This document shows positions 1 to 64,000 of a stretch of 64,000 bases of DNA, piece by piece. The stretch lies in IMG/VR virus record IMGVR_UViG_3300010354_000050, positions 32,001 through 96,000 of that record; one strand, written 5' to 3'. The position numbers were made by a program, and so were the translations under genes. The notes under the pieces were generated by a model. The model did no database searches. It was not told where the DNA came from and saw only the letters and a program-made list of their open reading frames with translations. The stretch is from a virus. Numbering within the stretch: position 1 is the stretch's first letter; each line of letters starts with the position of its first letter.

Positions 1-983
1 GGAATTTGGCTAAAGAAAGGATCATACTGATTGCCTGTTGTAGCTTGGCCTGGATTAGACGGCCCTGTTGTCCCTCCTGTAGTATTTCTAGAGTTAGAGC
101 TATTGGCTTGTACAGGTTCATTAGGTTGTACTACCCTTTGGTTGTCTTGTTCGCTAGGAGTATTGGTTCTTGAAGAAGAAGATTCACCCCTAAACAAGGA
201 AGTTTGAACGAGGTTTAAGGTCTGGGTTCTATTAAAAGTGGAAAAAGAACCTGGCCCCAAGATAAAGACTCTTCTTTGCCCTACTACTGCCCTAGCTTGC
301 CTTAGGTTTAACTCTAATTGTTCATTTTCTTCTTCAGTTTGTAGAGTAAAAGGGTAATGCAACAATATTGAACCATCTATGACTGCATCACTAATAGAAA
401 CCAACCCTCCATTTGCATTTACTACATCATTAAGGATAGTGTGGGGAGTACGAGAAAAATCATTTCTTTTAATTTTCATTCCTTTAGCATCTTCAGCAAA
501 TTTCCCCTTAAATTCAAACTTAATATCCCTACAACCTTCTCCACATTTTGATTTAAGAAAATCAGGAAATTTGTCTAAAGTAACTTCACTTCCCATAGTA
601 TAGGAAATTCTGTTATCTGTCCATGGGCCTTTTGGCAAACCTACAGCAACAACTTTAACAGAAGGCTCATCGCCTGTTGACAACCTTAGACCCACAAATT
701 GATAAAAAGTTTCAAAAAAAGTTCCTAATTCATACCCTACCCTGACTTTAATAGCTTTATCTGCAAATTCTGTTTTCAGCTTAACAATAGCATCAACAGC
801 ATAGGAATGGGGAGCAACTTCAAATTCTAGTTTTCCAGCCGCATGATCCATACCTAGTTCTATCCTGGGGTTAGCGGCAATAGGTTGAATTGGAAAACCT
901 TCAGTTTCAAAAGCAGTAAGGTTGACATCATGCCATTGAATTTGAATGAAAGGTTGAATTAAGCGGCCTACAGAAAAAGACAT
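1..983 (-). CDS. Partial virion protein, probable baseplate hub / late control D-like (runs off window start)
   Basis: Read manually from ATG at 983: MSFSVGRLIQPFIQIQWHDVNLT...GKLEFEV...IKVRVGYELG; open over the ~140 codons checked; lies downstream of the tape measure gene. Not in the ORF track. Confidence 0.55.
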   Translation of the reverse strand, partial: MSFSVGRLIQPFIQIQWHDVNLTAFETEGFPIQPIAANPRIELGMDHAAGKLEFEVAPHSYAVDAIVKLKTEFADKAIKVRVGYELGTFFETFYQFVGLRLSTGDEPSVKVVAVGLPKGPWTDNRISYTMGSEVTLDKFPDFLKSKCGEGCRDIKFEFKGKFAEDAKGMKIKRNDFSRTPHTILNDVVNANGGLVSISDAVIDGSILLHYPFTLQTEEENEQLELNLRQARAVVGQRRVFILGPGSFSTFNRTQTLNLVQTSLFRGESSSSRTNTPSEQDNQRVVQPNEPVQANSSNSRNTTGGTTGPSNPGQATTGNQYDPFFSQI

Positions 984-1073
984 TTTGGCTATTGGTTAGT
1001 TATTTACAGTTTGTTACTTGATTTTACCTTACCACTATGGTGCAATGACTGAAGAGTTATAGAAAAGGTCAAC

Positions 1074-1286
1074 ATGATTCCGAAGGTACACCCTCAGTAC
1101 GAATTTCCTAAAAGTGTAGATCTTGTAAGATTTGTAGACTTTGAAACTTCCCAACTATTTGAAGGTTATGTCTATAGATATTCTAAGGATGAACTTGAAT
1201 ATTGTTCAAGGCTACTAGAAAGATCAGAAATTTTTAATCTGATTCACGAAACCATGCAGAGAGATTGGCAAGACACAAAGGAATAG
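1074..1286 (+). CDS. Hypothetical protein
   Basis: 70-aa ORF with AAAGG RBS, on the opposite strand between structural genes. Confidence 0.5.
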   Translation: MIPKVHPQYEFPKSVDLVRFVDFETSQLFEGYVYRYSKDELEYCSRLLERSEIFNLIHETMQRDWQDTKE

Positions 1287-1353
1287 AATGGGTTTTCTAC
1301 TCCTTTTTCTGCTTAAGCTAAAGATTTAATCCTAAGTGATTTTTCACAAAACT

Positions 1354-4300
1354 TTAACCATAAACACCAGAATAATTAGCTGATTCAATAGCATTCATGA
1401 TGTGTGAAGCAATTTCTTCTGCTAGTTCCTTTCCTGACTTATTAGCACCGTTGACATTAATAGTGATCCCGGATACTGTTACAGAACCAGAACCTTGCAT
1501 ACCTGCTCTTACTGATGAACTTACCAAATTAGCAGCTTGGTTAGGCTTCATCATAATTTCACTAGAATTCCCTACTACTAGATCAGAACCATAGGGCATA
1601 TTAGCAAGTTCTCCACCAATAGCCCCCATAACTTCAGGCATTTCCATTCCTGCATAATTAGCCCTAATTACTCCTGCAAAAGGCGTAGGGTTAACAGCAC
1701 CTCTTCCGCCTGGATGAGCTTCAAAGTGCAAGTGTGGCCCTGTTGATCTGCCTGTATTACCTGATAATCCAAAAGGTACACTAGGGACTACTGAAGCGCC
1801 AGGTGGAAGTAAATATCTACTCAGGTGGGCAAAACGGTACATTACTCCGTCTGCCCCCATAACGTCCATAGTCATACCATAACCCTCCATCCATTCAGCC
1901 CTTAGGACTTGACCCGGAATGCCTAAGGCTAATTTAGTACCTATTGGCATACCATAGTCATTTCCTCGGTGAATTCTACCATCTCTCCACCCATAGGGAG
2001 AAGTCATTGGAAAGTTACCAATCCCTCCCCCAATCGGCCCCATAGCTTCTCCACCAAAACTAAAATTTGATGTAACTGTAGGAGTATTAACAACTTCTAC
2101 TCTTACTGCATTTACAACTTCTGTTCTAATTCCAGATTGAAGAATAGACCCAACAGCACTTGTCAAAGATGCAATGGCATTTAGTCTATTAGCATTGTCA
2201 GTTTTTAACTGAGAAACTTCATTCTTTACTTCATTATTTTTCTGCAAAATATTGTTCAAATATTGCAAAGCATTAGAATTTGTTGATGCAATGTGATTCA
2301 AAGGTGCAGTTAATACTGAAATATCCCCATTGCCATTAGCAGCAGCTTTAGTAGGGATGATAAGTTCAGAACTATTGGCAATTACAAGGTTTGAACCAGG
2401 TGGCTTATTTGCAAGTTCAGATTCAATAGCCTTAGGGAGAGGCATAAAGTTGTCTGTACCAAAAGATCCCTTATATTGGGGCACTGCTTCTTGGGACTCC
2501 ATAAGCTTAACAATATTTTCTCTATCTGTACGTAAGAACCTTAGCCTAGCCTGGTCTTCAGGATTAAGACGATTCCTTCTACTTGACAGACTACCAATTT
2601 CATTATCTACCCTTTGAAGATCATTTTCAAGTGAACCTGTTTTATGTAGCCCAAACCTACTAGCTAATGGGCCTAAGGCATCAATAATACCGTTTTTTAT
2701 TGCATTCCCAAATTTTGAAAAAGCTTCTGAAATATAAGTCAAAACATTGTTAGAAAACTCTTGGATTGAATTCCAAACTTCTATTTGTTTTTCTCTGCTA
2801 GTAAAAAATTCTTTTAAGAAATTAATTGCTGAACCAATAGCATGGCCAATGCCCATTATTAGTTCTACAATAACCCTTACAAGAAAACCTATGAGCCAGC
2901 CAACACTGTACAATATTCCTTGGATTATTAAACTTAATAAGTCAAAAATTGCCTTAGTAATTGTGCCTATGTTCTGACCTGCAAAGGCTCCAATAGCATA
3001 ACCAATTATGGTTCCAAGAATAGCTCCTAGGGCTACTCCTAAGGGATTAAGTGATGCAGAACCAACAGCCGCTCCTGCCTTCATACCTATAATAGAACCA
3101 GCAGCCCCTCCAGCAGAAGCACCAGCCGCTTGCCCCACAGGTTGCCCTTCCTTCAGGCGATTTCCAAAGTCAGAAATGGCAAATAAACCTGCTAAAATGG
3201 CACCTGGTTTTAGCAATTTGTCTACTTTGGTCTTTGCAGCACTCGTCTTCAATAGATCGTCCATAGTTTTCTTGATTTCATCAGCAATTTCTGTTGCTGC
3301 ATCTCGTGTCTGTTGTGCAGTTGCTTTAGGATTTTGTGCCATCCAGTTTGCCATTCTTCTATTACCTACATTAGTTGCTGCTTGTTTTGGATCTGTAGCC
3401 GGATTAGCAAGTTCATCAGACAACTCCCTAAACAAAGAATCAGGAGCTAACTTAGAAAAGAAAGTCCCTAACCCAAACATTCCTAGTATTTTAGCTCCTA
3501 GACCACTAAACAGTTGCGGTATAACACCAATAAGCATTACAGAAAGGCCAGATAAAATAGCTGGCAGAAGTATGGTAAAGAAACCAAACATTGCACTTTC
3601 TACAGGAAAAGTTTTAACAACTTCCATGAAACCCCAAGAAAGAAACTTAATGAAAGCCTTAATCAAATCAACTATAGCCTGTTTTCCACCTTGCTCCACA
3701 AAACCTGTAACAAAGCCTTCAGCTAACGCACTTTTGGTTGTTTCTGAAACAAAGGCATTAAATATGTTGAAGAGTTCTACAAAGAATATAGCTAATAGTT
3801 CACTAAACAATTTGCCATGTTGCCTAGCTAAGTCAGAACTTAAGTAAGTAGAAATTTGCTCCCTTAGTTTAGTACCTAGTTGATCAGGAGTTACAGAAAA
3901 GTCTTCTAACATACTCCCTGTGTCTAAAAACTCTTCATAGGAAATAACCCCTCCCATTGCCAGAGCATTGTTGATAGTTGACATAGTAGCCCTCAATGAA
4001 AGGGTTTTCATTAAATTTTCTTTTAAGTTCTCATCAGTTATCTTTTCTAACTCCTCTACAAACCAGTTATTATAGGTTTCAAAAGTTCTTTGGAGGGACA
4101 TGGTTGATTCTCTCAACTGCATAAGCCTAGTGCCAAGTAGTTGAAAAGGATCAAACAACATAGCCATTGAATCAGTAATTGGAAATAATACTTGACTAAT
4201 ATTGAAGAAAATATCTCTAACGTATTCAAAGACAGATAGGTTTTCTAAAGCTGCATCAGCAACATCTTCAACAGCTTTGCCAGAATCATCAATAGCCCTA

Positions 4301-5661
4301 CCAAAGGCATCATAGGCTACTGCTTGGATGCTTAAAGCCCTTCCTAGCCCTAAAAGACCTACTTCAGGATCAAATAAAGAAGTATTGAGTCTTTCTAAAA
4401 TACCTGAAAAAGTACGCATATACCTTCTTACAAGTTCAGGAGTAATGACCTCTTCAAAGGCATTCATGATAGCTTCAAGCCTTGCTGCTGTATTTGCCGA
4501 CTCTTTATTGATTTTTTCAACATTTCTTTGTAGAGTCCCCCTGATCATAGGTTCTCTAAAAATAGCAGCATACCTTTCAAACATCCCTAAAGAAACTTGT
4601 TCTTCAGAAATCATCCTTTCTGCTAGAATAGGAAGGCCATATGGCCCTTGTTTAGCCCCTAGCCCCGCCAAAGTAGTTAATTTAGTAAATTCACCAATGA
4701 TCTCTGTTGCAGCATCCGGCAATAGTTTGTCTTTAGGTTGATTTTCGTCAAAACTTCTTTTATTTTCTTCAGCTAATCTTTTAGCTAATTCAACTGAATT
4801 TTTTTCATCTTTAGCAATAGTCATGTAGATCCCGTCGGCAATTTGCTTGGAGATCTGCACATACTCATTAGTAGAACCTGGTAGGCTTCCTGCAAGTTGA
4901 GCCAGGTAACGGTTAGTTTCCTTAGTTTGTAATTCTGCTGCCCGGAAAGACTTGAAAATAGGGTTACTTGAAGTATTTGAAATAGAAAAAAGACCTCCAG
5001 CAGTTTTCACATCAGACATTTCATCTTCAATTCTTTCCTTAAAGCCTGAAACAAAATAGTTCAAAGGCGTAGAAATCAGACCCATGAACATTTGAAAAGC
5101 TGCCATGAGGGCATTAGTAACTGCTTGAGTTATACTTTGTTGAAGGGCAAAACCAAAAGCCTCAGCAGGACTAAAATAGCCCCCAATACCAGCATTCCAG
5201 TCGATCCCACCTCCACCACCTCCACCACCTCTACCTCTATTGCTTCTCCCACCCCCTGAAAAATTAAAACCAGGTGGCGACATACCTGTACTGCCTGGAG
5301 GGGGATTTCTATTACTCCCTCCCCCACCTCCCCCTGTTGGATTACCAAAGGGATTCCACCCTTGTCTTCTGCCCCCACTTGAACCCATATTGGGAACATT
5401 ATTAGCACTGTTCATTGAACTAGCAAACTGCCCTGCCCTACTAGCCGCATTGCTAAGTATTCTATTAAGACCCTTAAAATTAGAGGTTAAATTCCTAACC
5501 CCTTGAGCAATATTCCTGACAGAATCATTAATATTGTCAAACCTGCCCCCTATCCCTGAAGCTATGTTATTTAACCTTTGAAAACTAGCCCTTATACGGT
5601 TAATTGGAGCGCTAACTCTTTCTGTTATTCTAGCGACAATATCTATAATTTGCTGTGTCAT
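1354..5661 (-). CDS. Tail tape measure protein with C-terminal M23 peptidase
   Basis: 1435 aa, helical and Gly/Ala-rich with hydrophobic stretches; C-terminal M23 motifs HRGND, FAHLS, GNTGRSTGPHLHFE. Confidence 0.85.
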   Translation of the reverse strand: MTQQIIDIVARITERVSAPINRIRASFQRLNNIASGIGGRFDNINDSVRNIAQGVRNLTSNFKGLNRILSNAASRAGQFASSMNSANNVPNMGSSGGRRQGWNPFGNPTGGGGGGSNRNPPPGSTGMSPPGFNFSGGGRSNRGRGGGGGGGGIDWNAGIGGYFSPAEAFGFALQQSITQAVTNALMAAFQMFMGLISTPLNYFVSGFKERIEDEMSDVKTAGGLFSISNTSSNPIFKSFRAAELQTKETNRYLAQLAGSLPGSTNEYVQISKQIADGIYMTIAKDEKNSVELAKRLAEENKRSFDENQPKDKLLPDAATEIIGEFTKLTTLAGLGAKQGPYGLPILAERMISEEQVSLGMFERYAAIFREPMIRGTLQRNVEKINKESANTAARLEAIMNAFEEVITPELVRRYMRTFSGILERLNTSLFDPEVGLLGLGRALSIQAVAYDAFGRAIDDSGKAVEDVADAALENLSVFEYVRDIFFNISQVLFPITDSMAMLFDPFQLLGTRLMQLRESTMSLQRTFETYNNWFVEELEKITDENLKENLMKTLSLRATMSTINNALAMGGVISYEEFLDTGSMLEDFSVTPDQLGTKLREQISTYLSSDLARQHGKLFSELLAIFFVELFNIFNAFVSETTKSALAEGFVTGFVEQGGKQAIVDLIKAFIKFLSWGFMEVVKTFPVESAMFGFFTILLPAILSGLSVMLIGVIPQLFSGLGAKILGMFGLGTFFSKLAPDSLFRELSDELANPATDPKQAATNVGNRRMANWMAQNPKATAQQTRDAATEIADEIKKTMDDLLKTSAAKTKVDKLLKPGAILAGLFAISDFGNRLKEGQPVGQAAGASAGGAAGSIIGMKAGAAVGSASLNPLGVALGAILGTIIGYAIGAFAGQNIGTITKAIFDLLSLIIQGILYSVGWLIGFLVRVIVELIMGIGHAIGSAINFLKEFFTSREKQIEVWNSIQEFSNNVLTYISEAFSKFGNAIKNGIIDALGPLASRFGLHKTGSLENDLQRVDNEIGSLSSRRNRLNPEDQARLRFLRTDRENIVKLMESQEAVPQYKGSFGTDNFMPLPKAIESELANKPPGSNLVIANSSELIIPTKAAANGNGDISVLTAPLNHIASTNSNALQYLNNILQKNNEVKNEVSQLKTDNANRLNAIASLTSAVGSILQSGIRTEVVNAVRVEVVNTPTVTSNFSFGGEAMGPIGGGIGNFPMTSPYGWRDGRIHRGNDYGMPIGTKLALGIPGQVLRAEWMEGYGMTMDVMGADGVMYRFAHLSRYLLPPGASVVPSVPFGLSGNTGRSTGPHLHFEAHPGGRGAVNPTPFAGVIRANYAGMEMPEVMGAIGGELANMPYGSDLVVGNSSEIMMKPNQAANLVSSSVRAGMQGSGSVTVSGITINVNGANKSGKELAEEIASHIMNAIESANYSGVYG

Positions 5662-5724
5662 TTTTTTAACTATTTAAGGAATACAAGAATTAATTTTACT
5701 AAATTATCTACGTTAATTTGTTTG

Positions 5725-7533
5725 TTATTGGTTGGGTTGAGGAAGGGGAGATGGGGTTACAACATCCCCTCCAACTACTAGATCCGTTGGCCTTGCACTA
5801 CCAAGGGGAGTAGTAGATTGCTGTGAAACATTTGAACCTGTACCTGCACCTTCTCCATTTCTATTCCCATTTCTATTCCCATTTCCGTTTCTATTTTCCC
5901 TACTACTGCTTGGGTTTGTACTTCTTGGAGTTTGTTCTGATTCTTTAGGAATAAGAGCTTGTTCAGCAGTTGCGGATAGTGTACCAGACATTGCTTTAGA
6001 AGCTAAATCCCTGCCTGTGTTAACCTGAAATTCTGGAACTTGTTGTAATTCGACATCTACAGTAGCCCTAGTAGCAAAACCTCTTGTGTCCCTCATAACT
6101 TCCTTTACATTAACGCTAGTAATGATAAAAGTCCCATAGTTTTTTCCACCTGCAAACAACTTCCAACAATAAGGAGCAACATACCCTACTGTTTTGTTCA
6201 TTACCATGTTCATGCAAGTTTCTAATGCTAAAATGTTAGCTTCTACGGTCTTCCTATCTGAAAAACCTTCTAGCATGACTTCCCCTAACGTTAATGTCCT
6301 TAAACCAGTATTCCCATATACAACGTAGGGAGTATTGGAACCAAAGGTATTTACTGTAGATGCTTTACCTGCTTTTTTCCAGCTTACATCTTTAGGTGAA
6401 GTTATAAAATACCAAGATTTGGGAATTAGTTCATCTGTATTATTTGTTTGAATTTCAATAGCATTTTCTGAAAAAGCTTGCCCAAAAGTAGCAGAACCAG
6501 ATGTGTCAAAGCCAATAGATCTTTCTGAAATTGTTCTAGCCAACTCCCTGTCAGAATTAACTCCTGGAAAAACTTCAGAAATGCTAGTTGACAAAGAACT
6601 GTTTGCCCCATTTCCAAAGACAAAATCTTCTACACCTACTTGTGCTGATTCTGTTTGTTCTCTTAAGAAAAAAGATTTTTCACCCAAGTTATAAAAATAA
6701 GAGTAAGAATTAGCTGCCGAAAGCCCCAAAGTTCCTAAATTACGTACTGCATCTGGCCCTTCTCCCCTAGTAGTATTAATATCAAGGGAATAAGTAGGAA
6801 AAACTTCAATGGTGTTTTGAGCAGTCTGGTCTACAATTTCATTTTCTACTTCATCAAACTGCCCTAAGTACCTTTCTATTTGCAAACCTGTCAAATAACC
6901 CACTAAAGGAGAAAACCCCCCTAAGCCCACATTTTGCAAAGTCCTGTTTGTAAATCCTGTAACAGCATCCAAAGCAGCAGCTAGGGCAAGTTGACCTAGG
7001 GGAGTAGGGATACTGGTTCCTAAGAAATTGCCACCTCCTGTTTGAGCATCAACTGGAATTTCTACAGGCAATTCACTAATTAATTCAGAAGGGTTAGAAA
7101 GTTTTTCAATGGCTTCAGCAGCTTGGGGTACTGTCTGATCAGCCCTTAGCAAAAAGAAAACAATATCTTGACTTTCGGAATAGGGTTGATCTCCTGCTGC
7201 TTTGGAACCTGAATATTCCGTATGAAGGGGTTTAGGCTTACTACCATAAATAGGTGTTACAGGAATAGAAGGGGGTTCATAGGGTTCAGGGAGTGGGCCT
7301 AGGACAACAGAACCTAGGGCATTTTGCAAAACCCCACCTAGGAAATTGTTACCTATAGTAGGGATTAGGCCACTTACACCCAGACTTATTGCTGTAGCAG
7401 AAAAGTCATCTTTGGCAATTTGCTGTAAGGAATTGCCAATTTGTTGAGAAGCCACTGTAGATAGTCTATTGGCACTGGTTGATATAATCTGTTGAAATTG
7501 CCTATTAGGTAGGCCAGAAAGAAAATTTGGCAT
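5725..7533 (-). CDS. Tail/baseplate protein (gpU / tube-initiator-like C-terminal half)
   Basis: C-terminal half WYFITSPKDVSW...LRTLTL...YGTFIITSVNVKE...TRATVDVELQQ resembles myovirus gpU-like proteins; next to the tape measure gene. Confidence 0.55.
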   Translation of the reverse strand: MPNFLSGLPNRQFQQIISTSANRLSTVASQQIGNSLQQIAKDDFSATAISLGVSGLIPTIGNNFLGGVLQNALGSVVLGPLPEPYEPPSIPVTPIYGSKPKPLHTEYSGSKAAGDQPYSESQDIVFFLLRADQTVPQAAEAIEKLSNPSELISELPVEIPVDAQTGGGNFLGTSIPTPLGQLALAAALDAVTGFTNRTLQNVGLGGFSPLVGYLTGLQIERYLGQFDEVENEIVDQTAQNTIEVFPTYSLDINTTRGEGPDAVRNLGTLGLSAANSYSYFYNLGEKSFFLREQTESAQVGVEDFVFGNGANSSLSTSISEVFPGVNSDRELARTISERSIGFDTSGSATFGQAFSENAIEIQTNNTDELIPKSWYFITSPKDVSWKKAGKASTVNTFGSNTPYVVYGNTGLRTLTLGEVMLEGFSDRKTVEANILALETCMNMVMNKTVGYVAPYCWKLFAGGKNYGTFIITSVNVKEVMRDTRGFATRATVDVELQQVPEFQVNTGRDLASKAMSGTLSATAEQALIPKESEQTPRSTNPSSSRENRNGNGNRNGNRNGEGAGTGSNVSQQSTTPLGSARPTDLVVGGDVVTPSPLPQPNQ

Positions 7534-7640
7534 TTTATGACAGAAAAAAAAAGAACTTTAGTATCACTTCTAAAGTTCTTTTTACCTCTTGGTTATTTAT
7601 TATTTGTTGTTAAGTATAAACTTAACGCTGAAAGTGTTAT

Positions 7641-8600
7641 TTATGCAGAAGCTTCATTTGTATTTCCAGAAATTCTACTATCTGCTGAAGCGGGTCTAGG
7701 TTCTGCTGGTACAGGAGCAGGTGCAGGTGGTAGTGTAGTTGACCCTGAACTACTAGAGCCATTACTGCTAGGGGAACTAGATGGAGATCTAGTTGTTCTC
7801 CATCCTACAGGTAAACTCTGTTGGTTAGGGTCATTTCTTGCTGCTTCATTAATTTCCTGTGTCCTGTCATTTTCAGGTCTTTGGGAAATAGGTTCACCAG
7901 AAATGCAATTCTGACCTTTAGCAATACCATAGATAGAACCATCAGGTCTTTGGCAAAGTTGTGAGTCAGCATCAGATTGGCCCCTATTAGCATTTACTAG
8001 GGCATTTTCAATAACTCTTTGGGCAACATCCCTAGTAATACTTCTAAGTCTTTCTCGTCTTGCTGCTTCAGTTGCTTCCCTTTGTTGCCTCAACCTTTCC
8101 TCAGCTTCTCTCCTTTCTCTTTCTCTTCTTTCTGCTTCCTCTCTCTCCCTTTGAAGCCTTGCTTCTCTCTGTGCCGCTGTTTCTGTAGGTTGCTGCTGTT
8201 GTTGTCTAGGTTGATTACCCCTTCCACCACTTGAAGTAGAACTTCTACCACTTGGAGTAGAACTTCTACCACTTGGAGTAGAACTTCTACCACTTGGAGT
8301 AGAACTCCTGCTGCTACCGTTACCAGAAGAAGAAGAAGCAGGTGAAGAAGAGCCAGCAGGGTATACTAAGTTAGTTCTCCTTCCCGGTACAGGACTTGGT
8401 ACCCTCCTTACACCACTATTGCCAGGAGAATTGGTTCTAAGATTATTAAGGTTTACATTATTCTGTAACCAACGATTTGCTGCCCTTGCCCAATTACCTA
8501 AATTATAACTTTCAGAATCTTCACCATTAACTGAATATCTTAAGAGGGCTTTTTCCCTAAACTCTAACAAATTATCTTCTTCAAATTTTCCCAAACTCAT
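7641..8600 (-). CDS. Low-complexity protein of the shared-leader family (LCQRPDG motif)
   Basis: Leader MSLGKFEEDNLLEFREKALLRY; Ser/Arg repeats; coiled coil; LCQRPDGSIYGI...CISG motif. Confidence 0.75.
   Translation of the reverse strand: MSLGKFEEDNLLEFREKALLRYSVNGEDSESYNLGNWARAANRWLQNNVNLNNLRTNSPGNSGVRRVPSPVPGRRTNLVYPAGSSSPASSSSGNGSSRSSTPSGRSSTPSGRSSTPSGRSSTSSGGRGNQPRQQQQQPTETAAQREARLQREREEAERRERERREAEERLRQQREATEAARRERLRSITRDVAQRVIENALVNANRGQSDADSQLCQRPDGSIYGIAKGQNCISGEPISQRPENDRTQEINEAARNDPNQQSLPVGWRTTRSPSSSPSSNGSSSSGSTTLPPAPAPVPAEPRPASADSRISGNTNEASA
8226..8309. repeat. 4 x 21-bp coding tandem repeat (SSTPSGR)
   Basis: accacttg(g/a)agtagaact(t/c)ct x4. Confidence 0.9.
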
Positions 8601-8729
8601 TTATTTAACCCCTAATCATGATACTATAAACCTTGAACTTTGCCATTGATGGCTCATTAGCTTAGTACTACATTTTATACTACCTAGGGCAAGTCTTACC
8701 CCCTTGTAGCAGCCTGTCCTACTATTTTT

Positions 8730-9080
8730 CTAAATTGTCTGTTGCCTAGGTGGATTACTACTACTTCTAGAAGATGAAGATGAAGATGAACTAGGTCTAC
8801 TACTACTTCCTGAACCAGAGGAGGAAGAAGTTCTACTAGGCTGAATTACTCCAGCAGGATTAGGCCCAGTTACGCCTGTTACTGCGGCCTGGGTAGCTAT
8901 TCTTCCTGCACTAGATTGAATAGGAGTCGGTGCATTGCCTGTGAACCGATTCCAAGAATTTGTTATACCTTGCCTAATCCTCGCCAATATATAGTCATCT
9001 GAGTCACCCCCACTATATTTAACTAGTGCCTGTTCCCGAAAGTCAACTAAGTTTTATTCGTCAAATCTACCTAAACCCAT
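8730..9080 (-). pseudogene. Shared-leader family member with in-frame TAA at codon 9
   Basis: MGLGRFDE*NLVDFREQALVKYSGGDSDDYILARIRQG...; stop at 9056-9054, frame continues into the 8730-8987 ORF. Confidence 0.75.
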
Positions 9081-9151
9081 TTGTACACCTACCTATAAAA
9101 AATTAAACTTATGCCAAACCTGTGAGTATACTACCCTGCCATAGTTCTTAC

Positions 9152-10468
9152 CTACATTCTCGACAGGGAACCAACAATCAGCTTAAAATATTCAGGGTCT
9201 TTTTCATATAGGTTAACCATAGCGGTACTGCTATGAAAGTACTGAAGCCCCATTGAAAAAACTTCTGTCGCATTTTTTCCTGTATAAACCTTTCCTACAT
9301 ATGGGCTTATATAGTTGCCAGGTAAAGCTACCTCAGTTCTACTATAAAAAGTAGCGTCCGTTAATTTATTCAGGGACTCCGGCTTACGGGAAGTAGCCCT
9401 AGAGTCCCTGAAATCTACCATAGACCTGTATATTTCGGGATTGGAGTACTCAACGAAATGTCCGAACTCGTGCCAAAGAGTTGATGTCTGACTTGTTGAA
9501 TCTTTGTTACTTGCTGACATAGCAATAAACCCCTTTGGTATCAATGGGGGCTTGAAAGCATAAGCCCTCCCTCCCATAAAAAATGCAGGATCTCCTATAG
9601 AACCTATAGAGTCTTCTTTGTTTTTTGTAATAACATACAAGTCTTCTAATGCACGCTTATAAAACTCTTCAGCAAAGTAGTGGTCTTTTCCTGTTTTAAT
9701 CCTGACTTTTTCTACTTGTTCTCTAGCTTCTTGACGATTTCCCTTAGATAACAAGTTCTCCCTAATAAAATTCATTTGTTCGGCGGCTTTAGCGAAGTCC
9801 TTCGGGGGAAGGCGACCATTACTATCTCTATTGAGATTGAGGAGGTCTAATTCAGAAAACTGTTCGCTATACTCTTTCTCTGCTTGCTTTATTACTCCCT
9901 CATGGCTATTACCTTCTTTCTTAGTAAGGAGATTTTTAGCTGCCGTTCTTAATCTTGGTATTAGGTTCCTTCTTCTAATGCCCCTAAGCTCTTCAGGAGT
10001 AGGGGGTCTGACGTTATTGCCAGAGTTTCTCCCATCATTGGCTCCTCTCTCATCTCTGAGTTCTTCAGGAGTCATGGGTCTTACCCCTGTCCCTTGAGGG
10101 GATTGCTGCCTAGGGGCAGAAATTTCTCTTCCAGAAACACAATTTCTATTCCGAGGTATCCCGTAAGTAGACCCGTCTGGTCTTTGGCAGAGTTTACCTG
10201 TGTCTACCTGGGGTTGCCCCCTGTCATTATCACTAGAAGAAATTTTGGTTCTATTTCTCCTAGGGTTTGAGTTATTACTCTTTACTTTCTGCCTATTTGC
10301 TCTTTGCTTTAACCTATTGGCTAATCTTTGCTTTAACCTATTGGCTAAGTTTCTTCTAAGATTACCAATAATATAGTTCTCAGAATCCTTACTATCGCCA
10401 GCGTACCTTAATAGGGCTTCCTCCCTAAACCTGAGTAAACTATCCTCTCTAAATTCTCCAAAGGCCAT
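9152..10468 (-). CDS. Shared-leader family protein with C-terminal zincin-like metallopeptidase domain
   Basis: Probable start MAFGEFREDSLLRFREEALLRY at 10468 (by paralogy); LCQRPDG motif; WHEFGHFVE (HEXXH) and downstream TEVFSMG. Confidence 0.75.
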   Translation of the reverse strand: MAFGEFREDSLLRFREEALLRYAGDSKDSENYIIGNLRRNLANRLKQRLANRLKQRANRQKVKSNNSNPRRNRTKISSSDNDRGQPQVDTGKLCQRPDGSTYGIPRNRNCVSGREISAPRQQSPQGTGVRPMTPEELRDERGANDGRNSGNNVRPPTPEELRGIRRRNLIPRLRTAAKNLLTKKEGNSHEGVIKQAEKEYSEQFSELDLLNLNRDSNGRLPPKDFAKAAEQMNFIRENLLSKGNRQEAREQVEKVRIKTGKDHYFAEEFYKRALEDLYVITKNKEDSIGSIGDPAFFMGGRAYAFKPPLIPKGFIAMSASNKDSTSQTSTLWHEFGHFVEYSNPEIYRSMVDFRDSRATSRKPESLNKLTDATFYSRTEVALPGNYISPYVGKVYTGKNATEVFSMGLQYFHSSTAMVNLYEKDPEYFKLIVGSLSRM

Positions 10469-10533
10469 TGCTGAATACCTTTTTTTACTCGTCTTGTGTA
10501 TAACCTGTATTAAGAGCTTACCCCCCACCATTA

Positions 10534-11763
10534 CTACAGTGATGACAAAACTCCTACAATTAATTTGAAATATTCAGGATCTTGTTCATACAACCTTCTC
10601 ATCGACTGTGGATCTGAAAAGTATTGAAAACCCATTGCGAAAACTTCTGTACTATTATAGCCTCCTTCTGGAAGTTCAGGATAGACCTTGCCAACATAAG
10701 GATCTATATAGTTTCCAGGTAAAGCTACTTCATCCTCATTGTAAAAGGTGCTATTTGATAAAATATTCATAGACTCAAGCTGGTCGGAAGTAGCCCTTGA
10801 ATTTCTAAATTCAACCATAGAACTGTATATTTCAGGGTTGGAAAATTCAATATGATGGCCAAATTCATGCCAAAAACCACTATTTTGATTTTCCCAACTA
10901 GCACTTCTTCCAGTAGAAATAGTACCTGGAAATTCAAAAGTTTCTCCATTTTCTTCACTAGAATAAGGAGCCCTTGCCCAAGCCCTTTCCTCACCTTCAT
11001 CAAAAATTTCTGACAAGGTGTTGACCCTATTATTAGCAATCTGATATAGATCTATGAGTTGGTTTCTATAATCTTCTTCTGAAAAAGGATGATCCTCTGG
11101 CAAGTCAAACAAAGTATTGTTGGCATTTTCAGTAGCTAGTTTCCTGTTTCCCCTAACTAAAAGATCTTCTCTTATCAGTGAAAATTCCTGGATTAAGATA
11201 TTGTTGATATTGCTTAATATTTGGTTAAGAGCTTCAATTCTTCTATTCGCTTCTTCTATTACCTCAGAATCATTTGAATTGTTCCTTACTTCTTCGTGGG
11301 CAGTAAGGGCAACGAAAATTTCTCCAATAGAATTGAATTCTCCATAAGCTTCCTCAATTCTCTGAAAATTTTCTTGGTAAAGTTCTTGAACCTGTCTAGT
11401 AATTTCATCAACACTTGCAGGTTGTTGTCCCCTTTGATTTAACCTTTCTTCTATATTCCTTGTTAAGGCAACTTTTAATTGCTGGAGTTGTACACCACTT
11501 TGCCTAACTCTTTCAATAGCTGCTTTTAATAAGTTTTGCTTCTCTTGGTCTACTATTTGTTGTTGTTGTTGTTGTTCTTCCTCTGGCACTGTTTCTTCAA
11601 CTGGCAAATCTTCTTCGGGCGGCTCAGAAATAGGTTTTCCAGTTACACACTCTCTGTCTTCAGGAATCCCATAAACAGTTCCATCCGGCCTTTGACAAAG
11701 TTGACCAGTAGCTTTCTGCCTATATTCTAATAAAGATTCTTGTGTAAATTTCCCTAGCTTCAT
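10534..11763 (-). CDS. Shared-leader family protein with C-terminal zincin-like metallopeptidase domain
   Basis: MKLGKFTQESLLEYRQKA leader directly followed by LCQRPDG; WHEFGHHIE; C-terminus clearly paralogous to 9152-10468. Confidence 0.8.
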   Translation of the reverse strand: MKLGKFTQESLLEYRQKATGQLCQRPDGTVYGIPEDRECVTGKPISEPPEEDLPVEETVPEEEQQQQQQIVDQEKQNLLKAAIERVRQSGVQLQQLKVALTRNIEERLNQRGQQPASVDEITRQVQELYQENFQRIEEAYGEFNSIGEIFVALTAHEEVRNNSNDSEVIEEANRRIEALNQILSNINNILIQEFSLIREDLLVRGNRKLATENANNTLFDLPEDHPFSEEDYRNQLIDLYQIANNRVNTLSEIFDEGEERAWARAPYSSEENGETFEFPGTISTGRSASWENQNSGFWHEFGHHIEFSNPEIYSSMVEFRNSRATSDQLESMNILSNSTFYNEDEVALPGNYIDPYVGKVYPELPEGGYNSTEVFAMGFQYFSDPQSMRRLYEQDPEYFKLIVGVLSSL

Positions 11764-11875
11764 CTTGTTTAATAGGGTATATGGGCTGCTTTGTAATTTT
11801 TACCTTTAACGTTCTTGACATTTCCAAAACCCTATGCTAAAGTAGATTCAGCAACCTGACAGAGAAAACAAAACA

Positions 11876-12298
11876 ATGGATTTTTCTTCTAGCCTAACTC
11901 TACTCACTGAAGCTTCTAAAGAATACCACTTTAGTGTTCTTAAGATTTTAGAAGACAGCCTTAAAAAGTTTACTCACAAATATCCTGACGTTGTAGTAGG
12001 TTGGACTCAATCTACTGAAAAGGATAAAGAAGAAGGAATTTGGGAGTTTGCAGTTAACGATTTTCAAGTCTTTGTCTCAGAACAAGATTTAGTAGAATTT
12101 GATGGCTACACTACTTCCTACTATTCCCTTGAAAATTTTCTAATTGATTATCCACATCTAGGAGAAGATTTTTGGGATGATTGGGTGGCCCTTGAATCTT
12201 TTCTGGCAAAAGTTCCCACCCAAAACTTTAAGGACTTGTTTGGCAGTGATTCTAAAATCTTGTTTTCTAATGAAGGCTATCAAATTAAAGGTCTATAG
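11876..12298 (+). CDS. Hypothetical protein, paralog of 12675-13112
   Basis: Shared motifs (YP..V.GWTQ / YP.FIISWTQ, FDGY / SDGY, FL..IP); sigma70-like promoter upstream. Confidence 0.7.
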   Translation: MDFSSSLTLLTEASKEYHFSVLKILEDSLKKFTHKYPDVVVGWTQSTEKDKEEGIWEFAVNDFQVFVSEQDLVEFDGYTTSYYSLENFLIDYPHLGEDFWDDWVALESFLAKVPTQNFKDLFGSDSKILFSNEGYQIKGL

Positions 12299-12302
12299 AC
12301 AA

Positions 12303-12659
12303 ATGGCAAAACCACTGCTTCATGCTGAACATTCTGCTCAAAAACATGGAGGAATAGTTGAAGACTATCTCCCTATCCACAACTTCATTGATTCTTCTAA
12401 AGCCCATGTACCAGATATTAGACACAGGGCTTTACTTCATAATTCCTTTGGGATCTACTTGACAGAACAGGTCTTTGGGGTATATATTGTAAATAGTGAT
12501 GGGAAGAAAGTTTCTGTCAGAGATGTAGCAGAAGAGCATATCAAACAAGATATGGGAAATATACCTACTGTACAAGATTGGTTAAAGTGCATGGGTATCC
12601 AAGATTGGATGCTAGGACACAAAAAACCAAAGGCTACTCGTCACTTTGATTTTGATTAA
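12303..12659 (+). CDS. DUF6915-like His-rich protein
   Basis: MAKPLLHA...DYLPIHNFIDSSK...RHRALLHNSFGI...VRDVAEEHIKQD; start moved to ATG 12303. Confidence 0.65.
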   Translation: MAKPLLHAEHSAQKHGGIVEDYLPIHNFIDSSKAHVPDIRHRALLHNSFGIYLTEQVFGVYIVNSDGKKVSVRDVAEEHIKQDMGNIPTVQDWLKCMGIQDWMLGHKKPKATRHFDFD

Positions 12660-12674
12660 AACTAGGGAAAAATT

Positions 12675-13112
12675 ATGAAAGAAGCTTACGAAGCTACAGT
12701 TAAAATGATCAAAGACTCCCGAAATAGCTACATTAGTTTAGCTAAGGAAGCTCTGTTCAATGCCTTAAAAATTTACTTTGAAGACTACCCTGAATTTATT
12801 ATCTCTTGGACTCAATACACACCTTATTTTAATGATGGCGATCCTTGTACTTTTTCTGTAAATAGTCCTGAACTTTTTCTAAATGAAGGAGATTTCCATT
12901 ATTCAGATGGGTATAAATCTTGGAATTATTATAAGGGAGATTTCTTAGAAAATCATCCCGATTTAGGAATTAAAGTTTGGGATGCCTGGTGTAGCCTAGC
13001 CGATTTCTTGACTGACATTCCTGATGAAATTTATGAAGAAATCTTTAACAACCATGTAAGGGTAATTGCTTCTAAGGATGGTCTTCAAGTAGAAGGTTAT
13101 GACCACGAATAA
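12675..13112 (+). CDS. Conserved phage hypothetical protein
   Basis: SWTQYTPYFNDGDPCTF motif and GYDHE C-terminus. Confidence 0.7.
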   Translation: MKEAYEATVKMIKDSRNSYISLAKEALFNALKIYFEDYPEFIISWTQYTPYFNDGDPCTFSVNSPELFLNEGDFHYSDGYKSWNYYKGDFLENHPDLGIKVWDAWCSLADFLTDIPDEIYEEIFNNHVRVIASKDGLQVEGYDHE

Positions 13113-13123
13113 AGGATAATAAG

Positions 13124-13158
13124 AAAAAGGAGTTTCTAGTATAAACTCCTTTTTTTTT
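13124..13158 (+). terminator. Intrinsic terminator (representative of many in the window)
   Basis: aaaaaggagttt / aaactccttttt stem followed by a T run. Confidence 0.8.
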
Positions 13159-13284
13159 GTTTACCTATTAAAAGCCAATAAGAAAAAAAATTTTTTTTTG
13201 TTACCTGAATCTTCTAAAGATTGACAAATAACTTGTACCTTGCTAAGATGAGGTTGCAGCTAATCCATTGCAGGTTATGTAATA

Positions 13285-13614
13285 ATGCCTAGTGTAAATG
13301 AAGATATTAAGAAAGAATTTCTACGGCACCAAGGAGTTTTAGATGATCTTTTCCAAAAATATATTGAAGAAAATCTCACTATCCCTGTTGGAACCACGTT
13401 TATCTATGGAGATGAACTTAGCACTGTTGTAGGTGCTGTAGTTGTCCCTCCTGAAGACTTTTCTGTATTTCTAGATATATGTCCAAAAACAGATATTTGG
13501 CTCCTTCTTGATATCCCTAGTTGGCGTATTGAAGGACAACCTGAAGCTAAAGTAACTTTTTCTCTAGGAAGGTTCCTTAGAGCTGTGGAAACAGGATATA
13601 TTTTAGTTCTTTAG
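13285..13614 (+). CDS. Hypothetical protein
   Basis: 109-aa ORF with TTGACA promoter upstream. Confidence 0.6.
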   Translation: MPSVNEDIKKEFLRHQGVLDDLFQKYIEENLTIPVGTTFIYGDELSTVVGAVVVPPEDFSVFLDICPKTDIWLLLDIPSWRIEGQPEAKVTFSLGRFLRAVETGYILVL

Positions 13615-14019
13615 TTGAACCAGTGGAGTAATTCTAATTAAAAACTTTGCAAATTTCATAAAATTTGCTATAATGGTTATGTACTCTTTTGGTACTTGTT
13701 TAATGCTAAATGAATTTTCAATTTCCCGTGAAAAAAGTCTAAAGATCTATAAAGATCTTTTAGAATACTTTTCTTCTAAGGAAGCAAAAGAAAACTACAA
13801 AGTCCTGGGTAAGTGGTTAGGTTTTCTCACTGTTTATCTTTTGACTTTTTCTTTTCTGCTTTACAACTATGCTGAGCAAAGTATTGAAGTAATCAAGAAA
13901 AAGATTAAGGAAAACAAGGAAAAAGAAAACCAAACCCTTGATCAATAAAGATTATAAGGAGAAAGGAAATATCTTTTCTCCTTTTCTTTCTTCTTTTCTA
14001 TAGTTCAAGTTTTAATAAA

Positions 14020-14869
14020 ATGAATGTTTTAAGTTTGTTTGATGGGATGAGTTGTGGGCAATTAGCTCTTAGGAAAGCTAATATTCCTTATGACAACTAT
14101 TATGCTTCTGAAATTAACAAATATGCTATAAAAGTTACTCAACATAACTTCCCCAATACAATTCAAGTTGGAGATGTTTGCCTGTTGACTTCAGAAAAAC
14201 TCCCTAAAATTGATTTGCTAATTGGTGGTTCTCCTTGCCAAGGCTTTTCTTGTGCAGGTAAAGGATTAAATTTTGAAGATCCTAGAAGTAAGCTGTTTTT
14301 TTGAATATGTAAGATTGAAAAACCAACTTCAACCTGAATTTTTTCTTTTAGAAAATGTAAAGATGAAGAAAGAGTACCAAGATGTCATTTCTGAATTCCT
14401 TGGTGTAGATCCTGTTATGCTAAATAGCAGCTTAGTATCAGCACAACTCAGAACTAGGCTCTACTGGACAAATTTACCAATTCCTGTCATTGAAGACAAA
14501 GGAATATTAGTTAAAGATATTATAGAGCAAGTTGATTATGGTCAATTTTATTATTTGCCAGATGAAAAAATCTTCAACTTGAGTTTTTCTGAAAATGGGG
14601 TTTACTATGGTGATAAAAGTAAAGGGGGTTATAAGCAAAGAAATGTAGCTTGGTTGCCAAATGGTAAACATGGTTGCTTAACTGTTTCTAATGGTGGCAG
14701 AGTCTATGTAAACGGGAAAGTTAGAAAGACTACTAGGGGGGAAATGGAAAGGCTGCAAACAGTTCCAGATGGTTATACCGATATTGTAAGTTATAATCAG
14801 GCAATGGGGTTATTAGGAAATGGTTGGACAGTTGACACCATTGCTGAATTTTTCAAGTCTTTGAATTAA
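14020..14869 (+). pseudogene. C5 DNA cytosine methyltransferase, frameshifted at a T7 run
   Basis: Motif I (LSLFDGMSCG) and IV (GGSPCQGFS) in ORF 1; ENV, RTRLYW and GNGW in ORF 2; removing one T at 14296-14302 restores KLFFEYVR. Confidence 0.85.
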
Positions 14870-14870
14870 A

Positions 14871-14954
14871 TGTTGAAAGGTATTAGCAATGAGTATAAAT
14901 ACCTATTGGTTAATGGTTGTTGAAAGGCATTAGCAATGAGTATAAATACTTATT
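14871..14954. repeat. Two 37-bp direct repeats, 47-bp period
   Basis: tgttgaaagg(t/c)attagcaatgagtataaatac(c/t)tatt at 14871 and 14918. Confidence 0.85.
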
Positions 14955-15166
14955 TACAAAGCTTTCTTTACAGGTTATAATAGGTAGAGTAAACTCAAGA
15001 AAAAAAAATGTTTTTCATTTCTGCTATGTTAGGCTTTTCAGTAGTCATGCTGTTTAGCCTTTTAGATTCCTTAATATTGAAACTACTCTTAGCATTTGTT
15101 TTCGCCTTTAACATAATATTTACACTGTTTCTCTGGAAAGATTAGTTTAGAATTTCCTTAAAAAGA

Positions 15167-15195
15167 TTGACAAGCAAGAAAACCTGATCTATAAT
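15167..15195 (+). promoter_or_regulatory. Sigma70 consensus promoter of tRNA-Arg
   Basis: TTGACA-17-TATAAT; many similar promoters across 11.8-58 kb. Confidence 0.85.
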
Positions 15196-15214
15196 AAGGT
15201 CAGGTTGAAAACAA

Positions 15215-15288
15215 GGGACACTAGCTCAAAAGGATAGAGCAACTTCCTCCTAAGAAGTAGGTTACAGGTTCGAGTCCTGTGTGTCCCG
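15215..15288 (+). tRNA. tRNA-Arg(CCT)
   Basis: Cloverleaf: GGGACAC/GTGTCCC; anticodon arm ACTTC-CTCCTAA-GAAGT; T loop TTCGAGT. Confidence 0.95.
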
Positions 15289-15394
15289 TTAATTTGCCTA
15301 AAGCAAATTATTCAATGAAAACTGTAATAAAAAAAAGGGGGGGGGATTGACAAACTTAGAAAAGCAGGTTATAATGAAATCAAGTTAAACACCT

Positions 15395-15465
15395 GGGACA
15401 TTAGTTTAGTGGTAAAGCACGGGGCTTTTAACCTCTTGACCAGAGTTCGATTCTCTGATGTCCCA
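15395..15465 (+). tRNA. tRNA-Lys(TTT)
   Basis: GGGACAT/ATGTCCC; anticodon loop CTTTTAA; T loop TTCGATT. Confidence 0.9.
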
Positions 15466-15678
15466 TTAAATTGATCAAGGCAATTTATATACCTTAATTA
15501 AATAAAAGATCTATGAAAAACTTTTTCAGAAATGTTTGGCTCTATAAAAATGAAATTCTAATGAATTTTTTGATGTTACTTGAAATGGTGAAAAGTTGTA
15601 GAACTGGAAGCCTTCATTAGTAGAACAAATTAAAGACTCCCATAGCAAATTCAGTACTGTTGACAAAACTGACTAAAG

Positions 15679-15963
15679 ATGTTAAACTCATATTATCCCG
15701 TTGACAAAATAGTTGACAGGGACGAATTAAATGTTATCCTAAGCCCAATTGAACAAATGGAAAAAATTAATTTTTTACCCCCTCCTTTTCCAGAACAAAA
15801 TTCATTAACTGAAGAATTTATAAATGATTACCTGTGTAAGCTTGAACATTTACCTTCTTTATTTGAAAGGGAAGGCAGATCAGAAGAGTTTATGGAGGGG
15901 GTTAATAGTGTAATTGACATTTTATACAATTACGTTCAAGCCTATGTTTATTTCAAAGATTAG
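15679..15963 (+). CDS. Hypothetical protein
   Basis: ORF track; the true start may be the downstream ATG. Confidence 0.5.
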   Translation: MLNSYYPVDKIVDRDELNVILSPIEQMEKINFLPPPFPEQNSLTEEFINDYLCKLEHLPSLFEREGRSEEFMEGVNSVIDILYNYVQAYVYFKD

Positions 15964-16069
15964 TAGTCAAGGTTGACAAATTTAGCCTTTAGTGCTATAA
16001 TAATAAAGGAAATAATTCAAATTTCCTTTCAACTTGGGTCATTAGCTCAGTGGATAGAGCAACCGCCTT

Positions 16070-16717
16070 TTGCAAGCTCACCTAAGTAAGTAACAATAAA
16101 AATGTAATTTATATGGTGAAAAATGGAGCCTGTTTTATGGAAGACTGAGAAGGTTATAAGTAAAGGTGATTATAATTACGCTTTAGTTAAGAACCATCCA
16201 AAAGCTAATAAACATGGGTATGTTCTAGAGCATAGAGTAGTTGTTGAAAATCATCTTGGTAGACTTCTTAATCCTACTGAAGTTGTCCACCATATTAATC
16301 ACGATAAAAAGGACAACAGAATTGAGAATCTTGAAGTTTTAGACGTTTTAGATCACCTAAAACTACATGGTTTAGAGCAAGGAAGAAAATGGTGTCATCT
16401 TAAGTGTCCTAACTGCGGAGTAGAATTCTGCAAGGAAATGAGAAATACACATCTAGTAAAGAAAAGTTCTTTTACTACTTGCTCTCCTGTATGTAGAGGT
16501 AAACTATCAAGAAAAATTCAATTAGGTAGAGAAACTGAAACAGTGGAAGCTGCTATATCGGAGAATATCCTTTGCGTCTTTAGGCGATTTAAGGACAACA
16601 CCGAGGTAACTGTCTTATAACAGGAACCGTAGAGACTAATACGCAGCTCACCTGAAATGGTGAAGATAGAGTCCAGCCTACAACACGAAAGTGGTCATAG
16701 TAATATGATGTAGGAAG
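16070..16717 (+). mobile_element. Group I self-splicing intron (648 nt) with homing endonuclease ORF
   Basis: Follows an exon U and ends in G; P3 GCTGC(16549)/GCAGC(16643); R element GTAGAGACTA; S element AAGATAGAGTCC; P8 TCACC/GGTGA. Confidence 0.9.
16123..16620 (+). CDS. HNH homing endonuclease (HNH_3-like) with C-terminal Cys motifs
   Basis: GYVLEHRVV...EVVHHINHDKKDNRIENLE; CPNC...CSPVC. Confidence 0.9.
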   Translation: MEPVLWKTEKVISKGDYNYALVKNHPKANKHGYVLEHRVVVENHLGRLLNPTEVVHHINHDKKDNRIENLEVLDVLDHLKLHGLEQGRKWCHLKCPNCGVEFCKEMRNTHLVKKSSFTTCSPVCRGKLSRKIQLGRETETVEAAISENILCVFRRFKDNTEVTVL

Positions 16718-16809
16718 CTAAGCGGTCGGTCGCTGGTTCGAGTCCAGCATGGCCCGTTAATTTGCCTAAAGCAAATTATTTATTTATTAAACAGATTTAA
16801 GGAAAAGGG

Positions 16810-17154
16810 ATGGAGTTAGAGGTTTTTAATGAAGTAATTATTAAGGATTTCAGGCTTTTGAAAGATCCTGATGAACTACTTCTTTTTCAAAAGGAACTAA
16901 AAAGGGTCAATGTGCCTTCAAGTTCTATCTTGGAATTAGATGATAAAGGGGTTTTGTTTTCTTTGCCTAGTGGAGATTTGGTAGAATTAAGTAAAGGTTC
17001 TTATTTAGAAGATAGTCCTGAGTACTTAGACAAATTGTTATATTATGGTGAACACCCTGAAGAAGGGTATTTATCTAAGGAAATTGAAGTTGAAAAGATT
17101 TCAGACTACTTGGATTTGATCAACTTCTTTACTTGGAACCTAGAAATCTATTAA
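16810..17154 (+). CDS. Hypothetical protein
   Basis: 114-aa acidic ORF with RBS and downstream terminator. Confidence 0.6.
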   Translation: MELEVFNEVIIKDFRLLKDPDELLLFQKELKRVNVPSSSILELDDKGVLFSLPSGDLVELSKGSYLEDSPEYLDKLLYYGEHPEEGYLSKEIEVEKISDYLDLINFFTWNLEIY

Positions 17155-17517
17155 AAACAAAGGAGGAGTTGACTTGATCAACTCCTTTTTGCTATTATGT
17201 TGATGTTGATGCTGATTAGGGTTTAACAATGAAGGCTACTGGAGAGGAAATTAAGCAATTTTTTGATGAAGGGTTTATTGAAAACTATAGTGATAGTTAT
17301 GACGGGTTAGAAATTTATGATGAATTTTCTACTCCCGTGGTCTTTTGTTAGATCTTGAAAAGGAATATGATCTAGAAGAAGAGTTTGGGTAGGTATATCC
17401 AGATCAAAATGATGATTCTTCATATTTCCTTTATCCACCTATGCGCTTTTCTGACGCTTTCTTCCTTTGGAGTACAAGAAAGAAGATCAAGTAAGTTTTA
17501 TTTGAAATCTAAAAAAG

Positions 17518-17856
17518 TTGTCAAGGAGATCTTCAAAAATGAATAAATACTATGACAGGTTAACGATAGAACAGCAGCAAGTTGTAGAGATCTTTAAGCT
17601 CAATGTTGAAGATGAAGTCTTAAATTGCCTAGATTGCCTCTATGAAATTGACAAAATAGGTGATAAAGGCCGCATTCCTTTACCTGCAACAAGCTCATCT
17701 GGAAAGCCTGTTTTGCATGGTGCAAATCAAATTATTCATCATTTGCGTAATTATTACTTAAAGCGAATTGCTTTAGTTAGACAGACAGACCGAGAAACCT
17801 ATGAAAAGTGGGTTCCAGATTTTTATAAAGTAGAAGCTTCTAAGGTAGGAATTTAG
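17518..17856 (+). CDS. Hypothetical protein
   Basis: ORF track; AGGAG RBS precedes the internal MNKYY start. Confidence 0.6.
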   Translation: MSRRSSKMNKYYDRLTIEQQQVVEIFKLNVEDEVLNCLDCLYEIDKIGDKGRIPLPATSSSGKPVLHGANQIIHHLRNYYLKRIALVRQTDRETYEKWVPDFYKVEASKVGI

Positions 17857-17865
17857 AAAAAAAAA

Positions 17866-18222
17866 ATGCACATTAGTAAAGAAGTTTTTGATGAAATCAA
17901 AACTTTTGACAGCTATGGGGATTATTTAGCTAAGGCAAATCAAAACCTAAACCCTTATTACTTCATTGGTTCAACTGAATCGAACTATGAGAGCAAGCCA
18001 GTTACAGTAGATAGTGGTACACTGAAGGGTATTTTGGCTGATTTGCTATTCTTTTATCATAAAGAAGCAGATGGTGCATATTGTTCAGCTAGTGCCCATT
18101 TCGATAGGGCATTGGTGGAGCTTAGTGATTTGACTGGAAATCCTTTTAGAAATGATCCTTTGATTCAAGAAGCTTATCAAGAAATTGATTTGCTAAGGGA
18201 AATGGTTAAGTTTAATAAATAG
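17866..18222 (+). CDS. Hypothetical protein
   Basis: ORF track. Confidence 0.6.
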   Translation: MHISKEVFDEIKTFDSYGDYLAKANQNLNPYYFIGSTESNYESKPVTVDSGTLKGILADLLFFYHKEADGAYCSASAHFDRALVELSDLTGNPFRNDPLIQEAYQEIDLLREMVKFNK

Positions 18223-18266
18223 AAAAAAAGAAAAAAAGGATAAGGTCAGACCTCATCCTTTTATGT

Positions 18267-18395
18267 TTAAGAAGCCTTAAGCTTTTTAACAAGCCCTTTA
18301 GTTTGCTTCTTTAGTTGTCGGGCACGGGCAGAAGCAAGTCTACCCTTATTGTTCCGACCTTCTTTCCGGGGAGATTCCCAACGCTTTAGTTGCAT
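18267..18395 (-). CDS. Small highly basic protein (42 aa)
   Basis: MQLKRWESPRKEGRNNKGRLASARARQLKKQTKGLVKKLKAS; own TTGACC-17-TAAACT promoter, AAGGA RBS, terminator hairpin near 18235-18262. Confidence 0.7.
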   Translation of the reverse strand: MQLKRWESPRKEGRNNKGRLASARARQLKKQTKGLVKKLKAS

Positions 18396-18561
18396 TTGTC
18401 ATTATCCTTATCACTATACCCATAGTTTACACCGTAGGAAGGGAAAGGTCAAATAAACATTGCTTATACCACGCTCTTTAGGAAATAAGGAAAACCAATT
18501 GACTTTTCTTCTGAAGAAGTTTACTATATTCCTGTAAGTGATCTTGAAAAATTTTTGAAAA

Positions 18562-18942
18562 ATGGTTAGCCAACAGATCTTCCAACAAGCAATTGAAGTA
18601 GCAAAATCTTCTACTTCTAAGAAACAAGTAGGGGCTTTGCTGCTAAACCGTAATAGGGTAGTCATGGCAGCAACTAACCTAGAAAACAAGTCTCACCCTG
18701 TACAGGCTAGATTTGCAAACAAAGCAGGGTTGAGGGAAAAAATCTATCTCCATGCTGAAATTGCTGCTTTGATTAAATGCAAAGAACAAGCAGATTCCAT
18801 TGTTGTAGCTAGGGTAAATTGTTTTAATGATTTGCGTATGGCCAAGCCTTGTCCAATTTGTCAGCTTGCCCTAAAAGAAGCAGGAATAAGCAAAGTTTAT
18901 TATAGTACAAATCACGGATTTAAGTTTTTCAACCTGAAATAG
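18562..18942 (+). CDS. Zn-dependent cytidine/dCMP deaminase-family protein
   Basis: LHAEIAAL and KPCPIC motifs. Confidence 0.85.
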   Translation: MVSQQIFQQAIEVAKSSTSKKQVGALLLNRNRVVMAATNLENKSHPVQARFANKAGLREKIYLHAEIAALIKCKEQADSIVVARVNCFNDLRMAKPCPICQLALKEAGISKVYYSTNHGFKFFNLK

Positions 18943-18988
18943 TTGCATAATTTAGGAGTTTGTGCTATAATAAAATAGATGATTTCTG

Positions 18989-19077
18989 GGGGGTGTGATG
19001 TATGGAGCATCGTGGGTCTTATAAGCCCAAGTGGAGCAGATTACTCCCGTGTTAGGGTTCGATTCCCTACACCCCTA
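18989..19077 (+). tRNA. tRNA with TAT (Ile) anticodon and long variable arm
   Basis: GGGGGTG/CACCCCT; TGGGT-CTTATAA-GCCCA; V arm GGAG-CAGATTA-CTCC; TAGGG-TTCGATT-CCCTA. Confidence 0.85.
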
Positions 19078-19393
19078 TTTGTAAACTCACTTAACAAAAA
19101 TTGAAAAAGTCGGAAATAAAGAAAAACTATCCGACTCTAACTTTTGTAGAACCTGATTAAGACAAAAAAAAGGGGGGGGAGGTTTGTACCCCCCCCCTTT
19201 TTTTCTAGAAAACTTCAACCCCTTCTTGGAAAGTGTCTACAAGATCTTGATCAGTAATGTCCATTCCTGTCTTTTCCATGAAACAACCCACTCATTATAG
19301 CAAAATTTTTTGAAAAAGTCTACAACAAATTTAGTTGACAACTTTAGTAGAAGATGCTAAACTAGATGTTGTAAAGGTTAAGGTGAAAAACAA

Positions 19394-20020
19394 ATGAAAA
19401 ATCAACTTCAGCAAATCTTTGAAGAAATTGCCCAAGTTCGACAAGAAATGTATGAAATGCGTCAGTCATTTCAAAAGAATTACGAAAGTGAACTTCTGGA
19501 AAGTTCTAAACAAAAAACTATTACTAAAGCTATTGGCAAGCTAGGAGAAGGTAAGGTTTCGGGAATTAAGGCCAAATATCAGGAAGAACTTGATCAAGCT
19601 ACTAAAGATATGAAGCAAAAGCTAGAAAATTTGGAACAAGATTTCTTAAGTCTATCCCAAAATTATCAATTTCCAAAAGACAACGGGAATAACTGGGAAG
19701 TTTACAAAACTTCATACCTCTATACCTATTCAACTCAAGGTCTAGGTGCCGATTCCTATGCCAGAAATGCCCTGTCTACTTCTGTTGCCCACTGTACTGC
19801 TTTAGGTCTAGAAAACAAAATTTCTTATGACCAAGAAGTAAGAGCTTACAGACTTTGGATCAAAGGGGATAAAGTTGATGTAGCTATTGCCCAAAATAAA
19901 CCTGGACTTTCTTTAGTAGAAACAGTTCAGGTACTTTGGAAATCTGGAGTAAATCCACGGGTAATCTTCCCTTTTTTGCCTTGGGGGTTTGAAGAAAAGC
20001 ATGGGATTTCTTACACTTGA
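19394..20020 (+). CDS. Hypothetical coiled-coil protein
   Basis: 208-aa ORF with promoter and RBS. Confidence 0.7.
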   Translation: MKNQLQQIFEEIAQVRQEMYEMRQSFQKNYESELLESSKQKTITKAIGKLGEGKVSGIKAKYQEELDQATKDMKQKLENLEQDFLSLSQNYQFPKDNGNNWEVYKTSYLYTYSTQGLGADSYARNALSTSVAHCTALGLENKISYDQEVRAYRLWIKGDKVDVAIAQNKPGLSLVETVQVLWKSGVNPRVIFPFLPWGFEEKHGISYT

Positions 20021-20418
20021 TCTTGTGCAATGATTGTGTTATAATGTTTAGTAGTCTATAATCAGGTCAAAAATGGATAGCCATAATACCTTAGTTTCTC
20101 TAATGCTACTGAATGACTTAGAACGGTTAGTCATGAATCTTCCTGAAGAAGAAAAGAAAGAAGCTCTAGAAGCTATTAATCAATTGGAAAGTATTGTTTG
20201 TAGTTGTTAATGATGAACAAATATGTGAAACTGATTGTTGAATACTACCTTGATAAATATGAAAAAGGTAGTGGGACTTTGGGATTTACCAGAGAACAAG
20301 TAGAAGAAATTAGACTTGAACTTGAAAAGCCTGAGTCTAATATTTCTGAAGCTGTTACAGAATTTCTAAAAACCTTAAAATTTAGCAATTAAATCTATAA
20401 AGGAAAAGGAAAAGGAAA

Positions 20419-21234
20419 GTGGACAGATTACTAAAAGTAGACGTAATTTCTAAATCTTCTAACCCCCAAAAACAAGCCTATGCGGATATGCACCAGTGCT
20501 ATAGCAGTAGCATGGTAGCAGAAGAGTTTTTTGGAGAAGACTTTTCGGAGCAAATTCCCTGCTTAATTACTTCTAATTCTAGGGAATGGAGAGATCCTAT
20601 GAACCTGGGAAAGCTTATTGGAGAAAAAGAAGCAGGTGAACGAGTAGTAAAAAATTGCCTTAAGCAAGGGCATTGGGGGGTTATTGAATCACCAACTATT
20701 AGTTTTTCAGTAGGGTATTTCCCCCACAGTGTCATGCAACAGGCTAGAACCCACCGAGTAGGGATTCATTTCGGAGTTCAAAGTGGAAGATATACTTCAG
20801 AAAATATTCTTAACCTTACCCGAATCTCTGAAGAAGTTCTGAATCTGGAATCAGTAGAAGAAGTTTTTTACTTACGGCCTGTTGGATTTTACACTGATAG
20901 GAAAGGTTGCAAGTATGAGTATACTCAAGAAGAACGAGAGAAAGACCTAGAATATTGCTATCAAGCTGCTTTGCGCTATGCTGATAAGATCTACCGGGGC
21001 TTTTCTGAAGAACACGCTAGAGGTTTGATTCCTTTTGACATTAGGCAACATTTCACCGTTAGCTTCAACATCAGAAGCTTGTTTCATTTCCTTGATATGC
21101 GTAGCCCAAAAGATGCACAACTAGAAATCCGGTGGCTATGCGATCTCATGTGGCCCTATGTAAAAGAGTGGATTCCAGAAATTGCTGATCACTATGAGAA
21201 GACAAGATGGGGCAAGAATAAACTAGCCCCTTAA
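20419..21234 (+). CDS. thyX: Flavin-dependent thymidylate synthase
   Basis: GHWGVIE, QQARTHRVG...VQSGRY, EHARGLIP, AQLEIR motifs. Confidence 0.92.
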   Translation: MDRLLKVDVISKSSNPQKQAYADMHQCYSSSMVAEEFFGEDFSEQIPCLITSNSREWRDPMNLGKLIGEKEAGERVVKNCLKQGHWGVIESPTISFSVGYFPHSVMQQARTHRVGIHFGVQSGRYTSENILNLTRISEEVLNLESVEEVFYLRPVGFYTDRKGCKYEYTQEEREKDLEYCYQAALRYADKIYRGFSEEHARGLIPFDIRQHFTVSFNIRSLFHFLDMRSPKDAQLEIRWLCDLMWPYVKEWIPEIADHYEKTRWGKNKLAP

Positions 21235-21333
21235 TAAATACAAGAAGAAGTAAGATTTTACTTCTTCTTTTTTTGACTTTTTCCAACCTTTATGCTAAAC
21301 TAATTCTATAGTTGCTAAAGAGAAATTAATCAA

Positions 21334-21702
21334 ATGCCAGCCCGATACCAACCTCAAAAGCCAAATTTGCCTAGCTTGCAGCCATGTTGCAAATGTGGTA
21401 ACTTACCAAAACGATTAAGGACTATTCTCCGTTACGACAGTATTAGGGACTACCTGTTTTACGCTTGTAGTTGCTATGACGTGCTTGGCGAGGTAGCAGC
21501 TACACCCAATGAACATAAGGCTAGGAACAAATGGAATACTTTGCAAAACAATATCAAAAAACTTAGTCAACTGTTTCCTTACCAGGAATTGACCCACGTT
21601 TACGAAAGGAAAACAGACTATGTTGTTTGGTTAGACAATAGTTTTAGAAAAGTTATTTCCAAATCTGATCTAGACCTTACCTTTGAAGACTTGTTTAGTT
21701 AA
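21334..21702 (+). CDS. Hypothetical protein with Cys cluster (Lar-like Zn finger?)
   Basis: LQPCCKCG...CSC...ARNKWN. Confidence 0.5.
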   Translation: MPARYQPQKPNLPSLQPCCKCGNLPKRLRTILRYDSIRDYLFYACSCYDVLGEVAATPNEHKARNKWNTLQNNIKKLSQLFPYQELTHVYERKTDYVVWLDNSFRKVISKSDLDLTFEDLFS

Positions 21703-21708
21703 AGAGCA

Positions 21709-22242
21709 ATGAAATCAAATACTGAACATTTTGCAGTAGTTATGATAGGGGCACCAGGATCAGGCAAATCTACTTTTGCCCATAACCTGATGAAGCAAAA
21801 TAATTTCACTTATGTCAACTATGACTCTATCCGAAAACATCTGTGGGGAGATGAAAACATTCAAGGTTCTTGGAAAGAAATTAGTAAGACTGTAGATGTT
21901 CTAACCTTTGAAGCTAATCACAACAACAGTAATATTATTGTTGATGGGTGCCATCACAGGGGATTTTACAGAAAAGAAGTTTGTAGTAAGCTGAGGAAAA
22001 ATGGCTATAGCAAGGTTATAGGTGTCTTTGTCAATAGTTCCTTAGAAAACTGTCTGAAACAAAATTCAAGCAGAAGTAGGCAAGTTCCTGGTAATGTTAT
22101 TGAAAAAATCTGGAAACAGTTAGAAGAAAATAAGGGAAAACTTTTAACTTTCTTTGATGAACTGATAACTTACAACCCTGAAACCAACGCCACCAGTACT
22201 TTTATAAATAGTAATAAGATATGGAAACTAAAGCAAGAATAG
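21709..22242 (+). CDS. AAA_33 / polynucleotide kinase-like P-loop kinase
   Basis: MIGAPGSGKST, DSIRK, IIVDG, RSRQVP. Confidence 0.85.
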   Translation: MKSNTEHFAVVMIGAPGSGKSTFAHNLMKQNNFTYVNYDSIRKHLWGDENIQGSWKEISKTVDVLTFEANHNNSNIIVDGCHHRGFYRKEVCSKLRKNGYSKVIGVFVNSSLENCLKQNSSRSRQVPGNVIEKIWKQLEENKGKLLTFFDELITYNPETNATSTFINSNKIWKLKQE

Positions 22243-22427
22243 CTTCGAGCATAATCATATGTGTAGCCTACCTAACTGTACTTTATTCAAATGATGTAAC
22301 CCTAGCTTCAAGGCTTTATATAGTAGGCAATGGATTAGCACTCCCTTACATGATTAGAAACAAATGCTGGGATATTGTAGCCCTCCTTGTTTTCTTCATC
22401 ATAGCAGGTTTTCCTAAGGCACTATGA
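22221..22427 (+). CDS. Small membrane protein
   Basis: Hydrophobic segments. Confidence 0.55.
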   Translation: METKARIASSIIICVAYLTVLYSNDVTLASRLYIVGNGLALPYMIRNKCWDIVALLVFFIIAGFPKAL

Positions 22428-23904
22428 AAAAAAAAAAAGATTCTTACAAGAAAATCTGTGGTAAACTTACTAAAGTTCTGTCAAGAGTAAAAAAAAAAAT
22501 GAGAGTCAAAATTACTACTGCAAATGGGAAGTTGCTAGGTAATCTAACCTTGAACCAGAGGCCATGGCAAGGTGAGTTTATTTCTATAAATGGTACTGTC
22601 TATGAAATTGACAAAATTATCCATGAGCAGAATGCTAACTACGCCTTTACCATCCAAACAAAGGTAGCTTACTAAATGGTAGAAAACTTTTCTAAGGAAG
22701 AAATAAAAATCTTCCTTGATTATCTAGAAGTAGATAAAGACAGGTGTGAAAGTAAAACTAAAGAAAGAATTTACAGAAAGCTAAAGTTGATATTACTAGA
22801 GATCCCCTAATTAATTGATGCCCTATGTACTGTAAACAATCATTGGAGAAAGCAGCAAGGGATAGAAAAACTCTATTCCTTTTTTTTTCTGCTAGACTTC
22901 TTAGTTTTTACAACCAATTGTTGACTTTTCCTATTAAATAAGGTAGAATAAAAAAAAAAGGAATTGAAGTCCTTTTACTCCATAAACAAAAAAAAATGAA
23001 CAAATTAGCTTTTTCAATCTTGATTATGAACCTTGGTTGGGCTTTGACCATAATAGCTATTGCGGCTTTCTTTCTCCTAGATGCAGGTGATCCTAAATGT
23101 CAAGTTGTACCGTCAGACTATGGAGTTTTCTTAGAGTTCCCTAATGAATAGTTCTATTGTTTAGTCAAGGAAGATCTCATTATGGCATGACTAAATCAAC
23201 TTCCCAATCCGTCAATGATTTTAGACAGAAGTATCTTACTTTTGCTAAAGAACAAATCGGTATATTAGCTTTAGATTTCTTGAACAAAAACCCAGTTTTA
23301 GTAAGATCAAAATACAATACTGTTGTTTAGTATGCTTTAGACCTTTGGATGTTTACGGTTTGTGGCTAACTGCTGACTCCCTTGAACATCAGAAATACTT
23401 TCCTGAAAGCAACATGGAGCTTGATCTTGATTTTATCATTGAATCTTCTAAAGATTTAAGAAATGTCCTTTAACTTCTTGATACCCAAGTTCGTAAAGAT
23501 CTAGAAGGAAGCATATTTGTAGCTAATTCTGACATTGGCTAAAACTCCCCAGATCTTTCCTTGTCTAAAGATTAATTTTTCAACTAGAGGATTTTGCTTT
23601 AGGACTTGACAACATCCCTAAAATGCCTTAGAATCTAAGTGTAATCAAATTAAGGTCAAAATGAGTTTTTCTACTTTTAGTTAAGAAGAAGACAAAATGT
23701 ACAAGTATGATAACCCTTACCATTGGTTTAGCCAATACGTTGATCAATTAGATCAAACACAACTTAAAAACTTGTTGCTAGAACTTGCAAGTTCTTTAGA
23801 TTTTGATACTTTGACAGATAAGTTTCAGTCTGAAATGGTAAAGGAGGGGTTTTTTGACCCCATTGAACAAGATCAATAGTATTTATTAAAGAAAGGTAAA
23901 AGAA

Positions 23905-24258
23905 ATGATTATTGAAAGCTTTCAGGATATTGAAAAAGCCAGTTTGCAAGAAATCTTTGACCAGGTTTCACAAGGCTTGTTAAGGCAAGGTAAAAAGTCT
24001 TTAGTTGAAGGAGAATGTGAATACTGGGGAGAGAATAATTGCCGCTGTTCCTTTGGATTCTTGATGTCTCCTGAAGAGGCTGCTTTCTATGCAGGTAAAG
24101 GCCCATATTGTATTTCAGGGTGGGATAACCTTAGTCCAGAAAAACAACTTCTGCTAATTTGCCTTATGGATTGCCATGATGATTACAAGGTTAGTGAATG
24201 GAAGAAAATGTTAGAAACCATTGCTGATCAATTTGAGCTAAATTGCAATTTTTCTTAA
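23905..24258 (+). CDS. Hypothetical phage protein
   Basis: QEIFD...LLRQG...C.Y...C..G.L...HD pattern. Confidence 0.6.
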   Translation: MIIESFQDIEKASLQEIFDQVSQGLLRQGKKSLVEGECEYWGENNCRCSFGFLMSPEEAAFYAGKGPYCISGWDNLSPEKQLLLICLMDCHDDYKVSEWKKMLETIADQFELNCNFS

Positions 24259-24609
24259 GGAATTACCTTAATGAATTGGTTTGATCACCAAATAAAGCTT
24301 ACAAAGTCTTTTAGATATATTGACCCTGATCAAGTCCCACCAAACTATCTTTTCATTAACCTCCTAGACAGCAGGTTAATAATTTCTTTAGGGGTTGATC
24401 TAGATGTATGGGAAAATACATCTATTGATGTTTCTAGCCCTGGAACTTATCTCTTTTATGGGAAGTGGTATGGGAGAAATGTAAAAAAACATTTCATCTT
24501 ATGGCAAAGTAACTCATTTTGAACCCTGGATGATGCCCGTAGGCCATATAGATAGTTTTGAACTAAAAGATTCTGACATTTGACATCTTGAGCTAAATCT
24601 GTTACTATA

Positions 24610-24993
24610 TTGTTATCAACCTGTTTAAGAGGTAAGAGTCGAGCTATGGCGAATAACATCAAAAAAGCTCTAAGTGCTAAGACTGAAAAATTTTTAAGCG
24701 TACAAATGAACTATCGCAGGTTTGGAGTGCTTACCCGGAAGCAATTTTGTCACAAGATGTTTGAATTAGGGGCTATTCCTAGTATTAAGCAAATCCCTCG
24801 CGTTCAATATGACCGGAGCAAGTTTAACCGCATGGATTACAAAAAGCAGCGAGAATATGAGAAGCTGCTGGCTAAAACTAAACCAGAGTATCAGCTTTAC
24901 TATCCCGATGAAGTTGGTATTTGTGCTATTATCACTAAGACCGAGTTTAATTACTTTCTCAGCTTAATGGGTGAGGGGCAAGAGAAGGCATAG
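24610..24993 (+). CDS. Hypothetical basic protein
   Basis: ORF with promoter and terminator; likely start at MANNIKK. Confidence 0.6.
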   Translation: MLSTCLRGKSRAMANNIKKALSAKTEKFLSVQMNYRRFGVLTRKQFCHKMFELGAIPSIKQIPRVQYDRSKFNRMDYKKQREYEKLLAKTKPEYQLYYPDEVGICAIITKTEFNYFLSLMGEGQEKA

Positions 24994-26357
24994 ATAGATA
25001 GTTTGTTTGGCAAGTAGTTTACTAACGAGGAAGGGGAGGGGAGCAATTTTGCCCCCCCCCCTAATCAGTCCAACAATTCAAGAGCCAACATTAACATCAA
25101 GTAAAAGCTTGCTTTATGGCAAGCTTTTTTGTTGACAGGCTTAAGCAACTGAGATATAATAGGAAAGTAAGCAAACAAAGGGAACCAGATGAACTTCTTT
25201 TCTAGCCTAGTTAGTCTTTGTACTCCCAGGATCTATAGAAGTGCTACTTATAATGCAAATAGTTTAACCAAGGATACCAATGATATAGAAATAAACTACG
25301 AAACAGTATCAAAATTTGCAGAAAACGCTTCTAAAGAAGATGTAATTTTAGTGTTGTCATCTGCCATTTGTGCTTTGCAAAGATATTCTGCAATTCCAAA
25401 AGCACAAGTTTTAGAAAACCTAGAAAAGGGATTTGAAGAATATTCTGGTTGGAGTGAAACTGTTTAGTATCCAAAAGATTTAGGAAATTAGAAGATGAAA
25501 GAATTGACACCTAACGAAGCCTATGACCTTTATGTAGGTATGATCACAGTAGATGAATTCTTAGCCTCTTTTGACGGCAATATTGATCAAGCTATTGATC
25601 AACTCATGGTTGAGAAGTGGTGGTCAGGTGAAGGCGGTAGTCACCCTGATAACCTGCCAGAACTAATTAAGGAATATGTGGTTAATCAGGAAAGCATTGC
25701 TTTTTTCAACCATGAGGAAGAATTGTCTTATCGTTATGGGGGTTAATTATGAATGAAGAGCCAATGGTTTTAGGACTAAGCATCTAAAGCTAAAGAAATG
25801 ACAGAAAACTTGGATCGAGATAATTCATACAGGTGTGAAATGAAAAACCAGTCAGACTTTATAAATAAAGTTCTCCTTGCTAAACTTGAAGAGAATTTGG
25901 CATTTGAAGAAATCTTTGTTAAATACCTGAGTAATAAGGAGAATCCTTTAGGAGAAAGGTGGGAGAACTTTCAATTTGCAACCACAAATAATATCTTCAA
26001 CAAGACTAAACCTTTTGTCTACTATTCTCCTATCTTAGAAAAAATAGAAAACTTCACTTGGTACGATAATAGATTGGGATCAAGTAGCGGAAGAATGGAA
26101 TTTTTTTAATTGACAATACTGGCCTAAACCTGTTATAATTGCATTAGTTTAGGGAAGTTACCAATGACCCTCTGATTAAGTTTATTGAAAAGCAAGGAAG
26201 TGACAGTTTTCTAAAGAACTATGTTCAAAAAATAGAAATGGACACATATATTATATACTCACAACATCGAGTCAAGATACAGGTGGAAAAATGTTGGACT
26301 TTTTGACAGAATTTTGCTATAATCTTGTAGTCCCAGGTTAAAAAAAATGGAATTAAA

Positions 26358-26672
26358 ATGATTCTTAAAGATTTAATTCAAGCTCTGGAAGAAGAATATA
26401 ACCTAAATCCTGACTATATAGTAAAACTGGGATTTGCTTATCCCCATAGTTACCGAGGTTTTTACGATGCTTTAGCTTTTGAGCTTGTAGAACACATTAC
26501 CATATCTGAAATGTTAAATGAAGCTAAATCAGCACCTGGAAAGACCTTTGAAGGTTACAAAGGTGGTGATTTCCTTATGACAGAGTATTCTGAAGTTTAT
26601 TTGGCTAACTATGGTGAACTTGGTGAAGAGCTAGGCCCAATGTTGCTAAAATTCATTCTCAACCAAATTTAA
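26358..26672 (+). CDS. Conserved phage hypothetical protein
   Basis: PHSYRGFYDALAFE...GKTFEGYKGGDFLM motif. Confidence 0.65.
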   Translation: MILKDLIQALEEEYNLNPDYIVKLGFAYPHSYRGFYDALAFELVEHITISEMLNEAKSAPGKTFEGYKGGDFLMTEYSEVYLANYGELGEELGPMLLKFILNQI

Positions 26673-27090
26673 TCGATAAAGGTTTGCCAAAAGGCAAACC
26701 TTTTGTTATAACTTTTGAGTTATAACCTCAGGTAAAACAACCCCCCCCCTGTGCTATAATGTTCAAGTCTCCTAACAGATAAAACAATCATGATGGTTCC
26801 TAATAAATTTAAGTATAGTAGCAACTTCTATAATAAAAGATCAGTAGAAGATCAGTTGAGAAATCTTGGCTTTGCAATTTGGAAAAAAGATCAACATCAA
26901 TTAGAAATTGTTCCGCCTATAGGTTGGACTATTACTATTGAAGGAAATGGAGATAAAAACTTTTACAATATGGACATGATTTTGAAGATTAGCCTAAAGT
27001 CTAATAAACTGTACCTATGGTGATAATGATTTTTGTTATCTCTATGTTCATCAAGATGTAAACCCTTACATTAATCCCAAATATTAAGAA

Positions 27091-27273
27091 ATGATTAAAC
27101 TTCGTCACTTAAAAGATCTAGTTGTATTCTTTGGAGCCTTGTCCATAGTAAGCTTAATTTCTTCCCTTTTGGTAAATTTTGGCTTTGCAATTTTAGTTTT
27201 TTCTATTGCATCTAGCTTGTTTTTGTTTCAGTATGTTTTGTTTGAATCTGTTTTTGGGAAATTTAACAAGTAA
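27091..27273 (+). CDS. Small membrane protein, paralog of 27831-28031
   Basis: Both contain FLFQYVLFE. Confidence 0.6.
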   Translation: MIKLRHLKDLVVFFGALSIVSLISSLLVNFGFAILVFSIASSLFLFQYVLFESVFGKFNK

Positions 27274-27280
27274 TACATAA

Positions 27281-27817
27281 ATGAAAATTTATCTCAACTT
27301 GTCAAGATGCAACATTCATTTAGAAAAAGGAACTGACTATGGTTCTGTAGAAGTTTCAGAAGGAATTAAATACAGGGTAGATCAGGAAGACAACCTATTT
27401 ATAGACTTCATTGATACCCTAGATCTACCTGAAGACTTGTCCCAATACGGTTTTGTCAGGGTAAAGGTTCCCCAGAAAAACAAACCCTTAGACTTAGTAG
27501 CTAACCTAGACTGCTGCCATTTGATTCAAAAGGCGATTGTCCAAGATTGCGTAATAAATTCTAAAGGAAATACTATTTTGTCTACCTGGTCAAAAAACCT
27601 TGTAGCAAATTTGCAAGATTCAGCTATAGCTAACTTTCTTGTAGAAAATGGGGACGCTAATATTAGGTCTTCTGGGAGTTCTACTATTGAATTAGAAGGT
27701 AAAGTTAATGGTCTTCTTTTGAGTCTGAAAGGAGGATCAGAGGTTTTCCTGAATGCTGAAGTTCAAGGGAAAATAGACCTTGTTTCAGATAAAGTTTCAA
27801 AAGTTTACCATAATTGA
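27281..27817 (+). CDS. Beta-solenoid-like (DUF2807/GIN-like) hypothetical protein
   Basis: Repeating beta pattern ANIRSSGSSTIELEG...LSLKGGSEV. Confidence 0.5.
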   Translation: MKIYLNLSRCNIHLEKGTDYGSVEVSEGIKYRVDQEDNLFIDFIDTLDLPEDLSQYGFVRVKVPQKNKPLDLVANLDCCHLIQKAIVQDCVINSKGNTILSTWSKNLVANLQDSAIANFLVENGDANIRSSGSSTIELEGKVNGLLLSLKGGSEVFLNAEVQGKIDLVSDKVSKVYHN

Positions 27818-27830
27818 GTTAAAGGATAAA

Positions 27831-28031
27831 ATGAAAAAACACCTAGACTTGTTAATCTTTATAACTGTAATAGGAATATCTTCTGCATTGTTGACCATAT
27901 GGGTTCCTAAAGTACTTATGCTGGCCCTAGCTACAGCAGCAGTAACTATATTTTTGTTTCAGTATGTCTTGTTTGAATTAGCTTTTAATAAGTCTATGAA
28001 CAATAATGGAGAAAAAGATGAAAACAATTAA
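27831..28031 (+). CDS. Small membrane protein, paralog of 27091-27273
   Basis: Start MKKHLDLL after AAGGA RBS. Confidence 0.6.
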   Translation: MKKHLDLLIFITVIGISSALLTIWVPKVLMLALATAAVTIFLFQYVLFELAFNKSMNNNGEKDENN

Positions 28032-28436
28032 TCTAAATTTAGTAAATACTACTGTTGTTCTTGAGCAAGGTAAACTCAACTGGACAATACTGGAAATTTC
28101 TGACGGATTAGATTATAAACTTGACTCCGCAAACTTGATGTAGAAAAAGTTGGAAGTTGCAAAATTTTTTATTCTAAAGGAGAATAAATGAACCCTTATT
28201 TACAAATGACTGATACTGAACTCCTTTTTGCTTATATTAGTGAAAGGGATTCAGATGAGATTAATGTACCTTTGTGGGTGGAGCATAACAAAAGATTCAT
28301 TTCCGATGGAAACTACAGCAGTAAATTTGTTCGACTATTGACCAAGGAAGATTTTTTCATTTCCAACCCTTGATCTCCTAACACATTAGTGCTATACTAA
28401 TTAGGTAATAAGGGACAAGAAAACGAAAACTAGGAT

Positions 28437-28835
28437 ATGTTAACAAGCAAAAAACTAAAGGAAGCCTGGAAAAACAAAATCTTTCTGTTGATGGAAGAGT
28501 TGAATGCCCAGGATGTTACTCCTGGTGTTCAAGCTGACTATGCTAAAGTTTGGAACATCCAAACCCATGTTGGGATTCTACAAGTAACTTTTTTCCATTC
28601 TGATAACTTTTTGAATGAACTAACTGTTTATGCGAAATGGCTAGATGTTAAAAAAGCTTTAAGTTGGGGAATCGATTGTAACCTTTACAATGGGAAATGG
28701 AACTTCCACTTTTCTCAAAAAGGAAAAATGAATGGCAATGAAAAAATTCAATTCATGGATAAGGCTATTAACCAAGTGAGGAACAAGATTCTGAACTACA
28801 CTTCTTACAGTGTTTGCAACACCCTAACCAAGTAA
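28437..28835 (+). CDS. Hypothetical protein
   Basis: NLYNGKWNFHF motif; promoter and terminator. Confidence 0.65.
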   Translation: MLTSKKLKEAWKNKIFLLMEELNAQDVTPGVQADYAKVWNIQTHVGILQVTFFHSDNFLNELTVYAKWLDVKKALSWGIDCNLYNGKWNFHFSQKGKMNGNEKIQFMDKAINQVRNKILNYTSYSVCNTLTK

Positions 28836-29232
28836 TTAAAAAGCGAGCTATTTGCTCGCTTTTTTGTTGACATTTAAGGAGCTATAGGTTATAATCTTTT
28901 TAGCCTATACATGAAAACTAATGAATAGGAATCAGTTTATCCCTCCTGCTACTGGATTTTCCATAGCAGATCTCAAGATGATGTTCTTATCCAGACAGCC
29001 GCTAAAGATCTAGAAACTCCTCAGCAACTAACTGAAGAGCTTTTTCCTGATCAGTTTGAAGAATGGGTTGAGGATGCTAGTGATTGGGAATTTGCTATTT
29101 TTAACATCAACTATACTACAATAAAAGGAATAGAAATGTTAAAAGACCTAGATTCAACTGTAGTGTCTACTGACAAAGGAGATATGTAGTAAAAGGGTTG
29201 TCATTATTTTCTAGTTTAGGAGAAATATGTAA

Positions 29233-29451
29233 TTGAAAAACCTAGATTCAACTGTAGAAGTAAGTTTTAACTTAACCTTGCAGGATTTGGCAAGTTTGCA
29301 AAAAATTGCTATTGATGAACACATTAGCCCAACTTTTGCATTAAGGAAAGCTGTAGCAGCTTTAGCCTATATCAGAGAAAAGCAAAAATCCGGTTCTAAA
29401 TTCTTCATTCAAGAGGAAAATGGAACAATAAAATCTGTTGATTTTCATTAA
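29233..29451 (+). CDS. Putative ribbon-helix-helix DNA-binding protein
   Basis: VSFNL...LQKIA...ALRKAVA pattern. Confidence 0.45.
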   Translation: MKNLDSTVEVSFNLTLQDLASLQKIAIDEHISPTFALRKAVAALAYIREKQKSGSKFFIQEENGTIKSVDFH

Positions 29452-29480
29452 ATAGTTGGCTTAAAAAAAGGGCAAAACAA

Positions 29481-31451
29481 ATGGAAGAAAGAATTGAAAA
29501 TGTTTCCTTAGTTGAGGAAATGAAAACAGCCTACCTAGACTACTCTATGGCAGTTTTGCTAGGTAGGGCTATTCCCTCACTATATGATGGTCAAAAGCCT
29601 GTAAGCCGAAGAGTTCTAACAGCTATGAAGTGGTTAGGGCTAAATCCTGAAGCCAAGTACATGAAGGCAGCTAGGGTAGAAGGCGAAACCATGGGTAAAC
29701 TTCACCCCCATAGTGGTGCCTATGGAGCCATGGTAACAATGGCTTCCTGGTGGTCAAACAATAACCCTTTAGTCAATGGTCATGGTAACTGGGGATCACC
29801 AACAGACAATGCAGCAGCACCAAGATATACCGAGTGTAAACTAACTCCTTTTGCTTGGGAAGTTTTGCTTCAAGATTCTCAAACATGGGAAACTAAAGAC
29901 AATTATGACGGCTCCTTGCAAGAACCTGTTCTACTCAATACTAAATTCCCTGTTGTGCTAGTCAATGGTGGTGAAGGGATTGGAGTAGGGTATTCGACTA
30001 AGATCCCCCCTCATAATCTCAGAAGTTTGGCAAAAGCTTTAAGGTTTGTTTCCGAAGGGAATTTAGTTGGAGCTAATAAGCATCTTTGCCCTGATTTCCC
30101 TACAGGTTGCAATGTAGTCAAGGATGAAGGTTTGCTAGAATATTTGCAAACTGGAACAGGATCTATTCGCATGAGGGCTTTGTGTGAAGAAGACAAGGTA
30201 CAGCATGGGAAGACTAAAAGAAATGCCTTGAACTTTACTAACCTACCTTTACACATCAATACTGAAGCAATTTCTGACCAAATCCGTGAGGGGATTGAAA
30301 AAGGAAAAATCACTACTGTAGCTGATGTCAGAGATGAAACAGATCGCAGTGGTATCCGGTTAGTTGTTATTTTGAAGACAACGGCTGATATTGAACTAGC
30401 AAAATCTGAATTATTTAGCTATACTAGCCTAGATTCTAAGTTTTCAGCTAAGAACTTAGTTATTGATGGTCTTGAACCTGTTTGCCTACCTCCCGTAGAA
30501 ATTCTACAAAAGTGGCTAAAGTGGAGAGATGTAAAAACTGTTGTTATTTTCTCTGATGAACTTGCAAACATTACTGCAAGATTAGAGATTGTAGAAGGAT
30601 TGATTAAAGGAACTTCTTCTATGGATCAAGTCATTGAACTGATTCGCAGTTCTAATGATCCTAAGTCAGCTAAAGGAAAATTAGTTAAGGAAGGTTTTTC
30701 TGACTCCCAAGCTCAAGCTGTTTTGGCAATGAAGCTAAGCCAACTAACTAAATTAGACGTTAGAGAACTTAAAGGAGAAGAAAAACAAATTAAAGCAAGA
30801 GTTAAGCAGCTAGAAAAGTTGCTAAGCTCTGATCAGGAACGCCTAGTCTATATTCTTGAAGAAGTAGATCAAATTGCTGAGAGGTTTGGGAATGCCCGTC
30901 GATCACTAGGAATTGAACCTCCTATTTACCTAGTCGATCCTAAAAAATCTACCATTAGCGATGAGGGCAAGGTTGTAAAAAATCGTTACATGAAACTAGA
31001 TTCTAACAAAGGGGTTGTTTCCCAGATGAAGACAACCAAAGGATCTAACCTGATTTGTCCTGACGATCAAAAAGCTGTTTTAGTTTGCGACAATGGGTTT
31101 GTCTACAAAATTGGGTCTAAGTTTCAAGGCCCATTGGCATCTCAATCGACAAAGGTTTTAGCTAAAACCTTGAGTAGCAAAACACCTCTTGACCTTTTAG
31201 CTATTTGGAAATTAGATGGTTGTCTTTACTCTAATGTGTTAGATTGGGAAACCTTGGCTAAAACAACATCTAGCGGGAAAAGATGGATGCCTGAAGGAGC
31301 AGAATTGGTTTATTTGGGCAGTAAAGATTGGGAATTGAAGTTTACGTCTAAGCGGAAAAATCCACAAACTATTTCCTTGAAAACCACTAAACCTAGGACA
31401 TTAGGGAGTAAAGGTAATAAACTAGCCAGTCTAGATGAAGTTAAAATTTAG
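29481..31451 (+). CDS. gyrA: Type IIA topoisomerase subunit A (GyrA/ParC)
   Basis: AYLDYSM, DGQKPVSRR, HPHS, GHGNWGS, AAPRYTE (catalytic Tyr), PDFPTG. Confidence 0.9.
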   Translation: MEERIENVSLVEEMKTAYLDYSMAVLLGRAIPSLYDGQKPVSRRVLTAMKWLGLNPEAKYMKAARVEGETMGKLHPHSGAYGAMVTMASWWSNNNPLVNGHGNWGSPTDNAAAPRYTECKLTPFAWEVLLQDSQTWETKDNYDGSLQEPVLLNTKFPVVLVNGGEGIGVGYSTKIPPHNLRSLAKALRFVSEGNLVGANKHLCPDFPTGCNVVKDEGLLEYLQTGTGSIRMRALCEEDKVQHGKTKRNALNFTNLPLHINTEAISDQIREGIEKGKITTVADVRDETDRSGIRLVVILKTTADIELAKSELFSYTSLDSKFSAKNLVIDGLEPVCLPPVEILQKWLKWRDVKTVVIFSDELANITARLEIVEGLIKGTSSMDQVIELIRSSNDPKSAKGKLVKEGFSDSQAQAVLAMKLSQLTKLDVRELKGEEKQIKARVKQLEKLLSSDQERLVYILEEVDQIAERFGNARRSLGIEPPIYLVDPKKSTISDEGKVVKNRYMKLDSNKGVVSQMKTTKGSNLICPDDQKAVLVCDNGFVYKIGSKFQGPLASQSTKVLAKTLSSKTPLDLLAIWKLDGCLYSNVLDWETLAKTTSSGKRWMPEGAELVYLGSKDWELKFTSKRKNPQTISLKTTKPRTLGSKGNKLASLDEVKI

Positions 31452-31758
31452 TTTCAACTAGATGCAGTAAATCTAAGGTTTGCCAAGAGCAAACCTTTTT
31501 TTGACAGCTCTTTTCAATTATGCTAATATGGGAAATTCAGTTAAATGACTAATACAACAGCAGATCAAAAACTAAGCAAGATCATCACAGACCTAAAAAA
31601 AAGGTTAAAGAAGATTTGCTAAAATGGTTCCTAGACGATAGTGAGTGAGGTAGGAGTGGTTACACTCAGGGATATGAATATAGAGTCCAAGAAGCCTTAA
31701 TAGGGTTGAGGAAAATCAGAAAAAGCATTGATTAGTTCTTTTATAGGGGAAGGCTACA

Positions 31759-32943
31759 TTGAACAAAATTTTTTTTGGTAATTGTTTGGAAATTATGAAA
31801 ACCTTGAAAGACAATAGTATTGATTCCATTGTTGCTGATCCTCCTTATGGATTAAGCAAAGAACCTAAGATTGAAGAAGTTCTTTCCCATTGGCTTGCAG
31901 GAAGTGAATACCAACATGGGAGCAAAGGGTTCATGGGGAAATCTTGGGATTCTTTTGTCCCTAACCCTGATGTCTGGAAGGAATGTTTCAGGGTGTTAAA
32001 GCCAGGTGGACATATTCTATGCTTTGCAGGAACTCGTACCCAAGACCTAATGGGCATTTCCCTCAGGTTAGGTGGTTTTGAAATTCGAGATCAAATTCAA
32101 TGGGTATATGGTAGCGGATTCCCAAAAAGCCTGGATGTTTCAAAAGCAATTGGTAAATCTTTGGGCATTGAAAGGGAAGTCTTAGATACCCAGGTTAGAA
32201 AAAGTGGGGAGATGGCTCACATCATGAAAACAAACAGTGAGCAGGGTTATCGACCTGAAGACTATTACAAAGATTTTGGAAACATCCTTAAAATCACAAA
32301 GCCAGAAAGTGAAGAAGCAAAACAGTGGGAAGGATGGGGCACTTCTCTAAAACCCGCTACTGAACCTATTATTTTGGCTCGTAAACCTTTCAAAACCACT
32401 GTAGCTAATAATGTACTAGAGTGGGGAACTGGTGCTATAAATATTGATGGTTGCAGGGTTTGTCCAAGTGAAGGCAGTCTGGGGAGGTGGCCTGCTAATT
32501 TTATCCATGATGGTAGTGATGAAGTTTTAGAGCTATTCCCTCAAACTGGAACTAACAAGAAAGGTGGAAAACCTTATTCCTACCAAGGAAAAGAGTACAA
32601 TAATTCTAAAACTTCTATGTTCAATGGGGATAAGCCACAAGCCTTCAGTAATTATAACGATTTTGGTTCAGCAGCTAGATTTTTCTATTGTACAAAAGCA
32701 TCTAAAAAAGAAAGAACTTGTAATGGCAAAGTAGTAAATAACCACCCTACCGTTAAGCCACTAGCCCTGGTAGAGTATTTGGTTAGGTTGATTACCCCTC
32801 CAGGAGGAATTGTCTTAGATCCTTTTGCAGGAAGTGGAACTACAGGCATAGCTGCACTTAAAGAAGGATTTCAATATGTCCTTATTGAGTTTGAAGAGGA
32901 AAGCTATAATATCTGTTGTGAAAGAATAAATTCTTTCCTGTAG
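31759..32943 (+). CDS. N6-adenine/N4-cytosine DNA methyltransferase (beta class)
   Basis: DPPY near the N-terminus; HPTVKP and LDPFAGSGTT near the C-terminus. Confidence 0.92.
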   Translation: MNKIFFGNCLEIMKTLKDNSIDSIVADPPYGLSKEPKIEEVLSHWLAGSEYQHGSKGFMGKSWDSFVPNPDVWKECFRVLKPGGHILCFAGTRTQDLMGISLRLGGFEIRDQIQWVYGSGFPKSLDVSKAIGKSLGIEREVLDTQVRKSGEMAHIMKTNSEQGYRPEDYYKDFGNILKITKPESEEAKQWEGWGTSLKPATEPIILARKPFKTTVANNVLEWGTGAINIDGCRVCPSEGSLGRWPANFIHDGSDEVLELFPQTGTNKKGGKPYSYQGKEYNNSKTSMFNGDKPQAFSNYNDFGSAARFFYCTKASKKERTCNGKVVNNHPTVKPLALVEYLVRLITPPGGIVLDPFAGSGTTGIAALKEGFQYVLIEFEEESYNICCERINSFL

Positions 32944-33262
32944 GTTGGAAATTACTTGACAAACTTAAAAAGTAAACTAAAATAGCTTTTAGTTCTATTT
33001 AGGTTATAGAATATGAAAGTTCAAGATCTTTGGGAAATGTATGATGGGGGCATACCCCCTCTTGAGATCAAAAAAAAAGATGTGAATCCAAACTTATTGC
33101 TAACAAAGCTTTAGCAGAAGCTATGGAAGACATATGGATAGACTATGATTTTCTTCTTGAATAATTAATTGATTGATTAGAGCTAACTTATTAAAGTTAG
33201 CTTTTTTGTTGACAAACTCCTAACATAGTGATATACTAGGATAGTAGAGTAAGAGAATAAAA

Positions 33263-33883
33263 ATGAAAACCTACCTAGACCTGATTAACTTTGCAGACAA
33301 ACAACCTAAAGAAAACATCCCTAATTGGGAATTTGAAAAGATAGAAAGAGTTCTGGATCTGCCTTACGAGTTCCTGTCTGAAGTAGAACAGGAATTTGAA
33401 CAGATTGAAGAAGCTATTGTAATTTCTACCAACGTAGGGAGTGCAAGTTCCTATAGGACTTACCATGTTTCTGTCGTCTACTTTGAAAATACCCCTTTTG
33501 CTATCTATAGCTGGGGTGGAAGAAGTACTTCAGATTTTGAAGAAGTTTTAGTAGTTAGTAGGGAAATCCAAAGTAAAGCAAAGCAATATGCTCTAGGGTT
33601 GCTTCCTGAAAGTGACACAGAAGAAGTTGACCTAAACTCCCACATTGAACCTGGCTATGCTGGTAACTATGTTTGGGAATTTCTAAGTCCTGAACACAAG
33701 CCGGATTTTTACAAAGTTTCTATGGCAGAACCTTGGGTTTTTAAGGGAAGAGAATTTTCTTTTGAAGGCTTTGGTTACACTCCCATAGAAGCATTAAAAG
33801 ATCTTGAGCAAAAAGTCGACTACTTTAATAGCAAGTTTTGCATTCAAATTGAAATAGGGGCCATAAAAGGAAAAAAACTTTGA
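33263..33883 (+). CDS. Hypothetical protein
   Basis: 206-aa ORF with promoter. Confidence 0.7.
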   Translation: MKTYLDLINFADKQPKENIPNWEFEKIERVLDLPYEFLSEVEQEFEQIEEAIVISTNVGSASSYRTYHVSVVYFENTPFAIYSWGGRSTSDFEEVLVVSREIQSKAKQYALGLLPESDTEEVDLNSHIEPGYAGNYVWEFLSPEHKPDFYKVSMAEPWVFKGREFSFEGFGYTPIEALKDLEQKVDYFNSKFCIQIEIGAIKGKKL

Positions 33884-34088
33884 CATTTTTCTTGACAATC
33901 TTCCTATACCTGGTATAATGAAGAAGTTAATTCGAGTTAATTAATTGTCATTAACTACTACAGCAGATAGCAATTTAAACCCAATTATTCAGGATTCTAA
34001 AGTCGAAAAAGATCTTTTTCAAGGAAAACTAGAAAAAAAATTAAAATTAGTAAAGTCATAAGAAGTAATACTACCCCAACTTTTTTAT

Positions 34089-34400
34089 TTGATTTGGTCT
34101 ATGAAATTAACAAATAATGAACTGACAACTCTATGGCTAGGGGGATTCAGGTATTATCTAGGCAGACAAACCTATGCTGTTGAAGATTTTTGCAATTGCC
34201 TAATTTCAAATTGGTCATTTCTACCTGACCACTGCAAAAGATTAATTGCCAAGGAATTGAAGGAAGCGTTTAAGCAAGATGACTTAGACAGGCTAGATGA
34301 GATGAAAACCTATCATCGCTTAGGACACAATTGTGATAGGCAAAGTTGGGCAAAAGTCTTAGATGTTGTAAATAAATATTTTGTTGACAACTTTCTCTAA
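34089..34400 (+). CDS. Hypothetical phage protein
   Basis: FRYYLGRQTY motif. Confidence 0.6.
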   Translation: MIWSMKLTNNELTTLWLGGFRYYLGRQTYAVEDFCNCLISNWSFLPDHCKRLIAKELKEAFKQDDLDRLDEMKTYHRLGHNCDRQSWAKVLDVVNKYFVDNFL

Positions 34401-34442
34401 TTGTGTTAGACTAAAGTAGTTGAGTTTGGAAATCAAAAAAAA

Positions 34443-35363
34443 ATGAAAACCATTGACTTTATCAAAACCAGTGAAGGATTTCTAGTAAACCTTCCGGCAT
34501 CTAGCAGCAAATTTATCAATGGTGAAAAACTTCTGCCAACCTTTAACAAAAACTGGTCAAAGGTTAATACTAAGCCAAAGACCTTGACTGAAACTTCTAA
34601 TAAAGTAGTTGAACGGGTATGGAAGTTAAAACCCCTGATTTCTGATTTTTCCCAACTTCCAAAAACTCTAGAATACTTTGATTATGATGACATGGAAACC
34701 CGTTATCCTGATTACGAAGGTTTCTATGAATCCTTTACTACTTATGGAGAAGGAATTAAGGAAGTTGAAGTGCAATTTGTAAAAATTGCAGAGGTTAACC
34801 TGGTTCCTGGAATTGTCCCCTTCAGCTACCAAACCAAAGATCCCTTCCCTATTACTGAAAAGAGTGTAAAATACCCACTGGTTTCTACCATTACTGTTCC
34901 AGATATTTTGCTACCTGAAACTCCTTGTTTTTTAAGTAGCAGGGAAACCTATGAAATTATTCGGAATTTTGTAAAAAAGAATATTGATCCCAAAGCAGCA
35001 CAAGTTACTTCTGATTACGATTTCTGCTTTGAAGTTTCCAAATTAGTAGAACTCCATGAGCCTGAATCTTACCAGGTTGACCTAAACTGGAATAGGAAAA
35101 AAGCAAAGCCTAAATATGAAACTCGATTCAGGACTGATCGAAAAGTAAAATGCTTTTCTATGACCCATGATGAAAGGAATTATGAAGGAAAAAGCAATGG
35201 ATTCCCTGTAATTGAAGGTTTTTCTGCAAATTCTCAAAAGGAACTTAAAGAAAAAATTGACAATTACTTGAAGGAATTGATTGAAAACATCAATAAGCCT
35301 TTAGTAGAGTGCCCTTGCTGTAAAGGTTTAGGAGTTGTTGAAAATCAAGACCTAGTTCAATAA
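34443..35363 (+). CDS. Conserved phage hypothetical protein with C-terminal CxxC
   Basis: VTSDYDFCFEV motif; ECPCCKGLG. Confidence 0.75.
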   Translation: MKTIDFIKTSEGFLVNLPASSSKFINGEKLLPTFNKNWSKVNTKPKTLTETSNKVVERVWKLKPLISDFSQLPKTLEYFDYDDMETRYPDYEGFYESFTTYGEGIKEVEVQFVKIAEVNLVPGIVPFSYQTKDPFPITEKSVKYPLVSTITVPDILLPETPCFLSSRETYEIIRNFVKKNIDPKAAQVTSDYDFCFEVSKLVELHEPESYQVDLNWNRKKAKPKYETRFRTDRKVKCFSMTHDERNYEGKSNGFPVIEGFSANSQKELKEKIDNYLKELIENINKPLVECPCCKGLGVVENQDLVQ

Positions 35364-35449
35364 TTTTAATGAAGGTTTAACTAAGGAAAGCTAAAGGGCT
35401 TTCCTTTTTTTTTCTTGACAACTTTTGATTCTTGTGTTAACATAGTAAT

Positions 35450-35812
35450 ATGTTGAGTTCAAAACTTCAAATGACTGATAAAGATGTAACCAAAGTAATC
35501 TTTCGCAAGATGAAAGATAACAGAGAAATCATTGCCCTATTTGTAGAAGTACCAGGGACTAATGAGTTCTACACTTGCTTAGCCTATGCCCATGTAGGCC
35601 AACATTTTGCAGTTGATCCTACGCTAGTTATTTCTACTATCACCTTAGCAACTCAGGATGAATATCAAGATTTGAAAGAGGAACTTGAACAAAGGGGTTA
35701 TAGCCTGAAGGTGATTAAACGCTACCAACGAAGCCATTTAGACAATAGGATGTGGAACCTAGTTCCCCATCAGGAAATGGGTGATAATCTTTACGATTTC
35801 TTCAAGCCCTAG
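35450..35812 (+). CDS. Conserved phage hypothetical protein
   Basis: VIFRK...IIALF...YAHVGQH...EYQDLKEELE. Confidence 0.7.
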   Translation: MLSSKLQMTDKDVTKVIFRKMKDNREIIALFVEVPGTNEFYTCLAYAHVGQHFAVDPTLVISTITLATQDEYQDLKEELEQRGYSLKVIKRYQRSHLDNRMWNLVPHQEMGDNLYDFFKP

Positions 35813-36573
35813 TTAACCAAATAGGGCATTGGTTTTTCTAAATTACAATCATTTAGTTTTATCAATGCCCCATTGTTTCAAAAGGTGGTAAAATTCTTAT
35901 GGCTAATTCAATTTCAGAAAAAAAAGAAATGTATCAAGAACCCTTACAAAATTACCTTAAGGTATCTGAGCAAATTCAAGAACTTAAATTGAAGCTACAG
36001 GTTTTACTAGATAATTTGCCAATAAAAGTTGACAATATTGTAAGACATAATTCAGAAGTTTGTAAAGTTTCTTTTATTTCCCATAATCACCATTGACCAG
36101 TAACAAAGAGCAATCATTCACAGGTAAGAAACAATGCGTAGCACTAGCCAACCTTGGCACGGGATTTATAAGCAACGTGGGCAACACTGGTATGCAACGG
36201 CTCACACAGAGTTGGGATCAGTTGTTGGAGCGGTCAATGGAGAGTATAGCCTAGATTGTTTTACTAATGGAGTAGAGGATTTATCTAGTATGGTAGATAA
36301 AATGTTTCAGACTATCTACCGATACAGTCATAGTGGTTGTGTTTGGTTAAGGAGGTAGGATAGGTTTTGAAATGGGAGCAAATAGTTTTTTTTTATTTCC
36401 CTATAGTCCACTAATTGAAGGGTTTTGAGTTATGACCTTTGATTACCTAAGGAATTCTTGTAACTTCTTTGCATGAACTGAGTAGTGATCTCTACAGTAA
36501 TCCCGCATCTATTTTGGGATTTTTGTAGAAGATCTTGACCTTTATCTGTAATTAATTCAGGAGCTAAAAGAAA

Positions 36574-36936
36574 ATGATTACTTCTGTTGAAGACATTCTA
36601 GCCTTAACAGCAAATTCTCAATTAGAAGATGTTGATGTAGATTGGTTTGTAAATCAACAATTTATCCCCCTACCAACTTCTAAGTATCTTGATGCAACAG
36701 AGGGGTTTCAAGGAAGACTAGAACAAAAGAACTACTGGGATGGAGAAGACTATTCTTGCACTTTGTTTTTCTATAACGGCAAACCATTCCTAGTCAAAGA
36801 TGCTTACGATGATGGTGAAGACTATTGGGATGAAGATTTTGAGATTATTGATAAGCAAGTAGCTTTGGAATTTGTCAAGGAAACCCTTGAGGTCTATAAA
36901 AATTTCTACCTAAAGCTCGTTGAAGAAGATTTTTAA
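36574..36936 (+). CDS. Hypothetical acidic protein
   Basis: ORF with AGGAG RBS. Confidence 0.6.
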   Translation: MITSVEDILALTANSQLEDVDVDWFVNQQFIPLPTSKYLDATEGFQGRLEQKNYWDGEDYSCTLFFYNGKPFLVKDAYDDGEDYWDEDFEIIDKQVALEFVKETLEVYKNFYLKLVEEDF

Positions 36937-37186
36937 CAAAGGATGTTAAACGTAATGCTAAATGTGAAAAAGTTAGAAGCACTACTGTCTACCAGCAAAC
37001 CTGTTTTGTAACAAAAGCTTGACAATTCTAGTAGCCTGTGTTATAATGGCATAAATTAGATGATTCAGCCATTTATATTAAATAAGTAAATCATCATCAT
37101 CTAGTTTCAATAGGTGTTTGGCAGTACATCTTCAGCCTATAGTTTAACTCTACTATGAGCAAACTGCTGTTGAGTTAAAAGGAAAA

Positions 37187-37534
37187 ATGAAAAAACTTTT
37201 TGCAACTTCCCTATTATCCCTAGCTGCCCTAGTTTCTATGCCAACAGTAGCAGAAGCCAGTTGTGGTCAAGCTTCATGGTATGGGCCAGGATTCCACGGT
37301 AGGCTTACAGCAAGTGGGGAAACATTTAACCAAAATGACCTAACTGCTGCACATCCTTCTCTTCCGTTTGGTACAAGGGTAAGAGTAACGAGAAATGGGA
37401 GAAGTGTCGTAGTTAGGATTAATGATCGTGGGCCTTATACAGGTGGCAGAATAATTGATCTTTCTGCTGCTGCTGCTTCTCAAATTGGCCTAAGATCAAT
37501 TGGTGTAGGTAGTGTTTGTATAACTAGCCTATAA
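37187..37534 (+). CDS. rlpA: RlpA-family lytic transglycosylase (DPBB domain) with signal peptide
   Basis: [42 protein letters not shown]. Confidence 0.92.
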
Positions 37535-37637
37535 AAATCTTAGTTTTAAGTTAAAAGGCAATAGTAATAAATATTGCCTTTTTTTTTGTTGACAACAAGA
37601 CAAATCCAAACTATAATAAAATAGTCTAAAACAAAAT

Positions 37638-37710
37638 GCACCTATAGCTCAGTTGGTAGAGCGGCTAACTTGTAATTAGCAAGTCGAGAGTTCAAGTCTC
37701 TTTGGGTGCT
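37638..37710 (+). tRNA. tRNA-Thr(TGT)
   Basis: GCACCTA/TGGGTGC; GCTAA-CTTGTAA-TTAGC; T loop TTCAAGT. Confidence 0.93.
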
Positions 37711-38194
37711 TTCTTCCCAATCCTGTTGCAAATAATCGTTCTAGAATGCTAAACTAGACGAATATCGTAAAAGATTTAATAGCATAGTAGAATTTGCAGA
37801 ATGGTACTTTCAAAATTTTGAGCCTGACATTTTCTTTGGAAATATTTTTCTGGAGGGAGAAATAAATAATGGCTATGAAGATTACTTATTAAGTCTTCAA
37901 CAACAATCCTTTTGCAGACTTAATCAAGAGGATACCTTCTTAGATGAGGATATAGAATGGGTTTCCTTATTGTCAGTTACAATGATTTGCTAAGTGACCT
38001 ACACCTAAATGCAGATAGTGAAGGTTACTACTTGTTTTCTGGAAGATGCTATGGAAATGATCCTTTGCTAATATCAAATTACGGCAAAATGATGGAACCC
38101 TATTGCCTGTTGTTCCTTTGAAATCTATCCTTAAGCAGCAAGCAGTTTACTAAAAAATTGACTTTAGTGAATAGACCTGATATAATTTCTTTAG

Positions 38195-39271
38195 TTGAGT
38201 GAAAAATTAAAGATGTACTTTTTTGCAGAATTCCTGGAAATCACCCTAAATACCAAAGGTCTTGATTGGGTCAAGGATCAGGGTATATTAGTAACTCATA
38301 ACCCTGACTACCCTAACCTATACTGCTTAAAATATGGGCCTAGGGCGGTTAAAAACTCTACTTTGACAAAAGCCTGTAGGGGTACTGTTGTTGAAGAAAT
38401 TGAAGGCAATTTCAAAGTAGTTTGCTATGGGTTAACTCGCTTTTTCAATTTAGATGAACCCGACACTCCTACCGGAATACAGTTCTTTGATTGGGAAAGC
38501 TTTGTAGCTTATGAGAAATACGATGGAAGTTTAATCAAATTATTCAATTACAATAGCAATTGGTTAATTTCAACTTCAGGTACTATAGAGGGAGAAATCA
38601 ATCAGATAGGGGCTTCTGAAGTATTTTGGAAAACTTTTAATCTAATGGACTACAGTACCAAAGATTTAGACCCCAGTGTGATCTATGTTTGGGAACTTTG
38701 CACTAAGGAAACTGCTAATGTAGTAACATATAGTGAGGATTTCCTTTCCCTGATTGCCGTCAGGTCTAGAGTCAACTTTGAGGAGCTGTATCTAGAAAAC
38801 TTCTCTAAAAAATTTTCAGTAGCCCAACAGTTTTCTTTTTCTAGCCAAGAAAACGTAATCAAGTTTGCAAACTCAAGAAGAGGATCAAAATCTGAAGGGT
38901 TAGTTCTAAAAGATTGGTTAGGAAATCGGCTAAAGGTGAAGTCAAAAGAATATGTTAAATTTCACCTGTTGCTAAACAACAAATTGCCTGATTTATTTTT
39001 GATCTGGAAATTAGGTGAACTAGATGAATTTTTAACATATTTCCCCCAGTATATTCCAGAAGCCGATCTTTTGCTAAGTCAAATTTACCCTATGGAAAAA
39101 GAAGTAGAGAATTTTGTTAAAGAAAACTCTTTTTTAGAACAGAAAGGATTTGCAGAAAAGGCTATAAAGAAATTTGGCAAATTTTCTGGAGCTGCTTTTG
39201 CAATACGATCAAGGAAGGAAAGGAGTTTTCAAGATTGGTTAAGAAACAAATGCAGAACTAATCCGTTTTAA
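38195..39271 (+). CDS. T4 Rnl1-like RNA ligase
   Basis: CRGTV, RFFN, EKYDGSL (motif I), EGLVL, LKVKSKEY. Confidence 0.88.
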   Translation: MSEKLKMYFFAEFLEITLNTKGLDWVKDQGILVTHNPDYPNLYCLKYGPRAVKNSTLTKACRGTVVEEIEGNFKVVCYGLTRFFNLDEPDTPTGIQFFDWESFVAYEKYDGSLIKLFNYNSNWLISTSGTIEGEINQIGASEVFWKTFNLMDYSTKDLDPSVIYVWELCTKETANVVTYSEDFLSLIAVRSRVNFEELYLENFSKKFSVAQQFSFSSQENVIKFANSRRGSKSEGLVLKDWLGNRLKVKSKEYVKFHLLLNNKLPDLFLIWKLGELDEFLTYFPQYIPEADLLLSQIYPMEKEVENFVKENSFLEQKGFAEKAIKKFGKFSGAAFAIRSRKERSFQDWLRNKCRTNPF

Positions 39272-39525
39272 TTAAAATAAAGTAAAGGAAATTCCCTAGA
39301 TTTTCCTTTACTTACTTTTTTGAGAAAAGCACAAAATGATAAAACCTCCAACTTTCACATTGGTAGACCCATCTTCAGGACTATATTACTCTCACATGAT
39401 CTATGAGGAAGGCAGCTATAAACCTCTCTATACAGATAATGTCAAATCTGCTGCTGTATTTTTTATCAATACAGCCATGGACATTATCAAACTTTTCCCT
39501 TACTTGCAATTAACCAGTAAAACAA

Positions 39526-40185
39526 ATGATTAAAAAACTCTTAGTTATCTTAATCTTTTCCACCATCTTAACAGGAAGTTCGTTTCTGTTTGGAGTGAGC
39601 CTTACTTCTAAGGACTCAGGAGAATCAGAAATTAAACAGGAAGAACCCCAAGTAGTAGAACCACTATCTGTTTCTTTAGACTCTATTAAGCAAATTTCAG
39701 AACTTGCTACGGCACAAACTACCTTGGAAGTTATTGTCCCTGTAGAAAGTAGCAGAGTGTTGCTTGGGGTAAATGTAGGAACTTCAGCTATCTTATACAG
39801 GGCTAGGGGGGTAGCTAAAGCAGGGATTGACCTTCAGCAGTTGACCCAAGAAAACTTTATTGTAGAAGGCAAAAAAGTAACTGTAAGGTTGCCTAATGCA
39901 AAACTTCTAGATGTATACCTAGATTTACAAAATTCTGAAATTCATGAGTCTTCAAGGGGTACTTTGAACCTTGGGCCTGACAACCTAAGTGAGCTTTTGG
40001 ATTACGCCCAAAAGCAAGCTACCGAAGAAATGAAACAAACAGCTTGTTTGACTTTGATTCCTGAAGCTGAAACAAATTCTGAAGTAGCTATTGAAAACCT
40101 ACTAAAAGCAGCAGGGTTTGAAGAAGTTGTATTTGTCCCTGTAGAAGTAGGAAAAACTTCTGAATGTGGTATGATGGTGTTGTAA
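39526..40185 (+). CDS. DUF4230-like membrane-anchored protein
   Basis: N-terminal TM segment; ISELATA, GVAKAGIDL, VTVRLP. Confidence 0.75.
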   Translation: MIKKLLVILIFSTILTGSSFLFGVSLTSKDSGESEIKQEEPQVVEPLSVSLDSIKQISELATAQTTLEVIVPVESSRVLLGVNVGTSAILYRARGVAKAGIDLQQLTQENFIVEGKKVTVRLPNAKLLDVYLDLQNSEIHESSRGTLNLGPDNLSELLDYAQKQATEEMKQTACLTLIPEAETNSEVAIENLLKAAGFEEVVFVPVEVGKTSECGMMVL

Positions 40186-40266
40186 ATATTGTAACTTTGC
40201 AACTTTTTTATAGACAAAATAATGAAAAAATGTTATAATAATTTGGCAACTCTAATGGGGGTACAT

Positions 40267-40422
40267 ATGAAATTTGCCATTTCAACTTTAACAATCCTGT
40301 CTATCTTTGCTGCATTTGCTTTCCCTTCTCATGCCAATAGCCGAGATGACTTCCCTGGTAGGCGGCAAGGTGGTGGAACTTGGAACTCTGAACCTGTCCC
40401 TGTAGAAGTAGGAAAGATCTAG
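40267..40422 (+). CDS. Small secreted peptide
   Basis: Signal peptide MKFAIS...PSHA then NSRDDFPGRRQGGGT. Confidence 0.55.
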   Translation: MKFAISTLTILSIFAAFAFPSHANSRDDFPGRRQGGGTWNSEPVPVEVGKI

Positions 40423-40768
40423 ATGCAAGCAAACCCTATAGGTTTATCTACGGGGTTTGCTTTATTGCTTGACAAATTTCACTCAGTAGGTTATAATGTA
40501 CTCTAGTCTATAAAACTTCACCCTAGAGGTAATATTAATGGACAATCTCTCACAGATAAGTGATAATAAATCACTAAAAGATTTTATTAAGGCCATTATG
40601 GATCACCCTAATGACAATTTAGATGAGATTCTTCAGATTGCCAGAAAGCATGACCCAACTTGGGATGAAGAAGATGATGAATATGTCTATTGGCGTTTAG
40701 AAGAATTGAACAGTTGACAAATTCAGTCTACTAGGTTACAATATTTTCATTGAGCTAAAAAAACACAA

Positions 40769-41062
40769 ATGAAAAAAGTTTACAACCGTCAAGGTAGTCT
40801 AGTAGGTTATGTGAATGGCAATGTAGCTTACAGTAGTCTGGGTAAAATCCTGGGCTATGCAGAAGCAGGAGTAGTTAGAAACCAAAATCGTTCTAGGTTA
40901 GGTTATGTCAAGAATAACAGTATTCTTGATTCTAGTAGCCAAATCGTAGCTAATTTTAACAGCAGGAGGATCAAGGATCAGAACAATTGCTACATTGGCT
41001 ATGTCAATAATGCAAACTACCTTGAATTATCTTGTGCTGCTGCTTTGTTAACTTTGCTTTAG
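40769..41062 (+). CDS. Beta-flower-like repeat protein
   Basis: Repeated VYNxxGxxVGYV units. Confidence 0.6.
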   Translation: MKKVYNRQGSLVGYVNGNVAYSSLGKILGYAEAGVVRNQNRSRLGYVKNNSILDSSSQIVANFNSRRIKDQNNCYIGYVNNANYLELSCAAALLTLL

Positions 41063-41169
41063 AGAATAGTTGACAAATTTTCTAATGTAGGCTATCATAA
41101 ATCATGAATTAAGAAAGATACAATGACTACGGGTTTATTTAGATTCACTGTAAAAATTTTTTAGCAGAG

Positions 41170-41484
41170 ATGCAAGCAATGTTATTAGGTGTAAAGCGAT
41201 TAGGGGATCTCATTGTGGGAGATCGCATAGCCTTCAAAGCTAATCAGCTTGACAACTGGCACCAGAACTATTCAAAGCCCCATTTGAAGCTTACTTCCTC
41301 TGTCATCAATATTGACACTCTAGATTCTGGAAAACGGCAACTAACAACTGCTTCAGGGAAACTCAAAATTTACCCTAATAGCATGATCTTTGAAGTAGCT
41401 GGCCCTGATTACGATGGGAAAGCTTTTCAGACACAATATGTTGTCAATGTCCCTGAGAAATTTAACGGAATTAGTATAGAATAA
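41170..41484 (+). CDS. Hypothetical protein
   Basis: ORF track. Confidence 0.55.
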   Translation: MQAMLLGVKRLGDLIVGDRIAFKANQLDNWHQNYSKPHLKLTSSVINIDTLDSGKRQLTTASGKLKIYPNSMIFEVAGPDYDGKAFQTQYVVNVPEKFNGISIE

Positions 41485-41610
41485 TTAGTTGACAAATTTC
41501 TAGTTGCAGGTTACACTAAATAAGTAACTGGAAAATGACAAATTAACCGATTGGTTAAGTATTCTTCTGCAAAAGAAATTAATCAGGCTTTGTTTTTGCT
41601 ATAATGAATA

Positions 41611-41768
41611 AAGATAGTTCAGCAATACTTTAATCTTCTAGGGGAGCAAAAACCATCTTATCCTTTACAAATAGATGAATCAGCAATTTACTATTTATCT
41701 GGTAAAATTCATCTAGTAAACCAACAGATAATTCAGCAACTTTTAACAATAAGTGGTAAAAATTATCT
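41611..41768 (+). ncRNA. Array of three hairpins, each with an unpaired CAGCAA after the 5' stem strand
   Basis: AAGATAGTT/AACCATCTT, TAGATGAAT/ATTCATCTA, AGATAATT/AATTATCT; begins just after TGCTATAAT (41597-41605). Confidence 0.7.
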
Positions 41769-41776
41769 AGTTTTAA

Positions 41777-41850
41777 CGGGGTGTAGCTCAGTTTGGTAGA
41801 GCGCTGGTTTTGGGAACCAGAAGTCACAGGTTCAAATCCTGTCATCCCGA
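41777..41850 (+). tRNA. tRNA-Pro(TGG)
   Basis: CGGGGTG/CATCCCG; CTGGT-TTTGGGA-ACCAG; T loop TTCAAAT. Confidence 0.95.
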
Positions 41851-41878
41851 TTTCTTTTCTGTTAGAAAAGAATAACAA

Positions 41879-41948
41879 TGGTGTGTAGCTCAAAGGAAGA
41901 GCAATCGTGTTAGCCGATAGGTTGAAGGTTCGAGTCCTTTCACACCAA
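41879..41948 (+). ncRNA. tRNA-like RNA with aberrant anticodon arm
   Basis: Perfect acceptor TGGTGTG/CACACCA; normal D and T arms; anticodon arm only ATCG-TGTTAGC-CGAT. Confidence 0.75.
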
Positions 41949-42091
41949 TTCTCTATTTAATAAATTTAGAATTTGACATTTAAGAGGATCTAGGTCAGAA
42001 ATCCATCGGAAATACCACAAATAAGTGTTGACAATTTTCCCATCTTAAGCTACTATAATAAAGAACAAAAGAAAAAACAAGGAGAAAATAG

Positions 42092-43555
42092 ATGTTTGTA
42101 GATCATCTAGAAAACCAACTGAGCAACATTACTTCTACCCAAAATGGCGCTAAGGCATATGGCTCTACCTTAAATGCTTGCCTAGACCTTTTTGGCAAAA
42201 TTGGTGCTTGTAGGGAAGACTTAAACCAGGCTAAGCAACTGTTTGCTAAAGCCTATGAAGAAAATGCACAACTGGCTACCCAAATTTTGTTTTGGGTTAG
42301 GGATATTCGGGGGGGTCAAGGTGAAAGGAAAGTTTTCAAGGAATTGTTAAAAGATTTAGCATCAATTGATCCCCAAATTGTTCAGAAACTAATTCCTCTA
42401 GTTCCTGAATTTGGCCGCTGGGATGATCTACTTATCCTAGAAGATACTTCTGTTTGGGAAAATGTTCTGGAGTTGTTTAAGCAACAACTTGATAGAGATC
42501 TGAAGGCTAAAGAAAAGCAAATTTCTCTTCTAGCTAAATGGTTGCCATCTATTAATGCTTCTAGCAAAGATAGTAAGCGTCAAGGTAGGAAAATTGCAGC
42601 GTCTCTGGGGTATTCTGAAAAGCAGTATCGCAAAACCTTGTCAACGTTGCGCTTAAAGATCAAAATCGTTGAGCAAAAGATGTGTGCAAATGAGTGGGGA
42701 AACATTGAGTACAGCAAAGTTCCTTCCCGTGCTTCATTTATGTACCGTAATGCTTTCAAAAGCCACGATATTCAGCGGTATTCTGAATTTCTTGCTGATG
42801 TAGCCTCAGGTAAGAAAAAAATCAATGCTTCTACCCTATACCCCTATGACATTATTCATCAATTCCTGTATAGTGAAGTAGAAGTAGAAGACCAAACCCT
42901 TGAACTTCTTTGGAACAACTTGCCTAACTACCTAGAAGACCAGCAAGAAGGCTTCAATGGCCTAGTAGTAGCTGATGTTTCTGGGTCAATGTATGGTCAA
43001 CCTATGGCTGTTTCTATTTCTCTAGCAATGTACATTGCTGAAAGGAATCAAAGTGAGGTTTGGAAAAACAAATTCTTGACCTTCACTGATAAACCTTCCC
43101 TAGAAACCATCGAAGGTTCTACCCTTCAGGAAAAAATCAATAACCTTGGAAACAGCGATTGGGGTTACAATACCAATCTAGTGAAAGTGTTTGAAGCTAT
43201 CCTTCAAGCTGCTAAAGTAGGCAAGGTTCCTCAAGACCAAATGCCACAGAAACTAATCATTGTTTCTGATATGGAATTTGATGAAGCTTGTCAGTATAAT
43301 GACCTGACCAACTTTGAACATATTTCACATATGTTTGAAAAAGCAGGTTACAAACTTCCTGACTTAATTTTCTGGAATGTGAATTCAGGCAGTAGCGTAC
43401 CTGTCACTGTTCATGATTCTGGAACTGCTTTGCTGTCAGGTTACAGTCCATCTGCACTAAAGGCAATTTTTTCATCAGAAGGCATTACTCCTTTGTCAGT
43501 AATGTTAGAATCAGTAGATTCTGAACGATACTTGCCTATTAAGCAGGTTTTCTAG
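42092..43555 (+). CDS. DUF2828-family TROVE-like / vWA protein (Ro60-related architecture)
   Basis: TQNGA, LDLF, RDIRGGQGER, EFGRWDDL, AKWLPS, VADVSGSM (MIDAS), WGYNTN, SDMEFD, IFWNV, LSGYSPS. Confidence 0.85.
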   Translation: MFVDHLENQLSNITSTQNGAKAYGSTLNACLDLFGKIGACREDLNQAKQLFAKAYEENAQLATQILFWVRDIRGGQGERKVFKELLKDLASIDPQIVQKLIPLVPEFGRWDDLLILEDTSVWENVLELFKQQLDRDLKAKEKQISLLAKWLPSINASSKDSKRQGRKIAASLGYSEKQYRKTLSTLRLKIKIVEQKMCANEWGNIEYSKVPSRASFMYRNAFKSHDIQRYSEFLADVASGKKKINASTLYPYDIIHQFLYSEVEVEDQTLELLWNNLPNYLEDQQEGFNGLVVADVSGSMYGQPMAVSISLAMYIAERNQSEVWKNKFLTFTDKPSLETIEGSTLQEKINNLGNSDWGYNTNLVKVFEAILQAAKVGKVPQDQMPQKLIIVSDMEFDEACQYNDLTNFEHISHMFEKAGYKLPDLIFWNVNSGSSVPVTVHDSGTALLSGYSPSALKAIFSSEGITPLSVMLESVDSERYLPIKQVF

Positions 43556-43896
43556 AAAAACCCTGAGACTCCTTAAGAAATAGGAAAAGGTTAAACCTTT
43601 TCCTTTTTTTTGTTGCCAACTTCTGATAAAAGTGCTAAAAACTGTAGTAGCTTACTTTGTAGTTCCATCCCATATCTCTAATGATGAATTGTGGGATGCC
43701 GTGAACTATGATAAAGTGTCTGAAAGACACCCTGAAGTAGGAATTTACTACGTTTAGTTTCTAAAAGACCTTGCTTTAAGGTCTTTTTTTACTCTACCAA
43801 AAAGCATAACAATTTCCTGAGAAAACCTAGAAGGTTTTCCTTGACAACTCCCCCCATATCTGGTAAGATAGGGTTAACCGAGTTGAGAAACTGACC

Positions 43897-44586
43897 ATGA
43901 CTTTTGCTTTAATTGGAGACATTCATTCCCAGGCTACCAACTGCTATGATGCAGTAAACTACTGCGTAGCCAATGGATACACTCCTGTCTTCCTAGGAGA
44001 TCTTTTTGATTCCCGTACTTGGGAATCTGATTCCGTAGGAGTTTACAAAATTGCCCGTGAAGCAGAAAATGAATTAGGAGCAGTTATTATTGCCTCTAAT
44101 CACCAAGATAAATTACGAAGGTGCCTGTGGGGAAACCCTGTTGATCTGAGTTCTGCACCGGAACTTGTTAGAACCCTAGAAGATTTTGAAGCTTCTGGGA
44201 TTGATAACCAAGAATTGAATTTTTGGTTGTCTAACCTTCCCTATGGTTTTTGCTTTAAGGAAGGTGGCAGGGAATACCGCTGTTCCCATGCTTATTTTTC
44301 TGCCCTCGTTCCTATTCCCAAATATACCAGTTCCCATTGTGTCTACTTCAAAGACATCACCAAAAAAACCCGCTCTTGGATATTATACGGGAAAAGATCT
44401 TTTGATGGTTCAAGGGTATACTGGTGGGAAAAGCCTAACCTTAACCCTTGGATAAGGGTAGCAGGACATTATCACATTATCCACATTGATCTACCCAATG
44501 GAAACCTAGTCCTTGATGGAAATTGTGGTGGTGGTGGTCAATTACCCCTATACCTAGTAGATAAGGGTGAACTACTCTTGTTCTAG
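43897..44586 (+). CDS. Calcineurin-like metallophosphoesterase
   Basis: GDIH, LGDLFD, SNHQ, SHA, GHYH. Confidence 0.88.
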   Translation: MTFALIGDIHSQATNCYDAVNYCVANGYTPVFLGDLFDSRTWESDSVGVYKIAREAENELGAVIIASNHQDKLRRCLWGNPVDLSSAPELVRTLEDFEASGIDNQELNFWLSNLPYGFCFKEGGREYRCSHAYFSALVPIPKYTSSHCVYFKDITKKTRSWILYGKRSFDGSRVYWWEKPNLNPWIRVAGHYHIIHIDLPNGNLVLDGNCGGGGQLPLYLVDKGELLLF

Positions 44587-44792
44587 AACATAAGGAAGAA
44601 GAGTTTTCTTCTTCCTTTTTTTATTAAGGGTTGATCTTTCTAAAGAACTATAGTACAATGGTAAAGAATTTACCAAAGGAATATCATGTTGGAAGTAAGA
44701 TAATATAAATAGATTTCAGGCTATCTAGTCAAAGCAACATGAATTTAACAAGTAGCGTAAAATAAGTAAGGGATACTGATTAGGTGTAAACA

Positions 44793-45323
44793 ATGATCAA
44801 ACAATTTCAATACAAAGTAGCAATATTAATTAAACACCCTGAATACTTTGATATTCTAGAAGAAGGGTTAGGAGGCCCAGATTCCGAAACACTACAAGAA
44901 GCTTTTCATGCTCTACTAGAAGACATAGACCACATCGACAGTAAACTTCAAGTAGTATTCAGGGTGTTTGTTGAAGATGGTACAGTAGAAATAATCCTTT
45001 CAACAGGGCAAGCTGTTGTCATTACTATTTCAGCAGAAGACTACATTTGCAATATTAAGTCCCAAGAGGAAATGGAATTAGCTTCTGAACTATACTATAG
45101 GTTGGTTAGAGCTATTGAAAGGGAACTCCCTTCCAAGTACAAGTATAATATTGCTCTAGTAGACCCCCCCTGTCCTTCTACTAATTTTCTTATTTCTGAC
45201 ACTGAAAATGATGTTTTCTGCGGAAAGTTCTACCACCTAGGGGAACCCGAAGTAAGCTACAATTGGACTGTAGAAGTAATTAACCCTGATACTACTGACC
45301 TAAAGGCCCAAGTTTACCTATGA
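44793..45323 (+). CDS. Hypothetical protein
   Basis: 176-aa ORF overlapping the next start. Confidence 0.7.
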   Translation: MIKQFQYKVAILIKHPEYFDILEEGLGGPDSETLQEAFHALLEDIDHIDSKLQVVFRVFVEDGTVEIILSTGQAVVITISAEDYICNIKSQEEMELASELYYRLVRAIERELPSKYKYNIALVDPPCPSTNFLISDTENDVFCGKFYHLGEPEVSYNWTVEVINPDTTDLKAQVYL

Positions 45324-46267
45324 GATTAGACCAACTAAATACATCTGAAGAAAAGTTCTCAAACATTGTTGAAGGATGTGAAAGTTCTTTAGATAATCTG
45401 CAAAGCTATGTTGAATCAGAAGTTCAAAATGTAAAAGCTAAATTTGATCTGGAAGTTGTAAAGCTAAGTAACCGTTTTACAGCAGAAATAAACAAAGTCA
45501 AAAAGCAGCTTAATAAAGCTGAACGGTACTCTAAGCAGTTGGAACAGGCGCTAGATTCCTATAAACGTTCCTTAGAAAGAGAAACAAGAGCAGAAAACAA
45601 GAAACTCAAAGAAAAAATTGTAGAATTAGAAAAGTTCATCAGCAGTATAGAATTTATTGATGATGATGTTGAAAAGAAAGAATTAGAAGCAGATCTAAAA
45701 GAAAAGGAAGAAAAAGAAAAGCAACATTTTCTTAGGGCAAGGACATTTGCCTTCTTCCAAAAAATCCTTATGATGATTGGGAAATGGTCAGATGATATAC
45801 TCCCTGCTGAAGATTTTGAAATTGTTAGTAGGTCAATCTTAATCCCCTCAGTATACATGAGAATTTCTAAATATGAACCAAATTATTTGCTTGAAAGTCT
45901 ACCCCAGTGCAAAGAAATAGTAATCAATGGTAGAGAATACATTTCTGCCTTAAGAAAAGAATATCCTACTAATCTAGCTTCTAGGAGTGTTTGGGATTCT
46001 GCTACAGAAGAAATCAAAATTTGGTGGACTGATTATGCCTTGCCAGAAATCTTTGGTTGGCGCGATGAAAGGTGGGATCATGATCAACACCTAGATTGGG
46101 AAATTTCTAATAAATGGGAAAATAACCCTACTGACCAAATGACATTATTTCCCCCAGTTTACGATACAATGTATAGCATGAGGTGTTATGATTCTCTGAC
46201 ATCACCTATGAGGGAATTGGCTTTAGAATTAGAGGATAAAAAGTACAAGTTTCCTTCTAATTTGTAA
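45320..46267 (+). CDS. Hypothetical coiled-coil protein
   Basis: 315 aa with N-terminal coiled coil. Confidence 0.7.
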   Translation: MRLDQLNTSEEKFSNIVEGCESSLDNLQSYVESEVQNVKAKFDLEVVKLSNRFTAEINKVKKQLNKAERYSKQLEQALDSYKRSLERETRAENKKLKEKIVELEKFISSIEFIDDDVEKKELEADLKEKEEKEKQHFLRARTFAFFQKILMMIGKWSDDILPAEDFEIVSRSILIPSVYMRISKYEPNYLLESLPQCKEIVINGREYISALRKEYPTNLASRSVWDSATEEIKIWWTDYALPEIFGWRDERWDHDQHLDWEISNKWENNPTDQMTLFPPVYDTMYSMRCYDSLTSPMRELALELEDKKYKFPSNL

Positions 46268-46387
46268 GAAATGCTACTTTATATCTAACCTAGAGATTTA
46301 AGCAACTTCTAAAAGGAGTTGCTTTTTTTATTGAATAGACCTATAATGTAGTTAATCTGAGAAAACATAGAAAAAGAGAAAAAAAAA

Positions 46388-46810
46388 ATGATTGAACCTT
46401 ATTTTGTAGAAAGGCAGCTTCAAACTTGGACAGGGTGGAACCCCTATGATAGGGCTAACCCTGTAAGAAGAAGTAGAGGGCATGGTATAAATTTTCTAGA
46501 AAACTTTCAAGGTTTTTCTTTTTGGAAATGGGATTCTTATAGAGAACTTTGCCAGATCATAGTTTTTAACCAGGATAAAGAAGAAGTTGGCTATATTGGT
46601 TACTACCTTGGTGGCTATTGTGTAAGTATCTACGTAGACCCTAAGTTCAGATGTCTGGGCTTAGGATCAAGGTTAATTAGCCTAGTTCCTAACTTAAAGG
46701 TCTTTCAAGAAGATGTAGGGTCATTCAACAAAAAATTAGACAAACAAGACCCTTTACATTCTAGGGAGTACCTGTTAGAATGGTATAGTAAGAAGGGAGT
46801 TTTGAGGTAA
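46388..46810 (+). CDS. GNAT-like acetyltransferase
   Basis: IYVDPKFRCLGLGSRLI acetyl-CoA motif; WYSKKG. Confidence 0.6.
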   Translation: MIEPYFVERQLQTWTGWNPYDRANPVRRSRGHGINFLENFQGFSFWKWDSYRELCQIIVFNQDKEEVGYIGYYLGGYCVSIYVDPKFRCLGLGSRLISLVPNLKVFQEDVGSFNKKLDKQDPLHSREYLLEWYSKKGVLR

Positions 46811-46812
46811 CT

Positions 46813-47271
46813 ATGAAACATATTAACAAGGCTATTGTTGCAGACAAAGTAGAATACCTTCAGATTCTAGGTACTATAAAGGAAAATGCTCTAGTACGTA
46901 CTAGGGGCAAGAGCCTCTATGCAGTAACCGAAATCACTAAGAGGAGTGAGGTAAAAACTTACTTTGTCTTGAGGGTTAACGGAAAACTCACAGGGATTTA
47001 TTACAATCTTGAACAAGCTACCCATGAATACAATAACAAGTAGAACCAGATGAAGCTACCTCTGAAAAAGGAAAAAACAGAATTTGTAGAAATTCTAGGA
47101 TTCAAGAAAGAATTTCCCATTGCTATAGGAAAAAACAAAGCCCTTTACATTGTATCTGAACTAGATAAATATGGGGAGGCAAAGGTTTACTTTTATCTCA
47201 AGGTTAATGGCTACCTGAAGGGGATCTACTTTGATCCTGAAGAAGCCCATGTACAATATAATTTGAGGTAA
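46813..47271 (+). CDS. Two tandem paralogous small proteins (46813-47043, 47050-47271)
   Basis: Shared pattern ILG..K...LY.V.E...L.VNG.L.GIY. Confidence 0.65.
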
Positions 47272-47788
47272 TTTGAAATTATGGCTACTGAAATCAAGAA
47301 CCACCAAGACTTAATCAATTGGATTAATTCTGATGATCTTAATAAGATTTCCCGTGAAAATCTAAAACAAATTTTCCAAGCAGGAAAGTCAAACCCTATT
47401 GCAGTAATTTTAGCCTTAGCTAAACTTGATGTAGAAGAAGGTGTAGAACCTAAATCTTCTAATCCTATTTACTTGGATTGTTACCAGTTTTGGTACAGGG
47501 CGTTATCTATAGATGTTAAAGCAGTAGAACAATAGCAATGAAAACCCATAAAACCAGGAACGGGAAATTTATTCCTATAAGTAAACTAGAAGACGATCAT
47601 TTGCTTAACATTATCAGGTTTTACCAGAGAAAAGCAAAAGAAGGTCTTTTAGTTTGCTATAGGAGTCCTAGTTTGCATGACAGTTTCGATGACCATTTCT
47701 TTGACATTGTTTATGGAGAAGAAGCCTTAGAAAACCTAGGGTATTATTTCTATGTTGAAGAAGCTGAAAAAAGATTCAGGAGTAATAA

Positions 47789-48250
47789 ATGATTAAATAT
47801 ATCAAAAAAGGCAACATCTTTGAGTCCAACTGTGAAGCCCTAGTTAACCCTGTCAATACTGTGGGGGTAATGGGAGCGGGTTTAGCCAAACAATTTAAAA
47901 AAAGGTATCCAAAAAACTTTGTAGCATACCAAGACTACTGTAACCAAGGAAAGCTAAAACCAGGTGGAGTCTTTGTTTTCCTGGAAGAAGGTGACATTAT
48001 TGTTAACCTGGCAACCAAAGACCACTGGAAAGATCCTTCTGAAGTTGACTATGTTGAAAAAGGGTTGCAGCAACTTTTGCAGTTTATCCAAATTCAAGAA
48101 GTTGTATCAGTGGCTATCCCTGCCTTAGGATGTGGTCTTGGTGGTCTAGACTGGGCTGATAACGTTCTTCCTTTAATTGAGTATTACTTCCAAGACAATG
48201 AAGAAGTAAGCAATGTGGAAGCAAAGGTTTATGTTCCCTACGGTTATTGA
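47789..48250 (+). CDS. Macrodomain ADP-ribosylglycohydrolase (DarG-like)
   Basis: GNIF, LVNPVNTVGVMGAGLA, TKDHW, AIPALGCGLGGLDW. Confidence 0.88.
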   Translation: MIKYIKKGNIFESNCEALVNPVNTVGVMGAGLAKQFKKRYPKNFVAYQDYCNQGKLKPGGVFVFLEEGDIIVNLATKDHWKDPSEVDYVEKGLQQLLQFIQIQEVVSVAIPALGCGLGGLDWADNVLPLIEYYFQDNEEVSNVEAKVYVPYGY

Positions 48251-49665
48251 TTTGTAAAAGGTTGAGGAGAAATTTGTGAAAAATTCATTAAAGCCTTTTA
48301 TTTTTGGTACTTTGTTTAGTTTCTCGGTATCTTTCATACTTACGTTGGCTATTTTTGGAACAACTCCAAGTTCCCCAATAAAGGAAAACCTAATTGAGTC
48401 ATTAATAATGACAGTTTTTTATCACTCTTCAAGCTTAGCAGGTTTCCTAATTGGGGCTAGTTTAACAGACGGCAAATAAAAATAGGAGCCAAAAAATAAT
48501 TTCAGAATTGTCCAACCTTCCACTAGATAGCTGCTTGACTTTTAGGCCCCACTCCTTTATACTAGAAAAGTAATCAGTCAGGTAAAAAATGCTAAAAATT
48601 ATGGCAACGCAAGAACAACCCCTTTTCGGTAGTAACTATGGATATTTTGATATTTCCGTAGTAGGCTACTTTCCTGTAGATCCTACTCTACCCCCATTTG
48701 AACCTCAACTTTCAAAATTTGTTAAAACAGATGCCTTTGAAAGTGAACCTATTGCCAATTTTGCATGGGTGAGTCATGATGGTAACGGTAAAGTAGATGG
48801 TTTTCCAATCTGTGAATCTTGGGAGGAAGAATCTAAAAACCCCTTTCTTTACTTGTCCTTTCTGGATGACTATCTTCTTCCTGAAGACTCTGACTGCCAC
48901 ATTCCTGTTTTAGCACCCTTTGCACTTTAAGCCTTAATCCTTTACACTAAAGAAGTAATCAGTGAGGTAAAAAATGAACCTTGAACAAATTTGGAATCTA
49001 GTACAACTACCTGAAGAAGCTCAGGTGACGATTCACAATTTTGCCGCTATTGATGGAGGTAAGTTGCTTTTTCAGAGTAATGAAAAAGTGATCGGGGAGT
49101 ACGATTATAGAGATCCTGATGGGGGTCGATCTATTCATGGTGCTGCTACTGTAAAACTAGATGATTTTATCATTGAGTTTTCCTATCGTGAAAAATGGTG
49201 GGAGGGTCTGCGGGTGTTGGTTAAGGAAGAAGGTAAAAAATACTTTTCTGAAGCTTACTTTGATGAAGATTTTCCTAATTGGGCTTTTCAGGAAGACTAA
49301 TCAACTTTAATAAAAACACTAAGAACCTTAAAAAAAGGTTCTTTTTTTTATTGACTTGGAGTACAAAGGCTGTTAGAATAGAAAAGAAAGCTAGAAAGAA
49401 GTAGAAAAAAATGGAAAAAGTAACACTATATACTAATCTAGACTACATAATTTTTCCTAAATATGAGTCCAAATTTCCCCCCCCCCCGATTGGTAGTTAC
49501 ATCTTGTGTTCCACTAGTAATCCCAGCAGAAAAGCAAAGCTTGAAGTTATGCAACTGACTTATGATGAAAAAGGATGGAAAGCTGAGTTGCACATTCCCT
49601 CTTTAGTTTTAGAAAGAATGTCTGTTAAGCAGTGGTACAAACAATACCTAGGAGTAGATATTTAG

Positions 49666-51285
49666 ATGAAACTTAACCCTATTGGTTATCCTGTAATCTC
49701 TGACCAAACTTTTTCTAAAGTTTTTGGAGAATTCACTAAAAGGTCAATTCCCACATCTACAGAAAAAACTAGAAAACTTCTTCAGGCAAACACTATTCCT
49801 TTTCCTGTAGACTACCCTGAAAACTTATTTGATGGGGAATTACCTTTTCCAGATCTTAAAGCAAAAACTTTGGATCAACATTTTGAAAAAATTGCTGAAG
49901 ATTTTGTAGGCCAATATTTGCAAGATGCCGAAACTTTAGCTACTTGTAAAATCCCACCCATCCCACCTATTCAAGAACTTGTTCCCGAAGTAGGCTGGAC
50001 AAAATATACTTTTGAAAATGAAACATGGATTAAAGAACCTGTCCCCTACCCTTTAGAATCTGGGATATTTGATACTGAAACTTTTGTAGAAGGTGGGGCT
50101 TTCCCAGTTATTGGTACTGCTTTAACCCATAAAGCTGCCTACATCTGGTTAGCTTCTGAATTTGTTAACCCTGATCTCCCTGTAGAGCAATGGGATCAAT
50201 TTGGGCTAATTCCCTTAGGAACTGACAAGTTCATTATTGGTCATAATATTTCCTATGATAGAGTTAGGGTTCAAGAAGCATACAACCTTACCAACAATTT
50301 ACCAGAAAACTTCTACTTCGATACCCTTTCTGCACATATTGGTGTATCCGGGTTGGCTTCTGGTCAACGTTGGCTCTATGTTCTAGCAGCAAAAGACCCA
50401 GATTCCCTTACTGAACAAGAAAAGCGCCAACTACGCTTTTCTCCTAAATGGGCTTCTGAAGGAAGTACAAACTCCTTGATTGAAACCTATAACTTCCATG
50501 TAGCTGCACCCAAAGAACTTTTTCAAGATGGAGATTTTAGGTTAAAGGAATCTGATAAGGAAGTCAGGGATTTGTTTGTAAAAGCAAAAACCATGAAGGA
50601 GTTGGCTAACCCCTCTGATTTCTACAAACTAATCGACTACGCGATTAAGGACGTTTTCTATACTTTTGAGCTATATCAAGCCCTATGGCCTAAGTACAGA
50701 GAATCTACTCCTAGTACAGTAGCCTTAGCAGGTCATTACTTTTTAGCAGGCTCTAAGATTCCCCTTGTTGACAACTGGGAAAGTTGGATTGATAAAACTG
50801 AAGAAGTTTTTCAAGCTCAAATGGAAGAAATGGATCAGATTTGCAAAGACCTAATGAAAACCCATGTAGAAGAATGGGGGAAAGAGTTAGACAAAGATCT
50901 GCTACAAATTTCCTATAGGTTTGAAGAAGAACCTGAAAAATTAGTAGAAGAAGTTGGTTTGCAGAAAAAGAAAACTGTAAAGCTAACTGATGTTTTGAAA
51001 GCACTAGATAAACTAGAAATTGAATGGAGGTTTAACTCTAAACAGTGGGCTGAACAAGACCCCTGGCTAAAACAGCTAGATTGGACACCGCAAAACTACA
51101 CAGGAAAGTTTGCCTTTATGCCTAAGTGGGCTTGTAAATTTTTAGCTGAACCTGAAAAGAATAAGTTTTCAGTTAAAAACCGTGCTGCCCATTTACTCCT
51201 TAAACTAAAGTGGGAAGGAAAGCCTATCTTATGGGTTGACGGTCAAGGCTGGTGCTTTGAAGTAGAAGATGAAGCTGATGCTTAA
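49666..51285 (+). CDS. Pol-gamma-like family A DNA polymerase, N-terminal (exonuclease) part
   Basis: FDTETFV, IGHNISYDRVRVQEAY, FDTLSAHIGVSG, YAIKDV, DPWLKQLDW, LKLKWEGKP...GWCF. Confidence 0.88.
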   Translation: MKLNPIGYPVISDQTFSKVFGEFTKRSIPTSTEKTRKLLQANTIPFPVDYPENLFDGELPFPDLKAKTLDQHFEKIAEDFVGQYLQDAETLATCKIPPIPPIQELVPEVGWTKYTFENETWIKEPVPYPLESGIFDTETFVEGGAFPVIGTALTHKAAYIWLASEFVNPDLPVEQWDQFGLIPLGTDKFIIGHNISYDRVRVQEAYNLTNNLPENFYFDTLSAHIGVSGLASGQRWLYVLAAKDPDSLTEQEKRQLRFSPKWASEGSTNSLIETYNFHVAAPKELFQDGDFRLKESDKEVRDLFVKAKTMKELANPSDFYKLIDYAIKDVFYTFELYQALWPKYRESTPSTVALAGHYFLAGSKIPLVDNWESWIDKTEEVFQAQMEEMDQICKDLMKTHVEEWGKELDKDLLQISYRFEEEPEKLVEEVGLQKKKTVKLTDVLKALDKLEIEWRFNSKQWAEQDPWLKQLDWTPQNYTGKFAFMPKWACKFLAEPEKNKFSVKNRAAHLLLKLKWEGKPILWVDGQGWCFEVEDEADA

Positions 51286-51543
51286 AAACCTGTTTTCTAT
51301 TGCAATTGAATAGTTTGGTTGAAAAAATCAGGATAGTGATGATGATGGAATATCTCAGACAGTCTTAGGCTTTATTAGTTCATTTGTTCCTTCAAAACCT
51401 GAATCAAGAGTTTATGCTAGAATTAACCCTTGGTAATGTCATGTAACCCTGACATTGAATAAGAAACCTTTTCAGGTTTCTTTTTTTTTGTTGATATAGG
51501 TAAACTGTTCCTATACAATAGGATTGTAGATAAGATTTCAATC

Positions 51544-51879
51544 ATGTTTAACCTATATGTTTGCCTTCCACCTATTACTGGCGTAGTTCTAGCTTATGTC
51601 TTCAGGAACCTAGGGCTATATCAATTTCAATTTCTGTCTTTGTTTGGAGTTTACCTGTATTACTTGTGCTTCAATTTGGTTTTCTTCAGGAAACTTAGAG
51701 GAGCCCGAATAACCCTCACAGGATTACTTTCTTTCATATACCTTGTACTCAGTTTTCTCTTTCCTGTTTACCATCAAATACCTGAACAACTCTTGGCTGT
51801 AGAAAGAGTAATCCTTTTAGCTGATTTCAGAGAAAACCTTTACAAGGTTTCCTTTTTTATTCTTTGTAGAACTACCTAA
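51544..51879 (+). CDS. Membrane protein between the two polymerase genes
   Basis: Three hydrophobic segments; putative promoter upstream. Confidence 0.55.
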   Translation: MFNLYVCLPPITGVVLAYVFRNLGLYQFQFLSLFGVYLYYLCFNLVFFRKLRGARITLTGLLSFIYLVLSFLFPVYHQIPEQLLAVERVILLADFRENLYKVSFFILCRTT

Positions 51880-52133
51880 ACAGTAAAAAAGCAAGTAGCT
51901 AATGAATTTCTTGACAACTAACATATACTAGGTTAAAATAGAAATGTGTACTTCAGGAGCAAGTAATGTTTAAGTGCAAATGCTTTCTTTATGCTGATGA
52001 CGAATATTTTACAGATATTACCCTCAAAGTAAAGCCAGTGCAAAACAATAACTTACATTGTTGAATCTGTAGTTATCCACCCCTACGGCCTAGATGACTA
52101 TGATTTCACACTGTCCCTTTCTGATTATTAAGC

Positions 52134-53438
52134 ATGAAAAAATCTATTAAAAGAATACCCCACCCTAGCGGAAAAGATGAAAATGTAGGAGGATTGTTTT
52201 CTAAAGAATTTATTGTAGATATGGAAGTTGGAAGGCTCTCTAGCGATAGTCCATTAGCCCAACGTGCTATTGATATTGCCAACAGTACCTCCTATTGGAA
52301 CTCTATTAGGAAGAGGGTTACAGAAAGGATCTACGTACCTACAGAAAACCCACTAGATAGTGACAACAAAGCCAATATCACTATCCCTAACATTCTCCCC
52401 CATGGCACCGTTACCAGAAGAACTGTAGAACCTATGATGGTTACAATGTGTTCTACAAAGCCAAATAGGATAGGTACAGAACTTAAGACAAGGATCAAAG
52501 CCCCTAAAGGTTGGAAAATTGTAGGTGCTGACTTTGACGGTCAAGAGTTACAAATTGCTTCTACCTATGCTGACAAGTGGGAAGGTGGGTTCATTGGAGC
52601 TTCTCCTATGACCTACATTATTCTAGCAGGTAGTAAGGATAAAGGTACAGATGCCCATACCTTGCTATCTAAGAAAATCAATACAGATAGAGATACGGCT
52701 AAGGGTGTAGGCTTTGCTATCTTGTATGGTGCTGGTTCATTAACTATTGCTAACACTATCAAGAAAAAGTTCAAAGATCGTCATGAAGCTGAACTAAGAG
52801 GTTTTGGTGAAGAGGCAATTAAGTTCAAGAAAGGTTTGAAAGATTCTGAAGGTTACTACTATGGTGGAACCGATTCAGGTTGCTACAATTTCATGGAAAA
52901 CATTGCCTTACGTTCCAGAATCCCTACTTTACCTTGTCTAAAAACTAAAATTTCTACTGCATTGAGGCCAAATGTAGTCGATAATAAATTTGTTACAGGT
53001 AGGGTCAACTGGACTATTCAGGCTTCGGGTGCAGAAGTTTTATCTATTTTCCTAACTTCCGTTCACTGGTTAGCAAGTTATTTCAAGATTCCTGCCCAAT
53101 TCATCATCAGTATCCATGATGAGACTTGGTTCATGGTTCCTGAAAAGTTTGCTGAGCAATTTTGTGTCATCTTTCAAATGGCCCATTTGTATACCTGGTC
53201 AAGGTTTCATTATGGTGTAGGAATTAATGATCTCCCCCTTAGTCGAGCATTCTTTTCTTCAGTAGCTATTGATGAGAGGATCAGGAAAACACCAAAAGAA
53301 AAAACTATTACTCCCTCCCACCCTGAAGGAATTAATGAACCCTCTGGTGAAGAATTTTCTATGAAGCAAATGGATGAACTTGGTTGGGTGAAGAAGTTAG
53401 GAACAAGAAAACAGCTTATTGAAAAAGGAATTTTGTGA
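52134..53438 (+). CDS. Pol-gamma-like family A DNA polymerase, C-terminal (polymerase) part
   Basis: PHPSG..NVG, GTVTRRTVE, RIGTELK, VGADFDGQEL (motif A), RDTAKGVGFAILYGAG (B), RVNWTIQASG, SIHDE (C). Confidence 0.92.
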   Translation: MKKSIKRIPHPSGKDENVGGLFSKEFIVDMEVGRLSSDSPLAQRAIDIANSTSYWNSIRKRVTERIYVPTENPLDSDNKANITIPNILPHGTVTRRTVEPMMVTMCSTKPNRIGTELKTRIKAPKGWKIVGADFDGQELQIASTYADKWEGGFIGASPMTYIILAGSKDKGTDAHTLLSKKINTDRDTAKGVGFAILYGAGSLTIANTIKKKFKDRHEAELRGFGEEAIKFKKGLKDSEGYYYGGTDSGCYNFMENIALRSRIPTLPCLKTKISTALRPNVVDNKFVTGRVNWTIQASGAEVLSIFLTSVHWLASYFKIPAQFIISIHDETWFMVPEKFAEQFCVIFQMAHLYTWSRFHYGVGINDLPLSRAFFSSVAIDERIRKTPKEKTITPSHPEGINEPSGEEFSMKQMDELGWVKKLGTRKQLIEKGIL

Positions 53439-53702
53439 TGAAGAACACAATAAAAATTGGCCCTTATTTAGTTTGTTTTGAAACTAACCCTGGTGGAATA
53501 GGGAAACTTTTCTACTTCTATCAGCCTAATGATCCACCAACCAAGCAAAAATTAGCTTTTGCTATAACTATTTTAGAAAGAATTTATGTCGGAGAAGAAG
53601 ATACAGGACTAGAAGTTCATCAAGCTTTACAAATACTTCTTCTAGGTCTTTGCTTGACAATTGCTAAGATCTAAACCGTTGTTGTCTATTAACTTAAACA
53701 AG

Positions 53703-54290
53703 ATGTCTAAACTACTCATTGTTGTATCTGGCCCTGATCGTGTAGGGAAATCGACTTTAATTGACACTTTAATGTTTTATAAGGGTTTTTCTGCTAAAAA
53801 CTTTTATGTAAAACACCATAGCAAACCGCCGCTAGATTATGATAATGTCTATGACTATCACAAAGATAGTGTCAAAGGTTGGCTTGAATCGGGTAAGCAA
53901 TATGCAATTTTCGACCGTTCCTGGCCTTGCACCTACATTCTGGAACGTCTAAGGGATGGAAATACAGGCCATTTTGATCAACTTATTGATTTTGAAATTG
54001 AATTGTACGATTTGATGGAGAAGAAAGAAGCAAAAGTTGTTCACCTAGGTATTACAAAACCTTGGCATTGGTCTGGGCCACATCATTTGAAGGAACTCAG
54101 GGAGTTTTACGGATCAGATAAGAAAAGAGCAATTAGGGATAACTACATTGTTAGGATGCAAGAACATGAAAATTATTTGTCAGAATTGGTAAATTTCTGT
54201 AATCAAATTACACTTTTCCCATCCTTGTTTCTAGAATTTCCTGAGGTAAATGAAGTTTGGGATTCAATCTATAATACTATTGGTAGTTAA
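53703..54290 (+). CDS. Thymidylate/nucleotide kinase-like P-loop protein
   Basis: LIVVSGPDRVGKST and IFDRS. Confidence 0.7.
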   Translation: MSKLLIVVSGPDRVGKSTLIDTLMFYKGFSAKNFYVKHHSKPPLDYDNVYDYHKDSVKGWLESGKQYAIFDRSWPCTYILERLRDGNTGHFDQLIDFEIELYDLMEKKEAKVVHLGITKPWHWSGPHHLKELREFYGSDKKRAIRDNYIVRMQEHENYLSELVNFCNQITLFPSLFLEFPEVNEVWDSIYNTIGS

Positions 54291-54551
54291 GATGTTCCCG
54301 CCTAGCAAAGATCCTCTCTTCTTATTAGTTGCAGCTAAGGATTGGAAGGAGGATGTTGAAGAAAGGCTTGAGATAGGGAGGGTAGAACAAGCTAAGGAAA
54401 GCTTGCAAGAAGCTATCTTAACCTATAATCAATTGCCACCCGGTTACAAAGACCTAGACCTAGAAGAACAATTAGCAAAATTGTCCTCAAAAGTCTATAA
54501 TAGGTTGAATGGTAAATTACCATTGTAGTTATTTTTATTGGAATTAAACAG

Positions 54552-54926
54552 ATGAGTGGAGTAAAAGTTCTTAGAAGGGGTGAAGATTCCCCCCAATCTG
54601 ATGATCAAGGTTCTGTTTCCTCTACCTCGAAGACATCAGAAGTCTTTTGTGCAACCCTTAGCACTGGTCAGGAAATTTGCATCAGACCCATGAAAGCGTC
54701 TGACATTATGTGGATGGAAACTTTAGACAGAGGTAAGGAGCCTGTAGGGGATGTTCAAAAATCCTTGAAGCTAGTTGCCAGGTTGTCTACAAAAACCCAA
54801 CACCCCATTACTTTCCCTTTCCTAATGGATTTGTCCATGCCAGATCTTAAAATTGTAACAGATCTGTTGGCAAAGGCAAGTGGGACTAAGGAAGAAGAAG
54901 TTGACGATTTTGACCCAAACTTCTAA
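54552..54926 (+). CDS. Tail assembly chaperone (G-like)
   Basis: ICIRPMKASD...LMDLSMPDL; ends in slippery heptamer CCCAAAC. Confidence 0.7.
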   Translation: MSGVKVLRRGEDSPQSDDQGSVSSTSKTSEVFCATLSTGQEICIRPMKASDIMWMETLDRGKEPVGDVQKSLKLVARLSTKTQHPITFPFLMDLSMPDLKIVTDLLAKASGTKEEEVDDFDPNF

Positions 54927-55366
54927 AAACCACTGCTACTGAAGATTTCTCTTACATAGTAGAATTAGGGGAAAAAATTACCTTGAACATAAGGGAATTG
55001 ACCCCTAAAGACTACTACCTTGTAAGTTTAATTCAAAATGATTACCCGGATATGTCTTCTTTAGTATTTAATTTCCTCCTGTTACAAAAGTTAGCCAATA
55101 TTACTGAAGAAGAATTAGATCAAATTCCTGTATATTTCTTCAAACCTTTGTTCAAATGGATCAATGATGAAATACTGGAAGGGAAGGTAATGACAGTAGA
55201 ACAGTGGTTATCCCTGGCTTTTCACCTTTGCAAACAAAGATGGGATCAATCAATAGACTGGTTAGAGCAACAGCCTGTCAGCAAAATCCTACTTATGTTG
55301 AAAATTCAATCAGATTTTGTTGAAAAAGAAAAGCAAGAAATGAAAAAATCAGCAAGGAAGAAATGA
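54914..55366 (+). CDS. Tail assembly chaperone extension (T-like), reached by -1 frameshift
   Basis: The -1 frame is open from 54914 into the 54983-55366 ORF. Confidence 0.7.
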   Translation, partial: PKLLKTTATEDFSYIVELGEKITLNIRELTPKDYYLVSLIQNDYPDMSSLVFNFLLLQKLANITEEELDQIPVYFFKPLFKWINDEILEGKVMTVEQWLSLAFHLCKQRWDQSIDWLEQQPVSKILLMLKIQSDFVEKEKQEMKKSARKK

Positions 55367-55728
55367 TAAGCTTTGAAGTTAGTTTTCCAGAGTTTGATCC
55401 AAACTGGTTGCAAAAGTGTAAAGATGAAATAGTTAAGGTTGTCGAAGAGGAAAACAGATCTTCTTGGAAGCAGGAACAAAACCCCACTACAGGTGCAAAA
55501 TGGCCCCCTAGGAAACAGCCTACAGGGTCATGGCCTTTGCTTAACAAGACTGGGAGAATGTTTAGCCAGACTAAGTTTGAAGCTAAGGGAAGTGGTAACT
55601 CTTTACCTATAAAAGCACAATTTCCTTTTTATGGCCAATTCCACCAGAACAACAGACCTTGGTTAGGGGTTCCTCCTTCCTCTAGCCCAAAGATCGGTCA
55701 AATCATTGCTAAAAATGTATTCAAGTAA
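55363..55728 (+). CDS. Phage virion morphogenesis / tail completion protein
   Basis: QNPTTGAKWPPRK...LLNKTGRM...YGQFHQ..RPWLG. Confidence 0.75.
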   Translation: MISFEVSFPEFDPNWLQKCKDEIVKVVEEENRSSWKQEQNPTTGAKWPPRKQPTGSWPLLNKTGRMFSQTKFEAKGSGNSLPIKAQFPFYGQFHQNNRPWLGVPPSSSPKIGQIIAKNVFK

Positions 55729-56173
55729 TTTAGAAACTTTCAATTAACTACTTGACATTAGTAAAGTTCTTTGCTATAGTAGTTATGTAGTTGAAAAAAA
55801 AGGGGGAATAAGCCCATGATGATCTACAACCCTTCTATTGCCAATCCTGAAGCCGATCTTTCTCAAATTCCTGCATTTATTTTAGAAGATGGGGGAACGG
55901 TTTACTGGAATGCTCTTGACAAAGAGCAGTGTAAGGAATTTTTTGATTATGCTATGGGGTATATCTGGCAAGACAATGTAGGGTCTACTATGGCTTGCGA
56001 AATCCTTGGTTGCCTAGAAGACACTTATCCTGATTGGGTAGAGGAATTTGAAAATTTGTAAATAATCTAAAAGGAGACTTAAGTAAGTCTCCTTTTTTTA
56101 TTCATGGGTTTGTTGGTTGACAATAAACTAATAATGTTTTACAATAGGAAAAGTTAAGCAAAAGGCAATTCAG

Positions 56174-56767
56174 ATGGAATACCAAGAACCCTTGTTTAGT
56201 ATGTATGAAGAGTTAGAACAAGCTAAAACAGTTTATTCTGAACCTTTTGAAATTTTCCTTGTTGAAGCTGTTGAGTACCAAAATTCTGAAGGAGAAATCC
56301 AATATGATGCTGCAATTTTTAATTGGGATGCAGTAATCAAGAGTAGGGCTAAAGGTTTTAACTCCTTACCTGAATGCTTAGAAGCTCTGGCAGAAACCCA
56401 GTATGCCAAATTAATTGGTTGGGTGCCATGAGGTTGTTGTAATCTTTAGCAATCTTTTTCAACTCTAATACACTACATACAGTAAGCTTAATTTATAAAC
56501 AGTGGGATTTTTATGATCTGTGAAATTTACAGGGATAACTTTGAAATTTATGTTATTGAAGCTGTAGAGTATGAAGATGGGGAAGGAAAACTCAAATATT
56601 ATTCTAAGTTTACTACTCAAGAAGGAGTACCTATGTGTGAAGCAGTAGGTTTTAACTCCTTACCTGAATGCTTAGAAGCTCTAGCAGAGATTTCTATTAT
56701 CAAAGGAATCGGGTGGAAACCTTTAAGAAATTTTAGTGGACATTTTTCTAAAAGTGTAGTAGAATAA
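56174..56767 (+). CDS. Two tandem paralogous small proteins (56174-56431, 56513-56767)
   Basis: Shared FEI...EAVEY and GFNSLPECLEALAE, near-identical at the DNA level. Confidence 0.7.
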
Positions 56768-57077
56768 GATCAGTTAAGCAAAAGGAATACAACCAATGGC
56801 CCACACAATTACTTTTGAAGATGTTAAAGGTTTCCACAATGTTGTAGACCTTGCAGGGAGTTTTGGAAAAGACTCAAACAAAAAGCTTCAGGCTATCTTG
56901 AACCTGAATGAAGATGGAACTTTGGGATATAAGTTCCAAGTAAAGAGTAATAAGGAAGTTCAAGTCTCTACAGAAAACCTGTATCAGGCTGTATCCGTTT
57001 ATAACAGCTTGCCCTAAACTACATCGGGGAAACTCCTTGAGGAGTTTCCCCCTATTTAATCCCTAGGCTTTTATCTT

Positions 57078-57515
57078 ATGAATCTATTACCCGGAATGAT
57101 TTTTGAAATTGACGGTTCTCTGTGGGAATTTAGCTGTAATTACTTCCATGAAGCTGAATTTATAAATCCCACTAAACCATACAAGCTAAGTTTTTCCTTC
57201 AAGGATGAATTCAGTAAGGAAAAGGTTGAAAGTGTAAAAGGTCTTGACAACTACAAACTCATCTTTCACCCTAACCAAGAAATCTACAACAAGTTTGAAC
57301 AGATTGGTGAAAATCCTGAAATTGAAGAAGAAGGGGTTGAAACTATGTCTTATTTTTCTTTATTACGTAGTGATCTGGAAATTTACAGAGATAAATCTGG
57401 AAGCTTTGTTTTCTGCTATGTTTCAGGAGATGAAAATCATGAAATTAAATTTGATTTAGTTAATTCCTTAAAAGATTTGAATGATTGGGTTTTTGACATA
57501 ATTGTAGGTAATTGA
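57078..57515 (+). CDS. Hypothetical protein
   Basis: ORF track. Confidence 0.6.
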   Translation: MNLLPGMIFEIDGSLWEFSCNYFHEAEFINPTKPYKLSFSFKDEFSKEKVESVKGLDNYKLIFHPNQEIYNKFEQIGENPEIEEEGVETMSYFSLLRSDLEIYRDKSGSFVFCYVSGDENHEIKFDLVNSLKDLNDWVFDIIVGN

Positions 57516-58607
57516 AATGAAACTATACTCGGTTGAACGGAATTACAGAGAAAAGAGATATGTATCTTTTCCTAATCCAGCAGAATATGTTGTGGATAGA
57601 GCCTTATCTGGAGGCTCTGAATCTGAACAGTTAGTAAAAATCAGAGGTCTTATCTCCATCTTAACTGACAAACTTCTAGATGCAGGTTTACTAGAGCTAG
57701 AAGAGATTAAATATCTCTTTGAAGATAGCCCTGATGGCCCCTTCTACAAAACAAAAGAAGAGGCAGACAAATGAAATAACCTTCTTCAAGGTTAATTTCA
57801 AAGAAAAGAGCTTGGCTATAAGTTCCTTTTTTTATTGGAAAGTTTACTTACCTTGACAAAAATTGAGAAAATGAACACCATGCCTTAGCAGATGCCCAGT
57901 GAAATAAAGGAGCTTGGGGTTTATGTCTAAGTTTAGTTGAAAGAATGATAAGTAAACTTTGTGAAAAAATAGTTGACAACCTTTAGCTAATCTGGTATAC
58001 TACATGTAGTTGAGTTTGGAAATTGCCAATGGCTACTGTATTTACTAAAGAAATCCCCGCCACCTATCAAGAAGAATGGGAAACCGGAGAGTACTACCAG
58101 GCTATTACAGAATTTGGACTAGAGTTTGGTAAAGGAGTATTTACCATTTACCAGAATGGAACTTGCCCTCTGAACTTCCCTTCTTTCTGTAGCGTAGAAA
58201 GGGAAAAATACCCCCTTCACCTTCAACGGGCTAATAGAGCTTATGAAATTGCTACTGAAATCCTGGTAGCAAATATGTAAAACAGTAGAATTAGAAAAAG
58301 AAGGGAGATTTCTCCCTCCTTTTTTTATTGACAAAAATCTTTTCCCAAGTTAAAGCAGGACTATTCCTACATTTAGAATCCTCAAAGAACTAATAGATAA
58401 GTTTGCCAAGCTTGTTAGTCAGTTAGTTAGTAAATCAACATTACTTTTCAGGTAGGCTCTAGTAGCCTACCTTTTTTTTATTAAGGAAGATGCTCAAGCT
58501 TATTGGCTAAGAAGGTAGTCTTAGAATTAGTCTAGGCTTTCTTATTCTGATACTCATTGCTAAGTTGGTAAGGGGTAAATTTCTATTAAATTCTAATATG
58601 GTTTCAA

Positions 58608-58997
58608 ATGGCTAAAACAAGAATTTGGCAAGAAGGAGATAGTTGGTCAAAGGTTGCCTATTTAGAAACCTTTGATTCAAGAAATTTTAGGAAAATCTTA
58701 AAACTAAACCCTAGTTTTGACATTAGAACTTACCCAGCACCAGGAGTTCCAATTTTAGTAAGTCAATCTGGAGTAGGTTCAAAAGGCGTAGGAACTATCA
58801 ACCAACTTGATCTAACATTAGACCTGAGAAGATCAAATTCAAATTCCAACCTAAGAGATAGCATCTATCCTTGGGAAACGCTTTCAGAATTTACCTCAAG
58901 ATTAACTGAATATACAGCCGCAGCACTTCTACAATCAGATAGAACCAACGGATTTAGTCTAGATTCACCCCAAGCACTAAGGGGGCCAAGAAAATAA
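58608..58997 (+). CDS. LysM / tail X-like baseplate protein
   Basis: WQEGDSWSKVAY...ILKLNP...PGVPILV. Confidence 0.65.
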   Translation: MAKTRIWQEGDSWSKVAYLETFDSRNFRKILKLNPSFDIRTYPAPGVPILVSQSGVGSKGVGTINQLDLTLDLRRSNSNSNLRDSIYPWETLSEFTSRLTEYTAAALLQSDRTNGFSLDSPQALRGPRK

Positions 58998-59182
58998 ATA
59001 TCAGGATTTGGGTAATATAGTCTGTAGGTCAAAGGGTATAGACAGAAACTTTAAGCTTAATATTTCCTTTTACCTTACATACTTGTTAGTTAAAACGTGG
59101 TTAGGCACTCCTACGGGAACCACGGGTGGATTTTCCGAAGCCACCAGTTGCCTAAACCCAAAAGAAGGAGAATTTATTCTAA

Positions 59183-62100
59183 ATGGCTACAATTTCCATT
59201 GGTAGAGGTGGTGCGCCCGGAACTTTTATCTACGAATCCGGTATTGCATCCCAAGCAGGTACAGCAAGTTTTAATACAGTTTATATGCTAGTAGAGGCTC
59301 CAAATGAAGCTTCTACTTTTGTTTTTCCATTCAATACTCCTCTTTTTGTAGGGAGTCTGAATGAATACGAGAATTTGATTGGTGGGATCCCTGCTTCTGG
59401 TGCAGAACTAGATTCCTACTATGCCGTCAAGAGCTTTTTCCAGCAAGCAAACATTGGTGATCTAAGGGTAATCAGGGTTGGCACCCCTAGTACTATTGTA
59501 CAAGTAGGTTTCAGTCCCTCTGCTAACAAGGATAATGGAGTTTCTGCTCCTACACCTTTGCTAAGAAATGATAAGGTCTACATCAAACTAGAAGTTAATG
59601 GTATTCGTCTTGGTGATGTAACACCTTCTGGTGCTTGGCTTGGCGTTCCTGTCACTATTCCTGTAGACTATGTGGCTGGAAGTGTTGACAACAATCTAAA
59701 GATCTCTAATGCTATTGTAAATGCAGTAGCAGAAGCTATTAAGACTAATGCAGATATTTCTTCTGGGATCTATGTCCGAGAAATTAAAACTGGAATCCCT
59801 TGTGCAGAATGTTCTAGTCTACATCTTGCCAACAGGGTATTCAATGGCCCAGTAGAAATTATCAACTATTCCGATGTAACAGGGAATCAATTCATCCTTG
59901 CTTCTTCTGGCTACAGCATTGATACTGTTTCTTTTTCAGAAGTTTCAGTTTACGACTGGATTCAGTGTGTCCAAACTAGCCTAGATGGTGCAAGTTTGCC
60001 TAAGGGTTATCTAATTGCTCCTGCTGCTTTCAAGAAGTACAAAAAAGCAGATAGGGTCAATCTTGGTCAAGCTATGGAAGAAGTTTGCTCTGTTATCAAA
60101 TGGATGGCCCTAGTAGATTGTGGCCCATTCAATGTAACAGATATTTCTGAATTTAGTTTGTTTGAAGAACATATTCCTGCTGACGGGTTCTTTCCCTCTG
60201 GCAAATATCTAATTAGCAATGCAATTTTTGAATGGATTTCTACTAATCCATTGCTTTTTACATCTGCTAATTACAAAGAAGATTCTGCCCTCCTATCTGC
60301 TAATAGAAACCTAGCTAATGGGCAAAGATTAGCCCTCAAGGATGATCGAAGAATTAATGTTGGTGTAGGTGCAAATACCTCAGGAAATTATCTAATTCTT
60401 GAAGAAAATTGGCCTTCTAACCTCAGGTCAGGCGAGTTAGTATTTATTGAAGCCTTTGATGCAACTCCTGTACCTACTCTGCCTTTGTATACAGATGCTT
60501 ATACCGACACCTACAACCAACCTCTTTCTGGCCCCTTTTACCTAATTGCCAAAGATGTTGATCCTACCCTAGAAGCCAATCAAATTAGACTGGCAACTTC
60601 TAAGGTAAGGGCACTAGGGAACATTTCTATTGATTTACTAACAGCGGGGACTCCCCAAGGTGGTGGATTAATTACTCTCACTTATGATAACCCTTCCTGG
60701 GAATTAGAAGTAGAAATTGATTCTAAAGTTTCTAGCTTAGTAGAATCCAAAGGTGCATCATTCAATTCCCTGCATTTGCCTGGTTCACTTCAAAAACCTA
60801 CTGCTGAATTTGATTTCAAAGCTACTATTAGGCAACTGACTAACCCCAGCTTGTCAATTTTCAAAGGTGGCATTTCCCTTTCCTACTTCAATTCTACCAA
60901 TGTAAATACTTCTACTGGAACCTTTACCATTCCTAACCATGGCTATGCTACTGGTGATATGGTAAATTACTACAGTTTACCAAGTGCGGCTGCTCCTGGT
61001 GGACTTTCCAGTTTTGCTACTTACTATGTTATTAGAATTGACAACAATTCATTAAAACTTGCTACTACTTTAGCAAATGCTAATGCTGGTACTTCAGTCA
61101 CCCTAACTACTACTGGGACAGATTCTTCAACTGTAAAATCTCCTTCTGGTGGCAGTGCCCAATCCATCCTTACTACTGGTGGAGATTGTCTGATCTTTTC
61201 TTCTGAACATGACATCAAAACAGCCGACAGGGTTTACTTTAATGCCAACATTCTATCACAAAATTCAGATATTGTCTTCAGAGGGTCAACAGAAACCTCA
61301 GTAACAACCTACTTTGCAAACTTAGTAGACAGAAACTTCTTTACTCTAGCTAACTCTAGTTCTAATTTAGCTGCTGGTGCTTTCATAGATTACCCTGTTT
61401 CTAATATTGGAACTACTGCTTCTCGACTGGTTTACAAGAAACTAGGAGTAACTCTAGATGGGGGAACCTTTACTGAATCTGGTCTAATCCGGTTTATTCG
61501 AGGGAGGAAATATCAACTAGATGTAACTTTAGCAGTTTTCCTAGTCAAAGATGAAGCAAATGTTTCTGTAGTATCTGGTGAAGATAATCCTTATGGTACT
61601 GCGTATACAGCCGACATTTCAACCGACTTACGGTTATCCTACAGTGAATTTCCTGTAGCACCCCCTGTCTTCAGAGTAGCGGCTGAAGATGTTAATGATG
61701 TTGACAGCGAATTTACTATTACTGGACATGGCTATCAAACTGGAGATTCTGTAACCATTGATGTTGCTCCTGATGCAATTCTGGCTGATGGCCTAGAAAA
61801 TTCTGTTACCTACTACATTATTAAAGTAGATAACAACACTGTTCAACTAGCAACTTCAGTAACCAATGCTGTTGCGGGGACTTTTATTTCTTTGGGAGAT
61901 GCAGGTACTAACAACTCCTTCGGAATTGAATTTTTTGTATCCTCTGCATCTTCTCCCTTTACTTTCCAATATACTGAAGACTTTGAATCTGCCCCACTAA
62001 ATTCAGCTAGTGATTTTGCAGGAGAAAACAATTTCTACTGTGTTCCTTTAACAACTGGAATCCAAGCTAATGCTTCTGTAGATAATGTCTACTTGCACTT

Positions 62101-63058
62101 AGTTGTAGAAAGTGGTTCTTCCCAATCTACCATGTATGGGGGATTTACTGACATTCAATTTGTAGAACCCTCTTCTACAGTTCCTTCAACCCTTTGGAAC
62201 TTCAGAGTTATCACTTCTAATGATTTAGTTAGTGAAGCCTTAAGGGGTTTGAATAGTGGGGGAGTTCCACAGATTAAAGTTTTGGAAGCAGGTATAGATT
62301 CTCATGCTAGACTACAATCTGATTGCGAATCCTATTCTACTACAGCAGGTTTCCTTGCCTACTATGCTCCTTACATTAAAAATGATGTTGGTTCCTTCAT
62401 TGCCCCTTCTTCCTTTGTAACAGGATTGGCAATAAGGCGCTATAGGGATGAAGCAGCAGGTTTTAGGCTACCTCCTGCTGGTACGAAATATTCCTTAGCT
62501 GGTGCAAGAGGAGTTCAGATCCCAATTACAACTGCTCAACAGGATATTTCTAACCGGATTGGCCTAAATGCCCTTAGGCAGCTTCCAGGTTACAGCACTG
62601 TTGACCCCCTTACCGGAGAAGTATTTGGCCCTGTATTTGTATGGGGTTCAAGAACTAGGGTAAACAGGGCTAATGCTACCCAAGCCCTATACCAATTTGT
62701 AAATACCAGGGTTATTCTTAATGTAATCTATGGTTCACTGCAAAATGCCTTAGATGGGCAAATCTTTTCTATTGTAGATGGTCAATCAGTAACATTTAAT
62801 CAGATTAATACTTTGATTACAAATGTTCTCTACAACAACTTCTATATTCCTGGTGCATTGTTTGGTGAAACTCCTGCTGATGCTTTCCAAGTTGTAGTAG
62901 ATGAAAGGGTTAATCCGCCAAACCAGGTTGAACAAGGTGTCATTAATGCTAAGGTATTTGTAGTACCTGTACCTACCCTTGAAAGGATTGAGATTGATCT
63001 TATCAGGGTTAATATTGGTGCTGCCCAATCTACTTTAGTAGACCTTGGCCTACAATAA
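59183..63058 (+). CDS. Tail sheath protein with large internal insertion
   Basis: N-terminal APGTFIYE...SFFQQ...VIRV; C-terminal YYAPYI, APSSFVTG, VWGSRT, VNTRV, GALFG...AFQVVVDE. Confidence 0.9.
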   Translation: MATISIGRGGAPGTFIYESGIASQAGTASFNTVYMLVEAPNEASTFVFPFNTPLFVGSLNEYENLIGGIPASGAELDSYYAVKSFFQQANIGDLRVIRVGTPSTIVQVGFSPSANKDNGVSAPTPLLRNDKVYIKLEVNGIRLGDVTPSGAWLGVPVTIPVDYVAGSVDNNLKISNAIVNAVAEAIKTNADISSGIYVREIKTGIPCAECSSLHLANRVFNGPVEIINYSDVTGNQFILASSGYSIDTVSFSEVSVYDWIQCVQTSLDGASLPKGYLIAPAAFKKYKKADRVNLGQAMEEVCSVIKWMALVDCGPFNVTDISEFSLFEEHIPADGFFPSGKYLISNAIFEWISTNPLLFTSANYKEDSALLSANRNLANGQRLALKDDRRINVGVGANTSGNYLILEENWPSNLRSGELVFIEAFDATPVPTLPLYTDAYTDTYNQPLSGPFYLIAKDVDPTLEANQIRLATSKVRALGNISIDLLTAGTPQGGGLITLTYDNPSWELEVEIDSKVSSLVESKGASFNSLHLPGSLQKPTAEFDFKATIRQLTNPSLSIFKGGISLSYFNSTNVNTSTGTFTIPNHGYATGDMVNYYSLPSAAAPGGLSSFATYYVIRIDNNSLKLATTLANANAGTSVTLTTTGTDSSTVKSPSGGSAQSILTTGGDCLIFSSEHDIKTADRVYFNANILSQNSDIVFRGSTETSVTTYFANLVDRNFFTLANSSSNLAAGAFIDYPVSNIGTTASRLVYKKLGVTLDGGTFTESGLIRFIRGRKYQLDVTLAVFLVKDEANVSVVSGEDNPYGTAYTADISTDLRLSYSEFPVAPPVFRVAAEDVNDVDSEFTITGHGYQTGDSVTIDVAPDAILADGLENSVTYYIIKVDNNTVQLATSVTNAVAGTFISLGDAGTNNSFGIEFFVSSASSPFTFQYTEDFESAPLNSASDFAGENNFYCVPLTTGIQANASVDNVYLHLVVESGSSQSTMYGGFTDIQFVEPSSTVPSTLWNFRVITSNDLVSEALRGLNSGGVPQIKVLEAGIDSHARLQSDCESYSTTAGFLAYYAPYIKNDVGSFIAPSSFVTGLAIRRYRDEAAGFRLPPAGTKYSLAGARGVQIPITTAQQDISNRIGLNALRQLPGYSTVDPLTGEVFGPVFVWGSRTRVNRANATQALYQFVNTRVILNVIYGSLQNALDGQIFSIVDGQSVTFNQINTLITNVLYNNFYIPGALFGETPADAFQVVVDERVNPPNQVEQGVINAKVFVVPVPTLERIEIDLIRVNIGAAQSTLVDLGLQ

Positions 63059-63187
63059 TTAGATAACCACGCAATAAGGTAAAAAAAAGAAGGGAGTATA
63101 TACTTCCTTCTTTTTTGTTGAAACTTCTTAGTCAAAAGATATAATAATTGAGAACAGGTAGATAAAAAATCAAGAGGTAAGAAACTT

Positions 63188-63457
63188 GTGACTATTAGGA
63201 AGTTGAACATAGACATTGATGAACATCTTCACAATAAGTTAAAAGAAGTAGCTAAATCTAAAGGTTTAACCTTGAAAGCTTTTTGCTCAGAAATCCTAGA
63301 AAGTAGCTTGAAGCAAACTGATCCTACAAATTATTGCCTACTTCCTTTAGATAGCTTAAGGACTTTGTACAAGAAACTAATTACCGAAAAGCCTGAAAAT
63401 TGGGTTACTTTATCTAGAAAAATAGATAATGAAATCAGGAGGAGATTTAGAACTTGA
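63188..63457 (+). CDS. Ribbon-helix-helix DNA-binding protein
   Basis: LNIDIDEHLHNKLKEVAKSKGLTLK. Confidence 0.65.
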   Translation: MTIRKLNIDIDEHLHNKLKEVAKSKGLTLKAFCSEILESSLKQTDPTNYCLLPLDSLRTLYKKLITEKPENWVTLSRKIDNEIRRRFRT

Positions 63458-63488
63458 AATTTTGAAAAGTTAAAAGGAATATTACCTT

Positions 63489-63845
63489 ATGTCTACCATC
63501 AGGGGTTTAACATACCCGCTCAGTGTAAAAAATGGTCAACTGTCTGTGTCTAGGGATGCGAAACTAGTAGAAGAACACGTACTGTCAGTTCTAGAAACAA
63601 GACCTTTTGAAAGGGTTTTAAGAGCAGATTACGGTCTAAAAGACCAAATTTTTAACACTATTAACCCCCAAGATATAAATTCGCTCATCATTCTTTCTAT
63701 TCAGGAAAATGTACCGGAAGTTAAAGATTTAGAAATTTCTGGGAATTGGGAAAGAAGGGCAGATGAAGGAATATACAATATTAAATTGTCCTATAAAATC
63801 AACAGTGTACCCCAACCACCATTAAACCTGTCCTTAAACTTCTAG
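63489..63845 (+). CDS. Baseplate wedge gp25/GPW family protein
   Basis: GLTYPL, VLETRPFERVLRADYG. Confidence 0.85.
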   Translation: MSTIRGLTYPLSVKNGQLSVSRDAKLVEEHVLSVLETRPFERVLRADYGLKDQIFNTINPQDINSLIILSIQENVPEVKDLEISGNWERRADEGIYNIKLSYKINSVPQPPLNLSLNF

Positions 63846-63861
63846 ATTAATAATTCTAATT

Positions 63862-64000
63862 ATGGCAAAAAGATTTTCTATCCCTCCTGTACCTACAGGA
63901 GAAGTGGCTAATTACACTAATGATCCTTATATTCAAAATACCATTGGTGGATACCCTTGGATAGCAGGAAATAAAGGGGATGTTCTGCTAAGACCCCAAG
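63862..64000 (+). CDS. Partial structural gene (likely baseplate), runs off window end
   Basis: MAKRFSIPPVPTGEVANY... directly after gp25. Confidence 0.5.
   Translation, partial: MAKRFSIPPVPTGEVANYTNDPYIQNTIGGYPWIAGNKGDVLLRPQ

What the first reader, a model, noticed from the sequence alone, without database searches (positions are those of the whole stretch)
49666..53438. Mitochondrial Pol-gamma-like polymerase split into two separated genes
Both ORFs carry Pol gamma-specific motifs (GHNISYDRVRV, DTLSAHIGVSG, GTVTRRTVE, RIGTELK, RVNWTIQ). Pol gamma-type enzymes are rare in phages but known from Acaryochloris cyanophages. The first gene ends just after LKWEG...GWCF and the second starts just before RIPHPSG..NVG, so the break falls in the variable spacer between those two conserved blocks of eukaryotic Pol gamma. 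The ~850-bp gap holds a terminator-like hairpin (~51460-51490), a membrane-protein gene and a new TTGACA promoter at 51911. I see no intein ends or group I core. Inference: a naturally two-subunit Pol gamma with separately expressed exonuclease and polymerase halves.
Basis: partly seen in the sequence, partly recalled or inferred. Interest (0 to 1): 0.8.

Follow-up and report, generated by a model that had tools for sequence, protein, structure and literature searches.

The report
Two-piece Pol-gamma-like phage DNA polymerase
A lake virus of the cyanophage type encodes its mitochondrial-type DNA polymerase as two separate genes, cut in a loop where related viruses carry selfish nuclease genes; the arrangement looks functional, and gene splits of this kind are already known for other phage enzymes.

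Summary
ORF 49666-51285 (539 aa) is the mitochondrial-type exonuclease domain plus about 195 further residues. ORF 52134-53438 (434 aa) is the family A polymerase part. An 848-bp gap separates them.

It is a true gene split, not an intron, intein or misassembly.
- Nothing is missing at the junction, and the gap has no Rfam hit, whereas the published Mic1 intron scores E 2.5e-9.
- The nearest relative found, L127, has the halves as abutting ORFs, TAA then ATG.
- 36 of the 120 best N-half homologue clusters stop in this loop, and 35 of 35 stand-alone C-halves start with Met just before PHP.
- Both halves are under purifying selection.
- Contigs from other samples confirm the gap.

In relatives the same site holds free-standing HNH or other endonuclease-like genes, and one pair shows a homing-type co-conversion tract. 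The window has no endonuclease there. It has terminator and promoter signals and a truncated small membrane-protein gene, and that gene cassette is missing in a 93% identical strain.

This is a new member of a known kind (Aeh1 nrdA/mobE, split gp43, S-SBP1 PolA). The scan has noted endonuclease-split polymerases on other DNA before. Expression and assembly are untested.

The parts
49321..49379 (+). Hairpin plus T-run (49321-49343) followed by a promoter-like site, TTGACT-17-TAGAAT (49351-49379). This is the predicted start of the unit that holds the N-half.
   Evidence: consensus scan only.
49411..49665 (+). 84-aa ORF whose stop codon abuts the ATG of the N-half.
49666..51285 (+). N-half (539 aa): N-terminal region, 3'-5' exonuclease domain, and about 195 further residues that end 9 aa after GWC.
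   Evidence: PF18136 at E 7.2e-57. Aligns to Mip1 9c51_A 13-391 and 403-488. The profile aligns to 9c51_A 13-484. Exo motif residues are invariant in alignment A3.
51286..52133 (+). 848-bp spacer between the two polymerase genes. No Rfam match, no endonuclease remnant, and unique in the window and in all fetched loci.
51461..51491 (+). Intrinsic-terminator-like hairpin plus T-run after the N-half.
   Evidence: (-10 kcal/mol, z -2.47).
51491..51519 (+). Promoter-like site TTGATA-17-TACAAT in front of the small ORF.
   Evidence: 10 of 12.
51544..51879 (+). ORF111: the truncated copy of a 143-144-aa small membrane protein family. The first 95 residues are conserved; the acidic C-terminal part is missing.
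   Evidence: 4 homologue clusters, 62-79% identity in the alignment. No Pfam or PHROG match.
51834..51858 (+). Weaker hairpin plus T-run over the 3' end of ORF111.
   Evidence: -7.3 kcal/mol, z -2.09. Not listed by the scan.
51457..51907 (+). 451-bp segment (terminator, promoter, ORF111, second hairpin). In a ~93% identical strain it is absent and replaced by 33 other letters.
   Evidence: tables 5, 5c and 8 (run X6, 5029-nt contig).
51911..51939 (+). Promoter-like site TTGACA-17-TAAAAT, about 195 bp upstream of the C-half start. It lies in a segment kept in the X6 strain (5 of 131 letters differ over 51908-52038).
52134..53438 (+). C-half (434 aa): end of the spacer region, thumb, palm and fingers, with polymerase motifs A, B and C. 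It has its own ATG 8 codons before PHP.
   Evidence: PF00476 at E 1.9e-11. Aligns to 9c51_A 526-947 and to 9g74_A 711-932 and 996-1186. Motif residues are invariant in A5.

Best explanation
The virus makes its Pol-gamma-like replicative polymerase as two polypeptides that assemble without covalent joining. The gene was broken in a short surface loop between GWC and PHP. In related viruses this loop is the insertion site of free-standing homing-endonuclease genes. Those genes spread by cutting intact copies and being copied in together with flanking polymerase sequence, a stop codon and a new start codon. In the window's lineage the endonuclease is gone, or was never kept, and the break has become permanent. 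One relative has the two ORFs abutting. A 93% identical strain has a spacer of roughly 470 bp (estimated from the indels). The window has an 848-bp spacer with a terminator, a promoter for the C-half, and an inserted, truncated small membrane-protein gene that has its own promoter and terminator. Shown: the split, its conservation, selection on both halves, endonuclease genes at the same site in relatives, and one co-conversion tract. Inferred: assembly of the halves, separate transcription, and an endonuclease origin for this particular lineage.
For: (1) Junction. In the alignment with five single-gene phage enzymes nothing is lost at the break. In 15 of 15 IMG/VR loci of the first scan that show both halves, the halves are contiguous and in one frame.
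(2) Not RNA-level. The gap has no Rfam match at E <= 1. The same search finds the published Mic1 intron at E 2.5e-9.
(3) L127 (N part 78%, C-half 87% identical) has ORF 2..997 ending in TAA, followed at once by the ATG of ORF 998..2293.
(4) Of the 120 best N-half homologue clusters, 36 are N-only proteins ending 4-22 residues after GWC, 78 are full length (893-937 aa) and 6 are 685-745 aa. All 35 stand-alone C-half clusters of 426-437 aa start with Met 4-10 residues before PHP.
(5) Window against L127: pN 0.139 and pS 0.779 for the N part, pN 0.101 and pS 0.721 for the C-half.
(6) Exo and pol motif residues are invariant in A3 and A5 and align to those of Mip1 and POLG.
(7) The same site holds free-standing ORFs in L064, L140 and L168 (HNH, E 1.3e-4 and 3.2e-5 for the two scanned; L168 by 64-67% identity), in L150 (a different HNH, E 6.3e-8), and in L115, L119 and L179 (unnamed family).
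(8) L064 (split) against L076 (fused): 97-100% identity away from the break, falling to 82%, unalignable next to the insert, 69-88% for about 1 kb downstream, then 97-99% again.
(9) The split/fused label needs at least 23 changes on a tree of 287 N-half rows, at least 17 of them forced by starred branches. Some split rows sit 0.02-0.05 from fused ones.
(10) Assembly. Short contigs of X2, X3 and X4 are identical to the window and bridge 51125-51360, 51493-51643, 51671-51821 and 51885-52035. A 5-kb contig of X6 spans the whole region, with the cassette indel.
(11) Complex model: ipSAE 0.89 (runs 0.88-0.89), best of 3 controls 0.00. The mark was reached by 58 of 80 solved complexes and 2 of 110 mismatched pairs. 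At least 96% of contacts are shared between runs, and partner pLDDT is at least 87. Solved single-chain Pol gamma structures exist, so this pass may only reflect likeness to them.
(12) This is the only family A match in the 119-kb record, and there is no family B match.
Against: There is no endonuclease gene or remnant in the window's gap (tblastn at E <= 10 gives only a 7-residue chance match), and none was seen in the members of the window's own clade whose gap could be examined (window, X6 strain, L127). The junction peptides of that clade also differ from those of the HNH-bearing loci. An endonuclease origin for this lineage is therefore an inference from position only. Most relatives fetched as DNA are fused (172 of 187 loci, duplicates not removed), so the split is a minority state. 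Transcription signals are consensus matches, and the scan's counts are not above its shuffles. The virus record is estimated 56% complete, so another polymerase elsewhere cannot be excluded. The complex score is expected for halves of a protein with solved homologues.
Confidence: 0.65

Rival explanations
1. The enzyme is the same functional two-piece one, but the break in this lineage arose without any endonuclease. A small mutation created a stop and a start in the loop, as published for S-SBP1-like T7-type polymerases. The intergenic space so created was later filled by transcription signals and the small membrane-protein gene.
For: L127 has only TAA-ATG between the halves. No endonuclease is seen in the window, the X6 strain or L127. 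The clade's junction peptides differ from those of the HNH cassette. PMC10201439 (passages read) documents such a fission in another PolA group.
Against: The break lies in the same 11-residue loop that at least three kinds of free-standing ORF occupy in relatives. The window's wider starred clade of 40 rows also contains split forms with such ORFs (P0005, P0006, L115). Endonuclease loss that leaves a split is described in the phage 25 / 44RR comparison (PMC2988022, passages).
Confidence: 0.2
2. The gap is an unrecognised self-splicing intron or another RNA-level joining device, and one full-length protein is made.
For: Group I introns do interrupt this gene family elsewhere (Mic1; PMC7156551). 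An in-frame join from U51270 to just after G52136 (866 nt) can be drawn on the sequence.
Against: There is no Rfam match at E <= 1. L127 has no spacer at all yet keeps the stop and the ATG. 35 of 35 stand-alone C-halves start with Met at the same place. 451 bp of the gap are dispensable in a close strain. The gap contains a homologue of an independent protein-coding gene family.
Confidence: 0.03
3. The halves are remnants of a disrupted, no longer functional polymerase, and replication relies on another enzyme.
For: The record is only about 56% complete. The gap carries a foreign gene.
Against: Both ORFs are intact with all catalytic motifs. pN is 0.10-0.14 against saturated pS of 0.72-0.78 between two split lineages. 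The same split is kept in dozens of protein clusters. No other family A or B polymerase is in the 119 kb held.
Confidence: 0.07
4. The gap is an assembly artefact, a chimeric join inside one continuous gene.
For: The window comes from a metagenome assembly.
Against: Contigs from other samples match the gap and its borders exactly or at about 93%. Proteins 96-98% identical to each half exist as separate gene calls in other data sets (P0001, P0002, P0121).
Confidence: 0.01

Closest known systems
Split gene 43 (43A/43B) of Aeromonas phages 25 and 44RR (family B DNA polymerase), as described in PMC2988022 (passages read)
   Same: A replicative phage DNA polymerase is encoded as two genes. One relative has a free-standing seg-type endonuclease at the break, and another (44RR) has only an untranslated intercistronic spacer. 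The two products of phage 25 co-purify and are active.
   Different: The polymerase family differs (B, not A/Pol gamma type), as do the break site and the host group. Here the spacer also carries predicted terminator and promoter signals and a small membrane-protein gene, and one relative has no spacer at all.
nrdA-a / mobE / nrdA-b of Aeromonas phage Aeh1 (PMC3045599 abstract; PMC2988022 passages)
   Same: An essential replication-related enzyme is fragmented by a free-standing HNH endonuclease gene and reassembled from two polypeptides without RNA or protein splicing.
   Different: The window has no endonuclease. In Aeh1, new terminal tails are essential for activity. Here the new ends are only 4-22 and 4-10 residues long (acidic tail, Lys/Trp-rich head), and their role is untested.
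Exo/pol gene fission in S-SBP1-like T7-type family A polymerases (PMC10201439, passages read)
   Same: A family A polymerase of cyanophages is split into an exonuclease-bearing gene and a polymerase gene. Assembly is predicted by structure modelling, with the new termini exposed.
   Different: That split arose by a frameshift and gives overlapping adjacent genes at the exo/pol boundary of a T7-like enzyme. Here the enzyme is Pol-gamma-like, the break lies about 195 residues after the exonuclease domain, it is linked to mobile endonuclease genes in relatives, and the genes are 848 bp apart.
Synechococcus phage S-CBWM1 gp77, 'DNA polymerase gamma' (MG450654.1)
   Same: It is the closest cultured-phage homologue: 43% identity to the N-half and 51% to the C-half, colinear over the whole length.
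   Different: It is a single 953-aa protein, with two residues between the parts that match the window's two halves.
Group I intron in the Pol gamma gene of Microcystis phage Mic1 (PMC7156551, passages read)
   Same: The same gene family is annotated as two ORFs.
   Different: Mic1 has a 298-bp ribozyme inside motif A (Rfam E 2.5e-9) and no start codon at the exon border. The window's break is elsewhere and has no ribozyme match.
'Fractured genes' with split inteins flanking a free-standing endonuclease (PMC2677866, abstract read)
   Same: A phage replication gene is broken in two, with an endonuclease gene in between (as in relatives of the window).
   Different: No intein halves are present. 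The extra residues at the break are far too few, and Pfam finds no intein domain.

Membership tests
Pol-gamma-type family A DNA polymerase | Mitochondrial-type N-terminal/exonuclease domain (PF18136) | tested here: met
   E 7.2e-57 on residues 59-344 of the N-half. The only solved structures matched are Pol gamma chains.
Pol-gamma-type family A DNA polymerase | Exo I, II and III acidic residues | tested here: met
   D136, E138, D198 and D329 are invariant in A3. They lie in the blocks that align with Mip1. Which residues are the catalytic ones is recalled knowledge of family A enzymes.
Pol-gamma-type family A DNA polymerase | Polymerase motifs A, B and C | tested here: met
   D133/E138, R186/K190/Y198/G199 and H328/D329/E330 are invariant in A5 and align to POLG. 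Motif B has Phe where POLG has Tyr in the alignment.
Pol-gamma-type family A DNA polymerase | Catalytic subunit as one polypeptide | tested here: not met
   Two ORFs in different frames, 848 bp apart.
Endonuclease-fragmented 'genes in pieces' (Aeh1 nrdA/mobE type) | A gene that is continuous in relatives is divided into two ORFs with nothing lost | tested here: met
Endonuclease-fragmented 'genes in pieces' (Aeh1 nrdA/mobE type) | A free-standing homing endonuclease gene between the pieces | tested here: not met
   None in the window's gap. Present at the same site in relatives L064, L140, L168 and L150.
Endonuclease-fragmented 'genes in pieces' (Aeh1 nrdA/mobE type) | Lateral spread with co-conversion of flanking sequence | tested here: inconclusive
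   Clear for L064 against L076. Less clear for L115 against L121. Not testable for the window, because no near-identical fused relative was found.
Endonuclease-fragmented 'genes in pieces' (Aeh1 nrdA/mobE type) | The two products reassemble into an active enzyme | not testable with these tools
   Only a model: ipSAE 0.89 against 0.00 in the controls, possibly from likeness to solved Pol gamma.
Group I intron | Catalytic core recognised by RF00028 | tested here: not met
   No match at E <= 1 in 49000-54000. Positive control: Mic1 at E 2.5e-9.
Group I intron | The downstream exon needs no start codon of its own | tested here: not met
   An ATG lies at the break in the window, in L127 and in 35 of 35 stand-alone C-half clusters.
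Split intein / fractured gene | Intein N- and C-fragments on the broken ends | tested here: not met
   Only 9 and 8 extra residues lie between the conserved blocks and the ends. No intein family appears in Pfam at E <= 0.1. The minimal size of intein fragments is recalled knowledge.
S-SBP1-like exo/pol fission of T7-type PolA | Frameshift-born, overlapping adjacent exo and pol genes at the exo/pol boundary of a T7-like enzyme | tested here: not met
   The enzyme is of the Pol gamma type. The break is about 195 residues after the exonuclease domain, with an 848-bp spacer.

The most novel reading that the evidence does not exclude
The break has been domesticated. With its own terminator and promoter between the genes, the virus could set the ratio or timing of the proofreading-bearing piece and the polymerising piece independently, for example to tune fidelity during infection. 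The loop that tolerates the cut may be the same insertion-tolerant spot where the animal mitochondrial enzyme grew its large spacer insert.
Probability: 0.12. Interest if true: 0.75.

Novelty: new member of a known kind. Interest (0 to 1): 0.45.

Why it matters
The split shows that a Pol-gamma-type polymerase can be cut after its exonuclease-plus-thumb part and apparently still work. This gives a natural split site for structural and engineering work on this enzyme family. It also marks the loop where eukaryotic Pol gamma is most variable as tolerant of insertions. It adds a family A, mitochondrial-type case to the few documented examples of essential phage enzymes fragmented by selfish endonuclease genes. 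The series found here (endonuclease present; spacer with transcription signals; spacer with a guest gene; no spacer at all) illustrates how such a break can outlive the element that may have caused it. I found no report of a split Pol-gamma-like polymerase of this kind in the library searches or in the passages.

Tried and rejected
Group I/II intron or other known RNA: cmscan of 49000-54000 at E <= 1 gave only two irrelevant weak hits inside the N-half ORF. L064, L071 and L056 gave none.

Endonuclease remnant in the gap: tblastn with six insert ORFs from relatives gave nothing meaningful.

Repeat or mobile element: the gap DNA has no other copy in the window or in any fetched locus, nor elsewhere in the 119-kb record.

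A possible remnant of the missing acidic tail of the small protein at 51326-51424 is not significant (E 5-9) and I do not claim it.

RNA evidence: no RNA holder was listed among the 24 runs, so splicing, transcript ends and expression could not be examined.

The parts of 49600-53500 without cover in X2-X4 say nothing.

P0046 as a query in viral contigs found no relative.

The P0009 and A2 scans of IMG/VR returned almost only fused loci. The split relatives came mainly from the metagenome scan.

Only the matching contig lengths (12742 and 26508) suggest it.

The naming of the L115-type insert ORF rests on a language-model look-alike search only (best scores 0.88-0.92; T5orf172 on under half of the members, and NUMOD3-bearing clusters). 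It is a lead, not a finding.

The tree is FastTree with long outgroup branches. It left out loci whose N-half match did not span query residues <=10 to >=500 (L127 among them) and the last 8 residues of each row. Duplicate contigs fetched twice were not removed from the counts.

Supplementary files of papers were closed and were not asked for. Supplementary sequence lists for PMC10201439, if such lists exist, could show whether split Pol gamma entries were seen there.

Full report
WHAT IS THERE. The window is bases 32001-96000 of a 119-kb IMG/VR virus record, estimated 56% complete. On the + strand, ORF 49666-51285 (539 aa) and ORF 52134-53438 (434 aa) lie in different frames, 848 bp apart. 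The first matches Pfam PF18136, the exonuclease domain of mitochondrial DNA polymerase, at E 7.2e-57 on residues 59-344. The second matches PF00476, family A polymerase, at E 1.9e-11. At E <= 0.001 each half matches only Pol gamma chains among solved structures. The N-half aligns to yeast Mip1 9c51_A 13-391 and 403-488. The C-half aligns to 9c51_A 526-947 and to 9g74_A 711-932 and 996-1186. A profile of N-halves reaches 9c51_A 484 and 8d3r_A 501. The closest cultured phage is Synechococcus phage S-CBWM1 (43% and 51% identity), followed by S-TIM5-like phages, A-HIS1/2 and Mic1.

THE JUNCTION. Five phage homologues with a continuous reading frame across this site were aligned with the two halves. 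The first piece ends and the second begins inside the short loop between GWC and PHP, and nothing is missing. In S-CBWM1 the parts that match the two halves are two codons apart. The first scan of IMG/VR returned 18 loci; 15 of them show both halves, and all 15 have them contiguous and in frame. Over all loci with a match (L002-L188) the states are: 172 fused, 6 split by a 713-739-nt insert, 1 split with abutting ORFs, and 8 partial. Some contigs were fetched twice, so these are not counts of distinct viruses.

NOT AN INTRON, INTEIN OR ARTEFACT. The region has no Rfam match at E <= 1 apart from two irrelevant weak hits inside the N-half ORF. As a positive control, the same search on Mic1 finds a group I intron at E 2.5e-9, exactly between the two annotated Mic1 polymerase ORFs. 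The Mic1 paper already describes that 298-bp intron (PMC7156551, passages read). Pfam finds no intein domain, and the ends carry only 9 and 8 extra residues. Contigs from other samples support the assembly. Short contigs of runs X2, X3 and X4 are identical to the window across 51125-51360, 51493-51643, 51671-51821 and 51885-52035. A 5029-nt contig of run X6, about 93% identical, spans 49603-53500.

THE SPLIT IS CONSERVED AND UNDER SELECTION. The closest relative fetched as DNA is L127 (N part 78%, C-half 87% identical). It has ORF 2..997 ending in TAA, followed at once by the ATG of ORF 998..2293, so the same break has no spacer at all. Among the 120 best homologue clusters of the N-half, 36 are N-only proteins of 461-544 aa that end 4-22 residues after GWC, 78 are full length (893-937 aa) and 6 are 685-745 aa. 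Among homologues of the C-half, all 35 clusters of 426-437 aa start with Met 4-10 residues before PHP. Proteins 96-98% identical to each half exist as separate gene calls in other data sets (P0001, P0002, P0121). Between the window and L127, synonymous sites are saturated (pS 0.72-0.78) while pN is 0.10-0.14 in both halves. Both pieces have therefore been kept by selection across a long divergence in the split state. The exonuclease and polymerase motif residues are invariant in alignments of split forms. The 119 kb held contain no other family A match and no family B match.

WHY THIS SITE. In seven relatives the same loop holds a free-standing ORF. L064, L140 and L168 carry an HNH endonuclease gene (Pfam E 1.3e-4 and 3.2e-5 for L064 and L140; the three are 64-70% identical to one another). 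L150 carries a different HNH gene (E 6.3e-8). L115, L119 and L179 carry a 226-251-aa ORF with no Pfam or PHROG match. A look-alike search points weakly to T5orf172/GIY-YIG-type and NUMOD3-bearing viral proteins (a lead only). In L064 the stop of the HNH gene overlaps the ATG of the C-half.

L064 and the fused L076 are 97-100% identical outside the polymerase junction. Approaching the insert, identity falls to 82% and the sequences then become unalignable. It is 69-88% for about 1 kb downstream and returns to 97-99% after that. This is the pattern expected if the cassette was copied in together with flanking sequence from a diverged donor. A second pair, L115 against L121, is less clear.

On a FastTree of 287 N-half rows (235 distinct), the split/fused label needs at least 23 changes, at least 17 of them forced by well-supported branches. 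Several split rows lie 0.02-0.05 substitutions per site from fused ones. The window's own clade (window, P0001, P0002, P0003) is entirely split, and its nearest fused row is 1.14 away. L127 was too incomplete for the tree.

WHAT THE GAP HOLDS HERE. There is no endonuclease or remnant of one. In order, the gap contains:
- a hairpin plus T-run at 51461-51482;
- a promoter-like site at 51491-51519;
- ORF111 at 51544-51879;
- a weaker hairpin plus T-run at about 51834-51858;
- the promoter-like site TTGACA-17-TAAAAT at 51911-51939;
- about 195 nt up to the C-half ATG.

ORF111 has four homologue clusters of 143-144 aa (62-79% identical in the alignment). The window's copy keeps the hydrophobic first 95 residues and lacks the acidic C-terminal part. 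Two of these homologues come from contigs of the same lengths as those bearing the 96-98% polymerase relatives.

In the X6 strain, 451 bp (51457-51907: terminator, promoter, ORF111 and second hairpin) are replaced by 33 other letters. To my eye these again form a hairpin plus T-run, though I did not fold them. The segment with the 51911 promoter-like site is kept. The small gene is therefore a dispensable guest cassette, while a terminator-then-promoter spacer is common to both strains. Similar pairs of terminator-like and promoter-like sites stand before the N-half unit (49321-49379) and elsewhere nearby. All these signals are consensus matches, and the scan's totals are not above its shuffles.

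DO THE HALVES ASSEMBLE? A complex model of the two halves, each with an alignment of split relatives, scored ipSAE 0.89 (three runs, 0.88-0.89). The best of three controls scored 0.00. About 460 contacts were predicted, at least 96% of them shared between runs, with partner pLDDT at least 87. The tool's mark was reached by 58 of 80 solved complexes and 2 of 110 mismatched pairs. The two new ends (N-half 526-535, C-half 1-8) are part of the interface. Single-chain Pol gamma structures are solved, so this pass may only restate the homology. It does not show binding.

COMPARISON WITH WHAT IS KNOWN. A review of T4-type mobile elements (PMC2988022, passages read) describes several cases. The endonuclease gene mobE splits nrdA in phage Aeh1, and the enzyme is functional. 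The gene mobA is inserted in the T4 topoisomerase large-subunit gene. A seg-type gene lies at the split of DNA polymerase gene 43 in Aeromonas phage 25, while the related phage 44RR has only an untranslated spacer; the 43A and 43B products of phage 25 co-purify and are active. The window resembles the 44RR state, and its relatives resemble the phage 25 state. PMC3045599 (abstract) shows that the new tails of the Aeh1 pieces are essential for activity. Here the new ends are short, acidic on the first piece and Lys/Trp-rich on the second, and they are untested. PMC10201439 (passages read) reports exo/pol fission in S-SBP1-like T7-type polymerases as the first such case in family A. It describes the Pol gamma cluster without mentioning a split in the passages I saw. 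'Fractured genes' (PMC2677866, abstract) use split inteins, which are absent here. Library searches for a split Pol-gamma-like phage polymerase found nothing beyond the Mic1 intron (passages of PMC10087341). Earlier notes of this scan describe endonuclease-split gp43-type polymerases, one two-piece family A polymerase and a motif-A intron in a Pol-gamma-like gene on other DNA. I did not test those.

VERDICT. The polymerase is a natural two-piece enzyme, most likely functional. The break lies in a loop that selfish endonuclease genes target in relatives. Whether this lineage's break began with such a gene (my preferred reading) or with a small mutation cannot be settled with the DNA I could reach. 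Expression, transcript structure and assembly are predictions. It is a new member of a known kind of arrangement, of moderate interest.

Noticed in passing
L126:6502-7345, L071:7038-7925; proteins P0004, P0007, P0036, P0039, P0045, P0067 and P0231-P0238: There is a second recurrent break in the same polymerase family, in the loop between motifs A and B. The N-pieces are 685-745 aa. The C-pieces are about 283-290 aa and have a conserved new head. The inserts are about 700-890 nt and carry free-standing ORFs. In L126 a 188-aa ORF overlaps the N-piece stop and, to my eye, resembles the L115-type ORF; I ran no comparison.
   Followed up: partly
L002:3363-3635 (Microcystis phage Mic1): The two annotated 'DNA polymerase gamma' ORFs of Mic1 are separated by a group I intron (Rfam E 2.5e-9) inside motif A. 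This is already stated in the Mic1 paper (PMC7156551).
   Followed up: yes
window 51544-51879; proteins P0241-P0244: This is a small protein family of 143-144 aa with a hydrophobic first 95 residues and a poly-Asp-rich tail, and no Pfam or PHROG match. The homologues are only 62-79% identical to the window copy, while the flanking polymerase halves of the presumed same contigs are 96-98% identical. The cassette therefore looks fast-evolving or exchanged.
   Followed up: partly
L115:3704-4459, L119:1486-2241, L179:1416-2096: These free-standing ORFs of 226-251 aa sit in the polymerase break and have no Pfam or PHROG match; L115 and L179 are 38% identical. They may be an undescribed homing-endonuclease-like family. 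The look-alike search points weakly to T5orf172/GIY-YIG and NUMOD3 proteins.
   Followed up: partly
window 50870-51060 (N-half residues about 405-462): The N-half of the window clade carries about 50 extra residues that have no counterpart in S-CBWM1, S-TIM5, A-HIS1/2 or Mic1 (alignment A1, columns 424-480). This stretch does not align to Mip1.
   Followed up: no
window 46300-46324, 46753-46781, 48535-48563, 49321-49379, 55752-55780: Terminator-like hairpins and near-consensus sigma-70-type sites recur between the short genes of this region. This suggests many small transcription units read by the host polymerase.
   Followed up: no
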